Part shown: piece by piece, positions 1 through 64,000 of the stretch | Layout of the letters: the number at the start of each line of letters is the position of its first letter | Numbering within the stretch: position 1 is the first letter of the stretch | Assembly (NCBI GenBank): GCA_963666975.2 | Contig: CAXVYR010000002.1 | Coordinates: 192,001 to 256,000, forward strand | Direction: 5' to 3' | DNA from: Terriglobia bacterium | Lineage (GTDB): Bacteria > Acidobacteriota > Terriglobia > 2-12-FULL-54-10 | DNA: 64,000 nucleotides | The notes under the pieces: generated by a model | The model's input: only the letters and a program-made list of their open reading frames with translations | Database searches by the model: none | What the model was told of the DNA's origin: nothing | Translations under genes and position numbers: made by a program

Positions 1-1
1 A

Positions 2-181
2 ATCCTCGGCGCCCATATGATCGGCCCCATGGTTACGGAGATGATCGCCGAGGTCGCCCTGGGCATGCGCCTGGAAGTAACGGTGGAGGACATTATGTAC
101 ACAGTCCACGCCCATCCCACACTTTCCGAGGCATTGATGGACGCGGCCAATTCGGTCCATTCCCTGACAATCAATGCCTGA
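2..181 (+). CDS. lpdA: dihydrolipoamide dehydrogenase, C-terminal part (runs off window start)
   Basis: Manual translation ILGAHMIGPMVTEMIAEVALGM...VHAHPTLSEA contains the HPTLSE catalytic motif; lies upstream of lipB and an E2 gene. Confidence 0.92.
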   Translation: MLGAHMIGPMVTEMIAEVALGMRLEVTVEDIMYTVHAHPTLSEALMDAANSVHSLTINA

Positions 182-199
182 GCAGTAACAGGACTTTTA

Positions 200-991
200 T
201 TGCGCCGCGGCGCGGAGTTTCCGGTGAGGACAGTAACCGAAGAAGCGAGTGGAGTTTCCGGCCTGATTCAGGAAAAGGTTCAAGATAAGGTCCAGGGAAA
301 AGTGTCCCGGCTGCGGATCGCGGACTGCCAAGTATATTATTTAGGGAAGTTGTCCTACCGGCGCGCATGGGAGCTGCAGCGCGCCCTGGTCGCCCGTCGC
401 AAGGCGGGCGAGATACCGGATACGCTGCTGCTTCTGGAGCACCCTCCGGTCATCACTCTGGGACGCAACGGGCACAGGCGGCATCTGTTGAGTTCGCCGG
501 AGACGCTCCAGGAGCAGGGCATCGAGTTTGTTGAAACAGACCGCGGCGGAGACATCACCTACCACGGACCCGGCCAACTGGTGGGCTATCCCATCCTGGA
601 CCTCAGCGCTATTCGCAAGGATGTGGTCTGGTATGTGCGGACTCTGGAAGAGGTTCTCATCCGCGCGGCGGCGGATTTCGGAATACGCGCTGGACGCAGG
701 GAAAAGCTGACTGGCGCGTGGGTGGACGGTTGCAAGCTGGCAGCCATTGGGGTGCGCATCAGCCGCTGGATTACCTCCCACGGGTTTGCATTGAATGTGG
801 AGACGGACCTCGGCTCCTTCCGGCATATTGTCCCCTGCGGAATCACCGCCTGTCCGGTGACCTCATTCCGCGAATTGCTGGGCAACCTCGCGGACCTCGG
901 ACAGGTTAGGGAGCGCGTAACGCAGCATATGGGCGAACTGTTTGGACTCAGAATGCAGGCGGCTGCGCCGGAGCAGTTGCAGCGTTTTTGA
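200..991 (+). CDS. lipB: lipoyl(octanoyl) transferase LipB (true start may be downstream)
   Basis: LLLEHPPVITLG, DRGGDITYHGPGQLVGYPI, KLAAIG, SHGFALN and IVPCG motifs. Confidence 0.95.
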   Translation: MRRGAEFPVRTVTEEASGVSGLIQEKVQDKVQGKVSRLRIADCQVYYLGKLSYRRAWELQRALVARRKAGEIPDTLLLLEHPPVITLGRNGHRRHLLSSPETLQEQGIEFVETDRGGDITYHGPGQLVGYPILDLSAIRKDVVWYVRTLEEVLIRAAADFGIRAGRREKLTGAWVDGCKLAAIGVRISRWITSHGFALNVETDLGSFRHIVPCGITACPVTSFRELLGNLADLGQVRERVTQHMGELFGLRMQAAAPEQLQRF

Positions 992-1030
992 GAAAGTGGT
1001 TTTCCGCGACAGAGAGGAAGGGAGAACAGC

Positions 1031-2317
1031 ATGCCGACCGATGTGCGGATGCCCCAAATGGGCGAGAGCATTTCCGAAGGAACCGTGACCCGCTGGCTCA
1101 AGAAGGTGGGAGAGACGGTGGAGAAGGACGAGCCACTGTTTGAAATCTCGACCGACAAGGTGGACGCGGAAATTCCCTCTCCGGAGGCCGGCACCCTCAT
1201 TCAGGTCATGGCCGCCGAAGGGCAGACGGTGGCGGTCCATAGTGTTGTGGCACAGATTCAGTCCGGTAAGGAAGACGGAAGCGCTTCCCAGCCCGGGGCT
1301 GCTTCCAAACCAGGCCCCGTCCCGGTTGTTCGAGAGACACCGGTGCGCGACCGCGAGGAAACCGCTGTGCAGGAGCCATCCCGGCCAGAGCCTAAGCGGC
1401 CAGAAGCTGGACAAACGGCGGCAAAAGAAAGCGCCGCGCCGGTCCGCAGCTCTCCGTTGGTGAAGAAAATGGCGGCGGAACACAACGTGGACCTGACCCA
1501 TGTGAAAGGGAGCGGCTCGGGAGGAAGGGTCACCAAGGAAGACCTGCTCGCCTACGTCGAAGCCCGCAAGGCGGCGCCTCCGGCCCCGGCTCCGGCTTCA
1601 GTCCCAGCCGCGGCGGCCTCTTCCGGTCGCGTAGAGACCGTTCCGATGAGCACCATGCGGAAAAGGATCGCCGGGCATATGGTGCTGAGCCGCCGAACCT
1701 CGGCGCACGTCACCACGGTCTTTACGGTGGATGTGACGCGGGTGGTGGGACTCTATCAGCGGGAGAAAGGACGGTTCACCAGCCAGGAGAACACCAAGCT
1801 CAGCTTTACACCGTTTTTCGTCCGTGCGGCGATTGACGCCTTGAAGCGGTTCCCCATCGTCAACAGCTCCGTCTCGGGCGAGGACATTCTGTACAAGAAA
1901 GACATTCACATGGGCATCGCCGTGGCTCTGGACTGGGGCCTGATCGTCCCGGTGATCCACCATGCCGACGAAAAAAGTTTTCTGGGGCTGGCGCGCGCCG
2001 TCAATGACCTGGCCGACCGCGCCCGCCGCAAGAAGCTTTCTCCCGCCGAGGTGCAGGGCGGAACCTTTACCATCACCAATCCGGGCGCGCTCGGAAGCCT
2101 GTTTGCGACGCCCATCATCAATCAGCCGCAGGTGGCCATCATGGGCGTGGGCGGGGTCAACAAAACGCCGGTCGTCATCAACGACGCCATCGCCATTCGC
2201 TCGGTCGTGTACCTGTCGCTCAGCTACGACCACCGAGTGATCGACGGGTTCGTTGCCGACGAGTTTATGGCTTCGGTGAAAAGCTATTTGGAGAACTGGG
2301 AAGAGAGCTTGCTTTAG
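1031..2317 (+). CDS. sucB: 2-oxoacid dehydrogenase E2, dihydrolipoamide acyltransferase (SucB-like)
   Basis: Lipoyl domain (STDKV), E3-binding domain (GSGSGGRVTKED), catalytic DHRVIDG; substrate specificity not certain. Confidence 0.85.
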   Translation: MPTDVRMPQMGESISEGTVTRWLKKVGETVEKDEPLFEISTDKVDAEIPSPEAGTLIQVMAAEGQTVAVHSVVAQIQSGKEDGSASQPGAASKPGPVPVVRETPVRDREETAVQEPSRPEPKRPEAGQTAAKESAAPVRSSPLVKKMAAEHNVDLTHVKGSGSGGRVTKEDLLAYVEARKAAPPAPAPASVPAAAASSGRVETVPMSTMRKRIAGHMVLSRRTSAHVTTVFTVDVTRVVGLYQREKGRFTSQENTKLSFTPFFVRAAIDALKRFPIVNSSVSGEDILYKKDIHMGIAVALDWGLIVPVIHHADEKSFLGLARAVNDLADRARRKKLSPAEVQGGTFTITNPGALGSLFATPIINQPQVAIMGVGGVNKTPVVINDAIAIRSVVYLSLSYDHRVIDGFVADEFMASVKSYLENWEESLL

Positions 2318-3244
2318 TCAGGAAATTCGATCCGCGATCCTTGCCACCGCCACCATCTGGCGGACGTCGTGAACGCGCACGATATGCGCGCCGTTTAGAA
2401 TGGCTGCCGTTACCGCTGCCGCCGTTGCGAACGCCATTGCGAACAACGATTCTTCCGACACAGAATATTCCGCCTTCCTGTTATGACGAAAACTCTTAGG
2501 CTGGGATTGAGTCCCGGACAAGTCTGACAAGGCCCATCGGAGAAACGATTTTCTCGATGGGCCGGCCAGGATGGGATATCCAAGGCGTGTCAAATTCGGC
2601 AGGCCTTTCAGGATTTCAAAATTCTGACCGGCATTCTTCCCGAACCCAATTCCAGGATCGATGACAATCTGCCGTTTCTTGATTCCCGCGTTGCGTGCCC
2701 GGCCAATGGTGGCAGCGAGCCCCCGGCAGATGGCGGGGAGGAGCTGCTTTACCGGAGGAAGCTTCTGCATGGTGCGAGGCGTGCCGCGCAGATGCATCAG
2801 CACCACTGCCGCCTGATGTCGCCGCACAACCTCGGCCAGTTCAGAATCATAGCGCAGGCCGCTCACATCGTTGACGATCTCCGCGCCGGCACGGAGCGCA
2901 CGGTCCGCGACCATGGCCTTGGTAGTGTCGATCGAAATCGGAATCCGAAGCCCTTTGCGGCGGAGGGCTTCGATGACGGGGATGGCGCGGTCAAGCTCCT
3001 CGGCTGCCTCGACCGGCTGAGCGCCCGGTCTGGTGGATTCTCCGCCGATGTCCAGCAAGTCGGCGCCTTCTCGTTCAATCTCAAGTCCCCGGGCGACGGC
3101 GGCCCGGCGGTCAAAATAAATGCCCCGGTCGGAAAAAGAGTCCGGCGTGACATTGAGAATGCCCATCACCAGGGTGTGTCTTCCCAAGGCCAAGGTTCGG
3201 CGGGGCAGTTGCAGCAAAAAGGGCTTGCGGTGTTGAAGAGACAA
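2318..3244 (-). CDS. folP: dihydropteroate synthase
   Basis: MGILNVTPDSFSD, GGESTRPG, IDPGIGFGK, SRKSF, RVHDV. Confidence 0.96.
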   Translation of the reverse strand: MSLQHRKPFLLQLPRRTLALGRHTLVMGILNVTPDSFSDRGIYFDRRAAVARGLEIEREGADLLDIGGESTRPGAQPVEAAEELDRAIPVIEALRRKGLRIPISIDTTKAMVADRALRAGAEIVNDVSGLRYDSELAEVVRRHQAAVVLMHLRGTPRTMQKLPPVKQLLPAICRGLAATIGRARNAGIKKRQIVIDPGIGFGKNAGQNFEILKGLPNLTRLGYPILAGPSRKSFLRWALSDLSGTQSQPKSFRHNRKAEYSVSEESLFAMAFATAAAVTAAILNGAHIVRVHDVRQMVAVARIADRIS

Positions 3245-3274
3245 TTCGGAGAGTGAACTCTTAAGCCGGCAAAC

Positions 3275-5203
3275 TTAAGCGGGAGCCGGTTTCTCGCCCT
3301 CGGCCAAGCCTGGCGGCTTCCCCGGGGCACGCACGGGACCCGGCTTGAGAACCTGTTGCGTCTGGTCCTCATCGTCGGGGGGCTTCTCCACGGCAGCAGG
3401 CTTAACCGGCAGCGGTTCCCTTTTGATGAGCATCTTGACATCATTAGCGTCCAGAATTTCCCGTTCCAGCAGCGCCTCGGCAATCCGGATCAGCTCCTCC
3501 CGATTTCCCGTCAAGATGGACTTTGCCGTCTGGTAGCCTTGATCGACCAGCCGCTTGACTTCCTGATCGATGCGAATGGCCGTATCCTCGCTGAAGTCGC
3601 GGTGCTGGGCAATCTCGCGTCCAAGGAAGATCTGCTCTTCTTTCTTGCCGAAAGTCAGCGGTCCCAGATTGCTCATGCCCCATTCGCAGACCATCTTGCG
3701 CGCCAGCGAGGTAGCCTGATCCAGGTCGTTGCCAGCGCCGGTGGTTTGGTGGTTGAAGAAAATTTCCTCGGCCAGCCGCCCGCCCATCATGACGGCGAGC
3801 TGGCTATCCAGGTACTCTTTTGTGTAGGTGTGCTTGTCGTCGACCGGCAACTGCATGGTCACGCCCAAAGCCAAGCCACGCGGAATGATGGTTACCTTGT
3901 GTATAGGGTCGGCATGGGGCACGATAACGGCTACCAGCGCGTGGCCCGCCTCATGAAAAGCGGTGTTTTTCTTTTCCTCTTCGCTGATGATGAGCGACCG
4001 CCGCTCGGCTCCCATCAGGACCTTATCCTTGGCTGTCTCGAAATCGACCATCGCGACCGATTTATGGTTCGGGCGAGCAGCAAGGAGGGCCGCTTCGTTG
4101 ACCACGTTCGCCAAGTCGGCCCCGGAAAACCCAGGGGTGCCGCGAGCAATCACCGACAACTCCACGTCCTCGCCCAGGGGAATCTTTTTGGTATGAACCT
4201 GAAGAATGCCCAGGCGGCCATTCACGTCGGGTCTCGGGACCACCACGCGGCGGTCAAAACGGCCCGGCCGCAGCAGGGCAGGGTCCAGAACGTCGGGCCG
4301 GTTCGTAGCGGCAACCAGAATGACGCCCTCGTTGGACTCGAAGCCGTCCATCTCCACCAGCAACTGGTTCAAGGTCTGTTCCCGCTCGTCATGTCCGCCG
4401 CCCAGCCCGGCGCCGCGATGGCGTCCCACGGCGTCGATTTCATCGATGAAGATGATGCAGGGCGCATTTTTCTTGCCTTGATCGAAGAGGTCTCGCACCC
4501 GGCTGGCGCCCACTCCGACGAACATCTCCACGAAATCAGAGCCGCTGATGGAGAAGAAAGGACAATTGGCCTCCCCGGCAATCGCGCGCGCCAGCAGCGT
4601 CTTGCCGGTTCCCGGCGCGCCCATCAGGATGACACCTTTGGGAATCCGTCCGCCCAGCTTTTGGAATCTTTGGGGGTCCCGCAGAAACTCGATGATCTCC
4701 TGGAGTTCCTCTTTAGCCTCGTCCACTCCGGCCACGTCTTTGAAGGTGATTTTCTTCTGCTGCTTCGAGAGCAGGCGGGCGCGGCTTTTGCCGAACGACA
4801 GGGCTTTATTGCCTCCCGTTTGCATCTGCCGCATCATGAATATCCAGAATCCGATTAAGAGCAGGAAGGGGGAAGCGTTCACGAGGATGCTGACCCAGGA
4901 GCTGCTGGAGCTTTCCTTGACGTTGATCACCACGCCTTTTTCGCGGAGGATGGAAATCAAATCGGGATAGTCGTTGGGGACCACCGTTTTCATGCGGCTA
5001 TTGTCCGTCTTGAACCGGCCCTGCACCTCATTGTTGCCGTAGAGAGTAATCTCCGAGATGTTTCCCTCTTCCACGTTGCTCATGAAGTCCGTGAAGGAAA
5101 GCTCGTTCTCGGCAGGACTCCCTGATTTAACAAATTGCCAAAGCAGAAGGGCAGTGGCCAGCATGACAGCCCAGAACACAATTGTTTTTGCCGTCGAGTT
5201 CAC
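3275..5203 (-). CDS. ftsH: ATP-dependent zinc metalloprotease FtsH
   Basis: Two N-terminal TM helices, GAPGTGKT Walker A, IFIDEID, HEAGH. Confidence 0.98.
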
Positions 5204-5221
5204 TCTTTTTCCTTGCCTTCC

Positions 5222-5770
5222 TTAATTGCTTGTTCCCTGTCTTTTTTCGTCACGGTCTGCCGCAGGAGAGTCTAATGCTATGTAGGGAAGGTTGCGGTAC
5301 AGGCCGTCTTTTCCCAATCCATATCCGACCAAATGCGAACCGTCCCACGGAAATCCCGAATAATCCACGCTGAAAGGCAGATGCCGCATGTCTTCTCTGT
5401 TGATCAGGGCAGCCGTCCGCAGCGACTTGGGCTCCTTCAGCAAAAGCTGTTGCACCAAATGATCGAGAGTAATCCCGCTTTCCACTATGGCGTCGACCAG
5501 AAGAAGGTTCTTTCCCCGTACTTGCTCCATCGGGCTGTAGACGACGTTCCGGCGCGGACGCCCTCCCTCCACCGTGTCGATAGCCTCCACCTTAAGGAAA
5601 TGACAAATCACAGGGCAAGTCAAATGTTTTACCAGGTCGGTCAAAAACATAAAGCCGTTGTCTAAAATGCCGACTGCCTCGACCACTTCCTCGCCGTAAT
5701 CGCTGGAAATATCTCCAGCCATCTGGCGGACTCGCTGCTGGATTTTTTCTTCCGAAAAAGCTACCTCCAC
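5222..5770 (-). CDS. hpt: hypoxanthine phosphoribosyltransferase-like protein with degenerate motifs
   Basis: tilS-hpt-ftsH-folP synteny; PRT-fold motifs LLLVDAIVESGITL, VGYGL, YRNLPYI. Confidence 0.8.
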   Translation of the reverse strand: MEVAFSEEKIQQRVRQMAGDISSDYGEEVVEAVGILDNGFMFLTDLVKHLTCPVICHFLKVEAIDTVEGGRPRRNVVYSPMEQVRGKNLLLVDAIVESGITLDHLVQQLLLKEPKSLRTAALINREDMRHLPFSVDYSGFPWDGSHLVGYGLGKDGLYRNLPYIALDSPAADRDEKRQGTSN

Positions 5771-5783
5771 TGTTTCCCTCCGG

Positions 5784-7298
5784 TCACAGATGGCTTTCCT
5801 GGATGAGAATGGCCTGCCTGCTCTGCCGACGGGGAGAAAATCCTTCCGCTACCTCCAGGCCACGGGTCCAAACAATTTCGTTCCCGCACAGAAGCACCGG
5901 CCATCCTTGCCGCTCGCTCCGAGGAACGCGCAATCTTTGAAATAGCTCTTTTAGCTTTCTCCGTCGCTGATGTCCCTTTTGCCTGTAGCTGTCTCCCGGC
6001 TGCCAGCTTCGCAATGTCAAAGGATTCTCCGCAATTCCGGCGTCCAGCAACTCTCCGCCTCTCCTATTATACCGCGCTTCGCCTGCTCCCCAAGGCACTA
6101 ATTTGAATGCAAATAAGGCATTAATTTCAGGGACGTCCAATTGGCTGGGAATGCGGATTCGGCGGGAGAATTTTTGCGGCATGGGGTTCGGACTGTCCTC
6201 ATGCTCGCCGCTTGCACACTCACTGTTTGCACGCTCATTCTTTGCGCACTCACTGTTTGTACACTCAATGAACAGATGTGAAAATTCTTTTCTTGCGACC
6301 ATTCTTAAGGGCAGGGACAGAACCCTGCCGCTTTGCCCCGTGCAAGCAAATCGGAGGAGCTGCTCGATTTGTACGGAATCGAAAGGAAGGGTTTTGCTCC
6401 GTTTCCGGCCGGAGTTTCCGGCGGAATCATTCTTTGAGGAGCGATGATCCATTTGAGCAACGGCGCCGGTAGCCCAGCGCAGAACACGCCGGGCCACTGC
6501 CGGCGGAGCTTTCCGGATTCGCTCAATGTCGATTTGGAGTTTTCCCTCGACCCATCGCGTGCTCTGCAGCAGAATCGGCTCCAGGTAATCCCGCCAAAAG
6601 GCCTCCTCGTCACGGGCAATTCCGGCGTTGGACGCCAAGGTCTCCACGATTCGCGGGTTGAACTGCGACAACAGGGGCAACAACTGGCGGCGGATGCGGT
6701 TGCGGGTATAGCGAAGGTCCTGATTGCTCGAGTCCTCCCGCCATGGTTTCTGCTGTATCTTCAGCCAGTCCAAAAGGGCGCTGCGGCGCACGTCAAAAAG
6801 AGGCCGGATGATTTTGCCTTCCACTACAGGATAGGCGCCGGCCAGTCCGCGCGTGCCTGCGCCGCGCAGCAGGCGGTGCAGCACCGTTTCCGCCTGATCG
6901 TCGGCGGTATGTCCCACTGCTACCCGGTCCGTCTTCCCGGTTTCGGTCAGCGAAAACAGGAAGCCATAACGCAGCTCGCGGGCCTTTCCTTCCAGATTGG
7001 CTCCGGCAGAGCGGGCGGCGCGCCGGACATCGGCGTGTTCTAAATAGAAAGGCACTTGCAGGCGCTCAGCCAGGCGGCGAACGAACTGCTCGTCTCCGTC
7101 AGACTCCTCCCCCCGCAAGCGGTGATTGAAGTGGCAGACCGAAAGAGTGCAACCCAGATGAGGAGACATCTCCTGCAGAATCCAAGCCAGTGCAGTGGAA
7201 TCCGGCCCCCCCGAGCAGGCCACCGAGACGCGCTGGCCGGGAGAAATCATGCCAAACCGCAGGATCGTTTCCAGAACTTGTTTCCGTATGGCTTTCAT
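5784..7298 (-). CDS. tilS: tRNA(Ile)-lysidine synthase
   Basis: SGGPDS PP-loop, HFNHRLRG, GHTADDQAET, RNRIR, TilS C-terminal domain; start taken at MKAIRK. Confidence 0.96.
   Translation of the reverse strand: MKAIRKQVLETILRFGMISPGQRVSVACSGGPDSTALAWILQEMSPHLGCTLSVCHFNHRLRGEESDGDEQFVRRLAERLQVPFYLEHADVRRAARSAGANLEGKARELRYGFLFSLTETGKTDRVAVGHTADDQAETVLHRLLRGAGTRGLAGAYPVVEGKIIRPLFDVRRSALLDWLKIQQKPWREDSSNQDLRYTRNRIRRQLLPLLSQFNPRIVETLASNAGIARDEEAFWRDYLEPILLQSTRWVEGKLQIDIERIRKAPPAVARRVLRWATGAVAQMDHRSSKNDSAGNSGRKRSKTLPFDSVQIEQLLRFACTGQSGRVLSLPLRMVARKEFSHLFIECTNSECAKNERANSECASGEHEDSPNPMPQKFSRRIRIPSQLDVPEINALFAFKLVPWGAGEARYNRRGGELLDAGIAENPLTLRSWQPGDSYRQKGHQRRRKLKELFQRLRVPRSERQGWPVLLCGNEIVWTRGLEVAEGFSPRRQSRQAILIQESHL
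6213..6270. repeat. in-frame 15-bp tandem repeat (about 4 copies) inside tilS
   Basis: tgcacactcactgtt/tgcacgctcattctt/tgcgcactcactgtt/tgtacactcaatg, encoding ECTNS-ECAKN-ERANS-ECAS. Confidence 0.75.
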
Positions 7299-7451
7299 AA
7301 TCCCCCGGCCGGAGCCTGCCGGCTGCACAGAGCATGCATACGCTGCATCCGCTGTTTATTATCCGTCAGAACCGGTTGTAGGGAAGGGAAGAATTCAGTG
7401 GAAGGGTTGAAGCGTTGAAGCGGCAAGGGATGAATTCTTTCGCAAGCGCGC

Positions 7452-7634
7452 TTAAGAACGGAAGAAAAGTGCAACTGCAAGTCCGGCGATCAAGCCCATC
7501 GCAGCAGCGTACAAGGCAGCTTTCTTGAGCAGCTCCAGCCAGATGTTGCCCATGCGCTTGTTGAAATCGCTGTCACGTTGAGCGATACCTTCCACTCTCG
7601 TGCTCAGTTCGCTGTCCGGTAGGGTGTTTTGCAA
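7452..7634 (-). CDS. small hypothetical membrane protein (about 60 aa)
   Basis: GAGGA RBS upstream of a TTG; C-terminal hydrophobic helix AALYAAAMGLIAGLAVALFF; the longer ORF-track version starts inside IS256. Confidence 0.45.
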   Translation of the reverse strand: MQNTLPDSELSTRVEGIAQRDSDFNKRMGNIWLELLKKAALYAAAMGLIAGLAVALFFRS

Positions 7635-7729
7635 TCCGATATCCTCTTTGCTCTTTGATGGGGCCCCTCGAGATGTCCTCGCCGGGATTTCGTTACCGAA
7701 ACCGCACTGAAAGAAAGGCCGCACAAATC

Positions 7730-9178
7730 GAGGGTGTCCCATACATAGTTGAAGGTTGAACGGCGGTTCGGCCCGAATCGAATAGAATCGGGCCAAGCCT
7801 AAATCCTATAGAAGGAGAACCGCCGAATGAAGGGAAAATATCACGTTTTGGAACTGGGTTCCAAGGGAGCCGAAGAAACCATCCAGAAGTTTTGCCAAAC
7901 CAACGGACAGATGCTGTTGCCGGTGGTGGATCTGATCACGGAGGCGCGTCTGGCGGTGGATGAGGTGATTGATCGGGCCGGGCGAGGTTTGATTGAAACG
8001 ATTCTGAGCATGAGCGCAGAGCAAATCGCGGGGCCAAAGAGTCCCGGGAAGGCGAGCGGAGAGGTGCGCTGGCATGGCCGGCAATTGGGGAGGGTGAAAC
8101 TGGCCGATCGCCAGCTGCGGGTGGAGCGGCCCCGGCTGCGCCGGAAGGGCGGAGGGGAAGAAGCGGTGCCGGCCTACGAAGCACTGCGGAAAAGCGAGAA
8201 GACGGGCGAGGAGATGTTCGAGGCACTGTTGAAAGGGGTTTCGACGCGGAACTACCGCGAGGTGATCCCGGAGATGGCCAACAGCGCTGGGGTGTCGAAG
8301 TCTCAGGTGAGCCGGGAAGCGGCCGAGCAAGGAGCGCGGCGGCTGGAAGAACTGTTGGCGCGGCGCTGGGAGGAGGTCGAGATTCTGGTGATTTACCTGG
8401 ACGGAATGCGGTTCGGCTCCCACCACGTCATCAGCGCCGTGGGCGTGGACAGCGAGGGCCGCAAGCATGTGCTGGGGATTCAACTGGGCGCGACCGAAAA
8501 CGCCGCTGCGGTGAAAGACCTTCTCACCCGCCTGCGCCAGCAAGGTTTGCGCACGGATCAGCGCTATCTGTTTGTGATCGACGGCGCCAAAGCGCTCCGC
8601 GCGGGGATCGAGGAAGTATTCGGCAGCAATCAGCTGGTGCAGCGTTGCCGTACTCATAAGCTGCGCAACGTGGCTGAGCGGTTACCAAAGGGCGACAAAA
8701 TGCTGGCGAATCAGGTGCGGTCGCTGATGCGCGCCGCCTGGCGATTGCCCCAAGCCGAGGAAGGCATCGTGCGCATAAAAAAGCTCGCTGGGATGATCGA
8801 GTGCGATCATCCGGCAGCAGCCGCCAGCTTGCGCGAAGGGTTGGAGGAGACCTTTACGATCAATCGAGCCGACGTTCCTCCCAGCCTCCACCGCTGCCTG
8901 GCAACCACGAACCTCATCGAGAGCCCGCAGTCGGGCGTGCGGAAAAAGACTGGCAATGTTTGCCGCTGGCGCGACGGCGAGATGACGTTGCGCTGGGTGG
9001 CAGGAGCGTTTCTGCTGACCGAGAAGAATTTCCGGAAGATCATGGGTTATCACGATCTCTGGGCTTTGGCATCGATTCTCGGCCGAAGTCCAAACGCTGC
9101 TTCCTCTCACAAGGAGAAAGTGGCGTAATATGAACTCAACCCGCCGTCCCAACCTGCAACTGAGTTTGGGACACCTTC
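7730..9178 (+). mobile_element. IS256-family insertion sequence
   Basis: Imperfect TIRs gagggtgtcccatacatagttgaaggttg / rc gaaggtgtcccaaactcagttgcaggttg; 8-bp TSD cacaaatc at 7722-7729 and 9179-9186. Confidence 0.95.
7827..9128 (+). CDS. IS256-family (Mutator-like) DDE transposase
   Basis: GVSTR, YLDG, VIDGAKAL, QRCRTHKLRN, TTNLIES motifs. Confidence 0.95.
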   Translation: MKGKYHVLELGSKGAEETIQKFCQTNGQMLLPVVDLITEARLAVDEVIDRAGRGLIETILSMSAEQIAGPKSPGKASGEVRWHGRQLGRVKLADRQLRVERPRLRRKGGGEEAVPAYEALRKSEKTGEEMFEALLKGVSTRNYREVIPEMANSAGVSKSQVSREAAEQGARRLEELLARRWEEVEILVIYLDGMRFGSHHVISAVGVDSEGRKHVLGIQLGATENAAAVKDLLTRLRQQGLRTDQRYLFVIDGAKALRAGIEEVFGSNQLVQRCRTHKLRNVAERLPKGDKMLANQVRSLMRAAWRLPQAEEGIVRIKKLAGMIECDHPAAAASLREGLEETFTINRADVPPSLHRCLATTNLIESPQSGVRKKTGNVCRWRDGEMTLRWVAGAFLLTEKNFRKIMGYHDLWALASILGRSPNAASSHKEKVA

Positions 9179-9494
9179 CACAAATCCTACTACAATAAGG
9201 AGTAATCTCTCAGCGGACTGCAGGCGTTTTTAGTAATTTACATTCGTTACCCAAATGATACAAAGACCATTCCGTATTGCGGTCAGTATCCCGATTGTTA
9301 CCCTGCGCCTCGGAGGTGTCACATGAGCAGAGAGTTTTTTACGATGGAAACGGCAGCAAGAACGTGTAGGCTATAAAGGAGCAAGCCGGCTGCGACATTC
9401 TGCGATCAAGAGCTAATTATCTGTTTAGCAAGGAGTTAAGGCGAGCCGGCCACAGCAAGAGGGGGCCGGTTTGGGCAAGAGAATGGGGTGAGTT

Positions 9495-9950
9495 ATGGTG
9501 GTGATCGTTTGCACGCTGTTGGCCGTGGGAGCCATCGGCTTTACGTTGCTGGTGCGGGAGCGCGACATACCGCCCGCACCCGTTGAGAACCCCGAATTGA
9601 AACATCTGGGGAAGCGACGGCAGGTACTCTACGAGAATTTAAAGGACCTTCAGTTCGAGTATCACCAAGGGAAACTTTCCGACGAAGATTACCAGTCGCT
9701 CAAAGGGGGATTTCTGTACGATCTAGCGGCGGTGATGGACGCCATCGAACGCTTGCAGCCTGCTCAGGGGAAGAAAGATAAAATGAACACCCCTCCTGAG
9801 TTGGCGGCGGCGGAGTTAGCGGCGAAAGATAAATCCAGACCCGAACCCGCCGCCGTCCAGAGCGCAGACCGAATCTGCCCCGCATGCTCGAAAGAAAATT
9901 CCTCTGGCAACCGCTTTTGTGGACACTGCGGAGCAGCACTCATACAATAA
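9495..9950 (+). CDS. membrane-anchored protein with CcmI/CycH-like N-terminus and C-terminal zinc ribbon
   Basis: N-terminal TM helix, LYENLKDLQFEYHQGKLSDEDY motif, CPACx10FCGHCG. Confidence 0.7.
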   Translation: MVVIVCTLLAVGAIGFTLLVRERDIPPAPVENPELKHLGKRRQVLYENLKDLQFEYHQGKLSDEDYQSLKGGFLYDLAAVMDAIERLQPAQGKKDKMNTPPELAAAELAAKDKSRPEPAAVQSADRICPACSKENSSGNRFCGHCGAALIQ

Positions 9951-10064
9951 ATCTTTGGATCCATGCTTGGGATTCATTCTCGGTTTTACAGGCGTCGCTA
10001 TCGCAGGCGGCTCGGCAGCGGATCGGGGAGCCAAGACGGGCGACTTTTGCTGAGGTCTTTATTT

Positions 10065-13000
10065 ATGCCAGCAAGACACCAAGGCGCGGTTCAACTAGAA
10101 AGGCAAGGCTCGGCTCTTGCTGCTTTGATTCCGGCAGTTCTGATTCTGGCCGCGCTGCTATTCTTGCCGGGGACAGGAGAAGCGGCGCAAACCTCTCCGG
10201 CCACAGTGCATGGCACGGTGCAGGATCAGGCGGGAGCTCCCGTCCCGGGCGCGACGGTGACGGTGAAAAATCTGGAGACGGGACAGAGCCGCACGGTCAG
10301 CAGCGACGCGGAGGGGCAGTTTGAAATTCTGCAGCTAGCGCCCGGCGCCTACGAGGTCCAGGCCTCGAAATCCGGCTTTAGCGCCAAAACGCAGGGGGAT
10401 TTGCAACTGGCGGCGGGCCAGTCAGCGACCCTGGACCTCGTTTTGGAACCAAGTCCTGAAGCACCCTCCGGTGCCACCGCCAACCTGATCCGTGAGGAGC
10501 AACTGATCGGGCTTCCCCTGAACGGCCGCAGTTACAGCCAACTGGCGACCCTGCAGGCCGGTGTTGCCGATCCTGTGGGCAGTTCAGCAGCCCAGGGAGG
10601 CGGCAGCGGCAGCCTAACCGTGGCCGGAGGACGGTCCTCCGCAAATAATTTCTTGCTCGACGGGACGAACGTCATGGATACCAGCAATCGCGTCCCGCTG
10701 AGCGCGGCGGGCGTGCAACTGGGTGCGGATGCGGTGTTGCAGATTCATGTTTTCAGCCCGCAATACGGGGCCGAGTACGGCCGGGGCAGCGGAGGGGTTT
10801 TGAACTCGGTCACTCGTTCCGGAACGAATGAGTTCCACGGCGCTTTTTTCGAGTACTTTCGGAACAGCAATCTGGACGCCCGCAACTTTTTTAACCCCGG
10901 CCCGGAGCCTCTTCCTTTCAAGCGCAACCAGTTCGGATTCACACTCTCTGGTCCCCTGCGGAGAGAGAAGACCTATGTTATGGGCAACTTTGAAGGAATG
11001 CGCAACCGGAAGACTGAGCCTCAAATCGACTTCTTTCCAGACGAGCAGGCGCGGCAAGGCATGATTACCGGCTCATCTGGAGAAGTATTACGAATCATTC
11101 CCGTGCACCCGAGCGTCCGACCCTACCTGAGCCTGTTTCCAATACCGAACGACCTGCGGTTGGGAGGAGGAGTGGGGCGCAACGTGGCTTCTCAATTCCT
11201 ACCTACCCATGAAAATTTTTTTACCGTTCGCCTGGATCACTCGATTTCGGAGCGGGACAGTTTCTTTGCCCGCTATACTTTTGACGACGCTACCAGCACC
11301 AGTCCCCAGCGCGTCTTTCTCTGGAGAACCGAGACCCTAAGCCGCCAGCAGTATCTGACCTTAAACGCCACTCATATTTTCAACCCCAGCCTTTTGACGT
11401 CGTTCCGCTTTGGCTACACCCGGCCAACGAATGCCGTAGATACTCTTTCCTCAATTGAGATCCCCCGGTCATTGTTCTTTGTTTCCGGCGCTCCCCAGTT
11501 CGGGCAGATCTCCATTCCAGGCCTGGATTCTTTCGGCCCTCTTTTCGTCACACCGGAAGCCAATATTATGAACAGCTTTCAATTTGCAGATGATGTGGTG
11601 GTCCAGCGGGGAGCCCACGCGCTGAAGTTCGGATTCGAGGTGCATCGTTATCGCTGGGATGTGTTCAACGGTTTCCGAAAGGGAGCTGTATGGTCTTTCA
11701 ACAGCTTGGAGAGCTTTCTCCAGGGAGGGCCGAAGGGAACCAACCTGGATGTTGCTTTGCCGGGCTCGGACAACCGAAAGGCTTTTCGCCAGACCCTGGC
11801 GGGTTTCTACGTCCAGGATGCCTATACGGTCAATTCCCGCTTCCAGCTTAACCTGGGCCTCCGGTATGAATTTGCTACGATCATCCGCGACAGGGATGGC
11901 AAAACCTCCTTCCTTCCCGACCCTGTGCACGACTCCGTGTTGCAGATTGGGCCCATACTGAATGACAACCCTTCCCTGCGCAGTCTGGCTCCTCGCCTGG
12001 GCATTAGCTGGTCTCCTCGGAGCAGCCCGAATACCGCGCTGCGGGCCGGCTTTGGCATTTACTACGATCAATTGCTCGAATATGTGGTGGACCTGCAAAA
12101 AAATTCGGCTCCTTTTTACAAAAGAGCCGTAAGGGTCAACTTTGATTCCTCCACGACTTTTCCCGATGCTGCGGCGGCAGCCGCGGGAATAACTTCCCAG
12201 GCCGAAATCCTGGATTACCGGCACATGACGACCCCCATCGTGTTGCGTTACAACTTCGCTCTCCAACAGGAGCTTGCCGGTGGATGGCTTCTCCAGGCGT
12301 CTTATGTGGGGGCCAAGGGCAACCATTTGTTTCGCGGCTACGAAGCAAACTTGTATCCTGATCCTGTTGTCCAGGCCGACGGCTCGCTCTTCTTTCCTCC
12401 GAATTCCGGTCCGATTAATCCTGCCTTCGGAGCGATTGCCATCACCAGCAGCGACGCGCAATCCTTTTATAACTCTTTGCAGCTTTCCGCCAACAGGAGC
12501 CTCAGCGAGGGAATTTCCTTGCGGGCCAGCTATACGTACAGCAAGTCCGTGGATGACGCCTCCACTTCCTTCACCGGAACCAGCGCTGGTGCTGCCCGCC
12601 AGTATCCGCTCATGCGGACTCTCGACCGGGGCCTCTCGGATTTTGACATCCGTCACCGTCTGGTGATCAACTACTTTTATACTCTCCCCGTAGGTTCCGG
12701 ACAGCGCTGGTGGAAATCCGGCATCCTTGCGCACGTTTTGGGAGGCTGGCGGCTGGGAGGAATTGTCCGGTTTCGCAGCGGGACCCCTTTCCACCCAAGC
12801 GTAAATTTCCGGACCCCGGGTTTCCTGTTTTCGGCGAACCGGCCTAATTTGCTTCCAGGCCGAAGCAACAACCCCATTCTGGGAGGCCCGGAACGATATT
12901 TCGACCCTTCCGTGTATAGCGTCCCTCCGCCGGGAACACTCGGGAATGCCGGACGTAACACCATCATTGGACCCAGCGTCTTTAATCTGGATGTTTCTCT

Positions 13001-13205
13001 CCAGAAAGAATTTCTTTTGGATGCCAAACGAAAGATTCAATTTCGGGCGGAATTCTTCAATCTGCCGAACCATCCAAATTTCGCTGTTCCCAGAAGAGGT
13101 TCCACCGATGTCTCCTCGGGGGCCGCCAGCCCCACGGCGGGCAGGATTACAAGCACTGTCACACCTCCCCGGCAGATTCAATTTGCCTTGCGGCTCTCAT
13201 TCTAG
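10065..13205 (+). CDS. TonB-dependent receptor with carboxypeptidase-regulatory-like N-domain (start uncertain)
   Basis: GTVQDQAGAPVPGATVTV, LPLNGRSY, TRSGTNEFHG, RQIQFALRLSF with terminal Phe. Confidence 0.92.
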   Translation: MPARHQGAVQLERQGSALAALIPAVLILAALLFLPGTGEAAQTSPATVHGTVQDQAGAPVPGATVTVKNLETGQSRTVSSDAEGQFEILQLAPGAYEVQASKSGFSAKTQGDLQLAAGQSATLDLVLEPSPEAPSGATANLIREEQLIGLPLNGRSYSQLATLQAGVADPVGSSAAQGGGSGSLTVAGGRSSANNFLLDGTNVMDTSNRVPLSAAGVQLGADAVLQIHVFSPQYGAEYGRGSGGVLNSVTRSGTNEFHGAFFEYFRNSNLDARNFFNPGPEPLPFKRNQFGFTLSGPLRREKTYVMGNFEGMRNRKTEPQIDFFPDEQARQGMITGSSGEVLRIIPVHPSVRPYLSLFPIPNDLRLGGGVGRNVASQFLPTHENFFTVRLDHSISERDSFFARYTFDDATSTSPQRVFLWRTETLSRQQYLTLNATHIFNPSLLTSFRFGYTRPTNAVDTLSSIEIPRSLFFVSGAPQFGQISIPGLDSFGPLFVTPEANIMNSFQFADDVVVQRGAHALKFGFEVHRYRWDVFNGFRKGAVWSFNSLESFLQGGPKGTNLDVALPGSDNRKAFRQTLAGFYVQDAYTVNSRFQLNLGLRYEFATIIRDRDGKTSFLPDPVHDSVLQIGPILNDNPSLRSLAPRLGISWSPRSSPNTALRAGFGIYYDQLLEYVVDLQKNSAPFYKRAVRVNFDSSTTFPDAAAAAAGITSQAEILDYRHMTTPIVLRYNFALQQELAGGWLLQASYVGAKGNHLFRGYEANLYPDPVVQADGSLFFPPNSGPINPAFGAIAITSSDAQSFYNSLQLSANRSLSEGISLRASYTYSKSVDDASTSFTGTSAGAARQYPLMRTLDRGLSDFDIRHRLVINYFYTLPVGSGQRWWKSGILAHVLGGWRLGGIVRFRSGTPFHPSVNFRTPGFLFSANRPNLLPGRSNNPILGGPERYFDPSVYSVPPPGTLGNAGRNTIIGPSVFNLDVSLQKEFLLDAKRKIQFRAEFFNLPNHPNFAVPRRGSTDVSSGAASPTAGRITSTVTPPRQIQFALRLSF

Positions 13206-13218
13206 CGGGGCGCGTCTC

Positions 13219-15372
13219 TTACCCCACCTCTACCAGGCCGTAGCGGCGGTTCCAGTTTTCCCGGATGTAGTTTGTCAACCGGGCCAATTCCTGGCGCCCG
13301 CCGCGTTCGACAAAGTCGCCGGCCAGGCGGCGGGCCCACTCCAGGATTTCCCGGTCGCGAAGCAGGTTGGCTATGCGTAAGGCGGGCAGGCCGGACTGCC
13401 GTGTGCCGAGAAACTCGCCCGGCCCGCGCAGGCGCAGGTCCAGTTCGGCGATTTCAAAACCGTCGTTGCTAGCCTCCAGAGCGGCCAAGCGCTGCCGCGC
13501 CACCTCGGTTTGCTGCCGCGAGGTCAGCAACAGGCAGTGGGATTGTCTTTTCCCGCGCCCCACTCGCCCTCGCAACTGGTGCAGTTGCGCCAGCCCGAAG
13601 CGTTCGGCCTGCTCGACCACCATGACGGTGGCGTTAGGCACATCGATTCCCACTTCGATCACCGTGGTGCCGACCAGAATCTGGATTTCTCCGGATTGAA
13701 AGCCCTGCATCGTCCGCTCTTTTTCCTCTGACGGAAGGCGGCCATGCAGAAGCCCTACTTTGAATTCCGGAAAAGTTTTCTTGGACAACAATTCATACAT
13801 TCGCAGCGCCGACTTTAAGTCCACTCCACCGGCGGGCTTTTTTTTGCCGGAGGCGGGTTTCTCGGAAGGGACGGATTCTTCAATCAGCGGATAGACGATA
13901 AAAGCCTGGGCGCCGGAAGACACCTGAGAGCGCACAAACTCGTAGGCTTTTGGGGCTGCCTCGTCGGGGATTTGGCGAGTGAGCACGGGAAGGCGGCCCG
14001 CAGGCATCTCGTCGATCACCGAAACGTCCAGGTCTCCATAGATCGTCAAGGCCAGCGTGCGGGGAATCGGCGTAGCCGTCATCACTAGAGTATCCGGTGT
14101 GCGGCCCTTTTGCATCAGGCGAAGGCGTTGCATCACCCCGAAGCGGTGCTGCTCGTCGATGATGGTCAGGCCCAGCGCCGGCAACTCCACGTCCTGTTCC
14201 ACCAGGGCGTGCGTTCCGATAGCCATCTGCACCGCGCCTTCCCGCAGCAGTTTCTTCAGAACTTTTTTTTCGCGGGCGGTGGCGCTGCCGCTGAGCAGCA
14301 AGACCTGGTAACCGGAGGGGCCCAGGAGCCGGCGGAAATAAAAAAAGTGCTGAGTGGCCAGAACCTCGGTAGGAGCCATCAGCACGACCTGGCATCCGTT
14401 CTCTATGGCGATCAGGGCGGCCTGCAAGGCCACGATGGTTTTGCCGCTGCCGACGTCCCCTTGCAGCAGCCGGTGCATCGGCCGGGGCGCGCGCATGTCC
14501 GCAACGATTTCCGCCAAAGCTTTCTTTTGTGCGGCCGTGGGGTGAAACGGCAGCACCTTTTTCAGGCACTCTCGGATTCTTGGGTCGGTGCGGAACGAAA
14601 TGCCGGGCACTCCCCGGGCCCGCTCGCGCTTGAGCGCCAGCCCGATCTCCAGAAAGAAAAACTCTTCGAAGATCAGACGAAGTTGCGCGGCGCTGCGAAA
14701 CTCCCCGAACTCCGAGAGACGGCTTCCGGGGGGAGGGAAATGGATATTGCGGATCGCCTCCCAGCGGGGAATCAAGCGGTACTGCTCGGCAACCGCCAGC
14801 GGGAGGGGGTCTTCCACTCCGGAGAGCGACTCCAGGAGAAAATGGATGACCCGCCGGAAGAAACGCGAGGTGAGACGGCCGTTGCCAGCCGCCTCATAGA
14901 TGGGAACGATGCGGCCCACCTCCAGCGACTTGCCGCCGGAGCCGAGGGCTTCCGGTTCGCTTAAAATTTCATACTGCGGCTGCATCATCTGCAGGCCGCC
15001 CTCGTAAAAATCCACCTCCACCTTGCCGTGGAGCGCCAGATACTGGCCGGGTTGAATCAGGCGCTGGAGGTAGGCGGCGTTGAACCATTTGCAGTTCAGC
15101 CGGTGGGGTCCCTGGCCAACCTCGGCTTGAAAAATCTTCCATTTTTTCCGGCGCAGGCGCAGCATCCCGGCCCGCGCCACCGGGGCAATCACCGTAGCCG
15201 TCTCTCCCGGGCGCACCTCAGCCGGCCCGCGCAGGACCGTGCGGTCTTCGTACCGGAAGGGGACGTAATACAGCAGGTCTTCGGCGGTGAAGATTCCCTT
15301 GTTGTGCAGAATCTGGGCTCTTTCCGCCCCCACTCCCTTGATGAATTGAACCGGAGTAGACAGTGTGATCAT
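13219..15372 (-). CDS. recG: ATP-dependent DNA helicase RecG
   Basis: QGDVGSGKT, DEQHRFG, MTATPIPRTL, QLRGRVGRG, RGPGEFLGTRQSG. Confidence 0.98.
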   Translation of the reverse strand: MITLSTPVQFIKGVGAERAQILHNKGIFTAEDLLYYVPFRYEDRTVLRGPAEVRPGETATVIAPVARAGMLRLRRKKWKIFQAEVGQGPHRLNCKWFNAAYLQRLIQPGQYLALHGKVEVDFYEGGLQMMQPQYEILSEPEALGSGGKSLEVGRIVPIYEAAGNGRLTSRFFRRVIHFLLESLSGVEDPLPLAVAEQYRLIPRWEAIRNIHFPPPGSRLSEFGEFRSAAQLRLIFEEFFFLEIGLALKRERARGVPGISFRTDPRIRECLKKVLPFHPTAAQKKALAEIVADMRAPRPMHRLLQGDVGSGKTIVALQAALIAIENGCQVVLMAPTEVLATQHFFYFRRLLGPSGYQVLLLSGSATAREKKVLKKLLREGAVQMAIGTHALVEQDVELPALGLTIIDEQHRFGVMQRLRLMQKGRTPDTLVMTATPIPRTLALTIYGDLDVSVIDEMPAGRLPVLTRQIPDEAAPKAYEFVRSQVSSGAQAFIVYPLIEESVPSEKPASGKKKPAGGVDLKSALRMYELLSKKTFPEFKVGLLHGRLPSEEKERTMQGFQSGEIQILVGTTVIEVGIDVPNATVMVVEQAERFGLAQLHQLRGRVGRGKRQSHCLLLTSRQQTEVARQRLAALEASNDGFEIAELDLRLRGPGEFLGTRQSGLPALRIANLLRDREILEWARRLAGDFVERGGRQELARLTNYIRENWNRRYGLVEVG

Positions 15373-15467
15373 CGGGTGGAATATAGCATGAGGAGAGCGG
15401 GAGAAAACCTCCCGGAAGCTTTTTTGCCTGCCAGCCGGACCAGTTTTTCCTGTGTTAAAATGCCCGC

Positions 15468-15776
15468 ATGCCGGATGTGATCTTTTCCTGTTTCAATTGT
15501 GGACGGAGCATCCAGGTGCTTGCCGGCCTGAAGGTCCTGAAGAGGGATACCTGCGCCGATTGCGACGCCGACCTGCACTGTTGCAAAAACTGCCGCTTTT
15601 TTGATCCTTCCGTGCACAACGAGTGCCGCGAGACCCAGGCAGAGTGGGTGCGATCCAAGGACAAAGCAAACTACTGCGATTACTTCGAAGCCAGCACGCG
15701 CATGGACCTCACACGAAAGTCGGGCGTCTCCTCTGACGACGTCCGCAAAAAGTGGGACTCGCTCTTTAATAAATAA
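15468..15776 (+). CDS. small Cys-rich, probably zinc-binding hypothetical protein
   Basis: CFNC, CADC, HCCKNCRFFD, ANYCDYF; divergent from recG. Confidence 0.75.
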   Translation: MPDVIFSCFNCGRSIQVLAGLKVLKRDTCADCDADLHCCKNCRFFDPSVHNECRETQAEWVRSKDKANYCDYFEASTRMDLTRKSGVSSDDVRKKWDSLFNK

Positions 15777-15835
15777 CGGGCTGAAGGATAAGTTTCGAGC
15801 GGGTCGTGCTCGCCGGAGGGGCGGTTTTTCCGGGC

Positions 15836-17308
15836 CTACTCCTGTTCGCGCCGCATGGCAATCTCCACGGACCGGACGATTCGGTCTACAATCTGCGGCA
15901 GCATCTCTTCCAGCGACTTCCGGACAAGTTGTTCGATGGTTGCGGAATCCATGCTCCGGACGATGCGATCTGTAATCTGCGGCATCATCTCTTCGAGCGA
16001 TTCCCGCATGTGCTGCTCGATCACTGCCGGGTCCGCAGCCGTGGCTGCCGGTTCGGCCTCTTTCGGGGGCGGGCTGGATACAAAAACAGGGTCCAGCAGC
16101 AGAGTGTCCTCTTCGATAGCAGCTTCCACTTCCGGGATAACCGGGTGGGAGTTTACTTGCTCGGCGGAATCGGTTTTTTCTTCGGCTGGCGGGGCATCCG
16201 GCAGCGGGTTGGAAACAGGAAGCAACTCCGTTGCAACCTCTGCCGAATCGGCTGGCTCGGGCTGATCGCCAGGCAAACCGGCCGGCGTAATTTCCGTTTC
16301 CTCTGCTTTCACTTCCGCCGTCTCCCCTGTTTTTGCTAACTGCTCCCAATCCGTTGGTGGCGGTGGCTCAAACAGTTTTTCATCCTCCTCCGTCGCTGCG
16401 ACCGGCTCCGCTTTCCACACGAGATCTCCGGGCGTCTGCAACTCCGGCGAGTGGCTTTCGGGGATGAACTCCTTCTGCGATGCAGGCTCTTCCATCTCTT
16501 GCAGTTGAATAGAGCCGGAGTCGGATTCGGAGCCAGTGTCAGAGAGGGAGGCTGTCTCTACTGGGATTTCTGCTGTGGTTGGCTCCTGCTCGACAGGTGT
16601 CTCCTCGAACGCAATGGCGCTCTCGTCGACTACAGAGGGAACCGTTTCCGGCTCAATCGAAAAAGCCTCTGGAGAAGGTGCCGCTTCCAATTTCTCTTCC
16701 ATCACCGGCGTTTCCGGGGACAGGTTTGCCTCCGGGCCGGCTTCACCGCTGCTTTCCAGCAGATCGCCAAAGACACTGAGTGGTTGTGTGCCTAATTCGT
16801 CCGGAATCTCCAATTGCTCTTTGGCGGAGGTCCACATGCGTTCGACCTCCGGTGAAGACATATTTTCTTCGTAGGCTTCTTCCTCCGGGGGCTCTTCGAC
16901 GCTGGCTGGTTCCGGCGGAGCGGGGGGAGGAGGCGGCTTTTGAACCGCAGCCAGCAGTCGTTGAACCGTTTCGACAAGGGAGGAAGACTCCAGCGGCTTT
17001 GTGAGCACTGCGTCAGCACGGACTTTGCGACCCTCTACCTCATCGTAGGGCTCCATCTTGCCGATAATGAGCACCACCGGGACGTGCTGCAGGTCCGGGT
17101 CGGATTTAACTAACTGGCAAAGCTCGTACCCATTTCTGCCGGGCATGAAAACGTCAGCCAGGACCAGGTCCGGGGCAAACTGTTTCAGTATCTTCGCGGC
17201 GGCTTGCCCATTGCTGACCGTGGATACCTCAAAGCCTTCGGCGGAAAGGATTTCTTTTCCCATCCGCTGTGCAATGGAGCTGTCATCTGCCAGGAGTATT
17301 TTTCCCAA
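15836..17308 (-). CDS. response regulator, RomR-like (receiver, acidic Pro/Glu linker, helical C-terminus)
   Basis: ILLADDS, DVFMPGRNG, TKP receiver motifs; long E/P-rich linker; duplicated C-terminal helix motif. Confidence 0.85.
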   Translation of the reverse strand: MGKILLADDSSIAQRMGKEILSAEGFEVSTVSNGQAAAKILKQFAPDLVLADVFMPGRNGYELCQLVKSDPDLQHVPVVLIIGKMEPYDEVEGRKVRADAVLTKPLESSSLVETVQRLLAAVQKPPPPPAPPEPASVEEPPEEEAYEENMSSPEVERMWTSAKEQLEIPDELGTQPLSVFGDLLESSGEAGPEANLSPETPVMEEKLEAAPSPEAFSIEPETVPSVVDESAIAFEETPVEQEPTTAEIPVETASLSDTGSESDSGSIQLQEMEEPASQKEFIPESHSPELQTPGDLVWKAEPVAATEEDEKLFEPPPPTDWEQLAKTGETAEVKAEETEITPAGLPGDQPEPADSAEVATELLPVSNPLPDAPPAEEKTDSAEQVNSHPVIPEVEAAIEEDTLLLDPVFVSSPPPKEAEPAATAADPAVIEQHMRESLEEMMPQITDRIVRSMDSATIEQLVRKSLEEMLPQIVDRIVRSVEIAMRREQE

Positions 17309-17587
17309 CCCGGATTCCTTTCCCTTGAAAGCGATACTGACTTTTTACCACCCCCGCTAGGGCGAGTCAAGCAAACTGTCCAAGTCGAGGAACGGGGGCG
17401 CGGCTGCCGAAGGCGGGAATCAACGGCCAGGCAGACATTCCTGAAAAAGATTTAAAGGGCAAGAGAGTAGGGAACTGAACGTCGCAGGGATGAAGGCGGA
17501 TTGGAAACTGCGGATCAGAGGAAATTCCCTCCGGCACGGAGAAGCGCTCTGGCCGGAAACCGGGTTCCTTTTCAGCTTCAACTTCTT

Positions 17588-18658
17588 CTATGGGGTGTCG
17601 GTCGGATTTCCGGTGGAACCCTCTGTCCCTACCGGTTCCAGGAAGATTGCCGTGGTGGAACCGCTCGATGAGGGCCTGCCGGCGGCAGCTTCCGGTTGCG
17701 CAGGTCCCTGCGCAGTCATGGTGGGAGGGCCGGTCTTTCCCTGGGCGGCGCTCACATCGGGATGACGCCGGAACACTCCCATCATTCTACCCCACACCCC
17801 AACGCTGCCCGCATGAGTGTTTTCGTAGGTCATGCGAGCCACCGCTGCCGGGTCGGGTTCGGGAATGGGAGCTTCCATGGCAGCCAGGCGTTTCTTGGCA
17901 TCCTCTACGCGCGGGCTGAGGGGATAATCTCGCACGATGCGGGCGTAGTAATTTGCCGCTTTGGCGGCGGCTTCATCGCCGGATCGTTCCAGCGAGCTTC
18001 CCAACAGGTACAGGGTTTGGTCGGTCCGGCTGAAGTTTGGATAGCGCTCGATCAACTCCTCCAAGCGAGGCTGGGCGGCCTGGTCCGCGCCTTGCAGATG
18101 GTAGAACCGGCAAATATCAAAGGCGCCTTGGGCCAGCACTTCCTGAACCTCCCGCAGCCGCTGCATGGCAAGCGGAACAAAGGGGCCGTCCGGATAGGTG
18201 AGCAATAATTTCTGGAATTCCTGCTCGGCTCTGCGGGCTCGCGAGGGGTCGCGGTCGGGTTTTTCCATCGCCCGGTAGTGAATCATAGACACCCGCATCT
18301 GGGCCTCGCCCGCCTCCGGCATGGTGGGGAAGAACGTGATGAAATCACGGTACTCGGCTTCGGCCTGCAACAAGTTGCTGGTGCCGCCCTGGCGATACCA
18401 GGAATCTGCGATGCCCAGTTTGGCCTTGGCTAGATATTCGCTATCCGGATAGGTATTGATCAGCGTTTGGAAGGTCAGGCGTGCGACGGTATAACGGGAG
18501 TGCTCCATATCGTCCACTGCGTGGTCGAACAGTTCCTTGTCGGGCTGCTGCGAATCAGTGATGATAGGGTTATCAATGGGGTTCCGCCGGAGCGAGCATC
18601 CGGAAACAACGGACAACCCGATTGCCAATAGAAGCACCCATCCCGCTTTCGATCTCAT
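17588..18658 (-). CDS. bamD: outer membrane protein assembly factor BamD
   Basis: Lipobox VSGC, TPR repeats, PDRDPSRA, YP.S motifs. Confidence 0.88.
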   Translation of the reverse strand: MRSKAGWVLLLAIGLSVVSGCSLRRNPIDNPIITDSQQPDKELFDHAVDDMEHSRYTVARLTFQTLINTYPDSEYLAKAKLGIADSWYRQGGTSNLLQAEAEYRDFITFFPTMPEAGEAQMRVSMIHYRAMEKPDRDPSRARRAEQEFQKLLLTYPDGPFVPLAMQRLREVQEVLAQGAFDICRFYHLQGADQAAQPRLEELIERYPNFSRTDQTLYLLGSSLERSGDEAAAKAANYYARIVRDYPLSPRVEDAKKRLAAMEAPIPEPDPAAVARMTYENTHAGSVGVWGRMMGVFRRHPDVSAAQGKTGPPTMTAQGPAQPEAAAGRPSSSGSTTAIFLEPVGTEGSTGNPTDTP

Positions 18659-18721
18659 CTAAAACCCTCCGAAAACTACCGGCCACATCCGTGTCCCCGC
18701 CTTCGGAAACTCTGCCGGAGC

Positions 18722-19396
18722 TCAAATTCGGCTCAAGGTTGCCTCGTTGCTTGCCTTGCGCATCTTTTCCACTGCTTGGCGCGGGTCGCTGCTGTGAAAA
18801 ACGCTTGACCCGGCGACAATCCATTCCGCTCCGGCCCTCACCGCTTCTCCCACGTTCTCCAAATTCAAACCCCCGTCGACCTCAATCCGAAAAGCCAAAT
18901 TATTCTCCCGCCGCACGCGGTCCAGTTGCCGGACTTTCCCTAAAGTATAAGGGATAAACTTCTGTCCCCCAAAGCCCGGATTGACCGTCATCACCAGCAC
19001 AAAGTCCACAATTTCCAGAACCGCCGTGAGGGTTTCAACCGGCGTGGCCGGGTTGATCGCCACGCCCGCCTCCGCGCCGCTCGACCGGATCAGATTCAAG
19101 CTGCGGTCCAGATGCGTGGTAGTTTCCTGATGAACCGACAGCAGATCGGCGCCAGCCTGGACGAATTCGGGTATGTATCCATCCGGCTCCTCGATCATCA
19201 AATGAACGTCCAGCAGAAGGTCCGTGGCGCGGCGAATGGAACTGACTACGGGCGGACCAATGGTGATGTTGGGCACGAAATGGCCATCCATCACATCCAC
19301 GTGGATGCGAGTAGCCCCACCGGCCTTAACGGATTCCATCGCTTCAGCCAAGCGCGCCATATCGGCTGATAATATGGACGGGATAATTTCAACCAT
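18722..19396 (-). CDS. rpe: ribulose-phosphate 3-epimerase
   Basis: PSILSAD, HVDVMDGHFVPN, MTVNPGFGGQKF, EVDGG. Confidence 0.97.
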   Translation of the reverse strand: MVEIIPSILSADMARLAEAMESVKAGGATRIHVDVMDGHFVPNITIGPPVVSSIRRATDLLLDVHLMIEEPDGYIPEFVQAGADLLSVHQETTTHLDRSLNLIRSSGAEAGVAINPATPVETLTAVLEIVDFVLVMTVNPGFGGQKFIPYTLGKVRQLDRVRRENNLAFRIEVDGGLNLENVGEAVRAGAEWIVAGSSVFHSSDPRQAVEKMRKASNEATLSRI

Positions 19397-19567
19397 GTCG
19401 TGGCATTCCTGAAAGTTGGGTCATTCCTGCATAGGGTTGTGAAGCAATATTTTAGCACAGGTCAGGGAATCTTCCATCGGAGAGTGCAGTTTCTTGCCCC
19501 AAGATGGGCCGGACTCGCCGCAACGGGCCCTCTGCGTCGGGCCGCTGCCGGTGAATGGTAGAATGGC

Positions 19568-19680
19568 AACGCAGTTGAGTAACGCAGTTGAGTAACGAAG
19601 TTGAGTAGCGAGGTTGAGTAATGCAGTTGGGCAACGTAGTTTAGCAAAGAAGTTAAGTAATGAGGTTGAGTAACGAAGTC
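19568..19680. repeat. intergenic 13-bp degenerate tandem repeat, about 8.7 copies (consensus aacgcagttgagt)
   Basis: Units read directly from sequence at a fixed 13-bp period. Confidence 0.9.
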
Positions 19681-19748
19681 CGGTGAAGAATCAGGCAGGT
19701 GCGCATGGTTTCCTGGCCACAGCAGTTTGGTCAGTCCTCTTGATAAAG

Positions 19749-20885
19749 ATGAAACGGAATAGTACAACTGCGCTTTTTCTGATTTGCGCCTTCTTTTTGT
19801 CCGGCTGCCGGCAAGCTGAACTCGAAACCACTGCGCCTACCCTGCGCCAGTACGTTTTTGTCAGCAATGGAAAAAGCAATACAGTAACCGTTGTGGATCT
19901 CGTGACTCTTCGGGTCCGGCGCACGATCCCGGTGGGAAGTGGTCCCACGGGGGTGACGGCCAGCCCCATTCGGAACGAGGTCTACGTGGTCAATACCGGT
20001 TCGGGAACCCTCTCTGTTCTGGATGCCGAAAAACTGGAAGTGGAGGCGGAGGTCGCTGTGGGGCGCTCGCCGTTTTTCCTGGAGCTTTCACCTGACGGAG
20101 AAACCGGCTATGTGGCCAATGCCGGGTCCGGCACCGTCTCCGTCGTGGATTTGCTTGCCCGGAGAGTCAGCAACACCATCGCCACCGGTGAATACCCCGC
20201 ACAGGCCAAAGCCACACCGGACGGAAAACTGCTGGCCGTATCCAACCGGGGAGAAGACACGGTCAGCATCATTGATCTGGAGCAGATGAAAAAGGTCGCC
20301 GACGTGAAGGTGGGAAGCGAGCCGGGTCCTCTGATGGTGCTCCCCGACAGCTCGCAGGTATTTGTCGGCAACACGGGCAGCGGCAATATTTCAGCAATCG
20401 ATCTCGTGTCGCGCCAACTGATTACGCATCTGGAGTCTGGGCAGTCGCCCGCGAGCCTAACCTTAAAACCGGACGGAGGGGAGTTGTTTGTGACCAATTT
20501 CCACTCCGATTCGGTGACGGTGATCAATACCTATGCCGACGAGGTGACAGAAAACCTCCGGGCGGGTTCCAACCCCAGCCGCGCCGTGGTGAATCGCGCC
20601 GGGACGTTGCTTTATATTTCAAATTTTGGCTCCAACAGCGTCTCGGTGCTCGACGTCAACAACCGCAGGGTGCTGGCTTCTGTTCCCGTGGGAGCGCAAC
20701 CGGATGCGCTGGCGCTTACCCCGGATGATCATTATCTGCTGGTCCTCAACAGTCTTTCGAGCGAGATGGCCGTCGTCGATACGGCTGTGAGGTCTCTTTT
20801 CACTTTGGTGCCTTTGGGTCTCGGTCCTCGCGATCTCGCCATCAAGGTTTTCCACGGCCCTCCCGTTGTATCTTCTCCGCAATGA
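19749..20885 (+). CDS. YVTN/YncE-family beta-propeller lipoprotein
   Basis: Lipobox LSGC; repeated YV.N.GS.TVSV.D blades. Confidence 0.88.
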   Translation: MKRNSTTALFLICAFFLSGCRQAELETTAPTLRQYVFVSNGKSNTVTVVDLVTLRVRRTIPVGSGPTGVTASPIRNEVYVVNTGSGTLSVLDAEKLEVEAEVAVGRSPFFLELSPDGETGYVANAGSGTVSVVDLLARRVSNTIATGEYPAQAKATPDGKLLAVSNRGEDTVSIIDLEQMKKVADVKVGSEPGPLMVLPDSSQVFVGNTGSGNISAIDLVSRQLITHLESGQSPASLTLKPDGGELFVTNFHSDSVTVINTYADEVTENLRAGSNPSRAVVNRAGTLLYISNFGSNSVSVLDVNNRRVLASVPVGAQPDALALTPDDHYLLVLNSLSSEMAVVDTAVRSLFTLVPLGLGPRDLAIKVFHGPPVVSSPQ

Positions 20886-20952
20886 CAACCCGCAATGAAA
20901 AAATGACGAGCGGTTCCGGGCTAGTCTTCAGCTTGCCACTGCGCAGGACGTT

Positions 20953-21945
20953 TTAGGATAAAGGGGCCGTGGTAAGGAAGGTTTTGGAGATGCGGTCATG
21001 CCAGGAGAGGTGCTCTTCGTCAACGGCAGCCCATAGATAACCCAGGAAGAACGACCCGGCGCTGGCAACTGCCCCCAGCAGACGCCAGAAAAGTTGCCGG
21101 CGTGAGGCGGGGATTCCGTCGAAGTTCACCAGGCGGAGCCCCAGCCGGTGCATCCCCGGCGTGGCGCCTGTCAGACCGAGAAACAGAACTCCGTACAGAA
21201 ACATAAAAAACAGGTAGGCGCAGATGCCGCTGATCAATAAAAACCGATTTGAAACCAGAGGGCCGGCCATTAGTTTCAGCGTTGCCAGAAACATCAGCAG
21301 GGCCGCCAAGCTGAAAGCGAAGTCGATTCCATGGCCGAGCATCCGCAGCCGGAAGGGCGCTACCGCCGGGGCCGGATAACTGGCCCGTTGCAGAGGAGGC
21401 GCAGGAAAATTCAGCGCAGGTTGTCCTGCCGGAACCGGGCGGGGGCGTCTGGGCTTTCTGCCAGCCGCCGGTCTGCGCGGCGCGCGCGCCGGACGGCCGG
21501 AGGTTGTCCCGATGGGAATGACCTTATTTTCCGCAACAGGCTCTTCCTCAAATTGCAACGGCAGTGTCGGGTTCAGCCGCCGGTGCCGGTAGTCCTGCAC
21601 GCGACCGCTCAAATGCTCTCTCAGGTTTTGCTGCGGCGACGCATGCCCGGAGGCTCTTAGGAAAGGTTCCCGCGGGCGGTTTTCCGCGGTGGTTTGTTTT
21701 GTGCGCGCAGTGTGGGGGAGCGAAAACTCCGGCATGACGCTCGAGGAGGGAAACAGCCCGGGATTGCCTGCGGTCACCGGCTGCGTCGGTTCGGCCTGAG
21801 CTTGGAGGGTTTGCAGTCGCCGCCCGCACTTTTCGCAGCGATATTCGTTCTCCGCGTTGCGATATCCGCAGGCGGGACAATTCCACCACGGCGCGGTTAA
21901 GGCTCTGTCATCATTCGCCATTCCATGTCCTGGTGTAACTGGCAT
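20953..21945 (-). CDS. RDD-family membrane protein with N-terminal zinc ribbon
   Basis: CPACGYRN...CEKCG; APFRLR..GHGID, ATPG, SWHDRISKT RDD motifs. Confidence 0.85.
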   Translation of the reverse strand: MPVTPGHGMANDDRALTAPWWNCPACGYRNAENEYRCEKCGRRLQTLQAQAEPTQPVTAGNPGLFPSSSVMPEFSLPHTARTKQTTAENRPREPFLRASGHASPQQNLREHLSGRVQDYRHRRLNPTLPLQFEEEPVAENKVIPIGTTSGRPARAPRRPAAGRKPRRPRPVPAGQPALNFPAPPLQRASYPAPAVAPFRLRMLGHGIDFAFSLAALLMFLATLKLMAGPLVSNRFLLISGICAYLFFMFLYGVLFLGLTGATPGMHRLGLRLVNFDGIPASRRQLFWRLLGAVASAGSFFLGYLWAAVDEEHLSWHDRISKTFLTTAPLS

Positions 21946-22078
21946 CTGTCATCCAGCGGCCTTCATCCGTCATCGGTCTCCATCAAGCATCCATTGCCCA
22001 GGCAACCTTGCAATCTGACCCTGCGCGTGGTAACTTGCCCTCTCTGCTCGGGATTCTCTCAGGCCACATCCGGAGTTC

Positions 22079-24355
22079 ATGAAACACAAGACGCAAGTTC
22101 TTGTTAGCATATCCTGTTTTCTTTGTCAGCTTCTTTCCCTCGTTCCCAGCTTATCCGCTCAGGTGCCTTCTCAGCTACAATCGTCCCCGGCCGTGAAGAT
22201 GACGGCGGACTCCCAGGAGAAAACAGGCGATCTGTATCGTCTGCTGGGTCACGTCGAGCTGGTCTCCGGCGGGATGCGCCTGGCAGCCGACTATGTGACC
22301 TATAACGCGGCTACCGGAGAGCTGACGGCTGACGGAGATGTCCATTTTACCAACACGGTTCGGAACGAAGACATTCGGGCCACCCGGTGTGAGTTTAATC
22401 TGAACACCAACACCGGCAGCTTCTTCCAGGTCGAAGGAAGCGTCGGAGCGCCGGTGACGGGAAGTTCCTCTCTGTTGACGACCACAAATCCTTTCTCTTT
22501 TGTGGCGGAACGCGTCGAGAAGGTGGATGAAGAAACATTCCAGATTTACAACGGAGAAATAACGGCTTGTTCCTTGCCGGATCCAACATGGATTTTCCGG
22601 GCCCCCCGCGCCACCATCAAGCCGGGGGTCAGCCTCAAGCTCTACAACTCGAATTTTCGTCTGCTGAAGGTTCCCATTTTTTATTCTCCCTTTCTCTATC
22701 ATTCTTTGCGCCCCGTTCCCCGCTCCACCGGCTTTCTGATGCCGACCGTCGGCAATAGCTCGCGCTGGGGCACGGTGATCGGAGAATCTTTCTTTTGGGC
22801 CATCAACCGCAGCACCGACGCCGAAATTGCGGGGCGGTACCTGAGCAAGCGGGGATGGTCCCAGCAAGGCACGTTTCGGATGCGGCCAGCCGCCGGCAGC
22901 TATCTGAACGCATCCTATTTTGGCGTCGAGGACCGTGGCTTCGGGCCGCAGAAGATCGACCAGGGGGGACGCACGGTCAGCGCGGAAGGCGTCGCGGAGC
23001 TGCCCGGCGGCGTCCGCGGGGTGGTGAATTTCAACTACTTGAGCTCTCTGACCTTCCGTGAAGCCTTTACCCAGACCTTTAATGAGGCGGTCAATTCCGA
23101 GGTGCACAGCACCGGCTTTCTCAGCAAGAACTTCGATTCCTTTAGCGCGAATATTTCCTTTTCCCGTTTCGAGACTTTCCAAAGTATCCGTCCCAAGGAC
23201 ACCATCAGCATCCGTCATTTGCCCCAAATTGAGTTCAACAGCGTGGAACGCCGGTTGTGGCGCGATCTTCCTCTGTGGTTGTCCTGGGAAAGTTCGGCGG
23301 GAAACGTCAGCCGGAACGAACCGGCGCTTGCGGGCGGAGAGCGCGTGAAAACCTCCACGCTGGAGCGATTCCATGTCTCTCCCCGCATCACCGTTCCGCT
23401 GCGGTGGAAGGAGTTTCGCTTGACGCCCACGTTCGGGGTTCGCGCCATGCACTATGGAGGCCGCCGGGAGCAAGACCGCATCACGGGCGAATCGCTCCAC
23501 CGCGCCACGCAGGAACTTTCCGTGGATTTGGTCTTTCCGCCGATGTCGAAAATCTTTTCCGGGGCAGGGCCGCTTTCTCGCCGCCCGCTGAAACACGTCA
23601 TCGAGCCCAAGGCCACGTTCCGCTACGTCAACGGCGTCCGGGACTTTCAAAGCGTTCTTTTGTTTGACGAACAGGACCTGCTGACCAATACAAGAGAACT
23701 GGAGTACTCGCTCGCCAACCGGCTGCTGTTCAAACGCCAGAGCGGCCACGGCGCGCAGGAAGTCGTCTCCTGGGAGCTGCGGCAGCGCTATTATTTCGAC
23801 CCGCGTTTCGGCGGCGCCGTTGTGGAGGGACGAAGAAATCTATTCCGCACCGCACTGGACCTGAGCAGCCATCCTTTTATCGAAGGACCCCGGCGATTTT
23901 CGCCCGTGGTTTCCCTCTTCCGGTTCCGTCCTTCGGCCCGTTACGACATCGAATTTCGCCAGGACTATGACACCACGCGCGGCCGGCTGACACACGGAGG
24001 CATGGTCGGGAATGCACGCTGGGGAGACGCTTTCGCTTCCGCCAGCCACTTTTTCGTGCGCAGCTCCGAGACGCTTTCTGTGCCCTCCAACCAGGTCCGC
24101 TTCCTGCTCGGCTACGGCAATCTGGCCAGAAGGGGCCTCAACGCAGCCTTTGCGGGAACGTATGACATCCGGAGCGGCTTCATGCAGTTCAGCGCTTTTC
24201 AGGTGAGCTACAACAACAATTGCTGCGGGATCAGCGTGGAGTTCCGCCGCTTCGCGCTGGGTTCCGTGCGGAACGAAAACCAGTTCCGACTGGCCTTTTC
24301 CATCGCCAACGTCGGCACCTTCGGCAACATGAAACGACAGGAGCGTCTCTTTTAG
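22079..24355 (+). CDS. lptD: LPS-assembly protein LptD
   Basis: OstA-like N-domain, ITAC..P.P.W, RSTGFLMP, HVIEP, C-terminal CC motif. Confidence 0.9.
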   Translation: MKHKTQVLVSISCFLCQLLSLVPSLSAQVPSQLQSSPAVKMTADSQEKTGDLYRLLGHVELVSGGMRLAADYVTYNAATGELTADGDVHFTNTVRNEDIRATRCEFNLNTNTGSFFQVEGSVGAPVTGSSSLLTTTNPFSFVAERVEKVDEETFQIYNGEITACSLPDPTWIFRAPRATIKPGVSLKLYNSNFRLLKVPIFYSPFLYHSLRPVPRSTGFLMPTVGNSSRWGTVIGESFFWAINRSTDAEIAGRYLSKRGWSQQGTFRMRPAAGSYLNASYFGVEDRGFGPQKIDQGGRTVSAEGVAELPGGVRGVVNFNYLSSLTFREAFTQTFNEAVNSEVHSTGFLSKNFDSFSANISFSRFETFQSIRPKDTISIRHLPQIEFNSVERRLWRDLPLWLSWESSAGNVSRNEPALAGGERVKTSTLERFHVSPRITVPLRWKEFRLTPTFGVRAMHYGGRREQDRITGESLHRATQELSVDLVFPPMSKIFSGAGPLSRRPLKHVIEPKATFRYVNGVRDFQSVLLFDEQDLLTNTRELEYSLANRLLFKRQSGHGAQEVVSWELRQRYYFDPRFGGAVVEGRRNLFRTALDLSSHPFIEGPRRFSPVVSLFRFRPSARYDIEFRQDYDTTRGRLTHGGMVGNARWGDAFASASHFFVRSSETLSVPSNQVRFLLGYGNLARRGLNAAFAGTYDIRSGFMQFSAFQVSYNNNCCGISVEFRRFALGSVRNENQFRLAFSIANVGTFGNMKRQERLF

Positions 24356-24423
24356 GTCTCCACCGGCTGTGCTATCATCATGGAAATTTGAGGTTGTCAG
24401 TTTAAGGTATCGCGCAAAGAGCA

Positions 24424-25401
24424 ATGTCCTTTCCCGTCACCAGGCCACGGCGTTTGCGACAGAGCGAGTTGCTGCGCTCCTTCGTGCAAGAGACCCGGTT
24501 ATCTCCCAAGAATTTCATCTATCCGTTGTTTGTCTGTCCCGGCTCCGGCGTCAAGCGGGAGATTGCTTCCATGCCGGGGAACTTCCATTTTTCCGTGGAC
24601 CGGATAGGAGAGGAGTGCAAGGAGGTCGCCTCGCTCGGTATCCCGGCGGTGATCCTGTTCGGTATCCCGGAGAAAAAAGACGCGACAGGTTCGGGAGCCT
24701 ACGACGAGCGAGGCATCGTGCCCAAGGCGATCCACGCGATTCGCGAAGCGGTTGGCAATAAGCTGCTGATCGTCTGCGATGTCTGCCTCTGCGAGTACAC
24801 CAGCCACGGCCACTGCGGCGTGGTGAAAGACGGCGAGGTGGACAACGACTCCACGCTGGAACTGCTGGCCCGTGCCTCTGTGAGCTACGCCCGCGCCGGG
24901 GCCGACATCGTGGCGCCTTCTGACATGATGGACGGCCGCGTCGGCGTCATCCGCCGGGCCCTGGACGCCAAGTCGTTCCTCAATGTGGCCATTTTGGCCT
25001 ACTCGGCGAAGTACGCCTCGGTCTTTTACGGGCCGTTCCGCGACGCGGCCGACTCTACGCCCCAATTCGGAGACCGGCGCTCTTACCAGATGGACCCGGC
25101 GAACCAGCGCGAGGCGCTGCGGGAGATTGCCCTGGACATTGAAGAAGGCGCCGACATGGTGATGGTCAAGCCGGCGCTCCCCTACCTGGACGTGATCTGC
25201 CGGGCGCGGCAGGAATTCAACTGCCCGCTGGCCGCTTATCAGGTGAGCGGCGAGTTCAGCATGATCATGGCCGCCGCCAAGCTGGGGTGGATCGACCAGG
25301 AACGCGCCATGATGGAATCGCTCACCGCGATTCGGCGCGCCGGAGCGGACGTGATCCTGACTTATTTTGCCAAAGACGCCGCCCGTTTGCTCGCCGGCTG
25401 A
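24424..25401 (+). CDS. hemB: porphobilinogen synthase
   Basis: [44 protein letters not shown]. Confidence 0.98.
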
Positions 25402-25405
25402 ACTC

Positions 25406-26344
25406 TCAGCGCCCCGCAGGCACCAGCAAAGTCAGCGCGTCCGGCACCATCTCAATTGTGCAGGGCAGCCGTCCCGCCAGTTCTCCATCCACTTGGAATA
25501 GGATTTTCTTCGGGCTTGAGCCTATTGCTTCGCAGCGAACTTTGCGGGCAGGGAAGCGAACAACATCCGCCAACCTGTCCAACCGTCCCGTCAGCAGAGC
25601 CAGCGAATAGAGAAAATAGCGCAGGCGGTTTCGCGAACGAAAGCAGTACACGAAGAAGCTCTCGGAAAAGAGATCGGCTTCCCGGACCATATGGAAGGGG
25701 CCGTAGTGCCTGGATTTGCTGATGCAGGCAAAGGTGGCCTCCATCTGCCGGTCCTCGGTCGAGACAACAAATGCCGTCTTCGGCTCGAACAATACCTGCC
25801 GGATGGTTTCGAGCACATAGCTGCCTATCCCCAGTAGGTTTTTCCATCGCAGCGCGAGCTTATAGATGATCTGCGCGTCAAACCCCACCCCAGCCATCAG
25901 GAGGAAGTAACGGTTTCCGGCGAGGCCCAGCGCCAGACGACGGGGTGTTGCCGAGGGAATAGCCCGCGCAGCCGCCCTCATATCGCGCGGGAGCCTTAAC
26001 TCTCTGGCCAGGACGTTCGCTGTGCCGCAAGGCAGCACGGCCAAAGGGACGCGGGAATGCGCCATTCCGCAGACCACCTCGTTGATGGTGCCGTCTCCGC
26101 CACAAACCACAATCAAATCCGCCCCGTTTTGGATGGCATCGCGGGCCAATTCTGTTCCCGAGCCGGGGCCGGTCGTCGCCTGAGTCTGCACCGAGACGCC
26201 ATTGCGCTCCAGTTCTTCGGTGGCCGTTCGGATTTGTTGCGGGCGCAGCCTGCGGCGACGTCCCGCTTGCGGGTTGTAGATGAGAACCGCTTTTGTGTAC
26301 TGGGGTGCAGTGGAGAGCCTTTCTGTATGGGGACTGGGAGGCAT
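25406..26344 (-). CDS. diacylglycerol/lipid kinase family protein (YegS/DAGK-like)
   Basis: IYNPQAG, GGDGTINEV, LPCGTANVLA, QVDGE; start set to avoid overlap with ligA. Confidence 0.9.
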   Translation of the reverse strand: MPPSPHTERLSTAPQYTKAVLIYNPQAGRRRRLRPQQIRTATEELERNGVSVQTQATTGPGSGTELARDAIQNGADLIVVCGGDGTINEVVCGMAHSRVPLAVLPCGTANVLARELRLPRDMRAAARAIPSATPRRLALGLAGNRYFLLMAGVGFDAQIIYKLALRWKNLLGIGSYVLETIRQVLFEPKTAFVVSTEDRQMEATFACISKSRHYGPFHMVREADLFSESFFVYCFRSRNRLRYFLYSLALLTGRLDRLADVVRFPARKVRCEAIGSSPKKILFQVDGELAGRLPCTIEMVPDALTLLVPAGR

Positions 26345-26392
26345 TTTCGCAGGATTCCTGCCGGCATCTTGGGGAACTCTTACAATGTATAA

Positions 26393-28504
<2,112 letters not shown>

Positions 28505-28560
28505 GCGAAAGGCCTAAATTCCTCCGAGCGGTATGCTAGACTGCGAAAAGCCAATTTCTT

Positions 28561-28637
28561 GGGCCGGTAGCTCAGTTGGTTAGAGCATCTGCCTTTTAAG
28601 CAGAGGGTCCCGGGTTCGAGTCCCGGCCGGCTCACCA
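28561..28637 (+). tRNA. tRNA-Lys(TTT)
   Basis: Cloverleaf gggccgg...ccggctcacca; anticodon stem tctgc/gcaga with loop cttttaa; TTCGAG T-loop. Confidence 0.96.
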
Positions 28638-28742
28638 TATAAACAAATGGTTTTATTGAAAAACAGGGGCCGCCAAAAGCGGCCTCTGACCCTTCCGGGT
28701 AACGTGCTGGGTAACAATTGAGGGCTGCTAGGGAGGATTTTG

Positions 28743-29480
28743 ATGAATCTATTTCTAAGCTGGTCAGGACCTCGGAGCAAGCATATTGCTGAGTCGCTGA
28801 GAAACTGGATTCCGAAAGTGCTCCAGGCAGTAAAGCCATGGATGTCCGATCAAGACATATCCATGGGCGCACGTTGGTCTCCGGAAATCACTAAGAAACT
28901 CGAAGATTCCAAGGTGGGTGTCATATGCCTTACGCCTGAGAACCAGCACAATCCGTGGCTGATGTTTGAAGCGGGCGCCCTTTCAAAAACAGTGGACCAC
29001 ACCTACGTCTGTCCCTACCTTTTTGACCTCCAGCCAGCCCAGTTATCGGGTCCAATTGCACAGTTCCAAGCGGCACTCGCGAACAACGAAGGAACGTTGG
29101 AAATGATTAAAACACTAAACAAAAGCCTCGAGGGCCTCCATATCCCATCACCGAGGATAGATGAAATCTTCGAAATGTGGTGGTCTAAATTGGAAGAGCA
29201 ACTAGCTCTAACTCCTGAGGAAGGGAAAGAGATCGTTACGGAGAGATCTACCAGCGCGATCCTGGAAGAAGTGCTGCAGAACACCCGGGAACAACTACGC
29301 CGAGAAGAGATTCGGGCGGACGCGAGTAGGCTGCGAGATGAAGTATTGGGAAATATGATGGGCAATTGGCAAGCGTTGTATGCGCCAATATCGAGCACAA
29401 TCTTTCCCGCCGCGTACACTCACGTTCAAAGATCTCACGGCGAAGGAGCGCGAGGCGAAGCCGCTCCCTACGCTAAATGA
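28743..29480 (+). CDS. TIR-domain protein (possible frameshifted tail to 29598)
   Basis: LFLSWSG..SK, PWMSDQDI..GARW, ICLTPEN, PWLMFEAGAL; RBS gggagga. Confidence 0.85.
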   Translation: MNLFLSWSGPRSKHIAESLRNWIPKVLQAVKPWMSDQDISMGARWSPEITKKLEDSKVGVICLTPENQHNPWLMFEAGALSKTVDHTYVCPYLFDLQPAQLSGPIAQFQAALANNEGTLEMIKTLNKSLEGLHIPSPRIDEIFEMWWSKLEEQLALTPEEGKEIVTERSTSAILEEVLQNTREQLRREEIRADASRLRDEVLGNMMGNWQALYAPISSTIFPAAYTHVQRSHGEGARGEAAPYAK

Positions 29481-29721
29481 GTTCATGTCGCAGCGGGGGA
29501 GTGCATTGCCAAGCGCAGATAAACTCGAGGAGAACATTCGTGCTTCGGAAGGGCTAGTAAACCCAGAACCAAAAGCGGACGACGAGTCCGACACATAAGC
29601 GCCCCGCCAGCGGGTGGGCCTAGCGATTTGTCCCCCGTCTGGTCCTGGCGGGAAACTCTTTGAGCTTCCTCCGCCAGTTCCCGCGTTCCTTCTCCGCCGC
29701 CGCGGCCGCTTTTTTTACTTC

Positions 29722-30289
29722 CCTCGATTTGAAGCGCAACCTCCTGTACGTCGGCACCGGAAATGACTACTCGCCTCCGTCGACCAGCACCTCGGACTCG
29801 ATCATTGCTTTCGATATGGATACGGGAGCAATCCAGTGGGTGCGACAAATAGTAGAGAATGACATCTGGAGCAGCGGCTGCCGCCAGCCGGACCCCGACC
29901 CGGCGGTCTGCCCCGACGTAGACGCCCCGGACTTCGACTTCCCTGCGTCTCCCATTCTCCGCGAACTGCAGGACGGGAGGGAAATACTGATTGCGACCCA
30001 GAAGTCGGGATTGATTTATGCGCTCGACCCGGACCAGGAAGGAAAAACCATTTGGGAGCTGCGGGTGGCAAAGGGCGGAACGCAAGGCGGCATCTTGTTT
30101 GGCTCCGCCACAGACGGGGAAAATGTTTACGCTGCGATCTCCGATTTTGCGCGTCTGACCGGTCGTGTGCCTAATCCCGATGTCGGCGGAGGAATCGTTG
30201 CGGTCAGTCTGGGCAGCGGGCAAAAGATTTGGCACGCTCCGCCACCAGGCTGCGGAGACAGAAGACCCTGCAGTCCGGCGCAGGCCGCC
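29722..30289 (+). pseudogene. internal fragment of a PQQ-dependent dehydrogenase (PVA-dehydrogenase-like)
   Basis: LYVGTGNDYS, SDSIIAFDMDTG, PDFDF.ASPIL, QKSG.IYALDPD; no start, truncated by IS1380 fragment. Confidence 0.8.
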
Positions 30290-30974
30290 AGACAGTCACC
30301 CTCGCGATTGAACAGCAACAACGGGTGATAGCAGCTCGACTCGAAATGCCCGTTGTAGGCGCTCCGCTCCTGCTGCCCGTAAACAGGAATTTCCGTACTG
30401 TCCATGTCCAGCACCACCCGTTGCGGTGAATCGATCCCTTCTGCCTTGCCGATCAGCTCCCGGTTCACCCGTGCCAGCCCTGCGAAGTTCCCTTCCTCAG
30501 CCAGCATCTCCGTCTCGAAGGTCTGCAACCGAGAAGTCAGAGCCGCCCCTCGATCCCAAATCTTCCCCGAACCGATCAGCCGCAACGCCGGGTCCTGAGA
30601 TAGCCGCTCGGCATCGTTCACATCCTCGTAACCAGCCAGACGGCTGTAGACCGACTGTCGCAGTAGGTCCGTAAAAGACAACCGCGCATTGTTTGCCCGA
30701 GAGTCAGTCAAGTGCTGTTCGACGAGTTCGCCGAATCCCAATCGCTCGTCCAGCTCTCGCACCAGAATCAGCCCACCGTTGGATGTCACTCGCGATCCTT
30801 GAAAGGCAACCCGCAAAAACCGGTTGAATGACAATTGAAACGCCTGTTTTTGGCTCTCACCCATAGGGTGTACACCTCCCGAAGACTGTATTGATGCTGG
30901 AACCCGCATCAATATTGATGTTGGAGGTTAGTCGAGGGTTGCTTCTACAATTTCAAACTGGAAATGCGGGCTAA
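30283..30974 (-). mobile_element. IS1380-family 5' fragment (left end plus truncated transposase 30864 to about 30285)
   Basis: VTSNGGLILVRELDE, AGYEDVNDAERL..DP, LDMDST, YNGHF..CYHPL; ends abruptly at GDCLAA. Confidence 0.88.
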
Positions 30975-31012
30975 AGAACAGAGCCGCTCTCGATCAGATC
31001 TCCAGTGAGGTC

Positions 31013-32085
31013 GTGGGAGTCCCAGTTAGATGGGGCTTTTTGGCCGGACATTTCTCAGCAATGGCCGGATTTGCGGGACTCTCCTCCATTCTGTTTGGAG
31101 GCAGTCTGCCCGTCCCGCTCACCGACCTGGTTGCCGCGAGTTGGTGCGTCGCCGGTGCCGCGGCGATTGCCTTCGCCGCCTTTGCCTTTCTTCCACCGAG
31201 GTTCTGGGTGCGGGTGGTCGGCAGCGCAGGTAATTTGTGGGCTTACGCGGTGGTTGTGATCCTTGCGGCTAATTTCGTAGGAAACGCGAGCCGCTCGCTT
31301 TGGGAGTCCGCAGCCTATCTAACTTTCAATTTGTCGAAGGCATTCCTGTCCCCCTTTATTTCTGGTGTCATTTCCGACACAGCCACGATGCAACTAGGGA
31401 CGCAAAAGTTCTCGGTGCTCATTGATCCGGCGTGTTCGGGTTTAGAAGGAGCTGGCCTGATTCTGGCATTTGGGGTCATCTGGCTTTGCCTGTTTCGAAA
31501 AGAGTGCCGCTTCCCCCAAGCTCTTGCTCTGATTCCGGCCGGCGTGGTTCTCATCTTTCTTTTGAATGCCGTGCGCATAGCCGCGTTGATCCTGATCGGG
31601 GATGCCGGAGCTCGGCAGATTGCGCTAGGCGGGTTTCACTCGCAGGCCGGTTGGATTGCGTTTAACGTTGTTGCGCTGGGTTTTGCGGTAGCTGCAAGGC
31701 GAGTGTCTTGGTGGACTAAAACAGCGCCGGAGCGGGAAATCAAATCGGCCACGAATTCCACCGCAGTCTACTTGCTCCCTTTCCTGATGATCCTTGCATC
31801 GGGGATGATCTCCCGTGCAGTAACCGCCGACTTTGAATGGCTCTATTCACTCCGATTTTTCGCTGCCGCTGCAATCTTATGTGTATACCAGCGGGAGTAT
31901 GCGAAACTCGACTGGAGGTTTGGATGGGTTGGACCAGGGATCGGCGTCCTTGTCTTTTTCCTCTGGATCGTTCTCGATCACCTCTTGAACACCCACACCA
32001 GTAGCGCCATGCCATCCGAGTTGGCGTCAGCGACCACCACTGCCCAGGTCACATGGATCACCTCTCGGACGCTTGCGGCTGTCCT
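31013..32085 (+). pseudogene. exosortase E/protease (VPEID-CTERM system)-like, truncated at both ends
   Basis: CSGLEG, LLNAVRIAALILIG, GFHSQAGW exosortase Cys/Arg/His motifs; 3' end fused to an IS3 fragment. Confidence 0.8.
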
Positions 32086-32295
32086 CGCCGCGAAGTCCCT
32101 GCAATACAATGCGGATTTTGTCTTCCGGGCTGAACCTGCGCCGCGTCCTGCGTTTGATCTCCCGGACGGCCTTCTCGACCGCCCCCCTGTCGTCTTGTTT
32201 TTGTCTCATCTTCGTTCCTTTCAGTCTCTACGATGAGCCAAAAACATCACCTTAACTATTACCCTCTACCTGTCCAACAAGCCCTGAAGGGGCGG
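32078..32295 (-). mobile_element. IS3-family left-end fragment with truncated OrfA (outer boundary approximate)
   Basis: MRQKQDD...VREIKRRTRRRFSPEDKIRIVLQGLRGEDS is a typical IS3 OrfA N-terminus. Confidence 0.75.
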
Positions 32296-32735
32296 AGGCT
32301 GCTCAGAACCAGGTTTGTTCAGAACGTTTGCTCACCACCAGGTCTGCTCATAACAAAACGCAGTTCGCAGCTTGGCCTTGTTGTCTTACTGCTTGGCCGC
32401 TTTCCGGGCGTCTTGCTTTACCCCGCGCCTTACTACTCCAAAGTGCATTTGTAAGCTATTGATAACATGTGAGATAACAGCATCATGGCGCTTCAGCCCG
32501 TCACTCCAGCTCTTCCCCTCCAATTCAAATTGCCGGCCTGCTTGGCAAGCAGAGCAGGATATAGTTCCCGGCAACGATCCTCTTCCGAGAGGTTAAGCTT
32601 TCCAATAGAGCTTCAAAACTAATTTAGTTATAAAGAGTGGCCTTATTTTGTCGATAGAACATCTTATGGACTTCCATACCGTTTTCGCAAATGGTGTAGA
32701 CCGCTCCGCCATCGGGACCAGGCATTCTCTTCGGC

Positions 32736-32855
32736 TGTCATCCTGAGCGAAGCGAAGGATCTGCTTTTGTACGCGGGGATTGGTCCTTCCCCGGCGGAAA
32801 AGCAGATTCCTCGCGGAGTTTACCCTGAGCAACGCCGAAGGGGCTCGGAATGACA
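32736..32855. repeat. REP-like palindromic element
   Basis: tgtcatcctgagcgaagcgaaggatctgcttt ... aaagcagattcctcgc ... ctcggaatgaca inverted arms. Confidence 0.75.
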
Positions 32856-32968
32856 ACGCGTTGTGGTTTACACCAACTGTGAAAATGTTCTCAGTGGGAG
32901 CAGTGTGAAAGCGGCAATAAAACATGTTGTTCGTTAAACTATTCGGCCAGCTTTAAGGGAAGGTTTCC

Positions 32969-33928
32969 ATGCGGGCAAACGCGCAACGATTTTCATCTCA
33001 AATCAGACGGCAGTTGTCACCGGTCGAGAGGAGGGAGCGAGAACTGTGGATTCTTATCTTGGCGATGGCTGGAATCTTGTTCGCCGGTTTTTTTGCCATC
33101 GCCTTTCCAGCCGCATTCATGGACCTCCGCACGAGCTACAACCAGGCGGCGCCACAGCTTCTCCTCGGCTTGCTGACGCTCGTTTTGCTGTTCGGCATTT
33201 ACCTTGCCCATAAATGTATTCAGATTCGGGCTCTCCGCTTCAACTCCATCATGGCGGCATGGCAATCCGAGGTTGCCGACATCCAATTATTCACCGACCC
33301 GCTCACTCGGGTCTTCAACCGCTCCGCTTTGGACGGGATACTCAGCCCCGTAGTGGAGCGGGTGCAACGCAAGCAAGCCACCCTGGTCTTTTTATATCTC
33401 GATATAAACAACTTCAAGCAGCTCAATACCCATTTCGGCCATCTCTATGGTGATTTGGTTTTATCGGAAGTCGGGGGCATGATTAAGGAATGGATCCGCT
33501 GCTCGGACTGCGTGATCCGATTGGGTGGAGATGAGTTCCTGATTGCTCTGCTGAATACCAACCAACCCGGCGGAGAATTGGTAAAGGGGCGCATTCACCA
33601 ACGGGTGACAGATTGGAACGAGCTAATATCCGCCGAGGAAAATTCTCCTTTGCCGGGGTTTAAGCTGAACCTCAGCATTGGAATCCATGAATTTGACGGA
33701 ACCCAGTCCATCGACCAGGCTCTGGAGGAAGCAAGCACGAAAATGAACTCCGAGAGAACTCAGTTCCGGCTCCGGCAGATGGCATCTTCCTACTCAGGAT
33801 CAAAGAGCCTGAAAGCACAAGCCCCCGCCACGATGGCCGTCCCCGGCGCTGGCGGCTTCGGCCACTTTCTTCCCGAAAGCCGCGAGTCCAGTCGCATCAT
33901 CAATCTACAACCCACCGAAGATCGCTAG
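32969..33928 (+). CDS. membrane-bound diguanylate cyclase
   Basis: Two TM helices, DPLT, DINNFKQLN..GH..GD, RxxD I-site (RCSD), intact GGDEF. Confidence 0.92.
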   Translation: MRANAQRFSSQIRRQLSPVERRERELWILILAMAGILFAGFFAIAFPAAFMDLRTSYNQAAPQLLLGLLTLVLLFGIYLAHKCIQIRALRFNSIMAAWQSEVADIQLFTDPLTRVFNRSALDGILSPVVERVQRKQATLVFLYLDINNFKQLNTHFGHLYGDLVLSEVGGMIKEWIRCSDCVIRLGGDEFLIALLNTNQPGGELVKGRIHQRVTDWNELISAEENSPLPGFKLNLSIGIHEFDGTQSIDQALEEASTKMNSERTQFRLRQMASSYSGSKSLKAQAPATMAVPGAGGFGHFLPESRESSRIINLQPTEDR

Positions 33929-34076
33929 CACGCTTCTTTTTATTCAAAAGTTTCTGTCGTCCAAGGTTCTTGCGGCTGTAGAGTTCCGGGACAGCTTGCC
34001 TATGACGCCCACAAAGAAAATAGCGGAATATCTTCTGAGGACGCGATTTTGCGGGGATAGGGCGGAAGCGCAGACC

Positions 34077-34736
34077 TCACGAAAGAGCGCCCGGAATCTC
34101 CGCTGTGAATTTGCGGACACGCTCCCAAATTTCTTCCAGCACATCCAGCAGTTGGTGGTCCGAGTCATAGAGAACCAACTCGGCGTTTGAGCGGTCTTCG
34201 GCAAACCGGACCGAAAGACGGTGGTCCACCGTCTCATCGGCGCGTCCGTGGACAACCAGCGCGGGCTGACGGACGTCGGGAAAGGCCTCATACTGCAGGG
34301 CGTCTTCCAGAAGACGGTAGGAAAGATTGCGGACCTGCTTTTCGCCAAAGTGGTACACCTGACGCTGACCCCGCTCTCGCCACTCGCGCATGACATCCTC
34401 GCCGAGCGAGGCTGCCCAGTACCGTGCCAGGTCGAAGGCCGGGGCCAGCAAGACCACGCCCGGAACGCGCCGGAGATGCCGCGCCGCGAACAGCGCCGCC
34501 AGGTAAGCTCCCATGCTGGAGCCGATCAAAACGGCAGGCCCTGCTCCCACCAGCCGGTCCAGCAACGACAGTTGCCGCGAGAGTGTAGTGTTTTCAAAGT
34601 CGCCCTCGGTCAAATCCGGCAGCTGGAGTTCGTAGCCCAGCTCCGCGAACCGCTGGCGGAAAAACTGCCCCTTGCTCGAATCCGGCCCGGAAGCAAATCC
34701 ATGCAGATAGAACAGGGTAAAGTGATCGCTTGACAA
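34077..34736 (-). CDS. YqiA/YcfP-family alpha/beta hydrolase (esterase)
   Basis: YLHGFASGPDSSKG, GSSMG, HG.ADETV, DHQL. Confidence 0.9.
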   Translation of the reverse strand: MSSDHFTLFYLHGFASGPDSSKGQFFRQRFAELGYELQLPDLTEGDFENTTLSRQLSLLDRLVGAGPAVLIGSSMGAYLAALFAARHLRRVPGVVLLAPAFDLARYWAASLGEDVMREWRERGQRQVYHFGEKQVRNLSYRLLEDALQYEAFPDVRQPALVVHGRADETVDHRLSVRFAEDRSNAELVLYDSDHQLLDVLEEIWERVRKFTAEIPGALS

Positions 34737-34930
34737 GCAGAAATTCCTTCATTCACCCTGGCATGGACGCTCGAACGTCTTAGCAGCGAATCCGCGCCGG
34801 GTGTTTTTCTCCAGATTTCTATCCAGCTTTTATATCCAGCTTTTTATTCGGGGAGCCATCCTAGTCCATTTTGCGGGGTGCGTAAAGGATTAGGCGTCAG
34901 CGGGTAGTGGGGTCACAGATTGGCGATGCT

Positions 34931-35137
34931 CTATCCGCGATCTAGCCGAATTGCCTGAAGGGTAGCATGGATTGCTTTAGCACGTTCGTCCTGGGCCAGC
35001 CTTCGCCATTTTTTCTTCTTTGCTTCTGTGCTAGCCTTATCGCCCATTTTGTCTAGTTCGAGGGCCCTCCGCGTGTGCTTAATAGCTTCGTTGTCGTAGA
35101 AGGCTGCCGCCACTTTGTCACCCAAACGCCCTGCCAT
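34931..35137 (-). CDS. small basic hypothetical passenger protein (68 aa)
   Basis: RBS aaggggga before ATG, directly downstream of the transposase stop; stops next to the TIR. Confidence 0.55.
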   Translation of the reverse strand: MAGRLGDKVAAAFYDNEAIKHTRRALELDKMGDKASTEAKKKKWRRLAQDERAKAIHATLQAIRLDRG

Positions 35138-35151
35138 TTTTTTATCCCCCT

Positions 35152-36096
35152 TTATTCGATAAGTTCTCCAAGGCTCCAAATGTGATCCGTGATCCCTGCC
35201 TCCATCGCAGGCGTTACGCGCAGTGTGCCATGAATCCGACAGAAATTATAGTGAGCAAAATGCAAGGCTAGGGCAGCCTGCAAATTCTCCCATTTCTTGC
35301 TGAAAGCGTAGGTCAGCCGGGTAAGCCTCTTGCACCATTGCCGGAGAGTCCCATTCTGCCTTTCCACATGGCTAGTGCAGATGCGAGCCGGGTCTGGACT
35401 GCCAATAATCGGGGTTGACACGGTTCCTATGACCTCTCCTGGACTGTAACGCTCTCGACCATCTTCTGGCTTGCCGTAGACCTTGACCAGTTGTGCGTAA
35501 TCGACCCGATCTGTGAGGGCGTAATCAATCGCTGACGGGTAGCAGGGGAAGCCGTCCGTGCTAAGCTGAAACGGCCTGTCTGCGGTAGTCTTTCGCACCT
35601 TTGCAATAAATTCGTTTGTGCTGATTTGGTTTCTTTTCCCAAGGTGCCAAGCTACCACCAGCTTCGTGTGCCGTTCGAGTCCGATGAAGGTGTAGGCTTC
35701 CCCGATCTTGTAATTATTTAGCTCAGCAATCCATTTGTGCTGTTCTTTCTTGAACACGAACGACCAAATCTCATCAAGCTGCAAATCTTCCACGGGCACA
35801 TTCCGCAGCCGCTTTTCTAGCAGCCGTTCGCAGTGATCCCCGGCGGCTTTCAGCAGGTTTAGCACTGTCCGCTTTTCCACATGACAAAGGCGAGCAGTGC
35901 CCCTTACGCTGTTCCCTTCCACAAGGCAATGAAGGATCATGTTTACCTTCTCCAGCGGGAGCCGTGCATAGCCCAAGGGCTTGTCCTGAGGCTCGCTGTA
36001 CCGCTTCCCACACTGTTTGCACTGGAATCTCTGAATTGCTTTCTTTCCAAATTTCCCGGCCTTCACCATCTCGATCTCGCAATTGTGGCACGTCAT
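35152..36096 (-). CDS. IS1-family transposase (single ORF: Zn finger, HTH, DDE)
   Basis: CHNC/CKQC, GNSVRGTARL, LQLDEIWSFV, STDG, HVERQNGTLR..KRLTR.T.AFSK, TPAMEAG. Confidence 0.93.
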   Translation of the reverse strand: MTCHNCEIEMVKAGKFGKKAIQRFQCKQCGKRYSEPQDKPLGYARLPLEKVNMILHCLVEGNSVRGTARLCHVEKRTVLNLLKAAGDHCERLLEKRLRNVPVEDLQLDEIWSFVFKKEQHKWIAELNNYKIGEAYTFIGLERHTKLVVAWHLGKRNQISTNEFIAKVRKTTADRPFQLSTDGFPCYPSAIDYALTDRVDYAQLVKVYGKPEDGRERYSPGEVIGTVSTPIIGSPDPARICTSHVERQNGTLRQWCKRLTRLTYAFSKKWENLQAALALHFAHYNFCRIHGTLRVTPAMEAGITDHIWSLGELIE

Positions 36097-36178
36097 TTTT
36101 GACCTTGCTTTCTTCGAGCCGGTGAGCCAAAATGACGGAAGGTGTCACAACCTCGTTCTTTGGCTTCGGCCTGAGAAT

Positions 36179-36211
36179 GGCCCCGCTGGTAGCTATAACT
36201 ACTAACGGGGC
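36179..36211 (-). other. stem-loop immediately 3' of the passenger tRNA
   Basis: gccccgttagtagt-tata-gctaccagcggggc on minus strand; no U-tract. Confidence 0.6.
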
Positions 36212-36222
36212 AGTTATCAAAC

Positions 36223-36323
36223 TGGCGGTGAGGGTCCGATTCGAACGGACGGGAGTCTGGTGTTCTTGGCACCACTCCACCAAATTTACAGTCTGGCGCG
36301 TTAAACCGCTCCGCCATCTCACC
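36223..36323 (-). tRNA. atypical 101-nt tRNA: Ser-type body with GTA (Tyr) anticodon, 29-nt variable region, A7:C66 mismatch
   Basis: GGTGAGA TG GCGGAGCGGTTTAACGC G CCAGA CTGTAAA TTTGG [var arm] GTCCG TTCGAAT CGGAC CCTCACC G CCA. Confidence 0.85.
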
Positions 36324-36397
36324 ACAGAATCAAAGGCCAGGGAGTTAGGTTTTTGGAACCTCATTCTCTGGCCTTTTGTTTTGTGTAACATAAACGT

Positions 36398-36448
36398 ATT
36401 ATGCAATATTGCATGGATAATGTCAAGGCTTAAAATGCAATATTGCAT
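36398..36448. promoter_or_regulatory. overlapping divergent sigma70 promoters with two 14-bp palindromic operators (atgcaatattgcat)
   Basis: Minus strand TTGACA(36426-21)-17bp-CATAAT(36403-398); plus strand TTGCAT(36409-14)-16bp-TAAAAT(36431-36); palindromes at 36401-36414 and 36435-36448. Confidence 0.75.
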
Positions 36449-36469
36449 AAGAAAGCTTTTTGGTGTAGT

Positions 36470-36889
36470 ATGGCGCTGTGGAGGTTCATGGACTATGAAA
36501 CGGAAGATCGTCTAAATCTGATCCAGCAATGGTATGAAGTTCAAGACGACGCCGTGAAAGTAGCCTTTGATTACACGTTGCGTATACTGGCGGCGACAGA
36601 AGATTGGAACGATTCTAGCGTCAAAGAGTTTAAGGTTCTGACTAGAAAGCATGTTGGTCTTTGTGAAATTAGATTCAAAACAGATGCGAGACATCCAAAC
36701 GGTGAACCCTACAAGAGAAGATTTAGGCCGGTAGGGGTATGGCGTCCAGATTCTAGAGATTTTGTGCTTTTGTTAGGCTGTGAGAAATGGGGGATGAATT
36801 ATATCCCCCCAAACGCTTTTGATTTAGCGTTGGATTACAAGACTCAATATTTTGAGCAAGGAAGGGGCGCAATTTATGAGCACATTTAG
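36470..36889 (+). CDS. RelE/HigB(Gp49)-like toxin
   Basis: W.F..Y....N.I..W...GLCEIRFK...RFRPVG...FVLLLGCEK pattern; overlaps the downstream HTH gene. Confidence 0.7.
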   Translation: MALWRFMDYETEDRLNLIQQWYEVQDDAVKVAFDYTLRILAATEDWNDSSVKEFKVLTRKHVGLCEIRFKTDARHPNGEPYKRRFRPVGVWRPDSRDFVLLLGCEKWGMNYIPPNAFDLALDYKTQYFEQGRGAIYEHI

Positions 36890-37466
36890 GCAATTGTGGC
36901 TCAAACTTACGAAGAGCAAAAAATACCGAGAGGAGTTCGTTGCTTCTCAGGTCAAGCGTGGAATTCCCTTTCAAATCCGCACGATGATGAAGCATGAGGG
37001 GTTTTCCCAAGAAAAGCTGGCCAAACTTTCCGGTCTGACCCAAGGAGTCGTTTCCAGGGCCGCGAATCCCGATTACGGGAATCTCACGCTTAATACTGTC
37101 ATCAGAGTTGCAGCCGGGTTTGATGTTGCCTTTATCGGACGCTTTGTGCCCTTCAGTGAATTAGGGGGATGGTTTACTAACTTGTCGGAAGAGTCAGGGA
37201 AAATTCCCACGTTTGAGGAAGAGAACAGGGCGATGGAGCAGTGGGGGCCGTCGAGAGAAGAGGGTGACGACTCAAGCGTTGCAGCGGCGATTTCATCTGT
37301 GAACGACAGGTATGACAAACGACCTGCAACCAGAATGGTGGCAGAAGATACTAACGTGCTGACGAAATCGGAGGATGCTCCATCTGACCGGAGGGCGGTA
37401 GAGAATGTACTTGTTAATTACTTGCCCGAGGGTAGGAGCACAATCAATGCGGGGTTATTGCCATGA
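36876..37466 (+). CDS. XRE/HigA-like HTH antitoxin with long C-terminal extension
   Basis: QIRTMM..EGFSQEKLAKLSGLTQGVVSRAANPDYGNLTLNTVIRVAAGFD HTH; RBS ggaagggg. Confidence 0.82.
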   Translation: MSTFRQLWLKLTKSKKYREEFVASQVKRGIPFQIRTMMKHEGFSQEKLAKLSGLTQGVVSRAANPDYGNLTLNTVIRVAAGFDVAFIGRFVPFSELGGWFTNLSEESGKIPTFEEENRAMEQWGPSREEGDDSSVAAAISSVNDRYDKRPATRMVAEDTNVLTKSEDAPSDRRAVENVLVNYLPEGRSTINAGLLP

Positions 37467-37879
37467 CAAAGAAGGAACCAACTAAACAGATCAACGACGT
37501 CGAAGTGGTCGAGGAACAATTACCATTCCCTCATCCAGAAAATTATGCTTACACGAATGCTGCGCTGATTTCCATGTCAAGCTGGGACATTAGGTTGTCT
37601 TTTGCAGAAACACGCCCTAATTCAGAGGCCATATCCAAGGCTGGCGTTGTAATGACCCCCGCCCATTTTAAGGCGCTCACCGTTGCAATGTTCCAAAACT
37701 TGAAAAGTTACGAATCAGTGTACGGTGAGATTATCATCCCTCTGCCCAAGCAACCAGAACAAGCCAAACCAAAGGAAGAAGGCGTAGTTGAGAAGGGGGA
37801 GCAGGCCGGGAAAAAGGCCGAGACGGAAGGGATGCGGGTTCCCAGACCGCCAATCAAACGCACAACAAAGCCACGCTAA
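37463..37879 (+). CDS. DUF3467-like protein
   Basis: YTNAALISMSSWDIRLSF...VVMTPAHFKAL...NLKSYESVYGEI pattern; ATGA overlap with the antitoxin stop. Confidence 0.75.
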   Translation: MTKKEPTKQINDVEVVEEQLPFPHPENYAYTNAALISMSSWDIRLSFAETRPNSEAISKAGVVMTPAHFKALTVAMFQNLKSYESVYGEIIIPLPKQPEQAKPKEEGVVEKGEQAGKKAETEGMRVPRPPIKRTTKPR

Positions 37880-38250
37880 AGCCCTACAACCCCAGCAAGC
37901 GATCAGGTATCAATGCGGGGTTATTGCCATGACGCACAAACTTGGCGCATTGCCCATCGCCAATCTATGACCCCACTACCCGTCATCGGCATCCATCAAG
38001 ATTGGTATGCCCTTCCGAAAATGTTTTTTTAGACAATAACCATGACACCAAAGGTGCTGACTTGAGCCTTGGAGGTGGTCATTACCGAGAGTCACCGTCA
38101 GACTTACGGGATCATAATCCAGATTCCTCGATAGATTTCCCACAAAAACAGCACTCATAGCCCTTTTCCATCGTGAGGCTATGATGCCACGGAAGCCCGC
38201 CTGATTCCCATTTTTTCCAAACTAGAGCACTACCCAAACCCTTCTCCCAC

Positions 38251-38279
38251 TTGACATTTTCCGCCTGCTTCACTAATCT
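38251..38279 (+). promoter_or_regulatory. putative sigma70 promoter of the rplM operon
   Basis: TTGACA-17bp-TAATCT. Confidence 0.6.
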
Positions 38280-38314
38280 GGTTACTCTTTAACATTGTTG
38301 AGGTGGTGATAGAA

Positions 38315-38764
38315 GTGTCAACTTATTTCCCCTCCAAGGGGGAGGTCCAACCGAAATGGTATTGCGTGGACGCGGAAGGACAGGTATTAGGCCGGCTGGC
38401 AACGCAAGTGGCCACTTTGCTGCGCGGCAAGCATAAGGCGGAATTTACCCCTTTCCTAAACCTCGGAGATCATGTCATTGTGATCAATGCGGCCAAGGTG
38501 CGCCTTACAGGCAACAAGCTGGCTCAGAAGGTATACCGCCATCATACGGGCTATCCTGGCGGGTTGGTGGAAATCAGCGCTCAGAGGATGATGGAGCGCA
38601 AGCCGGAAACCATGGTGCGCGAAGCGGTGCTCGGCATGCTGCCCAAGAATAAGCTGGGGAAGGCGATAGCAAGGAAATTGATGGTTTACCGGGACGGCAA
38701 GCACCCCCATGAGGGACAGAAACCAGAGCCTTACCGGTTGCTGGCTGCCAAGCAACTAAACTAG
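38315..38764 (+). CDS. rplM: 50S ribosomal protein L13
   Basis: WY.VDA...LGRLA, GKHK..FTP, HTGYPGG, GMLPKN. Confidence 0.98.
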
Positions 38765-38799
38765 AGACAGACCAGCCAGAACCAGTTCGAAAGGAAAAA

Positions 38800-39210
38800 A
38801 TGGAAGAGCAGGCGAAGGGCCCAATCGAGCAATATTACGGAACGGGAAGGCGCAAGTGCAGCGTGGCGCGCGTCTTTTTGCGTCCCGGCAAGGGCGACTT
38901 CCTGGTGAATGGCCGTCCGATGGACGCATATTTTCTGGGGGAGCCGCAGCGGGTGCGGATGCAGCATCCACTGCAGATAACGGAATTGACCGGGAAGTTC
39001 GACGTGCTCATCAATGTGCGTGGAGGGGGCATCGTAGCACAGGCTGGCGCAGTCCGGCTAGGCATAACGCGTGCGCTGCTGGTTTATGATGCCGAGTTGC
39101 GGGGCAAACTCAAAAAGGTGGGTTTCTTAACCCGCGATGCGCGGATCAAAGAGCGCAAAAAGTACGGCCAGAAGGGCGCACGGAAACGGTTCCAGTTCTC
39201 CAAACGCTAA
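38800..39210 (+). CDS. rpsI: 30S ribosomal protein S9
   Basis: [29 protein letters not shown]. Confidence 0.98.
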
Positions 39211-39250
39211 GGCAACAAAGGAAACAGCCACTTCACTACGAGGAGGTTTT

Positions 39251-40117
39251 TTGGCGGCAATTACGATGAAAGAGTTGTTGGAAGCTGGCGTTCACTTTGG
39301 GCACCAGACCCGGCGCTGGAATCCAAAGATGAAGGAGTATATTTTCGGCGAACGCAATGGCATCCACATCATTGATTTGCAGAAGACCCTCAAAATGTTT
39401 AAGGAAGCCACACGGTTTGTTGTGGAGTTGGCCAAGGAGGGGCGGACTCTCCTGTTTGTGGGAACCAAGCGGCAGGCTCAGGAAGCAATCGTCGAAGAGG
39501 CCAAGCGATGCTCCATGTATTTTGTGAACCAGCGATGGCTGGGCGGGCTGCTGACCAATTACGGCACCATCCAAAAGTCGATCCGGCGATTGAAAGAGTT
39601 GGATGAGATGTCGCAGGACGGCCGCTACGAGTTGCTGCCAAAAAAAGAAGTCATCAAGCTGGAGAGGGAGCGGAAGCATCTGGAGCAAAACCTGTCCGGC
39701 ATCAAGGAAATGCCCGGTCTTCCGGACGCCGTTTTTGTGATTGATTCTTTCAAAGAAGAAATTGCAGTTCACGAGGCCCGCAAGCTGGAAATTCCGGTGG
39801 TGGGGGTTGTAGATACCAACTGCGACCCGGACAAGGTGACATACGTCATTCCCGGCAATGACGACGCCTTGCGGGCCATCCGGCTATTCGCTTCCAAGAT
39901 TGCGGACGCGGTTTTGGAAGGAAAGCAACTGGCTGCGGAAGTCGCTTTAGAAGAGGAGAGCCGGGCAGCGAAGGCGGAATCCGAGAACCAGGAACTGGCC
40001 GCAGAGGATTCGCAGATGTATTCCCCTCCGCGAAAAGAGCCTGCTGTTGAACCGGCAGGGGAGGAAGACTTGTCCACCGATACTCCCGACGTAGCGGCCC
40101 CGGGAGGCATCCAGTAG
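39251..40117 (+). CDS. rpsB: 30S ribosomal protein S2
   Basis: [35 protein letters not shown]; AGGAGG upstream of TTG. Confidence 0.98.
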
Positions 40118-40347
40118 GGTTGTTTCACCCGCCCGGGATTTTCGGCGATTCGCCGCTGCCGGACTGAGCGGCTCCCACCCAGTCTTGTATTGGCAAGAGG
40201 TTTTCAAAAAAAAGAGGCTCTGAAATGCGGGCGGTTTGCAGGGGAAAGTAAGAGGCGATTCCGCTTTTGCCTCCTGGAATCAACGTCCCGCAAAAAAACG
40301 CCGCTGGGATTGCAGCGGCCATTCCAAAGGCAGGTTCGTCCGAAATC

Positions 40348-40980
40348 ATGGAAACTGAGATTAAGATTTCAGCACAAACAGTAAAGCAGCTTCGCGAGCG
40401 GACCGGCGCACCCTGGGCGGACTGCAAGGCGGCGCTCACCGAGTCCAAAGGAGACCTGGACGGAGCAGAGGTGGTCCTGCGCAAGAAGGGTCTCGCCGCG
40501 GCGAAGAAAAAGGCGGGACGCACCACGCTGGAGGGGTTGGTCGGCTCCTACATTCACGCCGGCGCAAAGATCGGCGTGCTGGTGGAGTTGAACTGTGAAA
40601 GCGACTTTGTAGCCCGCACGGCAGAGTTTCAGCAACTGGCCCATGATATCGCCATGCACATCGCCGCCTCGGACCCGCGTTACATTCGCAAAGAGGAAGT
40701 GACGCCGGAGATCCTGGAAAAAGAAAAAGAAATTTACCGGGCGCAGGCATTGGCATCCGGCAAACCGGAGAAAGTGCTGGACCGCATTGTGCAAGGCAAA
40801 ATGGAAAAGTTTTATGAGGAGGTTTGCCTCTTGGAACAACACTTTATCAAGGACCCGGGGCAGACCGTAAACCAGGTCATCGCCTCCGGCATCGGAAAGC
40901 TCGGGGAAAACATCAGCGTGCAGCGCTTTGTCCGTTTCAAGGTTGGTGATAGTACGGAGAGCACCTCCAAAGCGAGCTAA
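40348..40980 (+). CDS. tsf: elongation factor Ts (short form)
   Basis: [10 protein letters not shown]...[24 protein letters not shown]. Confidence 0.97.
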
Positions 40981-40993
40981 CGTTCCGTCCTCC

Positions 40994-41713
40994 ATGTCCT
41001 CCAAGCCCATTTTCAATCGTGTGTTGCTGAAGCTGAGCGGAGAGGCTCTGGCAGGCGCCTCCGGATTCGGCGTCGCTGCGGTTCGCTTTCAGGAAATCGC
41101 GCAGCAGATCCGCGAGGTCAGCCGACTGGGCGTGCAAACGGCGCTGGTCATCGGAGGAGGGAACATCTTCCGGGGATATGCCGATGCGGCCAAGGAAATG
41201 GACCGGGTGGCCGCGGATCACATGGGGATGCTGGCAACCCTGATCAACGCCATCGCTTTGCAGGATGCGCTGGAGAAGCAAGCGGTTCAGACGCGAGTAA
41301 TGACCGCCATGGCGATGCATCAGGTGGCGGAGCCTTACATCCGGCGGCGCGCCCTCCGCCATCTGGAAAAGGGCCGCGTAGTGATCTTTGCCGCGGGCAC
41401 GGGGAATCCTTTTTTCTCTACCGATACGGCGGCTGCCTTGCGGGCGATGGAGATTCAGGCCGAGGTGATCCTGAAAGCCACCAAGGTGGACGGCATATAC
41501 GATGCCGACCCGGTCAAGGTCAAGGATGCCAAGATGTTTTCGAAAATCTCCTACCTGGAAATGATCTCGCAGAATTTGACGGTTATGGATTCCACGGCTC
41601 TTTCGCTGTGCCGCGACAACAGCCTGCCCACCATTGTCTTCAATCTCAATGATCCCCAAAACATCGTGCGAGTCATTCTAGGGGAAAAGGTGGGTTCGCT
41701 GGTAAGCGGCTGA
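40994..41713 (+). CDS. pyrH: UMP kinase
   Basis: [28 protein letters not shown]. Confidence 0.98.
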
Positions 41714-41757
41714 TTCAGCTCCGGACGGGCCGGAAAAACCGGCTTGGGGAATGGCTC

Positions 41758-42315
41758 ATGACAAAAGATGTTCTTCAGGAGGCAAAGCGGCGAATAGAAA
41801 AGGTAAGCGAAGACTTGCGCGCGGAACTGGCTACCCTGCGCACGGGCCGCGCCTCCATTACCCTGCTCGATCATACGAAGGTGGATTATTACGGCACCCC
41901 GACGCCTATCAACCAATTGGCCACTCTTTCCGTGCCGGAACCCACCACAATTTTGGTGCAGGCCTGGGACCCGACGGTATTGCCCCAGATCGAAAAAGCC
42001 ATTCTCAGTTCCGACCTCGGGCTGAACCCGGCCAACGATGGGAAGGTGCTGCGCGTCCCCGTTCCTCCGCTGACCGAAGAGCGCCGGAAGGAACTCGTGA
42101 AACATCTGCACAAGGTGCTGGAGTCGCACCGCACGGCCGTGCGGAACTTGCGGCGCGATGCCAACGATGCCGTCAAAAAATTGCTCAAAGATAAAAAAAT
42201 CAGCGAGGATGATGAGCGGCACGCCCATGCGGAGGCGCAGAAAATAACCGACCAGTCGATTGCCAAGCTCGATGAGATGGGCAAGAACAAGGAAAAAGAG
42301 ATGTTAATGGTCTAG
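41758..42315 (+). CDS. frr: ribosome recycling factor
   Basis: LRTGRAS, DYYG.PTP, DLGLNPANDG, PPLTEERRKEL. Confidence 0.98.
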   Translation: MTKDVLQEAKRRIEKVSEDLRAELATLRTGRASITLLDHTKVDYYGTPTPINQLATLSVPEPTTILVQAWDPTVLPQIEKAILSSDLGLNPANDGKVLRVPVPPLTEERRKELVKHLHKVLESHRTAVRNLRRDANDAVKKLLKDKKISEDDERHAHAEAQKITDQSIAKLDEMGKNKEKEMLMV

Positions 42316-42424
42316 CGATATCCCGCCGCCGTGCCGGCAAACCGGCCCCAGTACGGCACACAAGGTTCAGACAACATCTTTACTCTTCCCGCAAAGGCAT
42401 CACATCCGTTTTTTTATCCGCCCG

Positions 42425-43012
42425 CTAGAAATCCGTATTCATCCGAACCGGCGATTGCAAGGTGAACAGCACCAAAGATTCCGCCGGGATGCGGACTCGC
42501 TCCCTGCCGCGCACCGTCTGGGCAACTGTCCCGGCGGCGGCGCCGATTCCCGCGCCAATCACCGATCCTTTTTTTCCGCCGGAGATCGCTCCGATCACGC
42601 CTCCCAGCAATCCGCCGCCTCCTGCCACTTTAGCAGTTTCCTTTCCGCGCGAGGCGCCGTTTTCTTGATAGAAATTGGTCCGGACAGCAATGGATTGCCC
42701 TGCAAAATTCAAAGCGGTCAACTCCAGCGCCAGCTTGGGGCGCCCCTGGATATGGCCACCCTGCTCCACCACGGTCAGCCTGCCGATGGCCTCGGCTCCC
42801 TGGGGAATCACGATTCTTCCGTTTACCCTCAATGGGGAGTTCAGCGTAGCCCGGAACGTTTCGCCTACGTAGTCCGTCTTGGAGTCAATCGTATTCACCA
42901 TGCGCACGGCAATTGTCTCCCCTGCCGGGATAGTTACCGATGCCGCCTGGCTCGTCGCCACGGCAAAAAGCAATGCCAGCGCTATGCTCAAAATCTGTAT
43001 CTGGTTTTTCAT
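42425..43012 (-). CDS. secreted hypothetical protein (TrbI/VirB10-like beta domain with glycine zipper)
   Basis: Signal peptide; TIPAG..I.VR...IDS, GG.LGGVIGAISGGKKG..IGAGIGAAAG. Confidence 0.75.
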   Translation of the reverse strand: MKNQIQILSIALALLFAVATSQAASVTIPAGETIAVRMVNTIDSKTDYVGETFRATLNSPLRVNGRIVIPQGAEAIGRLTVVEQGGHIQGRPKLALELTALNFAGQSIAVRTNFYQENGASRGKETAKVAGGGGLLGGVIGAISGGKKGSVIGAGIGAAAGTVAQTVRGRERVRIPAESLVLFTLQSPVRMNTDF

Positions 43013-43356
43013 CCGCGTCTCTCCCTTAATTTCAAGTTCCACATTTCACTGTTTCCACGCTCTCCCGGCAGCTTCCGTATTCTGATCCGAACAGGCTTTG
43101 CCTAGTTGCATCGCCGCATCGCTGCCACCGCTCCAGCATAACAAAGGAAAGAGGAATTCAATCCGGCGGAGTGGCGCTGGGAAAAAACATCGGAGGTTCC
43201 CGAAATGATTCATCTGAATCTGCCGAAAAGAAAGAGCGATGCATTTCCCTCGGGCACCGAACGGCCTCTCCGGCATGGAACCGGCTGGATGGATGGTGAT
43301 GATATAGTCTAGAATCTATGTGAGCATTACTTGACTAGAGAAAGCGAACCTCTGCA

Positions 43357-44757
43357 ATGCAATCCAAGCGGCAGATTGTCTATCTGGCAGGCGTCATGGG
43401 TGTCGTGTCCTTGGCTGTTGCATTCGGCATCTGGTGGAGCCGGCGGGGGGTGGAAACGGTTCAGACGATGCGCGTGGCGCGGCAGGACGTGACCTCTTTG
43501 GTGATGGCATCGGGTGAAATCAAACCTAAAAACTACGTTCACATCAGCGCGAACGCATTCGGGAAAATCGTATCTATCTCCGTCCGTGAAGGCGACCGGG
43601 TGCGACAAGGCCAGGAACTGGCGAGGCTGGAAGCAATCCAGTCGGAAGCGGAGGTGAGAGCGCAGCAAGCCCAGCTCTCTGCGGCAGAATCCGACGTTCA
43701 AAGCGCGGAAGCGTTCGAGCAATCCATGAAGGCTAATTTCGAGGCCGCCGGGGCTGAACTGGCTCGCGTGCAGGCTCAACTCGAACGATCCCAGCAAGAC
43801 TTTGTCCGGGCGCAATCCCTGCACGAGGAACAGTTGATCTCGCGGGCCAGCTTCGAGCAAGCCCAGGCGGATTACAAGGCGACGGTCGCCTCAGAACAGG
43901 CATCCGAAGCACGCCGCATGCACGCCCAGGCCCAATGGAAACAGACATCCACCCAGCGAACCATAGCGCAAGATCGCGTCCGGCAGGCCAGAGCGAACCT
44001 GGAGCGCCTCACCGACCAGCTCAGCAAACATACTTTCGTCTCGCCGCTCGACGGCGTAGTAACCGACCTGCCGGTGAGCGTGGGAGAAAATGTAGTGCTG
44101 GGCGTGCAAAATGCGCCGGGCAGTTTGCTGATGACGATTGCCGACCTTTCCGTGATCACGACGGAGGTGCTGGTGGATGAAACCGATATCGCCAGGATTG
44201 AGTTGGGGCTGGCAGCGAAGGTGGAGATTGACGCTTTTCCCGGCGAGCCTTTGGCAGGGGAGGTAACGGAAATCGGCAACACTGCTCTAGTCCGCTCTAC
44301 CGGCCTGGCCGCTGCGCAGAGCGCGCTTTCCAACCAGCAAGCCAAAGACATCAAGGTGGTCATTACATTGTCGAACCCGCGGTCCAACTTGCGCCCCGGT
44401 CTTTCGGCAACAGCCGAGATAACGACCGGCACTCGTGAGCAGACATTGGCCATTCCGCTGCAAGCTTTGACGATCCGCCTGCGGCGCGACCTGGGCGCGC
44501 AAAGCAGGGACAATGAAACCAGAACGGGCGCTGTGCAGACCGGAGCGGGCATGGAAGACGGCGAAGAGTTGGAGGGCGTCTTTGTGATCCGCGACAGGGA
44601 GGCTTTCTTTCAACCCGTGGCAACCGGCATCAGCGGCATCACTGACATTGAAGTGTTGAGCGGTCTCCAGGAAGACGATGAAATTGTCACGGGCAGCTAT
44701 GAAGCCCTGCGCACCTTGCAATCCGGCGCTCACGTGCTCATCGATAACGACAACTAA
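43357..44757 (+). CDS. efflux periplasmic adaptor (MFP, MacA-like)
   Basis: GKIVSISVREGDRV, coiled coil, SPLDGVV, VDETDI, LRPGLSA. Confidence 0.92.
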   Translation: MQSKRQIVYLAGVMGVVSLAVAFGIWWSRRGVETVQTMRVARQDVTSLVMASGEIKPKNYVHISANAFGKIVSISVREGDRVRQGQELARLEAIQSEAEVRAQQAQLSAAESDVQSAEAFEQSMKANFEAAGAELARVQAQLERSQQDFVRAQSLHEEQLISRASFEQAQADYKATVASEQASEARRMHAQAQWKQTSTQRTIAQDRVRQARANLERLTDQLSKHTFVSPLDGVVTDLPVSVGENVVLGVQNAPGSLLMTIADLSVITTEVLVDETDIARIELGLAAKVEIDAFPGEPLAGEVTEIGNTALVRSTGLAAAQSALSNQQAKDIKVVITLSNPRSNLRPGLSATAEITTGTREQTLAIPLQALTIRLRRDLGAQSRDNETRTGAVQTGAGMEDGEELEGVFVIRDREAFFQPVATGISGITDIEVLSGLQEDDEIVTGSYEALRTLQSGAHVLIDNDN

Positions 44758-44788
44758 CGATACAAACACCAATTAGAGGAAACTCCGG

Positions 44789-45529
44789 ATGGCGGAAACC
44801 AGCAATCGGTTGCAAGGAACCGCTGCTCACCAGAGCGCGGCGAACGGGAAGCTCATCCGGACCGAGGACCTGTGGAAGACCTACCTGATGGGTTCGGAGC
44901 AAATCCACGCCTTGCGCGGTGTCAGCCTGGAAATCGAGCGCAACGAATATGCCGCCATCATGGGGCCGTCCGGTTCGGGAAAGTCCACCTTGATGAATCT
45001 GATCGGCTGTCTGGACACCCCCACGCGGGGCAGCTATTGGATCAACGGAAAACTGGCGAGCGATCTCGATGACGATCAATTGGCTTATCTGCGAAACCGG
45101 GAGATCGGCTTCGTTTTCCAAACTTTCAATCTTCTGCCGCGGGCGACGGCGCTCGGCAACGTGGAGTTGCCGCTGGTTTACAGGGGCCTTCCGGCAGCCG
45201 AACGCCGCGAAAAAGCCCAAAACGCTTTGCGGATGGTCGAGCTGGCAGACCGCATGGACCACCGGCCCAGCGAACTCTCCGGCGGCCAGCGGCAGCGCGT
45301 GGCCATCGCGCGAGCTTTGGTGAACTCGCCCTCCATCGTGCTGGCCGATGAGCCTACCGGCAACCTGGATTCCGCCACCGGCACCGAGATTATGAATCTT
45401 TTTGAGCGTCTCAACCGGGAGGGTCACACGCTGCTGGTGGTCACGCACGAGCAGTGTGTTGCGGCCTATGCGCGCCGCATCATCCATATCCGGGACGGCA
45501 CGGTGGAGCGGGATGAACGTATCCGTTAG
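44789..45529 (+). CDS. ABC transporter ATP-binding protein (MacB/LolD type)
   Basis: [26 protein letters not shown]. Confidence 0.95.
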
Positions 45530-45632
45530 CGGCCGGCGGCAAAAGCACCGGAAGCCTGAAATTGCCGGAGAAGACGAGGAACCGGAGCCTCCCGGCACAG
45601 GGTTCGACTGTTTGGATTTTCAAGGTTGAAAA

Positions 45633-46853
45633 ATGTCTATTGCTGATTCCTTCCGGCTGGCGATCCATACCTTGCTGGCTCACAAACTCCGGTCTTTCCT
45701 GACGCTGCTCGGCATCTTGATCTCCGTCACAACGCTGGTCACCGTTGTCTCGATTGTCCGCGGCATGGACCAATTCGTCGCCGAGCGTCTCTCGCAGCTT
45801 GGCACCGAAGTTTTTGTCATCTCCCGGTTCGGCATCATCACGAATTCAAAGCAATGGGCGGAGGCGCAGAAGCGTCCCAGGTTAACCCTGCAGGACTACG
45901 AGGCCTTGCGCCGGGGAGTAACGCAAGCCACCCATGTAGGAGCCATTGTGCGGGAGCGGGGTGAGTTGAAACACGGCAGGCAATCCCTCCGAGCCTCCGT
46001 TCGGGGTGTGACGGCCAATATGATTGACATCCGCACCGAAGAGCTTGCCTCCGGCCGCTACATCAGCGAGGCCGATTACCGCCATCGCAAGCGGGTTTGC
46101 GTCATTGGCGCAGACGTCTTAATAAATTTATACCCGAGCGGAAACGCTGTTGGAAAATTACTTTCCATCCGAGGGCAAAGATTTCAGGTCGTCGGGGTGG
46201 CCCAGCCCGTGGGCTCCATCTTTGGGCAGTCGCAGGACAATTTCGTTTATATCCCTTTGACGACAGCGCTGAAGCTCTACGGACAGCGGCGAAGTATCGG
46301 CTTCCAGATTCGGGTCCGCGAAGCTGCTCTTCTGCCTCCGGCCGCCGACCAGGCGCGGCTCATCCTGCGGGCACGCCACCATCTGGGCTATTTCGACAAG
46401 GATGATTTCGGGTTAATTAGCCCGGCCGCGGTTATGGAGCTCTGGCAAAGTCTGACGGGAACCATTGCGCGGGCGGCTGTGGTCGTCACGATCATTTTTG
46501 TTGTGATGGGCGGAATCGTGATTATGAACATCATGCTGGCGTCTCTCGCGGAGCGCACCTGGGAGATCGGCATGCGCAAGGCGGTGGGCGCGACAAGAGC
46601 GGACGTGCGAATGCAATTTCTTATGGAAGCGGCCTGTTTATCCATACTCGGAGGCGTGCTGGGTGTCGCTCTGGCTTTTGCGGGCACCAGGCTGGTCGCT
46701 TTGCTGAGCCCCGTCCCGGCTCCATTTTCTCTGGATATCGTGGTCGCTGCCCTTGCCGTTTCGGGCGCGGTTGGACTGTTTTTTGGCATCTATCCAGCCG
46801 CCCGTGCCGCCCGCCTGGACCCGATCACCGCTCTGCGGTCCGAGAGCGGTTAG
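45633..46853 (+). CDS. ABC transporter permease (MacB/FtsX type)
   Basis: LRSFLTLLGI, GGIVIMNIML...ERT.EIG.RKAVGA, PI.ALR.E. Confidence 0.93.
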   Translation: MSIADSFRLAIHTLLAHKLRSFLTLLGILISVTTLVTVVSIVRGMDQFVAERLSQLGTEVFVISRFGIITNSKQWAEAQKRPRLTLQDYEALRRGVTQATHVGAIVRERGELKHGRQSLRASVRGVTANMIDIRTEELASGRYISEADYRHRKRVCVIGADVLINLYPSGNAVGKLLSIRGQRFQVVGVAQPVGSIFGQSQDNFVYIPLTTALKLYGQRRSIGFQIRVREAALLPPAADQARLILRARHHLGYFDKDDFGLISPAAVMELWQSLTGTIARAAVVVTIIFVVMGGIVIMNIMLASLAERTWEIGMRKAVGATRADVRMQFLMEAACLSILGGVLGVALAFAGTRLVALLSPVPAPFSLDIVVAALAVSGAVGLFFGIYPAARAARLDPITALRSESG

Positions 46854-46920
46854 AACCGTGAATCCCCTTCCCCGGAAGGTTGCATGACGGTTTCCGGATG
46901 AGGGGATCGGTGAAGCAAGC

Positions 46921-48156
46921 ATGGTCGCATTTCGTGAAAATCTGAAGCTCGCATTCGGCACACTTGCCACGCACCGCCTGCGTTCGGCACTGGCCATTCT
47001 GGGTGTGGTAGTAGGTACCGCCATCGTCATGGCGATCGGGGCGATTCTGACCGGCCTGGACCGGAGCGTGGTGGCGCTGCTGGAGCGTTTTGGGACCAAT
47101 ACGATTTTTGTCTCCAAGCTATCCCCCGGCGTAGAACTCGGCCACCGTAGCCGCGAACAACGCTTGCGGAAGCCGCTGACCCTGGAAGATGCGGAGGCGA
47201 TTGAGGCATCTTCTACTGCTGCTGTGCGCGTGGCCGCTCAAATCTTTACCGAAGACATAGTCGATGTGCGGTACCAGGGCGAGGAGGTTTCCGCCACGCA
47301 CTTTTTCGGCGGCGGACCGGACTATGCCCGCGTGACCAATATGAACCTGAAGGAAGGCCGCTTCTTTACCGAGAGCGAGAACCGGCATCACCTCCGCCTG
47401 GCGATGATTGGCTATGAGATTGATCAGGCGTTGTTCCCGAACGAGAGCGCGCTGGAAAAAACCATCGACGTCGGCGGCAGGCCGTTTCGGATCGTGGGGG
47501 TGTTTGACCGCCGTAAGGGAAACTTCTTTGGAAGCGAATCGCACGATCAATACGTGCTGGTGCCCTACTACACCTTCCGCAAGTTTTATCCGGCGATCCG
47601 CGAACATTATTTTCTGGTGGAGGCTCGCCCAAAACAGCTGGACCAGGCCGTGGATCAGATTCGCGGATTGTTGCGGAGGCGGCGACACGATGGCTTGAAC
47701 CAGCCGGACAGCTTTTATGTATCCACAGCGGAGTCCATCATCGACCAGTTCCACAAAATCACCGCCGCCGTAACGACGGTGATGATGCTGATCAGTTCAA
47801 TCGGCTTGCTTGTGGGCGGCGTGGGCGTGATGAATATCATGCTGGTTTCCGTCACCGAACGGACACGGGAGATCGGCATCCGCAAGGCCGTAGGAGCGCG
47901 GCGGCGGGACATTGTCCAACAATTCCTGTTCGAGGCTGTTACCCTGACCGGATTAGGAGGATTGCTCGGCCTGCTGCTCGGCCTGAGCCTGGGATGGTTC
48001 CTGCGGTGGGTCTATCCTTCGATCCCCTCGGAGGTTCCGCTCTGGGCGATGGCATCCGGGCTTGCGGTTTCGCTCGCCGTAGGATTGTTCTTCGGCCTTT
48101 GGCCGGCTATCAAAGCCTCCCGCCTGGAACCGATTGAGGCCCTGCACTACGAATGA
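46921..48156 (+). CDS. ABC transporter permease (MacB/FtsX type)
   Basis: VGGVGVMNIMLVSVTERTREIGIRKAVGA. Confidence 0.93.
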   Translation: MVAFRENLKLAFGTLATHRLRSALAILGVVVGTAIVMAIGAILTGLDRSVVALLERFGTNTIFVSKLSPGVELGHRSREQRLRKPLTLEDAEAIEASSTAAVRVAAQIFTEDIVDVRYQGEEVSATHFFGGGPDYARVTNMNLKEGRFFTESENRHHLRLAMIGYEIDQALFPNESALEKTIDVGGRPFRIVGVFDRRKGNFFGSESHDQYVLVPYYTFRKFYPAIREHYFLVEARPKQLDQAVDQIRGLLRRRRHDGLNQPDSFYVSTAESIIDQFHKITAAVTTVMMLISSIGLLVGGVGVMNIMLVSVTERTREIGIRKAVGARRRDIVQQFLFEAVTLTGLGGLLGLLLGLSLGWFLRWVYPSIPSEVPLWAMASGLAVSLAVGLFFGLWPAIKASRLEPIEALHYE

Positions 48157-48258
48157 ATCTTTCCGCTGCCTATGCGACCCGGAGCCAGCCGAAAGGCTTG
48201 ACCTGACGCCGGAGAATCCAGTAGCATAAATTCACGGTACAGGCAGGAAGCCTCCGGA

Positions 48259-48333
48259 GGCGCTATCGTCTAGGGGTTAGGACGTGAGATTCTCATTCTC
48301 AAAACCCGGGTTCGATTCCCGGTAGCGCTACCA
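48259..48333 (+). tRNA. tRNA-Glu(CTC)
   Basis: ggcgcta...tagcgcta cca; anticodon stem tgaga/tctca with loop ttctcat; TTCGATT T-loop. Confidence 0.95.
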
Positions 48334-48395
48334 TCCACACACTGCTGCTGAGCTCTATCTAAAACACTTTCCCTGATTGACAATTTGCGGCGTAT

Positions 48396-49409
48396 TAGAC
48401 CATTTTTATAGATAGTGTATAGTGGTGACTGGCGATACACTGCGAACAAGAATCAATGGCGAAGGCGTATTCGAACGATCTGCGGCGGAAGCTGCTGGAG
48501 GCGTACGATCGGGGGGAGGGGAGTCTTCGGGAAGTGGCGGAGCGGTTCGGGGTGAGTAGTCCGTATGCGTGGAAGATCTCGGCGCAGCGCAAGCGAACGG
48601 GGCAGGTCGAGCGGGTGGAACAACGGCATGGGCCAGAGAGCAAAGTGACGGCTGGGGTGGAACGGCAGTTGATATCCTGGGTGCGGCAGCAACCCGAGTT
48701 GACGTTGGCGGAGTTACAGGAGCGACTCTGGGAAACGGCGCAGCTGCCGGTCAGCCTGACACGGCTGTGGCAGGTGCTGCGGCTCAAAAAAAGTCGCTCC
48801 ATGCCCAGGAACAGGAGACCCCGGAAAATCAACAGCGGCGGGCGGCGTGGTGGGAGACGCTGAGGGGGATAGATCCGGCCCAGTTGGTCTTTGTGGATGA
48901 GAGCGGAGCAACGACGGGAATGACGCGCCGCTATGGGCGGGCACCGTCTGGAGAGCGGGTGCGGGAGGCGGCCCCGGCCGGGCACTGGAGCACGCTCACC
49001 CTGCTGGGGGCCATGAGCGCGGAGGGAATCCTGGCCAGCATGACGGTCGAGTCCCCCACCGACGGGGATGTCTTCCTGGCTTATCTGGACCACGTCCTCT
49101 GCCCCCAGCTGAGTCCCGGACAGGTGGTAGTGATGGACAATCTGTCGGCCCACAAAGTGGACGGCGTTCGCGAGCGGATCGAAGCAGCCGGGGCTAGATT
49201 GCTGTATCTGCCGCCTGACTCGCCCGACTTCAATCCGATTGAGAAAGCCTGGTCGAAAATCAAACAGCATCTGCGCAAGGCCAAGGCTCGCACCTTGGAA
49301 CGGCTCGAAGACACCGTCGCTCAATCCCTGGCGACCGTCACTTCACAGGATGCAACCGCCTGGTTCCGCCACTGTGGATATGCTATACACTAACTGTGAA
49401 AACGGTCTA
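48396..49409 (+). mobile_element. IS630-family element; two-ORF transposase 48456-49393 joined at an A7 run near 48785
   Basis: Imperfect TIRs tagaccatttttatagatagtgtatag / rc tagaccgttttcacagttagtgtatag with terminal TA; AYSNDLR, FVDESG, MDNL..HK, SPDFNPIE. Confidence 0.92.
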
Positions 49410-49664
49410 GTGTTATGCTGATTCCACCAACAGTTAATTGCGGAAGCACCATAGTGACTGTAGTGGGTATAGTGGGAGGGTATACCCTGGAGGACCCAGG
49501 CCAAGTCGCCTTCGGCCCTTCCTCTCATACCCCCTCACAAGTCACTACACCCACTACAGAGTCTGCGGAGACGAGGCTTTCAAATTGCTAGATCGCTTGT
49601 CCCGGCGGATGCCTATTTGTCAGATGGCCTACCCCACGACGGAAGCGGCAACTCGGCGCATCTT

Positions 49665-51533
49665 TTACCATTGAGCCGCCGGGCCACCAAGCTCTACCTG
49701 AGACCCCACCGGTTGCATTCCCCATTTCCTGGCCAGCGAAGGAACCAAGTGCCTCACTTTGCCCCCAACCACGGTCATCAGAACCCTTATGTTCTCAATG
49801 TCGTCTTCCGGGATTGTTAGGTAGTCTCGATCCAGCACCAGGAAATCGGCAAACTTGCCTGGCTCCAGAGCACCTAGCTTGTCTTCTTTCATTAAATAGT
49901 ACGCCCCCCAAGTAGTCGCACTCTTTAGAGCCAACTCCCGGCTGATCCGTTGATTCGGCGCATAGACCCTGTCGTTTTCCTGCGGCACCTTTCGATCCAC
50001 GAATCGAGCCAGAGTCCAAAAGACGGTCAGCGACGTTGTTGCCAAGGGCCGGTCGATCTCGAAACCGGTGGGAACCTGGGCATCAATTAGTGATTTTTTC
50101 GGCACAGTCCACTGGACAGCCTCTTCACCGAAGGTTTTGAATATCCTGGGAGCATTTTGCATATAGAAGAAAGGAGCGCCGCCGACAGCCATCCCCAGTC
50201 TCTTGATCCGTCCTATCTGATCCGGCCGCGGGGACATGGTCAGGTGGTCCCAGGCATGCCTCTTCGCCCGGATTTGTTCTGGTGTGAAGCCCGCTTCTCT
50301 GCTCCCTCTTTCAATCGCTTCCATTAGATAATCGACATCCAGATCTCCACCCATATGCATCGCCGCAATGCGGCCTCCGGCCTTAACGAACTCAACGAGT
50401 CGCCGGAAATGCTGATCGCTTGGATCAAATGAACAACTGTTGGATCCGGCGGCCACTTCGACTCGAGGCTGCGCCGTGGTACAACCGCTGCCCACTCTTT
50501 CCACTCCCCATCCTCCGGCGTTCCAGAAGTAATCGTTGCCTGTGCCTTCCAACAAAACGATTGTGTTGAATATGTAAGGGTCAGCGTCGAAAAACGTTTC
50601 ACGCCAACCCCAGGTCCACGCATTCCGCACGGGCATCTCTCCGCTTTTCGACAAGTCGCTATACACCTTCAGATTGGAGGGAGTGTAAGCCCTCGATCCG
50701 AATGCACTGACTCCCAAGCTTGCCCACCAACTCAGCTCGATGCGATGAATCTCCTTCAGTTCCTTGTAGTGGTCCTTCATCACCACTTCGTGGAATACCC
50801 AGTCCATGGCGCCGCGAACGCTCCCGCCGCGCCGTCCAGTTTCACTATCCAACAGCATGTCTTGCTGTGGGAATACCTTTGCGATTTCCTCCTCTCCTCT
50901 TTCATTCGCCAAAGCCCCCGTGAACACAGTTCTATGGAAGACCGGATTGTTGGGAGCGAGTCGGTCCAGCAATTCCTTCGGAATCATTTCTCCGTCCAAT
51001 ATATTTCCGTATCTCTCCCGGTCGAGCCCATATTCGTACTTGTCGCCAAGAGAATGAGCGAAGAAGATCCATTGCCCTGGCTTCGCCTTGCTGACTGCCT
51101 CCCGCAACACTCCCGGAAACGCTTGTGCCTGTTCCTGTGGGCTCCCCGTCATATACCGGGCTACAATCTTGTCATCCGTCAGTACCTTCTTCAATGCATA
51201 CGGATTCTGTGGCGCCCAGTCATATGGGTGATCATGCACTACAATCAGCCCCGGTACGACTGTCCGGCCTTCCAAATCTATCTGTTTAGTATTCGGTCCC
51301 GCTTGCCCGCGAATCTGGGCGTTGGTCCCCACTGCCACAACATTGTCATCCCGAATGGCCATCGCTTGGGCTACCGTTCCTACGTTCGAGGTGAAGCTCT
51401 TATCACTCATCGTCACGATCTTCCCGTTGTATACGATCATCTCTGGGGTTGCTTGCTGAGCCTGTCCTACGTTAACCGCCAGGAAGCTCCACGCCACAAG
51501 GAATGCCGACACACTACTCCATCTATTTTGCAT
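49665..51533 (-). CDS. secreted amidohydrolase-family protein (YtcJ/amidohydro_3-like)
   Basis: Signal peptide, IDLEGRTVVPG..HDH, HMGGD, GALEPGKFADFLVLDRDY, VLMTVVGGK. Confidence 0.9.
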   Translation of the reverse strand: MQNRWSSVSAFLVAWSFLAVNVGQAQQATPEMIVYNGKIVTMSDKSFTSNVGTVAQAMAIRDDNVVAVGTNAQIRGQAGPNTKQIDLEGRTVVPGLIVVHDHPYDWAPQNPYALKKVLTDDKIVARYMTGSPQEQAQAFPGVLREAVSKAKPGQWIFFAHSLGDKYEYGLDRERYGNILDGEMIPKELLDRLAPNNPVFHRTVFTGALANERGEEEIAKVFPQQDMLLDSETGRRGGSVRGAMDWVFHEVVMKDHYKELKEIHRIELSWWASLGVSAFGSRAYTPSNLKVYSDLSKSGEMPVRNAWTWGWRETFFDADPYIFNTIVLLEGTGNDYFWNAGGWGVERVGSGCTTAQPRVEVAAGSNSCSFDPSDQHFRRLVEFVKAGGRIAAMHMGGDLDVDYLMEAIERGSREAGFTPEQIRAKRHAWDHLTMSPRPDQIGRIKRLGMAVGGAPFFYMQNAPRIFKTFGEEAVQWTVPKKSLIDAQVPTGFEIDRPLATTSLTVFWTLARFVDRKVPQENDRVYAPNQRISRELALKSATTWGAYYLMKEDKLGALEPGKFADFLVLDRDYLTIPEDDIENIRVLMTVVGGKVRHLVPSLARKWGMQPVGSQVELGGPAAQW

Positions 51534-51625
51534 GGTCTTTTCCTCCGCCTAAAAAACAGCCTTCCTCTGGTAAGTTCCTCGCCGGGAACCTACGGCAGGG
51601 AGGGAAAAGGGTGACTAAAACGAAA

Positions 51626-51913
51626 TTAATTTCTTAGCCTCCCGGTAGCCACGAGGATATACCCGTTTGCCCCCAGTCGAGCCCCCGAGCACAATTGTTT
51701 CTCCGAGATGTTCCCATTAGCTCCCAACCGCCCCTTTCCGGGTCCTGAAAGCCTGTCGCCTTGGCTTCCAGAACCAGCTTTTTCAGACACCTCTTCAGTC
51801 CATCTATCTGCCTCAGCATGCTGGCAAATAAACGTCTCGTCAAATGGCTCTCCGCCAGCAATAGCCAATAATACCGGGCCTGTTTTCACCAGCCGCTGCT
51901 GCAGGCTCGTCAA
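51626..51913 (-). mobile_element. IS1380-family 3' remnant
   Basis: LTSLQQRLVKTG and LLAESHLTRRLFASMLRQI in shifted frames. Confidence 0.7.
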
Positions 51914-52010
51914 CCCACCTGCTTCCCGATCTCAGCCCAGGAGAGCCCCTGCGCACGGAGACGGGCAATCCTCGCCGAATCCACAACGCGGCGCGGAATT
52001 CTCTCGCTTC
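51910..52010 (-). pseudogene. C-terminal HTH remnant of a serine resolvase/recombinase
   Basis: PRRVVDSARIARLRAQGLSWAEIGKQVG. Confidence 0.55.
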
Positions 52011-52311
52011 CGCTGGTACAAATACTGCCGGTCAGGTCACTACTTTCTAATGCGGGAAAACGGACCAGCGAGAGAGGACAGTTCCATTTCGCAAGCGCGC
52101 TACGGAAGGCGAAATCTCTAGAATGCATCGCATGAATGCCCTCCGACCCGAAACCGAGCGGGCCCGGATCGCAGGACGACTTCCTCGCAGAATTTTCGCT
52201 CGGCCAACGGTATTTTGTGTTCCTCCAGAATCCGTTTAACGCGCTCCAAAACTTCTGCGTACTCAACCGCGCGCGTAGGGTCAACACAATATACTCATTC
52301 CTCGATCCTGA

Positions 52312-53160
52312 TCAGGTGTCTTCAAGAGACATTGCCTCTCCGGAGGCGACGTCCTGCAAGAATGCTACGGCTAGTGCCGCCTCGCCCAGCGTGCAGTCAT
52401 CGGCCATCGCTGCAACCAGTCTCTCCTGACTCGGGGCGCCACACTTATTCTTGGATTTCCTGGCGACGGCGCTCTTTGTTTTTCTGCGGAAAAACGCTTT
52501 CACCACTGGAGGACCGAATCTTCGACGAAGTCGGTCCAGACTTTTCGCCTCAACTTGCCGGACACGCTCCCTAGTTACACCGAGTTCATCGCCGATCTCC
52601 TGCAACGTCTTCCTTTCCCCATCCCATAATCCATAGCGGTAAGCGACAATGGTTTGTTCTCGCTCCGGCATGAAAGAGAGCAGCCGATGGACAAAAGTCT
52701 TCGTGCTGAAAGGTAATGCGGCCACGCCTTCCTGAATCCCTCTCAGCAAGCCCAACTCTGCCTGACGCCTGCCCGAAACGTGCTCAAGAATATTTGTCTC
52801 AACGTCGGCTCTACTCTTTGGCCCAAAACCTCTCATGCGGATGAGGTTCTCCTTGGGATAATTGAGCAGTTGGCGTACAGACTTAATGTGAAGATGTGCC
52901 AGGATGTTTGCGGACTTTGTTGTCAGGTCGAGGCAATCAACAGGCGCATCGAAACCCACTTCAGCAGCTTCGGGAATGACCCACCTGCCGCGGGTTAATT
53001 TTGACTGTGACCTCAATCGGCGAGGAAGTGTTGGAGGCAGCTCTCCAGTGTGGCGAGTCTGTTTTTTCATGCTGGGCGTAGGAGGACCTTGCGCCGATCT
53101 GAGGAACTGTTTAAAAGCGCGTCGCATAATCGATAAGCCTTTTATGCCGAACCCGATCAA
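52312..53160 (-). CDS. RNAP alpha-CTD-like plus sigma70 region 4 protein (start uncertain, possibly truncated)
   Basis: LDLTTKSANILAHLHIKSVRQLL...RGFGPKS (alphaCTD/HhH); PEREQTIVAYRYGL.DGE.KTLQEIG.ELGVTRERVRQVEAKSL (sigma4). Confidence 0.75.
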   Translation of the reverse strand: MIGFGIKGLSIMRRAFKQFLRSAQGPPTPSMKKQTRHTGELPPTLPRRLRSQSKLTRGRWVIPEAAEVGFDAPVDCLDLTTKSANILAHLHIKSVRQLLNYPKENLIRMRGFGPKSRADVETNILEHVSGRRQAELGLLRGIQEGVAALPFSTKTFVHRLLSFMPEREQTIVAYRYGLWDGERKTLQEIGDELGVTRERVRQVEAKSLDRLRRRFGPPVVKAFFRRKTKSAVARKSKNKCGAPSQERLVAAMADDCTLGEAALAVAFLQDVASGEAMSLEDT

Positions 53161-53348
53161 GCTGAGGAGTTCCCCCTTAGTTGATTGCGAAAGTTCGCCG
53201 ACGGTCCTGATAGCACATCACCTTAGCTCTAGTTTCAGGTGGAGAACTTCAGGTCCTCAATAAGCCATTGCAATGTCCTTCACTACGCATGGACAATCCC
53301 AAGGGCGTGCAGCACTGCCCCCATCTTCAGAACGGCCTCATAAAAGAA

Positions 53349-55232
53349 TTACCATTGCGAGGCAGGGCCTCCAAGTTCTATCTGGGCTCCAGTGGGTTGC
53401 ATTCCCCACTCCCGCGCTAGGGAGGGAACCAGATGTACCGGTTTGCCGCCCACCATCGTCATCAGGACCCGGATCGTCAGAATATCATCCACAGGGATCG
53501 TCAAGTAATCTTTGTTCAGAACCACCAAGTCCGCAAACTTGCCCGGCTCCAGGGAACCGAGGACATCTTCTTTCAGGGTTCCATAGGCTGCAAAGAGAGT
53601 TGCCGACTTGAGCATCGCCTCGCGACTGATGGCCTGCGCGGGAGCACCTAAATTTCCATCCCAATCCTTCCGCGTAATGGCGCCATAGAGAACGTGCATG
53701 TAGGTCAAGTTGGTGTATTCGCTGAGGGGCCGGTCAATTTCTACGCTATTCATGACTCCGGCATCATACAGGGCTTTCCGAGGCACCATATTCATCGCAC
53801 CACGCTCGCCGTAGTCGCGGAGAGTTCGTGTTACACGTCCTTCCCAGACGACGATGTCCCAACCGCTGGTCATCATCCCTAAGTTTTTGAAGCGCGGAAT
53901 CTGGTCCGGGCGGGGATACATACTCATATGTTCGGTGACATGGCGTTTGGACCGGATCTCGTCCAGCGTCATGCCAGCGTCTCTACCGGCTTTCTCTATG
54001 ATGTCCAGCACCATATCTATTTCCACATCCCCCGTCATATGGTCACCGGCTAATCGTCCTCCTGCCTTGAGGTATTCGTAAAGAGCACGAGAAATGTTTT
54101 CCTGGGAATATCCAGGATTCGCACAATTCCTTTCTTTCCGAGCAGTTGCCTCTGGGGTAAGCGGATCCAGCTGGGTGCACCCTCCTCCCTGGTGGGCGGT
54201 CATCCCTGTATTCCAGAGGTAATCGGAACCCTTGCCGACCATGGAGGCCACCGCGTTCACAAAATAGGGGTCTTGGAAGAAGTCGTTGCGCTCCGGCCAG
54301 AACCAGCCCCAACCAAGCCGCATCGCCATCTCTCCCTCTTTGTCCAGGCTATTGAAGGCTCGAATGGCTCCACCCGTATAGAGTGAAGTCGCATTTAGGG
54401 TAATCCCAAGGGCTGATGTCCAGGACAACCCGAGCCGGTAGATCTCGCGCAGTACCTCGGGTGGGTAAAGGATGTCTTGCTCCACCTCCCGATAGCAAAC
54501 GGCGCATGTGCCGGTCTCCTCTCCACTCTCTCCTGAATAGGAACCTATTGGGCTAATCAGGAACTTGTCCCATTGATCCCCGTACCCGTTCTTTACGGCC
54601 TCAATTCCTTTTTGGTTCAACACCAAGCCCGTAAAACCCCCTCGAATGAGCACTGGATTGTTGGGAGCCGCCACGTCCAGCATATTTTTATTAATTTGCC
54701 TGCCCAACATGGGCGAGATCTCATTCCCCCATCGGTAGTCTGGACCGTATAACAAACTGATCCGAATCCATTGGCCGGGTTTGGCCTTCTGCACCGCCTC
54801 ATCCAAAACTCGAGGGAATTGTTGCATCACTTGATCGGGGGGCACATTCAAAAACCGCTCAATGTGCATGTCGTCGCTGACCACCTTCTTCATGACCGTC
54901 GGATTCAGCGGATTCCAGTCTTGCGGATGATCGTGCGTGGCTCCAAAACCGGGGGTTACCGTTCGCCCCTCCAAATCATACGATTTCGTGTTGGGGCCTG
55001 CCAGCCGGCGAACTTGGTCATTGCTCCCCACCGCCGCAATCTTCCCTTCCCGGATCGCGATCGCCTGAGCTATCGTGCCAAGATTTGCATTGACTCCGTG
55101 GTTGTTCACCGTGACAACCTTGCCGTTGTAAAGAATCGTGTCCGGGGCCGTCTGCTGGGCCCACAACGGCCCTCCACTCACCCCCAACACCCACACCACG
55201 ATCAGCAATTGCCGAAAGATCTCTTTCCTCAT
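53349..55232 (-). CDS. secreted amidohydrolase-family protein (paralog of 49665-51533)
   Basis: Signal peptide, HDH, HMTGD, GSLEPGKFADLVVL; nearly identical C-terminus HLVPSLAR.WGMQP.G.Q.ELGGPA.QW. Confidence 0.9.
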   Translation of the reverse strand: MRKEIFRQLLIVVWVLGVSGGPLWAQQTAPDTILYNGKVVTVNNHGVNANLGTIAQAIAIREGKIAAVGSNDQVRRLAGPNTKSYDLEGRTVTPGFGATHDHPQDWNPLNPTVMKKVVSDDMHIERFLNVPPDQVMQQFPRVLDEAVQKAKPGQWIRISLLYGPDYRWGNEISPMLGRQINKNMLDVAAPNNPVLIRGGFTGLVLNQKGIEAVKNGYGDQWDKFLISPIGSYSGESGEETGTCAVCYREVEQDILYPPEVLREIYRLGLSWTSALGITLNATSLYTGGAIRAFNSLDKEGEMAMRLGWGWFWPERNDFFQDPYFVNAVASMVGKGSDYLWNTGMTAHQGGGCTQLDPLTPEATARKERNCANPGYSQENISRALYEYLKAGGRLAGDHMTGDVEIDMVLDIIEKAGRDAGMTLDEIRSKRHVTEHMSMYPRPDQIPRFKNLGMMTSGWDIVVWEGRVTRTLRDYGERGAMNMVPRKALYDAGVMNSVEIDRPLSEYTNLTYMHVLYGAITRKDWDGNLGAPAQAISREAMLKSATLFAAYGTLKEDVLGSLEPGKFADLVVLNKDYLTIPVDDILTIRVLMTMVGGKPVHLVPSLAREWGMQPTGAQIELGGPASQW

Positions 55233-55328
55233 TTTTTATCTCCCCTCAAGGTTGTAATTTTCGAAAGCGCAATTTGTAACTCTCGCAAAGAATCCGGCCC
55301 AGCCAGCCCGGCAGGACCAGTGACAGAG

Positions 55329-55430
55329 TCAAAGTGGATCTTCAACCCGAACTGCGTCTTGTCGCGTCTTGGTGACGGTTGTGCAAGATCAGTCTTGCAG
55401 CGGGATTAAATGCCCCTTCAGCCGCGCTTT
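55329..55430 (-). pseudogene. degenerate 3' end of a second TonB-dependent receptor gene
   Basis: Frameshifted NPAARLI..TVTKTRQ/QFGLKIHF; 18 nt identical to the 3' end of the adjacent TBDR (55337-55354 = 55516-55533). Confidence 0.65.
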
Positions 55431-55506
55431 AGATTGTTTTTGTCCCAACCAAAAGATTGGGCAAAGATGTGGAAACCACACCTTTGCCCAGAAAAGCGCA
55501 AGCAAA

Positions 55507-58500
55507 TCAGAAGTTGATCTTCAACCCGAACTGGATCTGCCGCTCCGAATTGACAGTATCCGTGATCCGCCCCGCAGCGCTATTGATCGAGCGTGTCGCT
55601 GATGTGAAGATGGTGTCTTCGGGACTGGCAAAGTTGGGATGGTTGAACAGGTTGAAGAGCTCCGCCCGGAATTCCACGCCGCGCTGCTCGCCCAAGGAGA
55701 ACTTCTTCTTCAACGCAAAGTCGAAGTTATTGAATCCCGGCCCGATGATCGTGTTCCTCGCCAGGTTGCCATAGAATCCAGTCTCCTGGCGTTCAAAGAC
55801 TGAAGGGTCATAGTACTTGTCGGGACCTCCCAAAACCGGGTTATTGTCGGCTCCCGGTTTGAGATCCGGGCGGATGTTCCGACGAATCGCGCCACTGTCG
55901 GCTGCGTTGTAACCCAGGGTTGCGCTAAGCGGGTTGCCGGTTTGCAGCTTCAGGATTCCATTCATTTGCCAACCGTTTATCAACGCTCTCGCGGCCGCGT
56001 TGTCGAAATCCCCCGTGGGAAACTCGTAAGTGTAAGTGAAAATAAAGTTGTGTCTTGAGTCAAAGTCAGATAAGCCTCGATCGCCCTTGTGGTCATCCGG
56101 GTTCTGAGTCCCTCCAGTGCCACCTGCGTTACCTATCCCATCCCATCGATCAACACCCTCATCAACCGTCCTGGACCAGGTATAAGCGACCCCCATTTGC
56201 ATTCCCTGGCTGAAGCGACGGGCCACCTTCACCTGCAAAGAGTTGTAGAACGATTGCGCCCAGCTCGATTGACGAGAATCCCAAAGAGTGTTGGGATTTC
56301 GAATGCTCCGGGCACCGTCGGGACAGTTTGGATTCACGGGCTTTCCGGGACTGGTATTGTGGCACACGCGGCCATCCGCAAGGATCGTGGGAAACTTCGT
56401 GTTGGCGGTTCGATTCATCAGTAAGTCATTTCCCTTGGATCCGGCGTAAGCCAGCGATACCGATGTTCCGGCCATGAGCTCCCGCTGAATGGCCAAGTTG
56501 TACTGCAGCAGGTAGGGGTGGTCCATGTCAAAATCGAATGTTTGAACTCCCAGCTTCGTAAGAGCAGGATCGACCGTCCTAAAGACTCCCAGGAAGGGTG
56601 GGTCTCGCAAGTCCACAAGGGTGTAAATGGGAGGCTGGCGAACCGACGGGATGAACCAGATGTTGGAAAGCAGATGCTGCCGGAACATCCCGAATCCCCC
56701 TCGGATAGCGGTCCTGCCGTCCCCTGCCAAATCCCAGGCAAAGCCCACGCGCGGCTGGAAGTTTTTCCACTGGTCGGCGTTCTTAAAGTACGGTCCGGGG
56801 GTGGGCTCTAGATCCAGCACATCCGCGAAGTTTGTCAATCGGTCATGATTTTCTGTCGGAACCGTGGAGTGTTCAAATCGCAGTCCCGCGTTTAAGGTGA
56901 AGTTCGGTGTGACTTGCCAACTATCCTCCAGGTAGACACTCGCCATCCACTGGCGCAGACTGCGCACCGCGGAAGAACCCGGCTGGGCGCCTGTATAATT
57001 GTCCGGTTCCGCTCTGAAAAACCTCTCCAGCGAAGGAAAGCGGTAGCTTCCTCCCAGTCGCTGGGGTGCGGTGATATTGGTCTGAAATCGCTTGACGACC
57101 ACTCCAAATTTTAGCTGGTGCGCCCCACGACTGCTACTTACGTCGTCCTGGTAATGGAAGTTGTTCACTGTGTAATGCTTCGGGTTAGAGCTCCGACCCC
57201 CAATCCCCGTAATTAAACCGCGAGTGAAATCGACGGTGGAAAACGGGCCAAACGGGACTCCGGGGACAAAGTCAAACCGGGACGGGAGCGGCTCCCAAAG
57301 CGCTTCGGTATTATTAAAGGAGTCACTGCGGGTGAACCCGAACCGGGCGGTATTGATCAAGGTGGGCGAAACGATGTGGTTCCACTCTAACGTAGCATAC
57401 TGCCATCGAATCCTTCCACTGGTTTCGGCAACGTTAATCCCACTGTTAGGCCCACTCCTGGTGGAGTGGTCGAAGGTGTAGCGGCCAAAAACATTATCGT
57501 TATCCGAGAAGCGGTGGTCCAGCCGCGTCATCCAATAAGCTAGATTGATCGGCTGGCTGAAAGGCGTGACAAACTCTGCCATGCCGTCTCCAAAATTTTT
57601 CGCGGTATTCGCCCGCGGCGCAATGGCGATGAAAGGCGCGATATCCGGATGGATCTCGATAGGGTCACGACCCGGAAGGATTCCCTGCCGGGCGTTGTCG
57701 TCCAGGACTCGTCCGGTGCTGACTTGGGCTTTCCGCTCCCTTATGAATTCCATCGTCCCAAAATAGAACGTCCTGTCTTGTTTAATGGGTCCCCCCAACG
57801 AAAACCCGAACTGGTTGCGCTTGAACCCGGGCTTTTCCTGGTTGGAGGAATTGAGAAAGAAGTCATTGGCATCGAACGAGCTGTTGCGGAGAAATTCAAA
57901 GGCCGTGCCGTGCATTTCATTGGTGCCCGACCGCGAAACCGCATTCATGACCGCACCGCCCTGACTGCTGTACGAGGCGCTGTAGCCACTGGTCAAGAGC
58001 GAAAACTCTCGAATGGCTTCGATGCCCACGGCACCCCCTTCTATCGTTCCGGGGGTCTGCCGGTGAACGTCCGCGACCTCCGTGCCGTCCACCAGAAACA
58101 CATTGCTGCTCACCCGGGCCCCACCGACGGAAATTCTTCTTCCAGTACCGGTGTTAATCGAACCCCCGCCTCCTCCTGCTCTCTTCACCTCCGACGTTCC
58201 CACCTGCAAGGCGATGAGCTGAGTATAATCGCGGCCATTTAAGGGCAAATCGCGAATCTGGCGATCGTCTACCAGGGAAGCTAGGGAAGAGGTCGTGGTC
58301 TCCACCACGGGCGCTTCCTCGGTGATGGTCACACTTTCCGTGACCGCCCCTACACTGAGCGGAATATTGACGTTCACTTCCAGGCCCACCGTTAACTGAA
58401 TGCCAGCGCGAACCGCCGTTTGAAATCCCGGCGTTCCCGCTCTCACTTCATACGTTCCTACCTGCAGTTGCCGCAGGTGATAGACACCTCTCGCATCGGT

Positions 58501-58827
58501 CTCTACCGTGCGGGTAGCTCCCGTGTTCACGTTGGTACTGGTCACGGATGCTCCCGGTATGACCGCCCCGGTGTCATCAGTCACGGTGCCGGAAATCGTT
58601 GCGGTGGTAACTTGCGCATACCCGTTGGCGAGGAAAAGCGCCACGGCAAGAAATAACGAAATCAGGATGAAATTAACGGACTTCTTGAAACGCATGGGCT
58701 GCCACCTTCGACGCCGCCCGGTGGCGGTCTCTACAGTTCCAGAGGTCGTCCCCGCCTTAGTCAGAGCAACCTCCCTACCAAGAAGCAGACGCACTAATAG
58801 TGTCCCAAAGAATCCCTTCCGCTGCAT
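55507..58827 (-). CDS. TonB-dependent receptor with carboxypeptidase-regulatory-like N-domain
   Basis: GTVTDDTGAVIPGA, LPLNGRDY, RSGTNEMHG, RQIQFGLKINF; AGGAGG RBS. Confidence 0.93.
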   Translation of the reverse strand: MQRKGFFGTLLVRLLLGREVALTKAGTTSGTVETATGRRRRWQPMRFKKSVNFILISLFLAVALFLANGYAQVTTATISGTVTDDTGAVIPGASVTSTNVNTGATRTVETDARGVYHLRQLQVGTYEVRAGTPGFQTAVRAGIQLTVGLEVNVNIPLSVGAVTESVTITEEAPVVETTTSSLASLVDDRQIRDLPLNGRDYTQLIALQVGTSEVKRAGGGGGSINTGTGRRISVGGARVSSNVFLVDGTEVADVHRQTPGTIEGGAVGIEAIREFSLLTSGYSASYSSQGGAVMNAVSRSGTNEMHGTAFEFLRNSSFDANDFFLNSSNQEKPGFKRNQFGFSLGGPIKQDRTFYFGTMEFIRERKAQVSTGRVLDDNARQGILPGRDPIEIHPDIAPFIAIAPRANTAKNFGDGMAEFVTPFSQPINLAYWMTRLDHRFSDNDNVFGRYTFDHSTRSGPNSGINVAETSGRIRWQYATLEWNHIVSPTLINTARFGFTRSDSFNNTEALWEPLPSRFDFVPGVPFGPFSTVDFTRGLITGIGGRSSNPKHYTVNNFHYQDDVSSSRGAHQLKFGVVVKRFQTNITAPQRLGGSYRFPSLERFFRAEPDNYTGAQPGSSAVRSLRQWMASVYLEDSWQVTPNFTLNAGLRFEHSTVPTENHDRLTNFADVLDLEPTPGPYFKNADQWKNFQPRVGFAWDLAGDGRTAIRGGFGMFRQHLLSNIWFIPSVRQPPIYTLVDLRDPPFLGVFRTVDPALTKLGVQTFDFDMDHPYLLQYNLAIQRELMAGTSVSLAYAGSKGNDLLMNRTANTKFPTILADGRVCHNTSPGKPVNPNCPDGARSIRNPNTLWDSRQSSWAQSFYNSLQVKVARRFSQGMQMGVAYTWSRTVDEGVDRWDGIGNAGGTGGTQNPDDHKGDRGLSDFDSRHNFIFTYTYEFPTGDFDNAAARALINGWQMNGILKLQTGNPLSATLGYNAADSGAIRRNIRPDLKPGADNNPVLGGPDKYYDPSVFERQETGFYGNLARNTIIGPGFNNFDFALKKKFSLGEQRGVEFRAELFNLFNHPNFASPEDTIFTSATRSINSAAGRITDTVNSERQIQFGLKINF

Positions 58828-59171
58828 GAGAAGCCTCCTTTTTTCAGTAGCGCATCGTTCGAGCGAAAAAAACCACCCTCAACTTGCCTCGAAGAAACGA
58901 CGCAGTTTCAATCCGCTTGCGAAAACCGGCTTAAATCAGAAAATTACTACACTCAGCCCAAAAAGGGGTGCGTCACTCTGGTTTGGTGAGAACGAACAGG
59001 GATTCTTGCAATGAGTAAAGGAACAGGAGGCTTTTGAAGATCCGCTGGATTTCCCGCGCATCATGATTGGTTACCACCGAGCCAACAGTTTCAGGTCTTA
59101 CGCCACATTTACCCCTTTTGTAACTCTTCTACGCCTGCCCTCCCCATCCTGTCAAGCTTTTTTTCCGGAAT

Positions 59172-60563
59172 TGTCGTTAGCACATGATATGTCCGGTGGA
59201 AATAGCAAGTGAAGTGTCCGCTTTGAAGGCGGTCTGGGGTAAGACCATCTATCCAGGAGGTGGAGATGGAGTCATACCCGAGGGCCGCCGTGGAGCGGGC
59301 AATGAAGATACAAGAAGTAATCTTGCGAGCGATAGGGAAGCGGATCAACTGGTGGCAGGCAGCCGAGATCATCGGGATCAGCGACCGGCAGATGCGGCGG
59401 TGGAGCAGCCGGTACGAGCAGTACGGCTACGACGGGCTGTTTGACCGGCGGCGGGGAAAGCCGAGCCCGCGGCGGGTACCCCTGAGGACGGTGGAGAAGG
59501 TGCTGGGGCTGTATCAAGAGAAGTACTTTGACTTCAACGTGCGGCACTTTCACGAGAAGCTGCGGGAGGAGCACGGCCTCCGGCTGAGCTATACGTGGGT
59601 GAAGCTGGCGTTGCAGGGGGCGGGGTTGGTAAACAAGAGGCGGAAGCGGGGCGTGCACCGCCAGCGGCGGCCCCGGCGGCCGTTGCCGGGGATGCTGCTG
59701 CATCTGGATGGGAGCCAGCATCGGTGGTTTGTCGATGATCGCTGGTATGACCTGCTGGTGGTTCCGGATGATGCCAGCAGCGAGATTTACTATGCGCAAC
59801 TGGTGGAGCAGGAATCGACGCGGACGGTGCTGGCTGCCCTGCGGGAGGTGGTCGAGCAACAGGGGGTCTTTTGCGCCCTTTATAGCGACCGGGCCAGTCA
59901 TTTCTTCCTGACCCGAAAGGCGGGTGATCTGGTCGATCGGCAAGCCGACCCAGGTGGGCCGTGCACTGCGGGAGCTGGGCATTCAGATGATTCCGGCCTA
60001 CTCGCCGCAGGCGCGAGGACGTGGCGAGCGGAATTTCGGGACTTGGCAAGGGCGGCTACCACAAGAGTTGCGCCTGCGGGAGATTACTACGGTCGAGGCA
60101 GCGAATGGGTTCCTGCGGGAGGGCTATATCGGGGAGTTCAATCGGCGCTTTGCCGTGCCGACCGCCCAACCGGGCAGCGCCTTTTTGCCGCCAGCCAGAC
60201 GGGAGTTAGACCGCATCTTCTCGATCCAGCACGAACGGGTAGTGAATCGGGACAATACGGTCAGTCTGGAGAACCGCCTCCTCCAGATCGAGAAAACTCC
60301 CTGGCGCGGGACTCTGGCGGGCTGCCGTGTGACCGTCTATGAACACCTGGATGGGACGTTGAGCATTGGCTATGGACCGCATACGGTGGGTCGCTACTCC
60401 TCCGAGGGGGTGGCGATCCGGTGCGGTGGCCGGCGGCGGAGCCCCGTGGCTTCCCGACGACACCATTCGGCGCTCACCTCAGTCGCCCTACGGGCTCCTT
60501 CGGTCAGCGCCAAACCGCTTTCGGCCGAATCATGAAACCGGACATTTTAACTTGCTAACAACA
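59172..60563 (+). mobile_element. IS1202/ISNCY-like element; transposase 59260-60535 frameshifted near 59940
   Basis: TIRs tgtcgttagcacatgatatgtccgg / rc tgttgttagcaagttaaaatgtccgg; internal repeat tagcaagtgaagtgtccg; LHLDGS.H.W, YSDRAS.F, AYSPQARGRGER. Confidence 0.88.
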
Positions 60564-61283
60564 CTTTACCCAGAGTTTTATCTCTTCAACGGCATCCTTT
60601 TCAGCCCACGGTGATATGAAGACGTCGGTAATCAGGGAGCGCAGGTCAATGCGCCTTCGTTTACACTCCGGTACCCATGAATAGCGAGGATTGAGATCAA
60701 GCGGCACGGCGTGGGGAAAATCATTCAAGTCAATATTCCGATTACCACCCGCCAATGGATCGATAGCAGTTAACCACGCCCGAACCTCGCAGTCTTGGGA
60801 ATATTGAATTTGCTTGGTCGTGATGAATTCTAAGGCGTTGAAGGTGTTTGCCAGATAGTCGGTGCCATACCGCACTAAACCCACGTGAGCCTCATCCAGC
60901 AATCCGTCCAGGGCTGACTTCAGCAGTCCATAGCGTGAACAAACGGCTACTCCGTCATGGCCGTATTGTTCCCACATATCGAGTGTTTCTTGACGGTAGA
61001 GCTGCCAGCAACTGATGTAATAGGACTCGCGATTCTGGGCAAGAGAACCAAGGTGATTATTGAGGCTCACACGGTCGTTGATGTCATACGGGTCCAAACC
61101 AAGAACCCGCCTTGCATATTGCTCAGGGGGTAAACCTTCACTCTTATCGGAGAACAAGTCAGCTCGCCGGAAGTAGAGTTCCTCACTCACCATTAAATCG
61201 CGGAACTTGCGAAGATCCATGAAGCGGCAAATCATAGCGTATTCGTTCGGTTCTACGCGGTTGACGTATGGCACAATAGGCAT
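60564..61283 (-). pseudogene. DUF2971-like protein truncated at the 3' end by the IS
   Basis: RFMDL.KF..L....LYF.R.D.F.D..EG, YISCW....E..DMW..Y, K...Y..D.EVR, LITDVFISP. Confidence 0.65.
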
Positions 61284-61662
61284 TCTCTTCTCTTGTACTC
61301 CGTCCCCGCGCCGTTCGCAAGAGATCCTAACGCAGACAAGGCGAGCCTCGAACGGACTGTGGCTGCGGGATGTGACTGGCAGTGACCTCTAGAGGCCCTC
61401 GGGGACCAGCCGTTCACCTGGACGAAAAATGCCCTACCCGTAAAAGTGTTCGTCGTTGTCCCGAAGGCCCTTTGTGGGAAGTGTGGTTGGTATACGCAGG
61501 GCTCTCGAACGACAGGTCCTCGGTAACGCCCATGTGTTTAGCGATCTTGCCCTACTGGACATAAAGTCGGCAAACTGGAAACTGACCCACTATCGAACCG
61601 TGCAACCGTATTCCGTTTCGCCCTGCCGTGCTTTAGACCGTTTTTATGGATTGTGTATCCCG

Positions 61663-61750
61663 TCCGAGCCGCGACCGTGAGGGAGCGTCCACCCAACGCG
61701 GTTCGGCCAACCAAAATGTTGTGGTCGCTCCTTTACAGTCGCGGCTCGGA
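61663..61750. repeat. REP-like palindromic element
   Basis: tccgagccgcgaccgtgagggagcg ... cgctcctttacagtcgcggctcgga. Confidence 0.75.
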
Positions 61751-61853
61751 TTTTTGGACTTTGCATATCTACACCATTTGTGAAAATGATTTAGAATAAC
61801 AATAGCGGTTCCGGGGTAAAGGAAATCCCGGCGCCAAGGAGGATTTGGCGGCC

Positions 61854-62546
61854 ATGATTTTTGACCCGATGTATTTTCTATTTCTGGCGCCCGGATTTGC
61901 GTTGTCGCTGTGGGCCAGTTTCCGGGTAAAAAGAGCCTTCAAGAAGTATTCCAAGGTCCCCTCTGCGCGAGGGATGACCGGGGCCGAGGCGGCTGCGGAG
62001 TTGTTGCGAGGAGCCGGTATCACCGGCGTGCGGATCGTGCCCACGCACGGGATGCTCTCGGACCACTACAACCCCATCAACAAGACGCTGGCGCTGTCGG
62101 AAAACGTCTATCGCACGAACTCGATAGCCGCCATCGGCGTGGCCACCCACGAAGCGGGGCACGCCATCCAGCACGCGCAAAACTACGCCCCTCTATGGGC
62201 GAGGTCCCTGCTGGTGCCGACAGCCAATATCGGATCGGGCCTGGGCTACATTGTGATGGTTCTGGGACTACTGTTCTCTTCCACGAACATGGTCCTGGTG
62301 GGAGCGGTTTTGTTCTCCGCCGTTCTGCTGTTTCAGATCGTCACGCTGCCGGTGGAATTCGACGCCTCCAGCCGCGCCAAGGCATTGGTGGTGGAGCAGG
62401 GCATCATCACCCAGCAGGAACGGGAAGGAGTAGACAAGGTCCTGAATGCGGCGGCCATGACCTATGTGGCGGCGGCGATCAGTACGCTGCTGACCTTGGT
62501 CTATTTCCTGCTGCGGGCCGGTCTGCTGGGCGGGGGTGACGACTAA
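61854..62546 (+). CDS. membrane zinc metallopeptidase (YugP-like)
   Basis: LSDHYNP, HEAGHAIQHA, TLPVEFDASSRA, VLNAAAMTYVAA. Confidence 0.92.
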   Translation: MIFDPMYFLFLAPGFALSLWASFRVKRAFKKYSKVPSARGMTGAEAAAELLRGAGITGVRIVPTHGMLSDHYNPINKTLALSENVYRTNSIAAIGVATHEAGHAIQHAQNYAPLWARSLLVPTANIGSGLGYIVMVLGLLFSSTNMVLVGAVLFSAVLLFQIVTLPVEFDASSRAKALVVEQGIITQQEREGVDKVLNAAAMTYVAAAISTLLTLVYFLLRAGLLGGGDD

Positions 62547-62654
62547 CCCGCGGTTCCCCGCCCTGCAATGCATTGGCATCTCGGGACGCCGTGTAGCGAT
62601 TACCAGCAGTCAGGAACCATGAGGTTATCTGCCAGGTTATCTGGGGGTTATCTG

Positions 62655-63047
62655 TTACCCCACTTTTTCCTTTTTTTCCTTCCGAGCCTTCCAGCTTTCA
62701 AAGAGCTTTTCCAGGCCCTTCTCCACAAGGTCGGGCATCTTCTCAAAGGTGTGGGCCACAGTCGCGCCGCGCCCCAGCATGTGCACGTTGAGTTCCCCGC
62801 CCCGAACGGCTAGGAGGGCCACTGGCCGGACGCGAATTCCTCCTCCGCCCCCTCCTCCCTCACCGGTGGCCGCTTTCTTTTCCGCTCCGCCTGATCCCCC
62901 TCCCGCGCCAACTCCCAGCGAGACACGGGAAATCGGGACGACGGTAAATTCCCCGGCGGTGAAAGGCGAGCCGACAATGGTCTCCGTATTGGCCAGAGTT
63001 TTGAGTTCTTCAATCAAATCCTTCAAAATTTCCTGTGCGGTACCCAT
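62655..63047 (-). CDS. GerW/YtfJ-family protein
   Basis: TETIVG.P, VVPISRVSLG.GAGG, GGGGGGG.RV.PVALL. Confidence 0.85.
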   Translation of the reverse strand: MGTAQEILKDLIEELKTLANTETIVGSPFTAGEFTVVPISRVSLGVGAGGGSGGAEKKAATGEGGGGGGGIRVRPVALLAVRGGELNVHMLGRGATVAHTFEKMPDLVEKGLEKLFESWKARKEKKEKVG

Positions 63048-63073
63048 GATCTCCTCCCTCCGAATGAACTACT

Positions 63074-63697
63074 TTATGATGCCAGGCATTGCTTGTAAAT
63101 CGCCTTGTAAGGAAGCCTAAATAGAAACCCCAGCAGCGCCTTCGCCAGCCGGTCCGGATGGAAACGAATCTCCATTTGCAGAGCATTCTCTCCGGTGAAA
63201 TTGACGAAGATGCCGGCTCCGGGACCCCAATCTCTTTGAGCCAGGACACCCGCCAGCATGCCGTTCAAGGCTGGATCGGGCAGCGAAAGACTGCCGCGCC
63301 ACCGCGCTAGCTCTACCGAGCGCAGGAGACCATCCAGAAGGCTCCGGAGTTGAGGAACCAGAGCGCGGCGAATCGCGGAGTCCCGGAAACAACCGCGCAG
63401 CAGCCGAACCACAAAGGGTGCATGCCGCCTCCGCCGCCCTCGAGGCCGGACCGCGGCTCTTTTGCGCTCTTTCCTTCGCCGTGGAGCGGCGAGCGGGATG
63501 GGCATTCCGGCAAGCAACAGTTGCCGGCTGCCTTTGGCCCAGGGCAGCGGGCGAAGATAGGTCAGCAGGACCAGCCAACGAATCCCCATCTGACCGCTTG
63601 CGGTATCCACCGTCACAACCACCGGGCTGCGAAGCAACAGGATGAACCCGCCTGCTGCGACGACCAGAGCTGCCAATGCGATCCACACGAGAAGCAT
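63074..63697 (-). CDS. DUF2953-like membrane protein (usual GerW/YtfJ partner)
   Basis: N-terminal TM helix, basic stretch, DPA.NG.LAG, VNFTGE; adjacent to the GerW-like gene. Confidence 0.65.
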   Translation of the reverse strand: MLLVWIALAALVVAAGGFILLLRSPVVVTVDTASGQMGIRWLVLLTYLRPLPWAKGSRQLLLAGMPIPLAAPRRRKERKRAAVRPRGRRRRHAPFVVRLLRGCFRDSAIRRALVPQLRSLLDGLLRSVELARWRGSLSLPDPALNGMLAGVLAQRDWGPGAGIFVNFTGENALQMEIRFHPDRLAKALLGFLFRLPYKAIYKQCLAS

Positions 63698-63852
63698 CTA
63701 ACTCCTGGAAACATCTTACTCTTGTTGGAGGCGGAGGATGGGCCGGGAAAAATATTATCTCGCCGCAGAGAATCCCGGACCGCCTATCGCTTGACGGATT
63801 GCGCGTCTAATCGCACCTCATCATCATCATCGCATAACAAGCCGGCTGCCCG

Positions 63853-63999
63853 CTAGGAGTGACATGTCCCCAGCGCTGACAGGAACCGCCTGGCTCGGTC
63901 TTCGATGTCGGCGGCCTGCAGCAGGTCCCCGATGACCGCCACCGCATTGGCCCCCGCCTGCAGAACTGCAGGCGCATTTTCGAGCGTAATGCCGCCAAT
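63853..63999 (-). CDS. thiE: thiamine-phosphate synthase, C-terminal part (runs off window end)
   Basis: Manual translation IGGITLENAPAVLQAGANAVAVIGDLL. Confidence 0.85.
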   Translation of the reverse strand: MGGITLENAPAVLQAGANAVAVIGDLLQAADIEDRARRFLSALGTCHS

Positions 64000-64000
64000 C

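Follow-up and report, generated by a model that had tools for sequence, protein, structure and literature searches.

What is a tRNA gene doing between a transposase gene and a divergent toxin operon, all within 3 kb of acidobacterial DNA? We analyzed this arrangement in a 64,000-nt stretch from a contig of a Terriglobia bacterium, referred to as the window. The host is a soil or groundwater acidobacterium.

Boundaries and transposase of the element

A sequence-only reading of the window had proposed a 3078-bp unit with 26-bp terminal inverted repeats (TIRs, 25/26 identical, GGTAG ends) and an 8-bp target duplication (7/8). All of these were recovered, and they delimit an IS1-family transporter insertion sequence (IS) at 34903-37980. 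The boundaries and the leftward protein-coding features are as follows.

34895..34902: target-site duplication, left copy, cgtcagcg (by eye; 7/8 against 37981-37988)
34903..34928: TIR on the transposase-stop side, beginning GGTAGTGGGG (repeat search; 25/26 against the other end)
37955..37980: TIR on the cargo side (repeat search and by eye)
37981..37988: target-site duplication, right copy, cgtcatcg (by eye)
35152..36096, minus strand: IS1-family DDE transposase, single ORF, 314 aa (profile searches)
34931..35137, minus strand: 68-aa ORF, uncertain gene; 82 aa if started at the upstream TTG at 35179 (ORF list)

In the repeat search, the TIR arms lengthened to 38 nt at 87%. Relatives of the element (e.g. 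L041, L042, L045, L051, L058, L059, L097, and L114) end in the same GGTAG... termini and are flanked by perfect 8-bp duplications, indicating that the repeat pair in the window is more than a chance match. The transposase carries an N-terminal CxxC...CxxC zinc finger and matched Pfam DDE_Tnp_IS1 with 32.4 bits (cut-off 24.1) and NCBIfam transpos_IS1 with 97.3 bits (E 1.1e-27; cut-off 100); one search returned 150 relatives and another 525. Together with the TIRs, these matches support the proposed IS1-family transporter IS with cargo between its ends. The intact transposase gene and the 68-aa ORF expected on the leftward strand are both present. The small ORF overlaps the end of the transposase gene, had no family match in Pfam and NCBIfam, and had no homologue among 80 related loci in a tblastn search.

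The DDE_Tnp_IS1 match, the N-terminal zinc finger, the TIRs starting with GGT, and the 8-bp duplication are shared with the single-ORF IS1 members, which we take to be the ISMhu11 subgroup and to be capable of carrying passenger genes. The element also resembles these members in its one ORF without frameshift, and transporter ISs, a concept set out in passages of PMC9330008, in the passenger genes inside its ends. The window element differs in that its passengers are a tRNA and a putatively regulated toxin operon, and in that the tRNA slot is conserved in the clade.

The order of genes might have arisen by accident, if an ordinary IS had inserted next to a tRNA gene and a toxin-antitoxin locus of the host and if the outer repeat were a stray solo end. 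Such an accident would be in keeping with the single full element copy found by genome search. It would also fit the right-hand intergenic DNA, which is unlike that of the same-genus genome G402, so that no clean empty-site junction is seen on that side. An empty site in relatives, which the sequence-only reading had suggested looking for, was seen in G402, which has the same flanking genes but lacks the element and loses homology to the left flank at 34901. However, neither the repeat search nor the genome search found an inner repeat copy between transposase and tRNA, a normal host tRNA-Tyr is encoded elsewhere, and the same order with its own TIRs and perfect 8-bp duplications recurs in many independent elements in different genomes. 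The duplications of the relatives and the cluster counts given below already contradict the accident, to which we assign practically no probability. We are highly confident that the locus is a real, mobile transporter IS with conserved cargo. The insertion is probably a recent one of an intact, single-ORF IS1-family transporter IS.

The accessory tRNA and its counterparts in related elements

Three RNA features precede the transposase gene.

36332..36376, minus strand: leader hairpin AAAGGCCAG ... CTGGCCTTT (repeat search)
36223..36323, minus strand: accessory tRNA, anticodon GUA, encoded CCA (Rfam, fold, host tRNA comparison, acceptor parse)
36181..36210, minus strand: stem-loop 3' of the tRNA, ahead of the transposase start (by eye)

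The tRNA (36226-36323, then CCA) scored 46.9 bits against Rfam tRNA (gathering score 29) and lies 127 nt upstream of the transposase gene on the same strand. It is a 7/5 cloverleaf with G73, A7-C66 and G13-A22 mismatches, and a 27-nt extra-long variable arm that exceeds that of every host tRNA. ARAGORN missed it, probably due to the insertion in the variable arm. Its acceptor equals that of host tRNA-Ser(CGA) at 6/7 pairs and G73, while host tRNA-Tyr and tRNA-Leu have A73. The tRNA combines a Ser-type acceptor end and a long variable arm with a Tyr anticodon, and the label "miscoding-type" that it had received appears apt for the acceptor end, as judged from the host comparison and the acceptor parse. 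The hairpins predicted on both sides of the tRNA are likewise present. The leader hairpin lies 8 nt upstream of the tRNA and, with A-rich and T-rich tracts at its sides, looks like a two-way terminator. The stem-loop falls within RNA contig 36158-36335 of run X19. Metatranscriptome contigs span this tRNA region, parts of the toxin gene, and rplM, which is a weak hint at expression, as these are contigs only and such libraries can contain DNA.

The fold of the tRNAs in this slot is evidently under selection: among 13 sequences, 88% of cells were paired versus 63% after shuffling, both sides had changed in 17 of 21 pairs, and the acceptor stem was paired at 7/7 positions in 40 of 44 distinct slot tRNAs. 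Eight long-arm G73 tRNAs carry the anticodons GUA (4), UAC (3), and UAU (1), none of them a Ser anticodon. G3:U70 occurs in 9/44; in the host, apart from one odd ARAGORN call, only the three tRNA-Ala genes have this pair, and no Ala anticodon was assigned among the nine. Slot tRNAs mostly join a Ser-type or Ala-type (G3:U70) body to the anticodon of another amino acid. A Streptomyces tRNA-Pro with an Ala anticodon, which has its own synthetase, serves deliberate mistranslation. It, too, occurs naturally as an accessory tRNA with an anticodon at odds with its amino-acid identity, whereas the window tRNA has no dedicated synthetase and is IS-borne, beside a promoter predicted to be repressor-controlled.

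The slot tRNAs resemble the published acidobacterial allo-tRNAs, for which a loose association with toxin-antitoxin loci and with a transposon gene has been described. In the passages of Mukai et al. (2017, Nucleic Acids Res, PMC5389517) considered here, allo-tRNA genes lie near toxin-antitoxin systems and one overlaps a transposon-related ORF. According to excerpts of PMC5389517 and the review PMC7609411, these tRNAs of the same phylum bear the identity marks of Ser or Ala (G3:U70) together with various anticodons that do not match them, and when placed in E. coli, allo-tRNAs from Acidobacteria inserted one or the other amino acid at codons not cognate to it. A long 9-bp acceptor stem is found in relative L045 and in the tRNA adjoining L039. 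The window tRNA, in contrast, has an ordinary 7/5 acceptor/T arrangement and not the 8/4 or 9/3 that defines allo-tRNAs. The text passages of PMC5389517 define neither an IS with TIRs and duplication, nor a fixed slot ahead of an IS1 transposase, a HigB-XRE-DUF3467 operon, or shared operators. The claim that the combination is undescribed needs narrowing: allo-tRNAs near toxin-antitoxin genes and a transposon ORF are published, and the remainder was not found described in these passages.

The divergent operon and the control region

A three-gene operon (HigB-fold toxin, XRE, DUF3467) runs divergently to the tRNA-transposase unit, with a control region between the two.

36398..36426, minus strand: sigma-70-type promoter TTGACA-17-CATAAT (11/12 consensus matches)
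36401-36414 and 36435-36448: 14-bp palindrome ATGCAATATTGCAT, two exact copies, presumed XRE operators (repeat search)
36470..36889, plus strand: HigB/Gp49-like toxin gene, 139 aa (predicted structure, fold matches)
36876..37466, plus strand: XRE-family HTH antitoxin/repressor, 196 aa (HTH_3, 24.8 bits; cut-off 23)
37463..37879, plus strand: 138-aa DUF3467 protein, encoded last in the operon (PF11950, 44.9 bits; cut-off 25)
37443..37467 and 37909-37933: exact 25-nt direct repeat bracketing the DUF3467 gene (repeat search)

The HigB fold and the HTH_3 and PF11950 matches bear out the RelE/HigB-like, XRE-HTH, and DUF3467-like genes assigned to the rightward strand. The toxin itself had no match in Pfam, NCBIfam, or PADLOC; PF05973 matched 3/12 relatives and 8/49 database homologues. 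Its model (pLDDT 93.8) gave M. tuberculosis HigB1 (7nbu) and S. pneumoniae HigB (6af4) as best fold matches (prob 1.00). The XRE gene overlaps the toxin gene by 14 nt, and the C-terminal tail of its product is variable in an alignment of 13. The DUF3467 gene occurs in 10 of 12 toxin-bearing loci; the core of its product folds into three strands and a helix and weakly resembles COMM, Pur-alpha, and PC4 domains (Z at most 6.1). Positions 37898-37931 are missing from the contigs of runs X1 and X3.

The HigB1-HigA1-SecB-like chaperone system of M. tuberculosis is tripartite, with a chaperone role for the third protein. The window operon shares with it the toxin fold, HigB1 being the best match, and the order of toxin, HTH antitoxin with long variable tail, and small third gene. 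Its third protein, however, is a DUF3467 protein, and SecB was absent among the DUF3467 fold matches listed. Tn3-family transposons also carry type II toxin-antitoxin pairs as passengers, at the transposon's own control region (ref. 152 as cited in passages of PMC9330008). The window element differs from these by its transposase family, the lack of a resolvase/res site, and the additional DUF3467 gene and tRNA.

The sigma-70-type promoter points at the hairpin, the tRNA, and the transposase gene, and the first palindrome sits in its spacer; own, different palindromes were present at the same place in seven of ten relatives scanned. This layout suggests that the tRNA-transposase unit and the toxin operon are probably under common repressor control. 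Either by itself or in complex with the toxin, the XRE protein would bind both palindromes, one in the spacer of the tRNA-transposase promoter and the other overlapping the likely toxin-operon promoter. The antitoxin level would then gate the addiction module and the tRNA-transposase transcript alike, the leader hairpin would attenuate that transcript, and tRNA processing would release the transposase mRNA. The shared operator region of the sequence-only reading was upheld in that the promoter into tRNA and transposase overlaps the palindromes; the parts, however, are modules and not an obligate trio.

Distribution of the modules and possible roles of the tRNA

We grouped 161 transposase loci into 146 non-redundant clusters. 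An upstream same-strand tRNA was found in 42 clusters, a toxin-XRE pair in 21, and both in 19; the toxin-bearing elements without tRNA are L063 and L077. Among 16 close relatives (at least 55% identity, full N-terminus, at least 2200 nt of flank), 12 had the tRNA, 10 the toxin pair, and 10 both. With both modules in 19/21 toxin-bearing clusters and 10/16 close relatives, the cargo was not captured just once. The tRNA follows the transposase more closely than it follows the toxin operon. The tRNA slot is present alongside two further types of cargo and in a second clade of transposases as well, and the three-gene operon is also found solo, with no transposase or tRNA nearby. A single co-regulated system, as first proposed, agrees with the co-occurrence of tRNA, toxin-antitoxin, and DUF3467 genes and is qualified by the separate occurrence of toxin operon and tRNA slot.

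As for its function, the tRNA may be a decoding-active missense tRNA, a role that we rate slightly below an even chance. This role presupposes that an anticodon-blind synthetase charges the tRNA; upon derepression, it would read Tyr codons as Ser in the manner of allo-tRNAs. Tyr-to-Ser miscoding would, however, harm the element's own transposase, since its Y186, Y217, and Y283 fall into columns of invariant Tyr. Missense decoding is likewise disfavored by the abundant allo-tRNA(UAU) group, for which Mukai et al. saw no activity in E. coli and proposed non-translational roles (passages of PMC5389517), and by the two mismatches and the unusually long variable arm of the window tRNA.

Less probably, yet with an appreciable chance, the tRNA acts in cis, leading the transposase transcript, and is not a decoder. 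The hairpin and the folded tRNA would shield the transposase gene against read-through, cleavage by RNase P and RNase Z would set the mRNA 5' end and hence the transposase level, and the anticodon would drift or be irrelevant. Such a leader would account for the fixed position of the slot, about 120-230 nt upstream of the transposase on the same strand across three cargo types and both clades, and for the hairpin (stem of at least 8 bp, differing in sequence) within 24 nt 5' of the tRNA in 39/44 slots. It is also consistent with tRNA types shuffled against the transposase tree, with degenerate forms (66-70 nt; 6- or 8-nt anticodon loops), with the translational inactivity of some allo-tRNAs in the passages of Mukai et al. 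(2017, PMC5389517), and with the transposase's need to have its Tyr codons decoded as Tyr. As the slot occurs with other cargo or without the toxin operon, and L063 and L077 lack the tRNA, a role in the transposase transcript would also explain the distribution. A mere processing signal, however, would need neither the canonical 7-nt anticodon loop, U33, and purine at 37 kept by most slot tRNAs, nor the CCA encoded in 20/44, nor the identity marks (G3:U70 with A73, or long arm with G73). It would not predict that near-identical bodies differ mainly at the anticodon loop (L134 UAC vs. L140 GUA; L044 GUA vs. L126 UAC), and most family members do without a tRNA (88 of 129 loci with at least 350 nt of flank, about two thirds).

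Toxins of the HigB family target whichever mRNA codon occupies the A site of the ribosome, a target also named in the title of 7nbu. The tRNA might occupy the A site at toxin-cut codons, tuning or limiting toxicity, or it might counter other systems directed at tRNAs or codons, serving as decoy or replacement when a competing element or a phage attacks a tRNA. The frequent pairing of tRNA and toxin is compatible with such a partnership, as are at least two toxin loci (L215 and L207) with a divergent tRNA-like gene and no IS1 transposase within their 1.5-kb flanks. We nevertheless consider it improbable, because at least 22 tRNA-bearing clusters (some cut by contig ends) lack the toxin operon, 16/20 stand-alone toxin loci have no tRNA match in the divergent position, and no link was seen between anticodons and toxin.

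On balance, we lean towards a transporter IS in which the XRE protein would gate both the toxin operon and the tRNA-transposase transcript, and in which the tRNA may be an allo-tRNA-like missense tRNA. The clade of the element is widespread, mostly in Acidobacteriota, and has retained a cassette of hairpin and tRNA immediately ahead of the transposase gene. In the subclade of the window element, the divergent HigB/Gp49-XRE-DUF3467 operon is retained as well.

Layout, ends and insertion site of the element

The element is bounded at 34903-37980 by inverted repeats that start with GGTAG, are identical at 25 of 26 positions and can be extended to 38-nt arms with 87% identity. The adjoining 8-mers, cgtcagcg and cgtcatcg, form a 7/8 duplication of 8 bp. 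Inside the repeats, a tRNA-transposase unit diverges from a three-gene toxin operon.

Features of the element (window coordinates)
34931-35179, minus strand: uncertain ORF, 68/82 aa
35152-36096, minus strand: transposase gene, 314 aa
36181-36210, minus strand: stem-loop
36223-36323, minus strand: tRNA including CCA (Rfam)
36332-36376, minus strand: long leader hairpin
36470-36889, plus strand: putative toxin gene, 139 aa
36876-37466, plus strand: XRE-type HTH gene, overlapping the toxin gene
37463-37879, plus strand: DUF3467 gene, overlapping the XRE gene

The transposase matched the Pfam family DDE_Tnp_IS1 with 32.4 bits (cut-off 24.1) and the NCBIfam family transpos_IS1 with 97.3 bits (E 1.1e-27), slightly below the cut-off of 100. 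Its translation carries an N-terminal CHNC...CKQC motif, and the NCBIfam model IS1_IS1595_Zn scored 16.1 bits, below its cut-off of 28. The protein is encoded in one continuous frame of 314 aa with no programmed frameshift, and residues 1-313 align to relatives. Single-ORF members of the IS1 family form the ISMhu11 subgroup. The 82/68-aa ORF matched no family, none of the 80 genome loci had a homologue, and it remains uncertain as a gene. Both in the window and in relatives with target duplications of their own, the cargo lies inside the inverted repeats, as defines a transporter IS, a concept described in PMC9330008.

The element is present as a single copy in the 4.23-Mb genome, and contigs from other public DNA runs contain it at the identical site. 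The sequence-only reading had suggested looking for the empty site in relatives, and one was recovered in part. A genome of the same genus (G402, flanks ~94% identical) carries the same neighbour genes 367 bp apart without the element, and the homology of the left flank ends at 34901, one base short of the repeat. The right intergenic DNA, however, differs from that of G402, so that this side yields no clean junction; the 253 bp to the right of the element have no counterpart there. By reading of the translations, the neighbours are an alpha/beta-hydrolase-like gene on the left (34077-34736, minus strand) and the ribosomal protein genes rplM-rpsI on the right (38303-39210). Elsewhere in the same genome, C4:1710347-1710790 holds the remnant of a related IS1-type transposase, with 68-69% nucleotide identity over ~240 bp.

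An exact 25-nt direct repeat (37443-37467 and 37909-37933) brackets the DUF3467 gene and covers the end of the XRE gene together with the ATG of the next gene. Positions 37898-37931 are absent from contigs of two other public DNA runs, and the second repeat copy is thus polymorphic. This suggests that a gene cassette was exchanged, or a partial duplication took place, where the third gene lies.

The putative toxin operon and the intergenic control region

The product of the first plus-strand gene had no match of its own in Pfam, NCBIfam or PADLOC. PF05973 (Gp49) was matched by 3 of 12 aligned relatives (best E 1.3e-6) and is carried by 8 of 49 database homologues. A model built on the 12 relatives reached a pLDDT of 93.8, and its best Foldseek matches were M. 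tuberculosis HigB1 (7nbu) and S. pneumoniae HigB (6af4), with a probability of 1.00 and TM values of up to 0.63/0.72, but an E of only ~4e-3. Based on the fold match, Gp49 in the relatives and PF05973 in the homologues, we group this gene with the HigB toxins. The second gene encodes an XRE-type HTH protein. The overlapping genes, the HTH partner and the upstream palindromes form the anatomy of a putative type II toxin-antitoxin system. PADLOC returned weak HTH 'control protein' matches and nothing more. A second, distant HigB-like/XRE pair is located at C4:326029-326358 of the same genome.

The third gene matched DUF3467 (PF11950) with 44.9 bits (cut-off 25) and had no match in NCBIfam; a second, unlinked DUF3467 copy is present in the genome. 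Its model (pLDDT 75, core above 90) comprises a unit of three strands and a helix, with only weak likeness to COMM, Pur-alpha and PC4 domains (Z of 6.1 or below). A protein atlas gave DUF3467 clusters only, and the alignment profiles of toxin and DUF3467 protein matched solved structures at chance level only. We disfavour a SecB-type chaperone for the third gene, as SecB was not among the fold matches listed and the host genome had no SecB family match. The prediction of an XRE-DUF3467 complex scored 0.01, a value that speaks neither for nor against binding. A literature search on DUF3467 found nothing relevant, and no paper in which it joins a toxin-antitoxin pair as third partner.

The space separating the divergent units contains the palindrome ATGCAATATTGCAT in two exact copies, one of them within the spacer of a minus-strand promoter, TTGACA-17-CATAAT (11/12 matches). 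Ten toxin-bearing elements have element-specific palindromes between the toxin start and the tRNA, flagged in 7 of the ten by a strict scan, and in these elements a promoter-like -10 and then the leader hairpin follow the palindromes. Such a hairpin, its stem at least 8 bp long, precedes the slot tRNA by 5-24 nt in 39 of 44 cases (e.g. window 36332-36376; loci L078, L114 and L051). Its stem sequences vary and A-rich/T-rich flanks are frequent, so that it resembles a two-way terminator; a terminator, an attenuator and a processing site are the candidates. We infer that the XRE protein would repress both divergent promoters and that the leader hairpin would attenuate the tRNA-transposase transcript.

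Contigs from two metatranscriptome runs, 100% identical to the window, cover 36158-36335, that is, the tRNA with short flanks. Others cover parts of the toxin gene (36555-36727 and 36491-36711) and also the adjoining rplM. These contigs carry no information on the strand, the ends or the level of a transcript and may stem from carried-over DNA; they are therefore only a hint that tRNA and toxin gene are expressed, and their lack of cover of the transposase, XRE and DUF3467 genes is not evidence of silence.

Cargo across the transposase family

The family was sampled from the best 80 of 150 transposase relatives in a genome collection and the best 80 of at least 525 in a metagenome collection, giving 161 loci including the window and 146 clusters at 98.5% nucleotide identity. 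tRNAs were detected with ARAGORN, Rfam (19 loci) and a purpose-built covariance model, and the three cargo proteins with profiles iterated from six elements.

Cargo of the transposase clusters (n; tRNA in slot; toxin-XRE; DUF3467; tRNA + toxin)
All clusters: 146; 42; 21; 21; 19
At least 350 nt upstream: 129; 41; 21; 21; 19
At least 2200 nt upstream: 93; 25; 15; 15; 14
Close relatives (at least 55% identity, full N-terminus, at least 2200 nt upstream): 16; 12; 10; 9; 10

That the cargo might be a one-off capture, a possibility allowed for in the sequence-only reading, is not borne out: tRNA and toxin occur together in 19 of 146 clusters and in 10 of 16 close relatives. Among the 21 toxin-bearing clusters, only L063 and L077 lack a tRNA. 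Slot tRNA and transposase share a strand, with the tRNA 120-230 nt upstream, and many relatives, 2.0-3.6 kb in total length, have GGTAG... repeats of their own and perfect 8-bp duplications.

When 79 transposases were arranged in a quick tree, the 12 genome loci with a toxin gene all fell into one clade of 29. The tRNA slot was filled in 15 of these 29 and in 8 of the 50 others; among these 8 are loci labelled Planctomycetota, Myxococcota, Methylomirabilota and Actinomycetota. A second clade carries as cargo either a coiled-coil/winged-helix-like protein or a pair of proteins of 270-330 and 94-100 aa.

The toxin profile was found in 20 of 400 other Acidobacteriota genomes. XRE was adjacent in nearly all of these loci and DUF3467 in 9, while an IS1-type transposase lay within 1.5 kb in 6 only and a divergent tRNA-like gene in about 3-4. 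HigB-XRE-DUF3467 is therefore a self-standing module that was taken up by this IS clade. Thus, tRNA, toxin operon and transposase are modules and not an obligate trio, and the tRNA follows the transposase at least as closely as the toxin operon. At L209, L212, L217 and L218, the HigB-like/XRE/DUF3467 operon stands alone, and the surrounding 1.5 kb contain no IS1 transposase. Among chromosomal toxin-XRE pairs, the closest one (41% and 55% identity), at positions 1052-2613 of locus L006 in genome G239, has a third gene of 236 aa that is not DUF3467, and its flanks are free of tRNA and transposase for ~1 kb in both directions. Searching 400 genomes of the same phylum at the DNA level returned little except the conserved C-terminal region of the transposase and one toxin-XRE locus.

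Slot tRNAs and possible miscoding

ARAGORN at default settings reported no tRNA at the site of the window tRNA, and lowered thresholds gave a malformed call only; Rfam and the purpose-built covariance model R1 were used instead. The gene matched RF00005 with 46.9 bits (gathering score 29), with GUA as anticodon and 27 nt inserted in the variable region, and RNAfold returned a cloverleaf with a variable stem of 9 bp. The usual Thr-Gly-Tyr cluster of the host includes a normal tRNA-Tyr(GTA), so that the tRNA of the element is an extra one. Its acceptor and discriminator (GGTGAG... CTCACC G CCA) correspond to those of the host tRNA-Ser(CGA) in 6 of 7 pairs and in G73, a base shared by all four host tRNA-Ser genes; the host tRNA-Tyr and all five tRNA-Leu genes have A73. 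Seryl-tRNA synthetase is blind to the anticodon and recognises the long arm and the acceptor end. PMC7609411 describes the enzyme in the same terms, as reading not the anticodon but the long arm and acceptor end. The simplest prediction from the Ser-like acceptor end, the long arm and the anticodon-blind synthetase is therefore a tRNA that would accept Ser and decode Tyr codons.

Acidobacterial allo-tRNAs likewise combine Ser/Ala identity marks (Ser in the window tRNA) with a non-cognate anticodon. Their acceptor branch has 12 bp, in an 8/4 or 9/3 arrangement, whereas that of the window tRNA is 7/5 with one A-C mismatch. Judged by these features, the window tRNA would be allo-tRNA-like in its working but stands outside the structural class.

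The 44 distinct slot tRNAs include 40 with 7/7 acceptor pairs and 20 with an encoded CCA. Thirteen aligned class-I examples were 88% paired, compared to 63% in shuffles, with many two-sided changes, a test that is partly circular because the examples were chosen by tRNA detectors. G3:U70 is present in 9 of the 44, with A73 in 7 of the 9; their assigned anticodons are ACU, ACU, CCA, ACA and GCU, none of them for Ala. The four slot tRNAs with the anticodon CGC, for an Ala codon, lack G3:U70. The only host genes with G3:U70 are the three for tRNA-Ala and one odd ARAGORN call. Eight long-arm slot tRNAs with G73 have GUA, UAC or UAU and no Ser anticodon, and L094, by eye, carries a GGA anticodon on a Leu-like body. 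This pattern of identity and anticodon equals that published for acidobacterial allo-tRNAs in PMC5389517.

The tRNA bodies of L134 and L140, and those of L044 and L126, are nearly identical and differ chiefly in the anticodon loop. Their 5' halves are near-identical (L134:1680-1767 and L140:3287-3375; L044:3780-3869 and L126:1511-1603), with GUA in one member of each pair and UAC in the other, anticodons that are mutually reverse complementary. The GUA/UAC switch occurred at least twice. As slot tRNA types are independent of the transposase tree, the slot appears to exchange its content.

Three further slot tRNAs (L040:3736-3808, L042:3802-3874 and L132:2337-2409) have TTGGA for TTCGA in the T-loop and GC for the usual GG in the D-loop. 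To the eye, the 19:56 tertiary pair seems to be swapped, in which case the tRNA fold would be under selection in three dimensions. A tRNA-Sec-like gene (L039:5293-5378; Rfam tRNA-Sec, 50.4 bits; anticodon UAU), with a long acceptor stem as typical for allo-tRNAs, lies ~360 nt downstream of a related transposase. Outside the window, ARAGORN called a 96-nt 'tRNA-Ser(aga)' with G3:U70 and the anticodon at position 38 (C3:934710-934805), perhaps a further irregular tRNA, perhaps a false call.

We give the reading of the slot tRNA as a decoding-active missense tRNA a little less than an even chance. According to PMC5389517, some acidobacterial allo-tRNAs read non-cognate codons as Ser or Ala in E. 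coli, and others were inactive; the inactive members count against miscoding. So do the Tyr codons of the transposase at invariant Tyr positions, the two mismatched pairs and unusually long arm of the window tRNA, and the two thirds of family members without a tRNA. The main rival, which we consider rather unlikely, sees the role of the tRNA fold in the processing, insulation or stability of the transposase transcript. We rejected a private code, in which the genes of the element need the odd tRNA, because of the Tyr codons in invariant Tyr columns of the transposase and because AGU, UGG and UGU codons of relatives show no Ala/Ser pattern. A guide-RNA role was also dismissed, the anticodons being, by eye only, unrelated to the target duplications of the elements compared.

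On the missense reading, the ISs of this clade could be mobile carriers of repressor-gated missense tRNAs, an extension that we regard as improbable. A drop in antitoxin under stress or invasion would then lead to Ser or Ala at chosen codons, often rare and A/U-ending (e.g. AGU, GUA, AUA, UGU), in a burst of targeted mistranslation that would damage AT-richer invaders or remodel the host proteome, with the transposase made at the same moment. If this is true, the tRNA slot with its exchangeable content would amount to a natural toolkit that reassigns codons and spreads horizontally.

Transporter ISs, toxin-antitoxin passengers of transposons (PMC9330008), HigB-type toxins and acidobacterial allo-tRNAs are known pieces, and PMC5389517 loosely links the latter to toxin-antitoxin loci and a transposon-related ORF. 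As far as our searches show, four aspects are new: an IS1-type element with defined ends, in which a conserved tRNA slot of exchangeable content follows a leader hairpin; the coupling of this slot to promoters overlapped by predicted operators; the HigB-XRE-DUF3467 module; and a mismatch of identity and anticodon in canonical 7/5 tRNAs as well, beyond 8/4 or 9/3. Literature searches on mistranslating tRNAs in transposable elements and on transporter ISs with toxin-antitoxin genes did not find the layout among the titles listed, of which figures or supplements of PMC5389517 may depict some loci; those on IS1-family passenger genes with tRNA gave a general review only, and those on ISMhu11 nothing.

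To our knowledge, bacteria only rarely have accessory tRNAs in which the anticodon contradicts the amino-acid identity. A mobile IS1-type element with defined ends now provides such tRNAs with a genetic setting: it combines a fixed slot for the tRNA with a probable repressor and a toxin-antitoxin module, and dozens of its variants occur, in several phyla. Insertion sequences can spread tRNA genes, and HigB-XRE-DUF3467 recurs as an operon of three genes.

Follow-up and report, generated by a model that had tools for sequence, protein, structure and literature searches.

The window, by which we mean the whole 64,000-nt stretch of DNA analysed here, holds a trio of consecutive, overlapping genes at positions 36470-37879 (Table 1). 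According to the ORF calls, the second gene, encoding an HTH protein, overlaps ORF1 by 14 nt, and the start of the third, encoding a DUF3467 protein, overlaps the HTH stop by 4 nt in the form of an ATGA; the three coupled ORFs described in a sequence-only reading of this DNA are indeed there. The ATG at 36470 yields a protein beginning MALWRF, in agreement with the MxLWRF consensus of the ORF1 family, and the start of the HTH gene was picked from an alignment (A7) of 17 sequences, those of the window and of 16 homologues. In a locus scan seeded with the toxin family, a toxin-like gene followed by a tailed HTH gene was found in identical order in 16 further Acidobacteriota loci, giving 17 loci with the window. 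Since the same order recurs in these 16 other loci, the arrangement of the cassette is more than chance. It also has the layout of a toxin-antitoxin-chaperone (TAC) system that the same reading had seen in it, with the toxin-like gene first, a tailed XRE-HTH gene second and a tightly coupled third gene that is kept in 16 of the 17 loci.

Table 1. Positions of the cassette genes and neighbouring features in the window.
Feature	Position	Strand	Description
Left terminal inverted repeat	34902..34928	+	26/27 bases identical to right repeat
82-aa ORF	34931..35179	-	Between transposase gene and left inverted repeat; no family match
IS1-family transposase	35152..36096	-	314 aa; Pfam DDE_Tnp_IS1, 32.4 bits (cut-off 24.1)
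tRNA-like gene	36226..36323	-	Irregular, allo-tRNA-like; anticodon GUA, 27-nt variable arm
Hairpin	36323..36385		Inverted repeat GGCCAG...CTGGCC flanked by A-run and T-run; terminator-like in both directions
Palindromes	36399-36414 and 36435-36450		Two copies, TTATGCAATATTGCAT / ATGCAATATTGCATAA; candidate operators
ORF1	36470..36889	+	139 aa; predicted HigB/RelE fold, toxin-like; family without Pfam model
HTH gene	ATG 36876 to TGA 37466	+	196 aa, XRE family; putative antitoxin and autorepressor
Tail-coding part of HTH gene	37224..37463	+	80 aa, polar, unconserved
25-nt perfect direct repeat, copy 1	37443..37467	+	End of HTH gene and start of DUF3467 gene
DUF3467 gene	ATG 37463 to TAA 37879	+	138 aa, PF11950
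25-nt perfect direct repeat, copy 2	37909..37933	+	Between DUF3467 stop and right inverted repeat
Right terminal inverted repeat	37955..37981	-	26/27 bases identical to left repeat

Searches of Pfam, NCBIfam, PADLOC and PHROGs at E values up to 1 (up to 0.1 in one search) returned nothing for ORF1. We gathered 46 relatives from 47 candidates at E <= 0.001; none of the 46 has a Pfam domain, and the family profile matched no PDB sequence below E 0.1. Its AF2 model (pLDDT 95.7) gave the HigB structure 6af4 as the best Foldseek match (probability 1.00, TM 0.62/0.68), with 5ja8, 7nbu, 2khe and 3g5o also among the top PDB matches, at weak E values of 0.02-0.2. The proteins at the top of the list are S. 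pneumoniae HigB, V. cholerae HigB2, M. tuberculosis HigB1 and RelE (probability 0.9-1.0, TM 0.4-0.68). Across 44 aligned members of the ORF1 family, seven basic or acidic positions never vary (H, E, R, R, R, E and K). ORF1 is thus predicted to adopt a RelE-type fold, as expected of the HigB-like toxin proposed earlier, yet it lies outside the curated sequence models of the superfamily. A check of all three proteins against Pfam bore out the HTH and DUF3467 assignments suggested for the second and third, and gave no family for ORF1.

The HTH protein matches HTH_3 (PF01381) with an E value of 2.2e-5 (24.8 bits vs. a cut-off of 23). Upstream of the cassette, the palindrome occurs at two sites in the window, where 0.01 would be expected, and its core, TGCAATATTGCA, lies at -34 in 15/15 loci and at -65 to -68 in 12/15; of its 33 matches in 209 kb, 27 fall at one or other of these positions. 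An HTH_3 domain together with conserved candidate palindromes at -34 and about -67 would fit an XRE-type autorepressor. A strong promoter-like site on the other strand, directed at the tRNA-like gene, is likewise flanked by the candidate operators. The hairpin beyond them ends at -91 to -94 in 6/15 loci and has no further matches in the sequence searched. By predicted fold, HTH match and gene overlap, ORF1 and the HTH gene form what would be a type II toxin/antitoxin gene pair in a single operon.

Alignment A7 divides the HTH protein into a conserved core (residues 1-116) and a tail (residues 117-196). The tail of some 80 polar residues noted in the earlier reading is therefore real; 37 of its 80 residues are G, S, T, N, Q, P or A, 24 are charged and 3 aromatic. 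Its supposed disorder is marginal, the tail lying just on the disordered side of the charge-hydropathy plot (0.414 vs. a boundary of 0.431). Between loci, the HTH core is 58-61% identical and the tail about 16-19%; mean identities in DUF3467-type and X-type loci, respectively (family X is described below), are 54 and 49% for the toxin, 61 and 58% for the HTH core, 16 and 19% for the tail and 32 and 36% for the third protein. DNA similarity between loci is likewise confined to the stretch that starts at the operators and stops where the core ends. Despite this divergence, the tail frame is open for 53-99 codons in 16/17 loci, vs. 1.4-9.6% of the time in shuffled sequence, and right up to the third gene wherever there is one, with stops in both other frames across the region. 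This pattern indicates that the tail is translated. In L002, the only locus lacking a third gene, the tail is at its shortest, with 33 codons (a single case). Aromatic residues are few in the tails (0-6 per locus), and no motif particular to one class of third gene was seen in them. A weak similarity at the C-terminal end of the tails in A7 was considered as a shared binding motif and rejected, because it coincides with the overlap of the tail with the ribosome-binding site and start of the third gene. Prediction of a complex between residues 117-196 and the DUF3467 protein scored 0.00 against a mark of 0.32, a run made without controls that speaks neither for nor against binding.

The third gene either overlaps the HTH stop or begins within 24 nt of it in 16/17 loci, with overlap in 11. 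Its identity varies: seven loci have a DUF3467 gene, eight have a gene for an unannotated protein of about 220 aa, which we call family X, one has another protein and one has none. DUF3467 and X show no mutual similarity, and a tree of the toxin and HTH core requires at least three changes of third-gene type. In this tree, L009 (DUF3467) is sister to L004 (X) with support of 95/91, and L010 (DUF3467) is sister to the X-bearing pair L007 and L011 with support of 100/99. DUF3467 is one among at least three alternative third genes. Family X has no likeness to SecB by hhalign (probability 0.6%), its profile matched no PDB sequence below E 0.1, and an Atlas search returned only clusters named "hypothetical protein". 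Neither X nor the L012 protein gave anything meaningful against PADLOC and NCBIfam.

The third protein of the window matches Pfam DUF3467 (PF11950) with an E value of 1.2e-11 (44.9 bits vs. a cut-off of 25), which settles the family named in the sequence-only reading. Among its counterparts, those of L001, L005 and L009 lie above the Pfam cut-off and those of L003 and L010 below; all six full-length proteins, that of the window included, score E <= 1.4e-9 against a profile built from 143 DUF3467 proteins. The claim that this partner is not SecB also held: hhalign against E. coli SecB gave a probability of 0.1%, and SecB is absent among the 50 PDB fold matches listed. The AF2 model (pLDDT 88.5) has a beta-beta-beta-alpha core at residues 33-87 and a C-terminus rich in Lys, Glu and Pro. 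Ranked by probability, its best PDB folds are those of Pur-alpha (3nm7, 0.96) and PC4 (0.82-0.87), both weak matches with E values of 0.1-0.3 and TM scores of 0.26-0.51. PC4 and Pur-alpha are nucleic-acid-binding proteins. No PDB sequence matched the DUF3467 profile below E 0.1; in a viral fold library, nothing matched at E <= 0.001 and most hits were uncharacterised proteins; an Atlas search had no usable match once PF11950 was excluded; and other DUF3467 proteins gave nothing meaningful against PADLOC and NCBIfam.

The DUF3467 family comprises 216 representatives (clusters) at E <= 0.001. Those linked to toxin-antitoxin genes fall in at least three places of a poorly resolved DUF3467 tree, and none of the 11 longest representatives, of 150 listed, is fused to an HTH or antitoxin domain. 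Three proteins (P0141, P0165 and P0089) have two DUF3467 stretches each, in tandem. In two Bacteroidales records, the gene has pckA or rpoC on one side and rpsL-rpsG-fusA on the other, and no toxin-antitoxin pair adjoins it. A tblastn search with the window protein found no match in plasmids; in the phage set it found a single one, unannotated, which is a Bacteroidales-like rpoC-rpsL stretch.

In the window, a 3.08-kb IS1-family transposon carries the cassette as cargo, along with an irregular allo-tRNA-like gene. The transposase scores slightly below the cut-off of the NCBIfam model transpos_IS1 (97.3 bits vs. 100). Pairing of the terminal repeats as close as that in the window was not matched in shuffles, and in L001, L002 and L003 the cassette is directly followed by related repeats, with a left counterpart in L003. 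Long members of the IS1 family carry passenger genes, according to the ISfinder description. The element resembles these in having a single IS1-type DDE transposase, inverted repeats of about 27 nt with a GGnnnnTG-like start and extra genes inside. It differs in its cargo, a tRNA-like gene and a three-gene toxin-antitoxin-type cassette, and in having no visible target-site duplication, the flanks GGCGTCAGC and GTCATCGGC being unlike. The direct repeat that covers the junction of the HTH and DUF3467 genes has no comparable counterpart in the other loci, of which 15 were tested.

The tRNA-like gene matches the Rfam tRNA model with 46.9 bits (E 4e-8), with a long variable arm, an odd D arm and a 7/5 alignment; ARAGORN found no tRNA there. 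Counterparts exist in L001, L003 and L011, that is, in 4/17 loci with the window, and the L003 gene fits the tRNA-Sec model (acceptor stem 9 bp, D stem 6 bp, T stem 4 bp). We considered whether the tRNA-like gene might be the integration site of a tRNA-targeting island and rejected this, because in the window and in L003 alike the inverted repeats enclose it. Mukai et al. (2017, PMC5389517) described acidobacterial tRNAs of irregular form, with long variable arms, next to toxin-antitoxin and transposon genes; the commonest allo-tRNA group reported there has a UAU anticodon, as is found in L001. The allo-tRNAs have a 12-bp acceptor branch (8/4 or 9/3) and a long D stem, whereas the window gene is 7/5 by Rfam and has a GUA anticodon. 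The association is thus already published in general terms; the passages of PMC5389517 concerned do not name the toxin-antitoxin families.

Among known systems, the HigBA and Gp49-type pairs of a RelE-superfamily protein and an XRE-HTH protein are alike in the fold predicted for ORF1, in toxin-first order and in upstream palindromic candidate operators; the cassette differs from them in that ORF1 has no Pfam RelE, HigB or Gp49 match (E up to 1), the putative antitoxin has an 80-aa tail and there is a third gene. TAC systems (HigBAC of M. tuberculosis, Rv1955-1957, and of E. coli; CmdTAC) share three packed co-directional genes, a HigB-fold toxin, an HTH antitoxin with a C-terminal extension unconserved between systems and a small third protein. 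TAC antitoxins bear a C-terminal ChAD extension, the ChAD regions of different TACs have no significant mutual similarity and an antitoxin lacking the extension is chaperone-independent, according to the sections of PMC5105189 that deal with them; a TAC chaperone can also serve as a phage sensor, as outlined in bioRxiv 10.1101/2024.02.24.581848. The homologue without a third gene parallels this in having the shortest extension (33 aa vs. 80, n=1). However, the TAC chaperone is SecB-like and neither DUF3467 nor X is, and the aromatic pattern of ChAD is not evident in the tails. Moreover, the chaperone family is constant in TACs and the toxin-antitoxin pair varies, whereas here the pair is constant and the family of the third protein varies.

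On balance, we lean towards a real tripartite cassette of toxin-antitoxin type with an exchangeable, functionally linked third partner. By analogy with the families concerned, ORF1 would be a HigB/RelE-fold protein, probably a ribosome-dependent mRNA endonuclease, and the 116-aa HTH core would neutralise it and, by acting on both palindromes across the promoter region, keep the operon repressed. The unconserved tail and the third-gene slot after it would make up one exchangeable module, with DUF3467 in that slot here and X in other lineages, and with the third gene translationally coupled to a translated tail. The likeliest role for the third protein, which we suggest tentatively, is that it stabilises or senses via the antitoxin tail, as SecB does with ChAD; with the third protein acting on the tail in this way, release of the toxin would depend on its state. 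In this genome, the cassette could plausibly be an addiction and/or defence module on a transposon. The fuller proposal, in which tail and third protein (DUF3467 or X) are a swappable stabiliser or sensor module in the ChAD-SecB role with unrelated folds, and the unit, including the operator-flanked allo-tRNA-like gene, is transposon cargo, is possible but doubtful.

Three other readings have to be weighed against this. In one, which we think unlikely, DUF3467 would be a small nucleic-acid or ribosome binder acting at the target of the toxin (the A site, mRNA or the allo-tRNA-like RNA) to tune or rescue cleavage, and the tail a labile translated linker that couples expression and is not touched by the third protein. 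The high fold probabilities for Pur-alpha and PC4 point in this direction, although the matches are weak by E value, as does the gene position directly upstream of rpsL-rpsG-fusA in Bacteroidales, although this comes from two records of a single taxonomic order. Tandem DUF3467 proteins are what pairing PUR-like repeats would predict. A tRNA-like gene adjoins the cassette in 4/17 loci, but in only one of the eight X loci (L011), and all eight use an unrelated 220-aa protein without such hints.

Less probable still, the third gene would be an unrelated passenger with a function of its own on an autoregulated toxin-antitoxin promoter, and the tail neutral read-through. Caulobacter HigBA operons with a functionally distinct third gene downstream offer a precedent, as far as the relevant portions of two reports describe them (PMC13384398, bioRxiv 10.1101/2020.07.22.216945). 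An unconserved tail and a third gene that belongs to at least three unrelated families, is missing in one locus and has been replaced repeatedly would suit a passenger, but just two families account for 15 of the 16 cases, which is not expected of random passengers; likewise, wherever there is a third gene it overlaps the HTH stop or starts shortly after it, and the tail frame stays open up to it. Finally, it is very improbable that ORF1 lacks catalytic activity and is a RelE-fold partner for the HTH repressor, the pair being a switch for the third gene or the transposon. In favour of this reading, ORF1 has no match to toxin family models and the candidate operators flank the opposite-strand promoter-like site facing the tRNA-like gene; against it, seven basic and acidic residues are invariant in 44 family members, and in predicted fold, in gene order and in its 14-nt overlap the pair is like HigBA.

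To return to the reading we favour, the transposon context pins the published and unexplained association of allo-tRNA, toxin-antitoxin and transposon genes to one bounded element. Should the third proteins indeed control the antitoxin via its tail, three-part control of toxin-antitoxin systems would not be bound to SecB, a general design would have been reinvented with other small proteins, and the 'chaperone addiction' of toxin-antitoxin pairs would have arisen more than once. This would give DUF3467 its first function, provide one for the unannotated 220-aa family and broaden the range in which defence and addiction modules can be sought. These loci make a natural test series, in which one toxin and antitoxin core is combined with DUF3467, X or another protein, or stands without a third gene.

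In the window, the cassette is formed by three ORFs running in the same direction, where the sequence-only reading had placed them (Table). The N-terminus of the toxin-like protein ORF1 (MALWRF) agrees with the consensus of its family alignment (MxLWRF), and the HTH gene, encoding the putative antitoxin, most likely starts at ATG 36876, since all 16 of 16 homologues begin there. Both overlaps proposed by that reading, 14 nt between ORF1 and the HTH gene and ATGA between the HTH gene and the third gene, were borne out, as were its HTH and DUF3467 assignments, the second protein matching HTH_3 (E 2.2e-5) and the third DUF3467 (E 1.2e-11, 44.9 bits vs. a cut-off of 25) in Pfam. A perfect 25-nt direct repeat flanks the DUF3467 gene in the window alone, being absent from the 15 other loci tested; it therefore looks like a recent rearrangement, and could offer a route to precise loss of this gene.

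Coordinates of the cassette, of the element that carries it and of features in related records
Feature	Record	Position	Strand	Details
IS1-family element	window	34902-37981		3,080 bp (3.08 kb)
Terminal inverted repeats	window	34902-34928 and 37955-37981		26/27 bases match
82-aa ORF	window	34931-35179	-	Lys-rich; overlaps transposase gene end by 28 nt
tRNA-like gene	window	36226-36323	-	Rfam tRNA model, 46.9 bits
Hairpin	window	36323-36385		GGCCAG...CTGGCC
Promoter-like site	window	36426..36398	-	TTGACA-17-CATAAT, 11/12 matches
ORF1	window	ATG 36470 to TAG 36887-36889	+	139 aa
HTH gene	window	ATG 36876 to 37466	+	196 aa, begins MSTFRQLW
DUF3467 gene	window	37463 to 37879	+	138 aa
25-nt direct repeat	window	37443-37467 and 37909-37933		perfect
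rplM-rpsI-rpsB-tsf-pyrH	window	38303-41713		
Derivative element	L003	4478-6327		1.85 kb
Long-arm tRNA	L001	4763-4851		anticodon UAU
tRNA, fits tRNA-Sec model	L003	4764-4849		anticodon UAA
Partial tRNA-like sequence	L011	4758-4830		
Family X gene (example)	L006	5940-6599		
DUF3467 gene, Bacteroidales	L019	3974-4282		Bacteroides finegoldii record
DUF3467 gene, Bacteroidales	L018	2423-2749		
Acido-Lenti-1 small RNA match	L004	2156-2199		
Acido-Lenti-1 small RNA matches	L014	2880-2925, 6238-6283		

Searches of Pfam, NCBIfam, PADLOC and PHROGs gave no match to ORF1. A word-based search gave 46 relatives of 84-165 aa at E <= 0.001 out of 47 candidates, none of the 46 with a Pfam domain. Residues H55, E60, R77, R80, E99 and K100 are invariant in a 44-member alignment, while R62 and R78 are almost invariant (numbered as in the 133-aa form). 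The AlphaFold2 model made on the family alignment (pLDDT 95.7) had as its top PDB match in Foldseek the S. pneumoniae HigB (6af4, probability 1.00, TM 0.62/0.68), with V. cholerae HigB2 (5ja8), ribosome-bound M. tuberculosis HigB1 (7nbu) and RelE (2khe, 3g5o) also among the best matches. It should be noted that the E-values of the best PDB matches were only 0.02-0.2, and that a profile search of PDB sequences with ORF1 gave no match. Given these fold matches and the lack of a match to any database model, ORF1 is, as modelled, a HigB/RelE-fold protein of a family covered by no curated model; we infer that it is toxic.

A genome scan with the ORF1 alignment recovered 16 related loci, all in Acidobacteriota MAGs, with an HTH homologue following ORF1 wherever downstream DNA is present. 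What the HTH proteins have in common is a core of about 116 residues, closed by an F-x-x-E motif; the tail beyond it, 33-99 residues long, has zero conserved positions in the alignment. Mean pairwise identities in loci with DUF3467 or with a second family, X, in third position were, respectively, 54% and 49% for the toxin, 61% and 58% for the HTH core, 16% and 19% for the tail and 32% and 36% for the third protein. At the DNA level, similarity between loci spans the region from the upstream palindromes to the end of the HTH core, and no further. Even so, 16 of the 17 loci keep the tail reading frame open over 53-99 codons, vs. 1.4-9.6% of trials with shuffled tails, a figure that is indicative only, because tail length is set by the first stop; the remaining two frames contain stops in nearly all loci.

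In 16 of the 17 loci, the HTH stop is overlapped by a further gene (11 loci) or followed by one within 24 nt. This gene encodes DUF3467 in seven loci (window, L001, L003, L005, L009, L010 and L013, cut by the contig end in the last; Pfam E 5e-9 to 0.06, own profile E <= 1.4e-9), the ~220-aa family X in eight (L004, L006, L007, L008, L011, L014, L015 and L016) and another 213-aa protein in one (L012); the single locus with no third gene (L002) has the shortest HTH tail of all. Searches of Pfam, NCBIfam, PADLOC and PDB sequences gave no match to family X, which is unrelated to DUF3467 by profile comparison and in Atlas falls in 'hypothetical protein' clusters only. On a tree of toxin plus HTH core, third-gene type requires at least three changes: L009, with DUF3467, is sister to L004, with X (support 95/91), and L010, with DUF3467, to L007 and L011, with X (100/99). 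In a DUF3467 tree of weak resolution, the proteins linked to toxin-antitoxin genes are spread over at least three positions. The repeated switches on the toxin and HTH-core tree argue that the toxin forms a stable unit with the antitoxin core, and the tail a replaceable one with the third gene.

The window's DUF3467 protein is divergent within its family (of 216 representatives at E <= 0.001, only 4 reach E <= 1e-10). Its model (pLDDT 88.5) shows a three-strand sheet and then a single long helix (residues 33-87). The sequence-only reading had seen here a HigBA-like pair in the layout of a toxin-antitoxin-chaperone (TAC) system, with a third partner other than the chaperone SecB; this last point was confirmed, since comparison with E. 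coli SecB by hhalign gave a probability of 0.1% and SecB was absent from the 50 PDB fold matches listed. Among 11 long representatives scanned, three were tandem DUF3467 proteins (P0141, P0165, P0089), one was a DUF3800-DUF3467 fusion (P0147) and none was fused to an HTH domain.

As to what the third protein does, we favour, tentatively and with more doubt than confidence, a TAC-like role on the HTH tail. Translation of the tail has been maintained, with the third gene following on directly, and the two are replaced together; the C-terminal extensions (ChAD) of known TAC antitoxins also lack similarity between systems, and an antitoxin deprived of its extension no longer depends on the chaperone (PMC5105189). 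In HigBAC, moreover, the chaperone is described as the phage sensor (bioRxiv 10.1101/2024.02.24.581848). Our caution stems from the absence of a tail motif specific to third-gene class among the related loci and from hints that the third protein acts on nucleic acid or the ribosome instead of the tail. The best PDB matches of the DUF3467 model by probability, all weak (E 0.1-0.3), were Pur-alpha of Borrelia (0.96) and PC4 (0.82-0.87). In the two annotated or readable Bacteroidales records reached by querying with a tandem DUF3467 protein or with that of the window (n=2), DUF3467 is encoded between pckA or rpoC on one side and rpsL-rpsG-fusA on the other; DUF3467 is therefore not confined to toxin-antitoxin contexts, and the wider family may be linked with translation or transcription.

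The whole cassette lies inside an IS1-family element, whose terminal inverted repeats enclose, in order, the 82-aa ORF, the IS1-family transposase, a tRNA-like gene, a hairpin, the palindromes and the three cassette genes. No target-site duplication was visible for this element, which sits directly upstream of rplM-rpsI-rpsB-tsf-pyrH; G+C is lower in the cassette region than in the flanks (0.40-0.46 vs. 0.51-0.66). Related repeats occupy corresponding positions in other loci. Both are present in L003, where an N-terminal remnant is all that is left of the transposase; this derivative is thus likely a non-autonomous copy. The right repeat lies 14 nt past the DUF3467 gene in L001 and 40 nt past the HTH gene in L002. 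As searches with 13-nt cores (<=2 mismatches) were expected to give about 3-4 chance matches in the sequence searched, the argument from the repeats rests on their positions and the 27-nt matches.

Upstream of ORF1, the palindrome core TGCAATATTGCA occurs at -34 from the start in 15/15 loci, and 12/15 have a copy at -65 to -68; these two places account for 27 of the 33 matches (<=2 mismatches) in 209 kb, and both copies are perfect in the window. They are obvious candidate operators of the HTH protein. A conserved GGCCAG...CTGGCC hairpin, flanked by an A-run and a T-run and with a variable interior, ends at -91 to -94 from the toxin start in six of 15 loci (window, L001, L003, L006, L007 and L011) and nowhere else in the 209 kb. 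Since a minus-strand promoter-like site sits between the palindromes, facing the hairpin and the neighbouring tRNA-like gene, the same putative operators might act on transcription either way. Two related cassettes also have matches to the Acido-Lenti-1 small RNA nearby, which exceed the gathering score.

The tRNA-like gene of the window, which ARAGORN did not detect, has anticodon GUA and a 27-nt variable arm (9-bp stem, 7-nt loop); tRNA-like genes occupy the same place in L001, L003 and L011, a short way upstream of the cassette and in the opposite orientation. In their long variable arms and their toxin-antitoxin and transposon surroundings they resemble the Acidobacteria allo-tRNAs, which, in the text covered of Mukai et al. 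(PMC5389517), often lie near toxin-antitoxin systems, have UAU as their commonest group and include one copy overlapping a transposon-related ORF. That association is thus already published; the same text names no toxin-antitoxin family. The literature covered mentions DUF3467 in one paper, as a listed gene, and does not mention PF11950. Tripartite toxin-antitoxin work describes SecB-based TACs, HipBST, paaR-type systems and a Caulobacter higBA-plus-regulator, and the titles and abstract openings of this and the TAC literature name no non-SecB chaperone-type partner. The novelty lies in the family of ORF1, in a conserved layout of three parts whose third family can be replaced, in DUF3467 as a partner at that third position, and in a bounded IS1-type element carrying the whole cassette and the tRNA-like gene. 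By analogy with HigBA and TAC systems, ORF1 would cleave mRNA at the ribosome; neutralising ORF1 and repressing the operon would fall to the HTH core, and the cassette would stabilise the transposon or defend its host.
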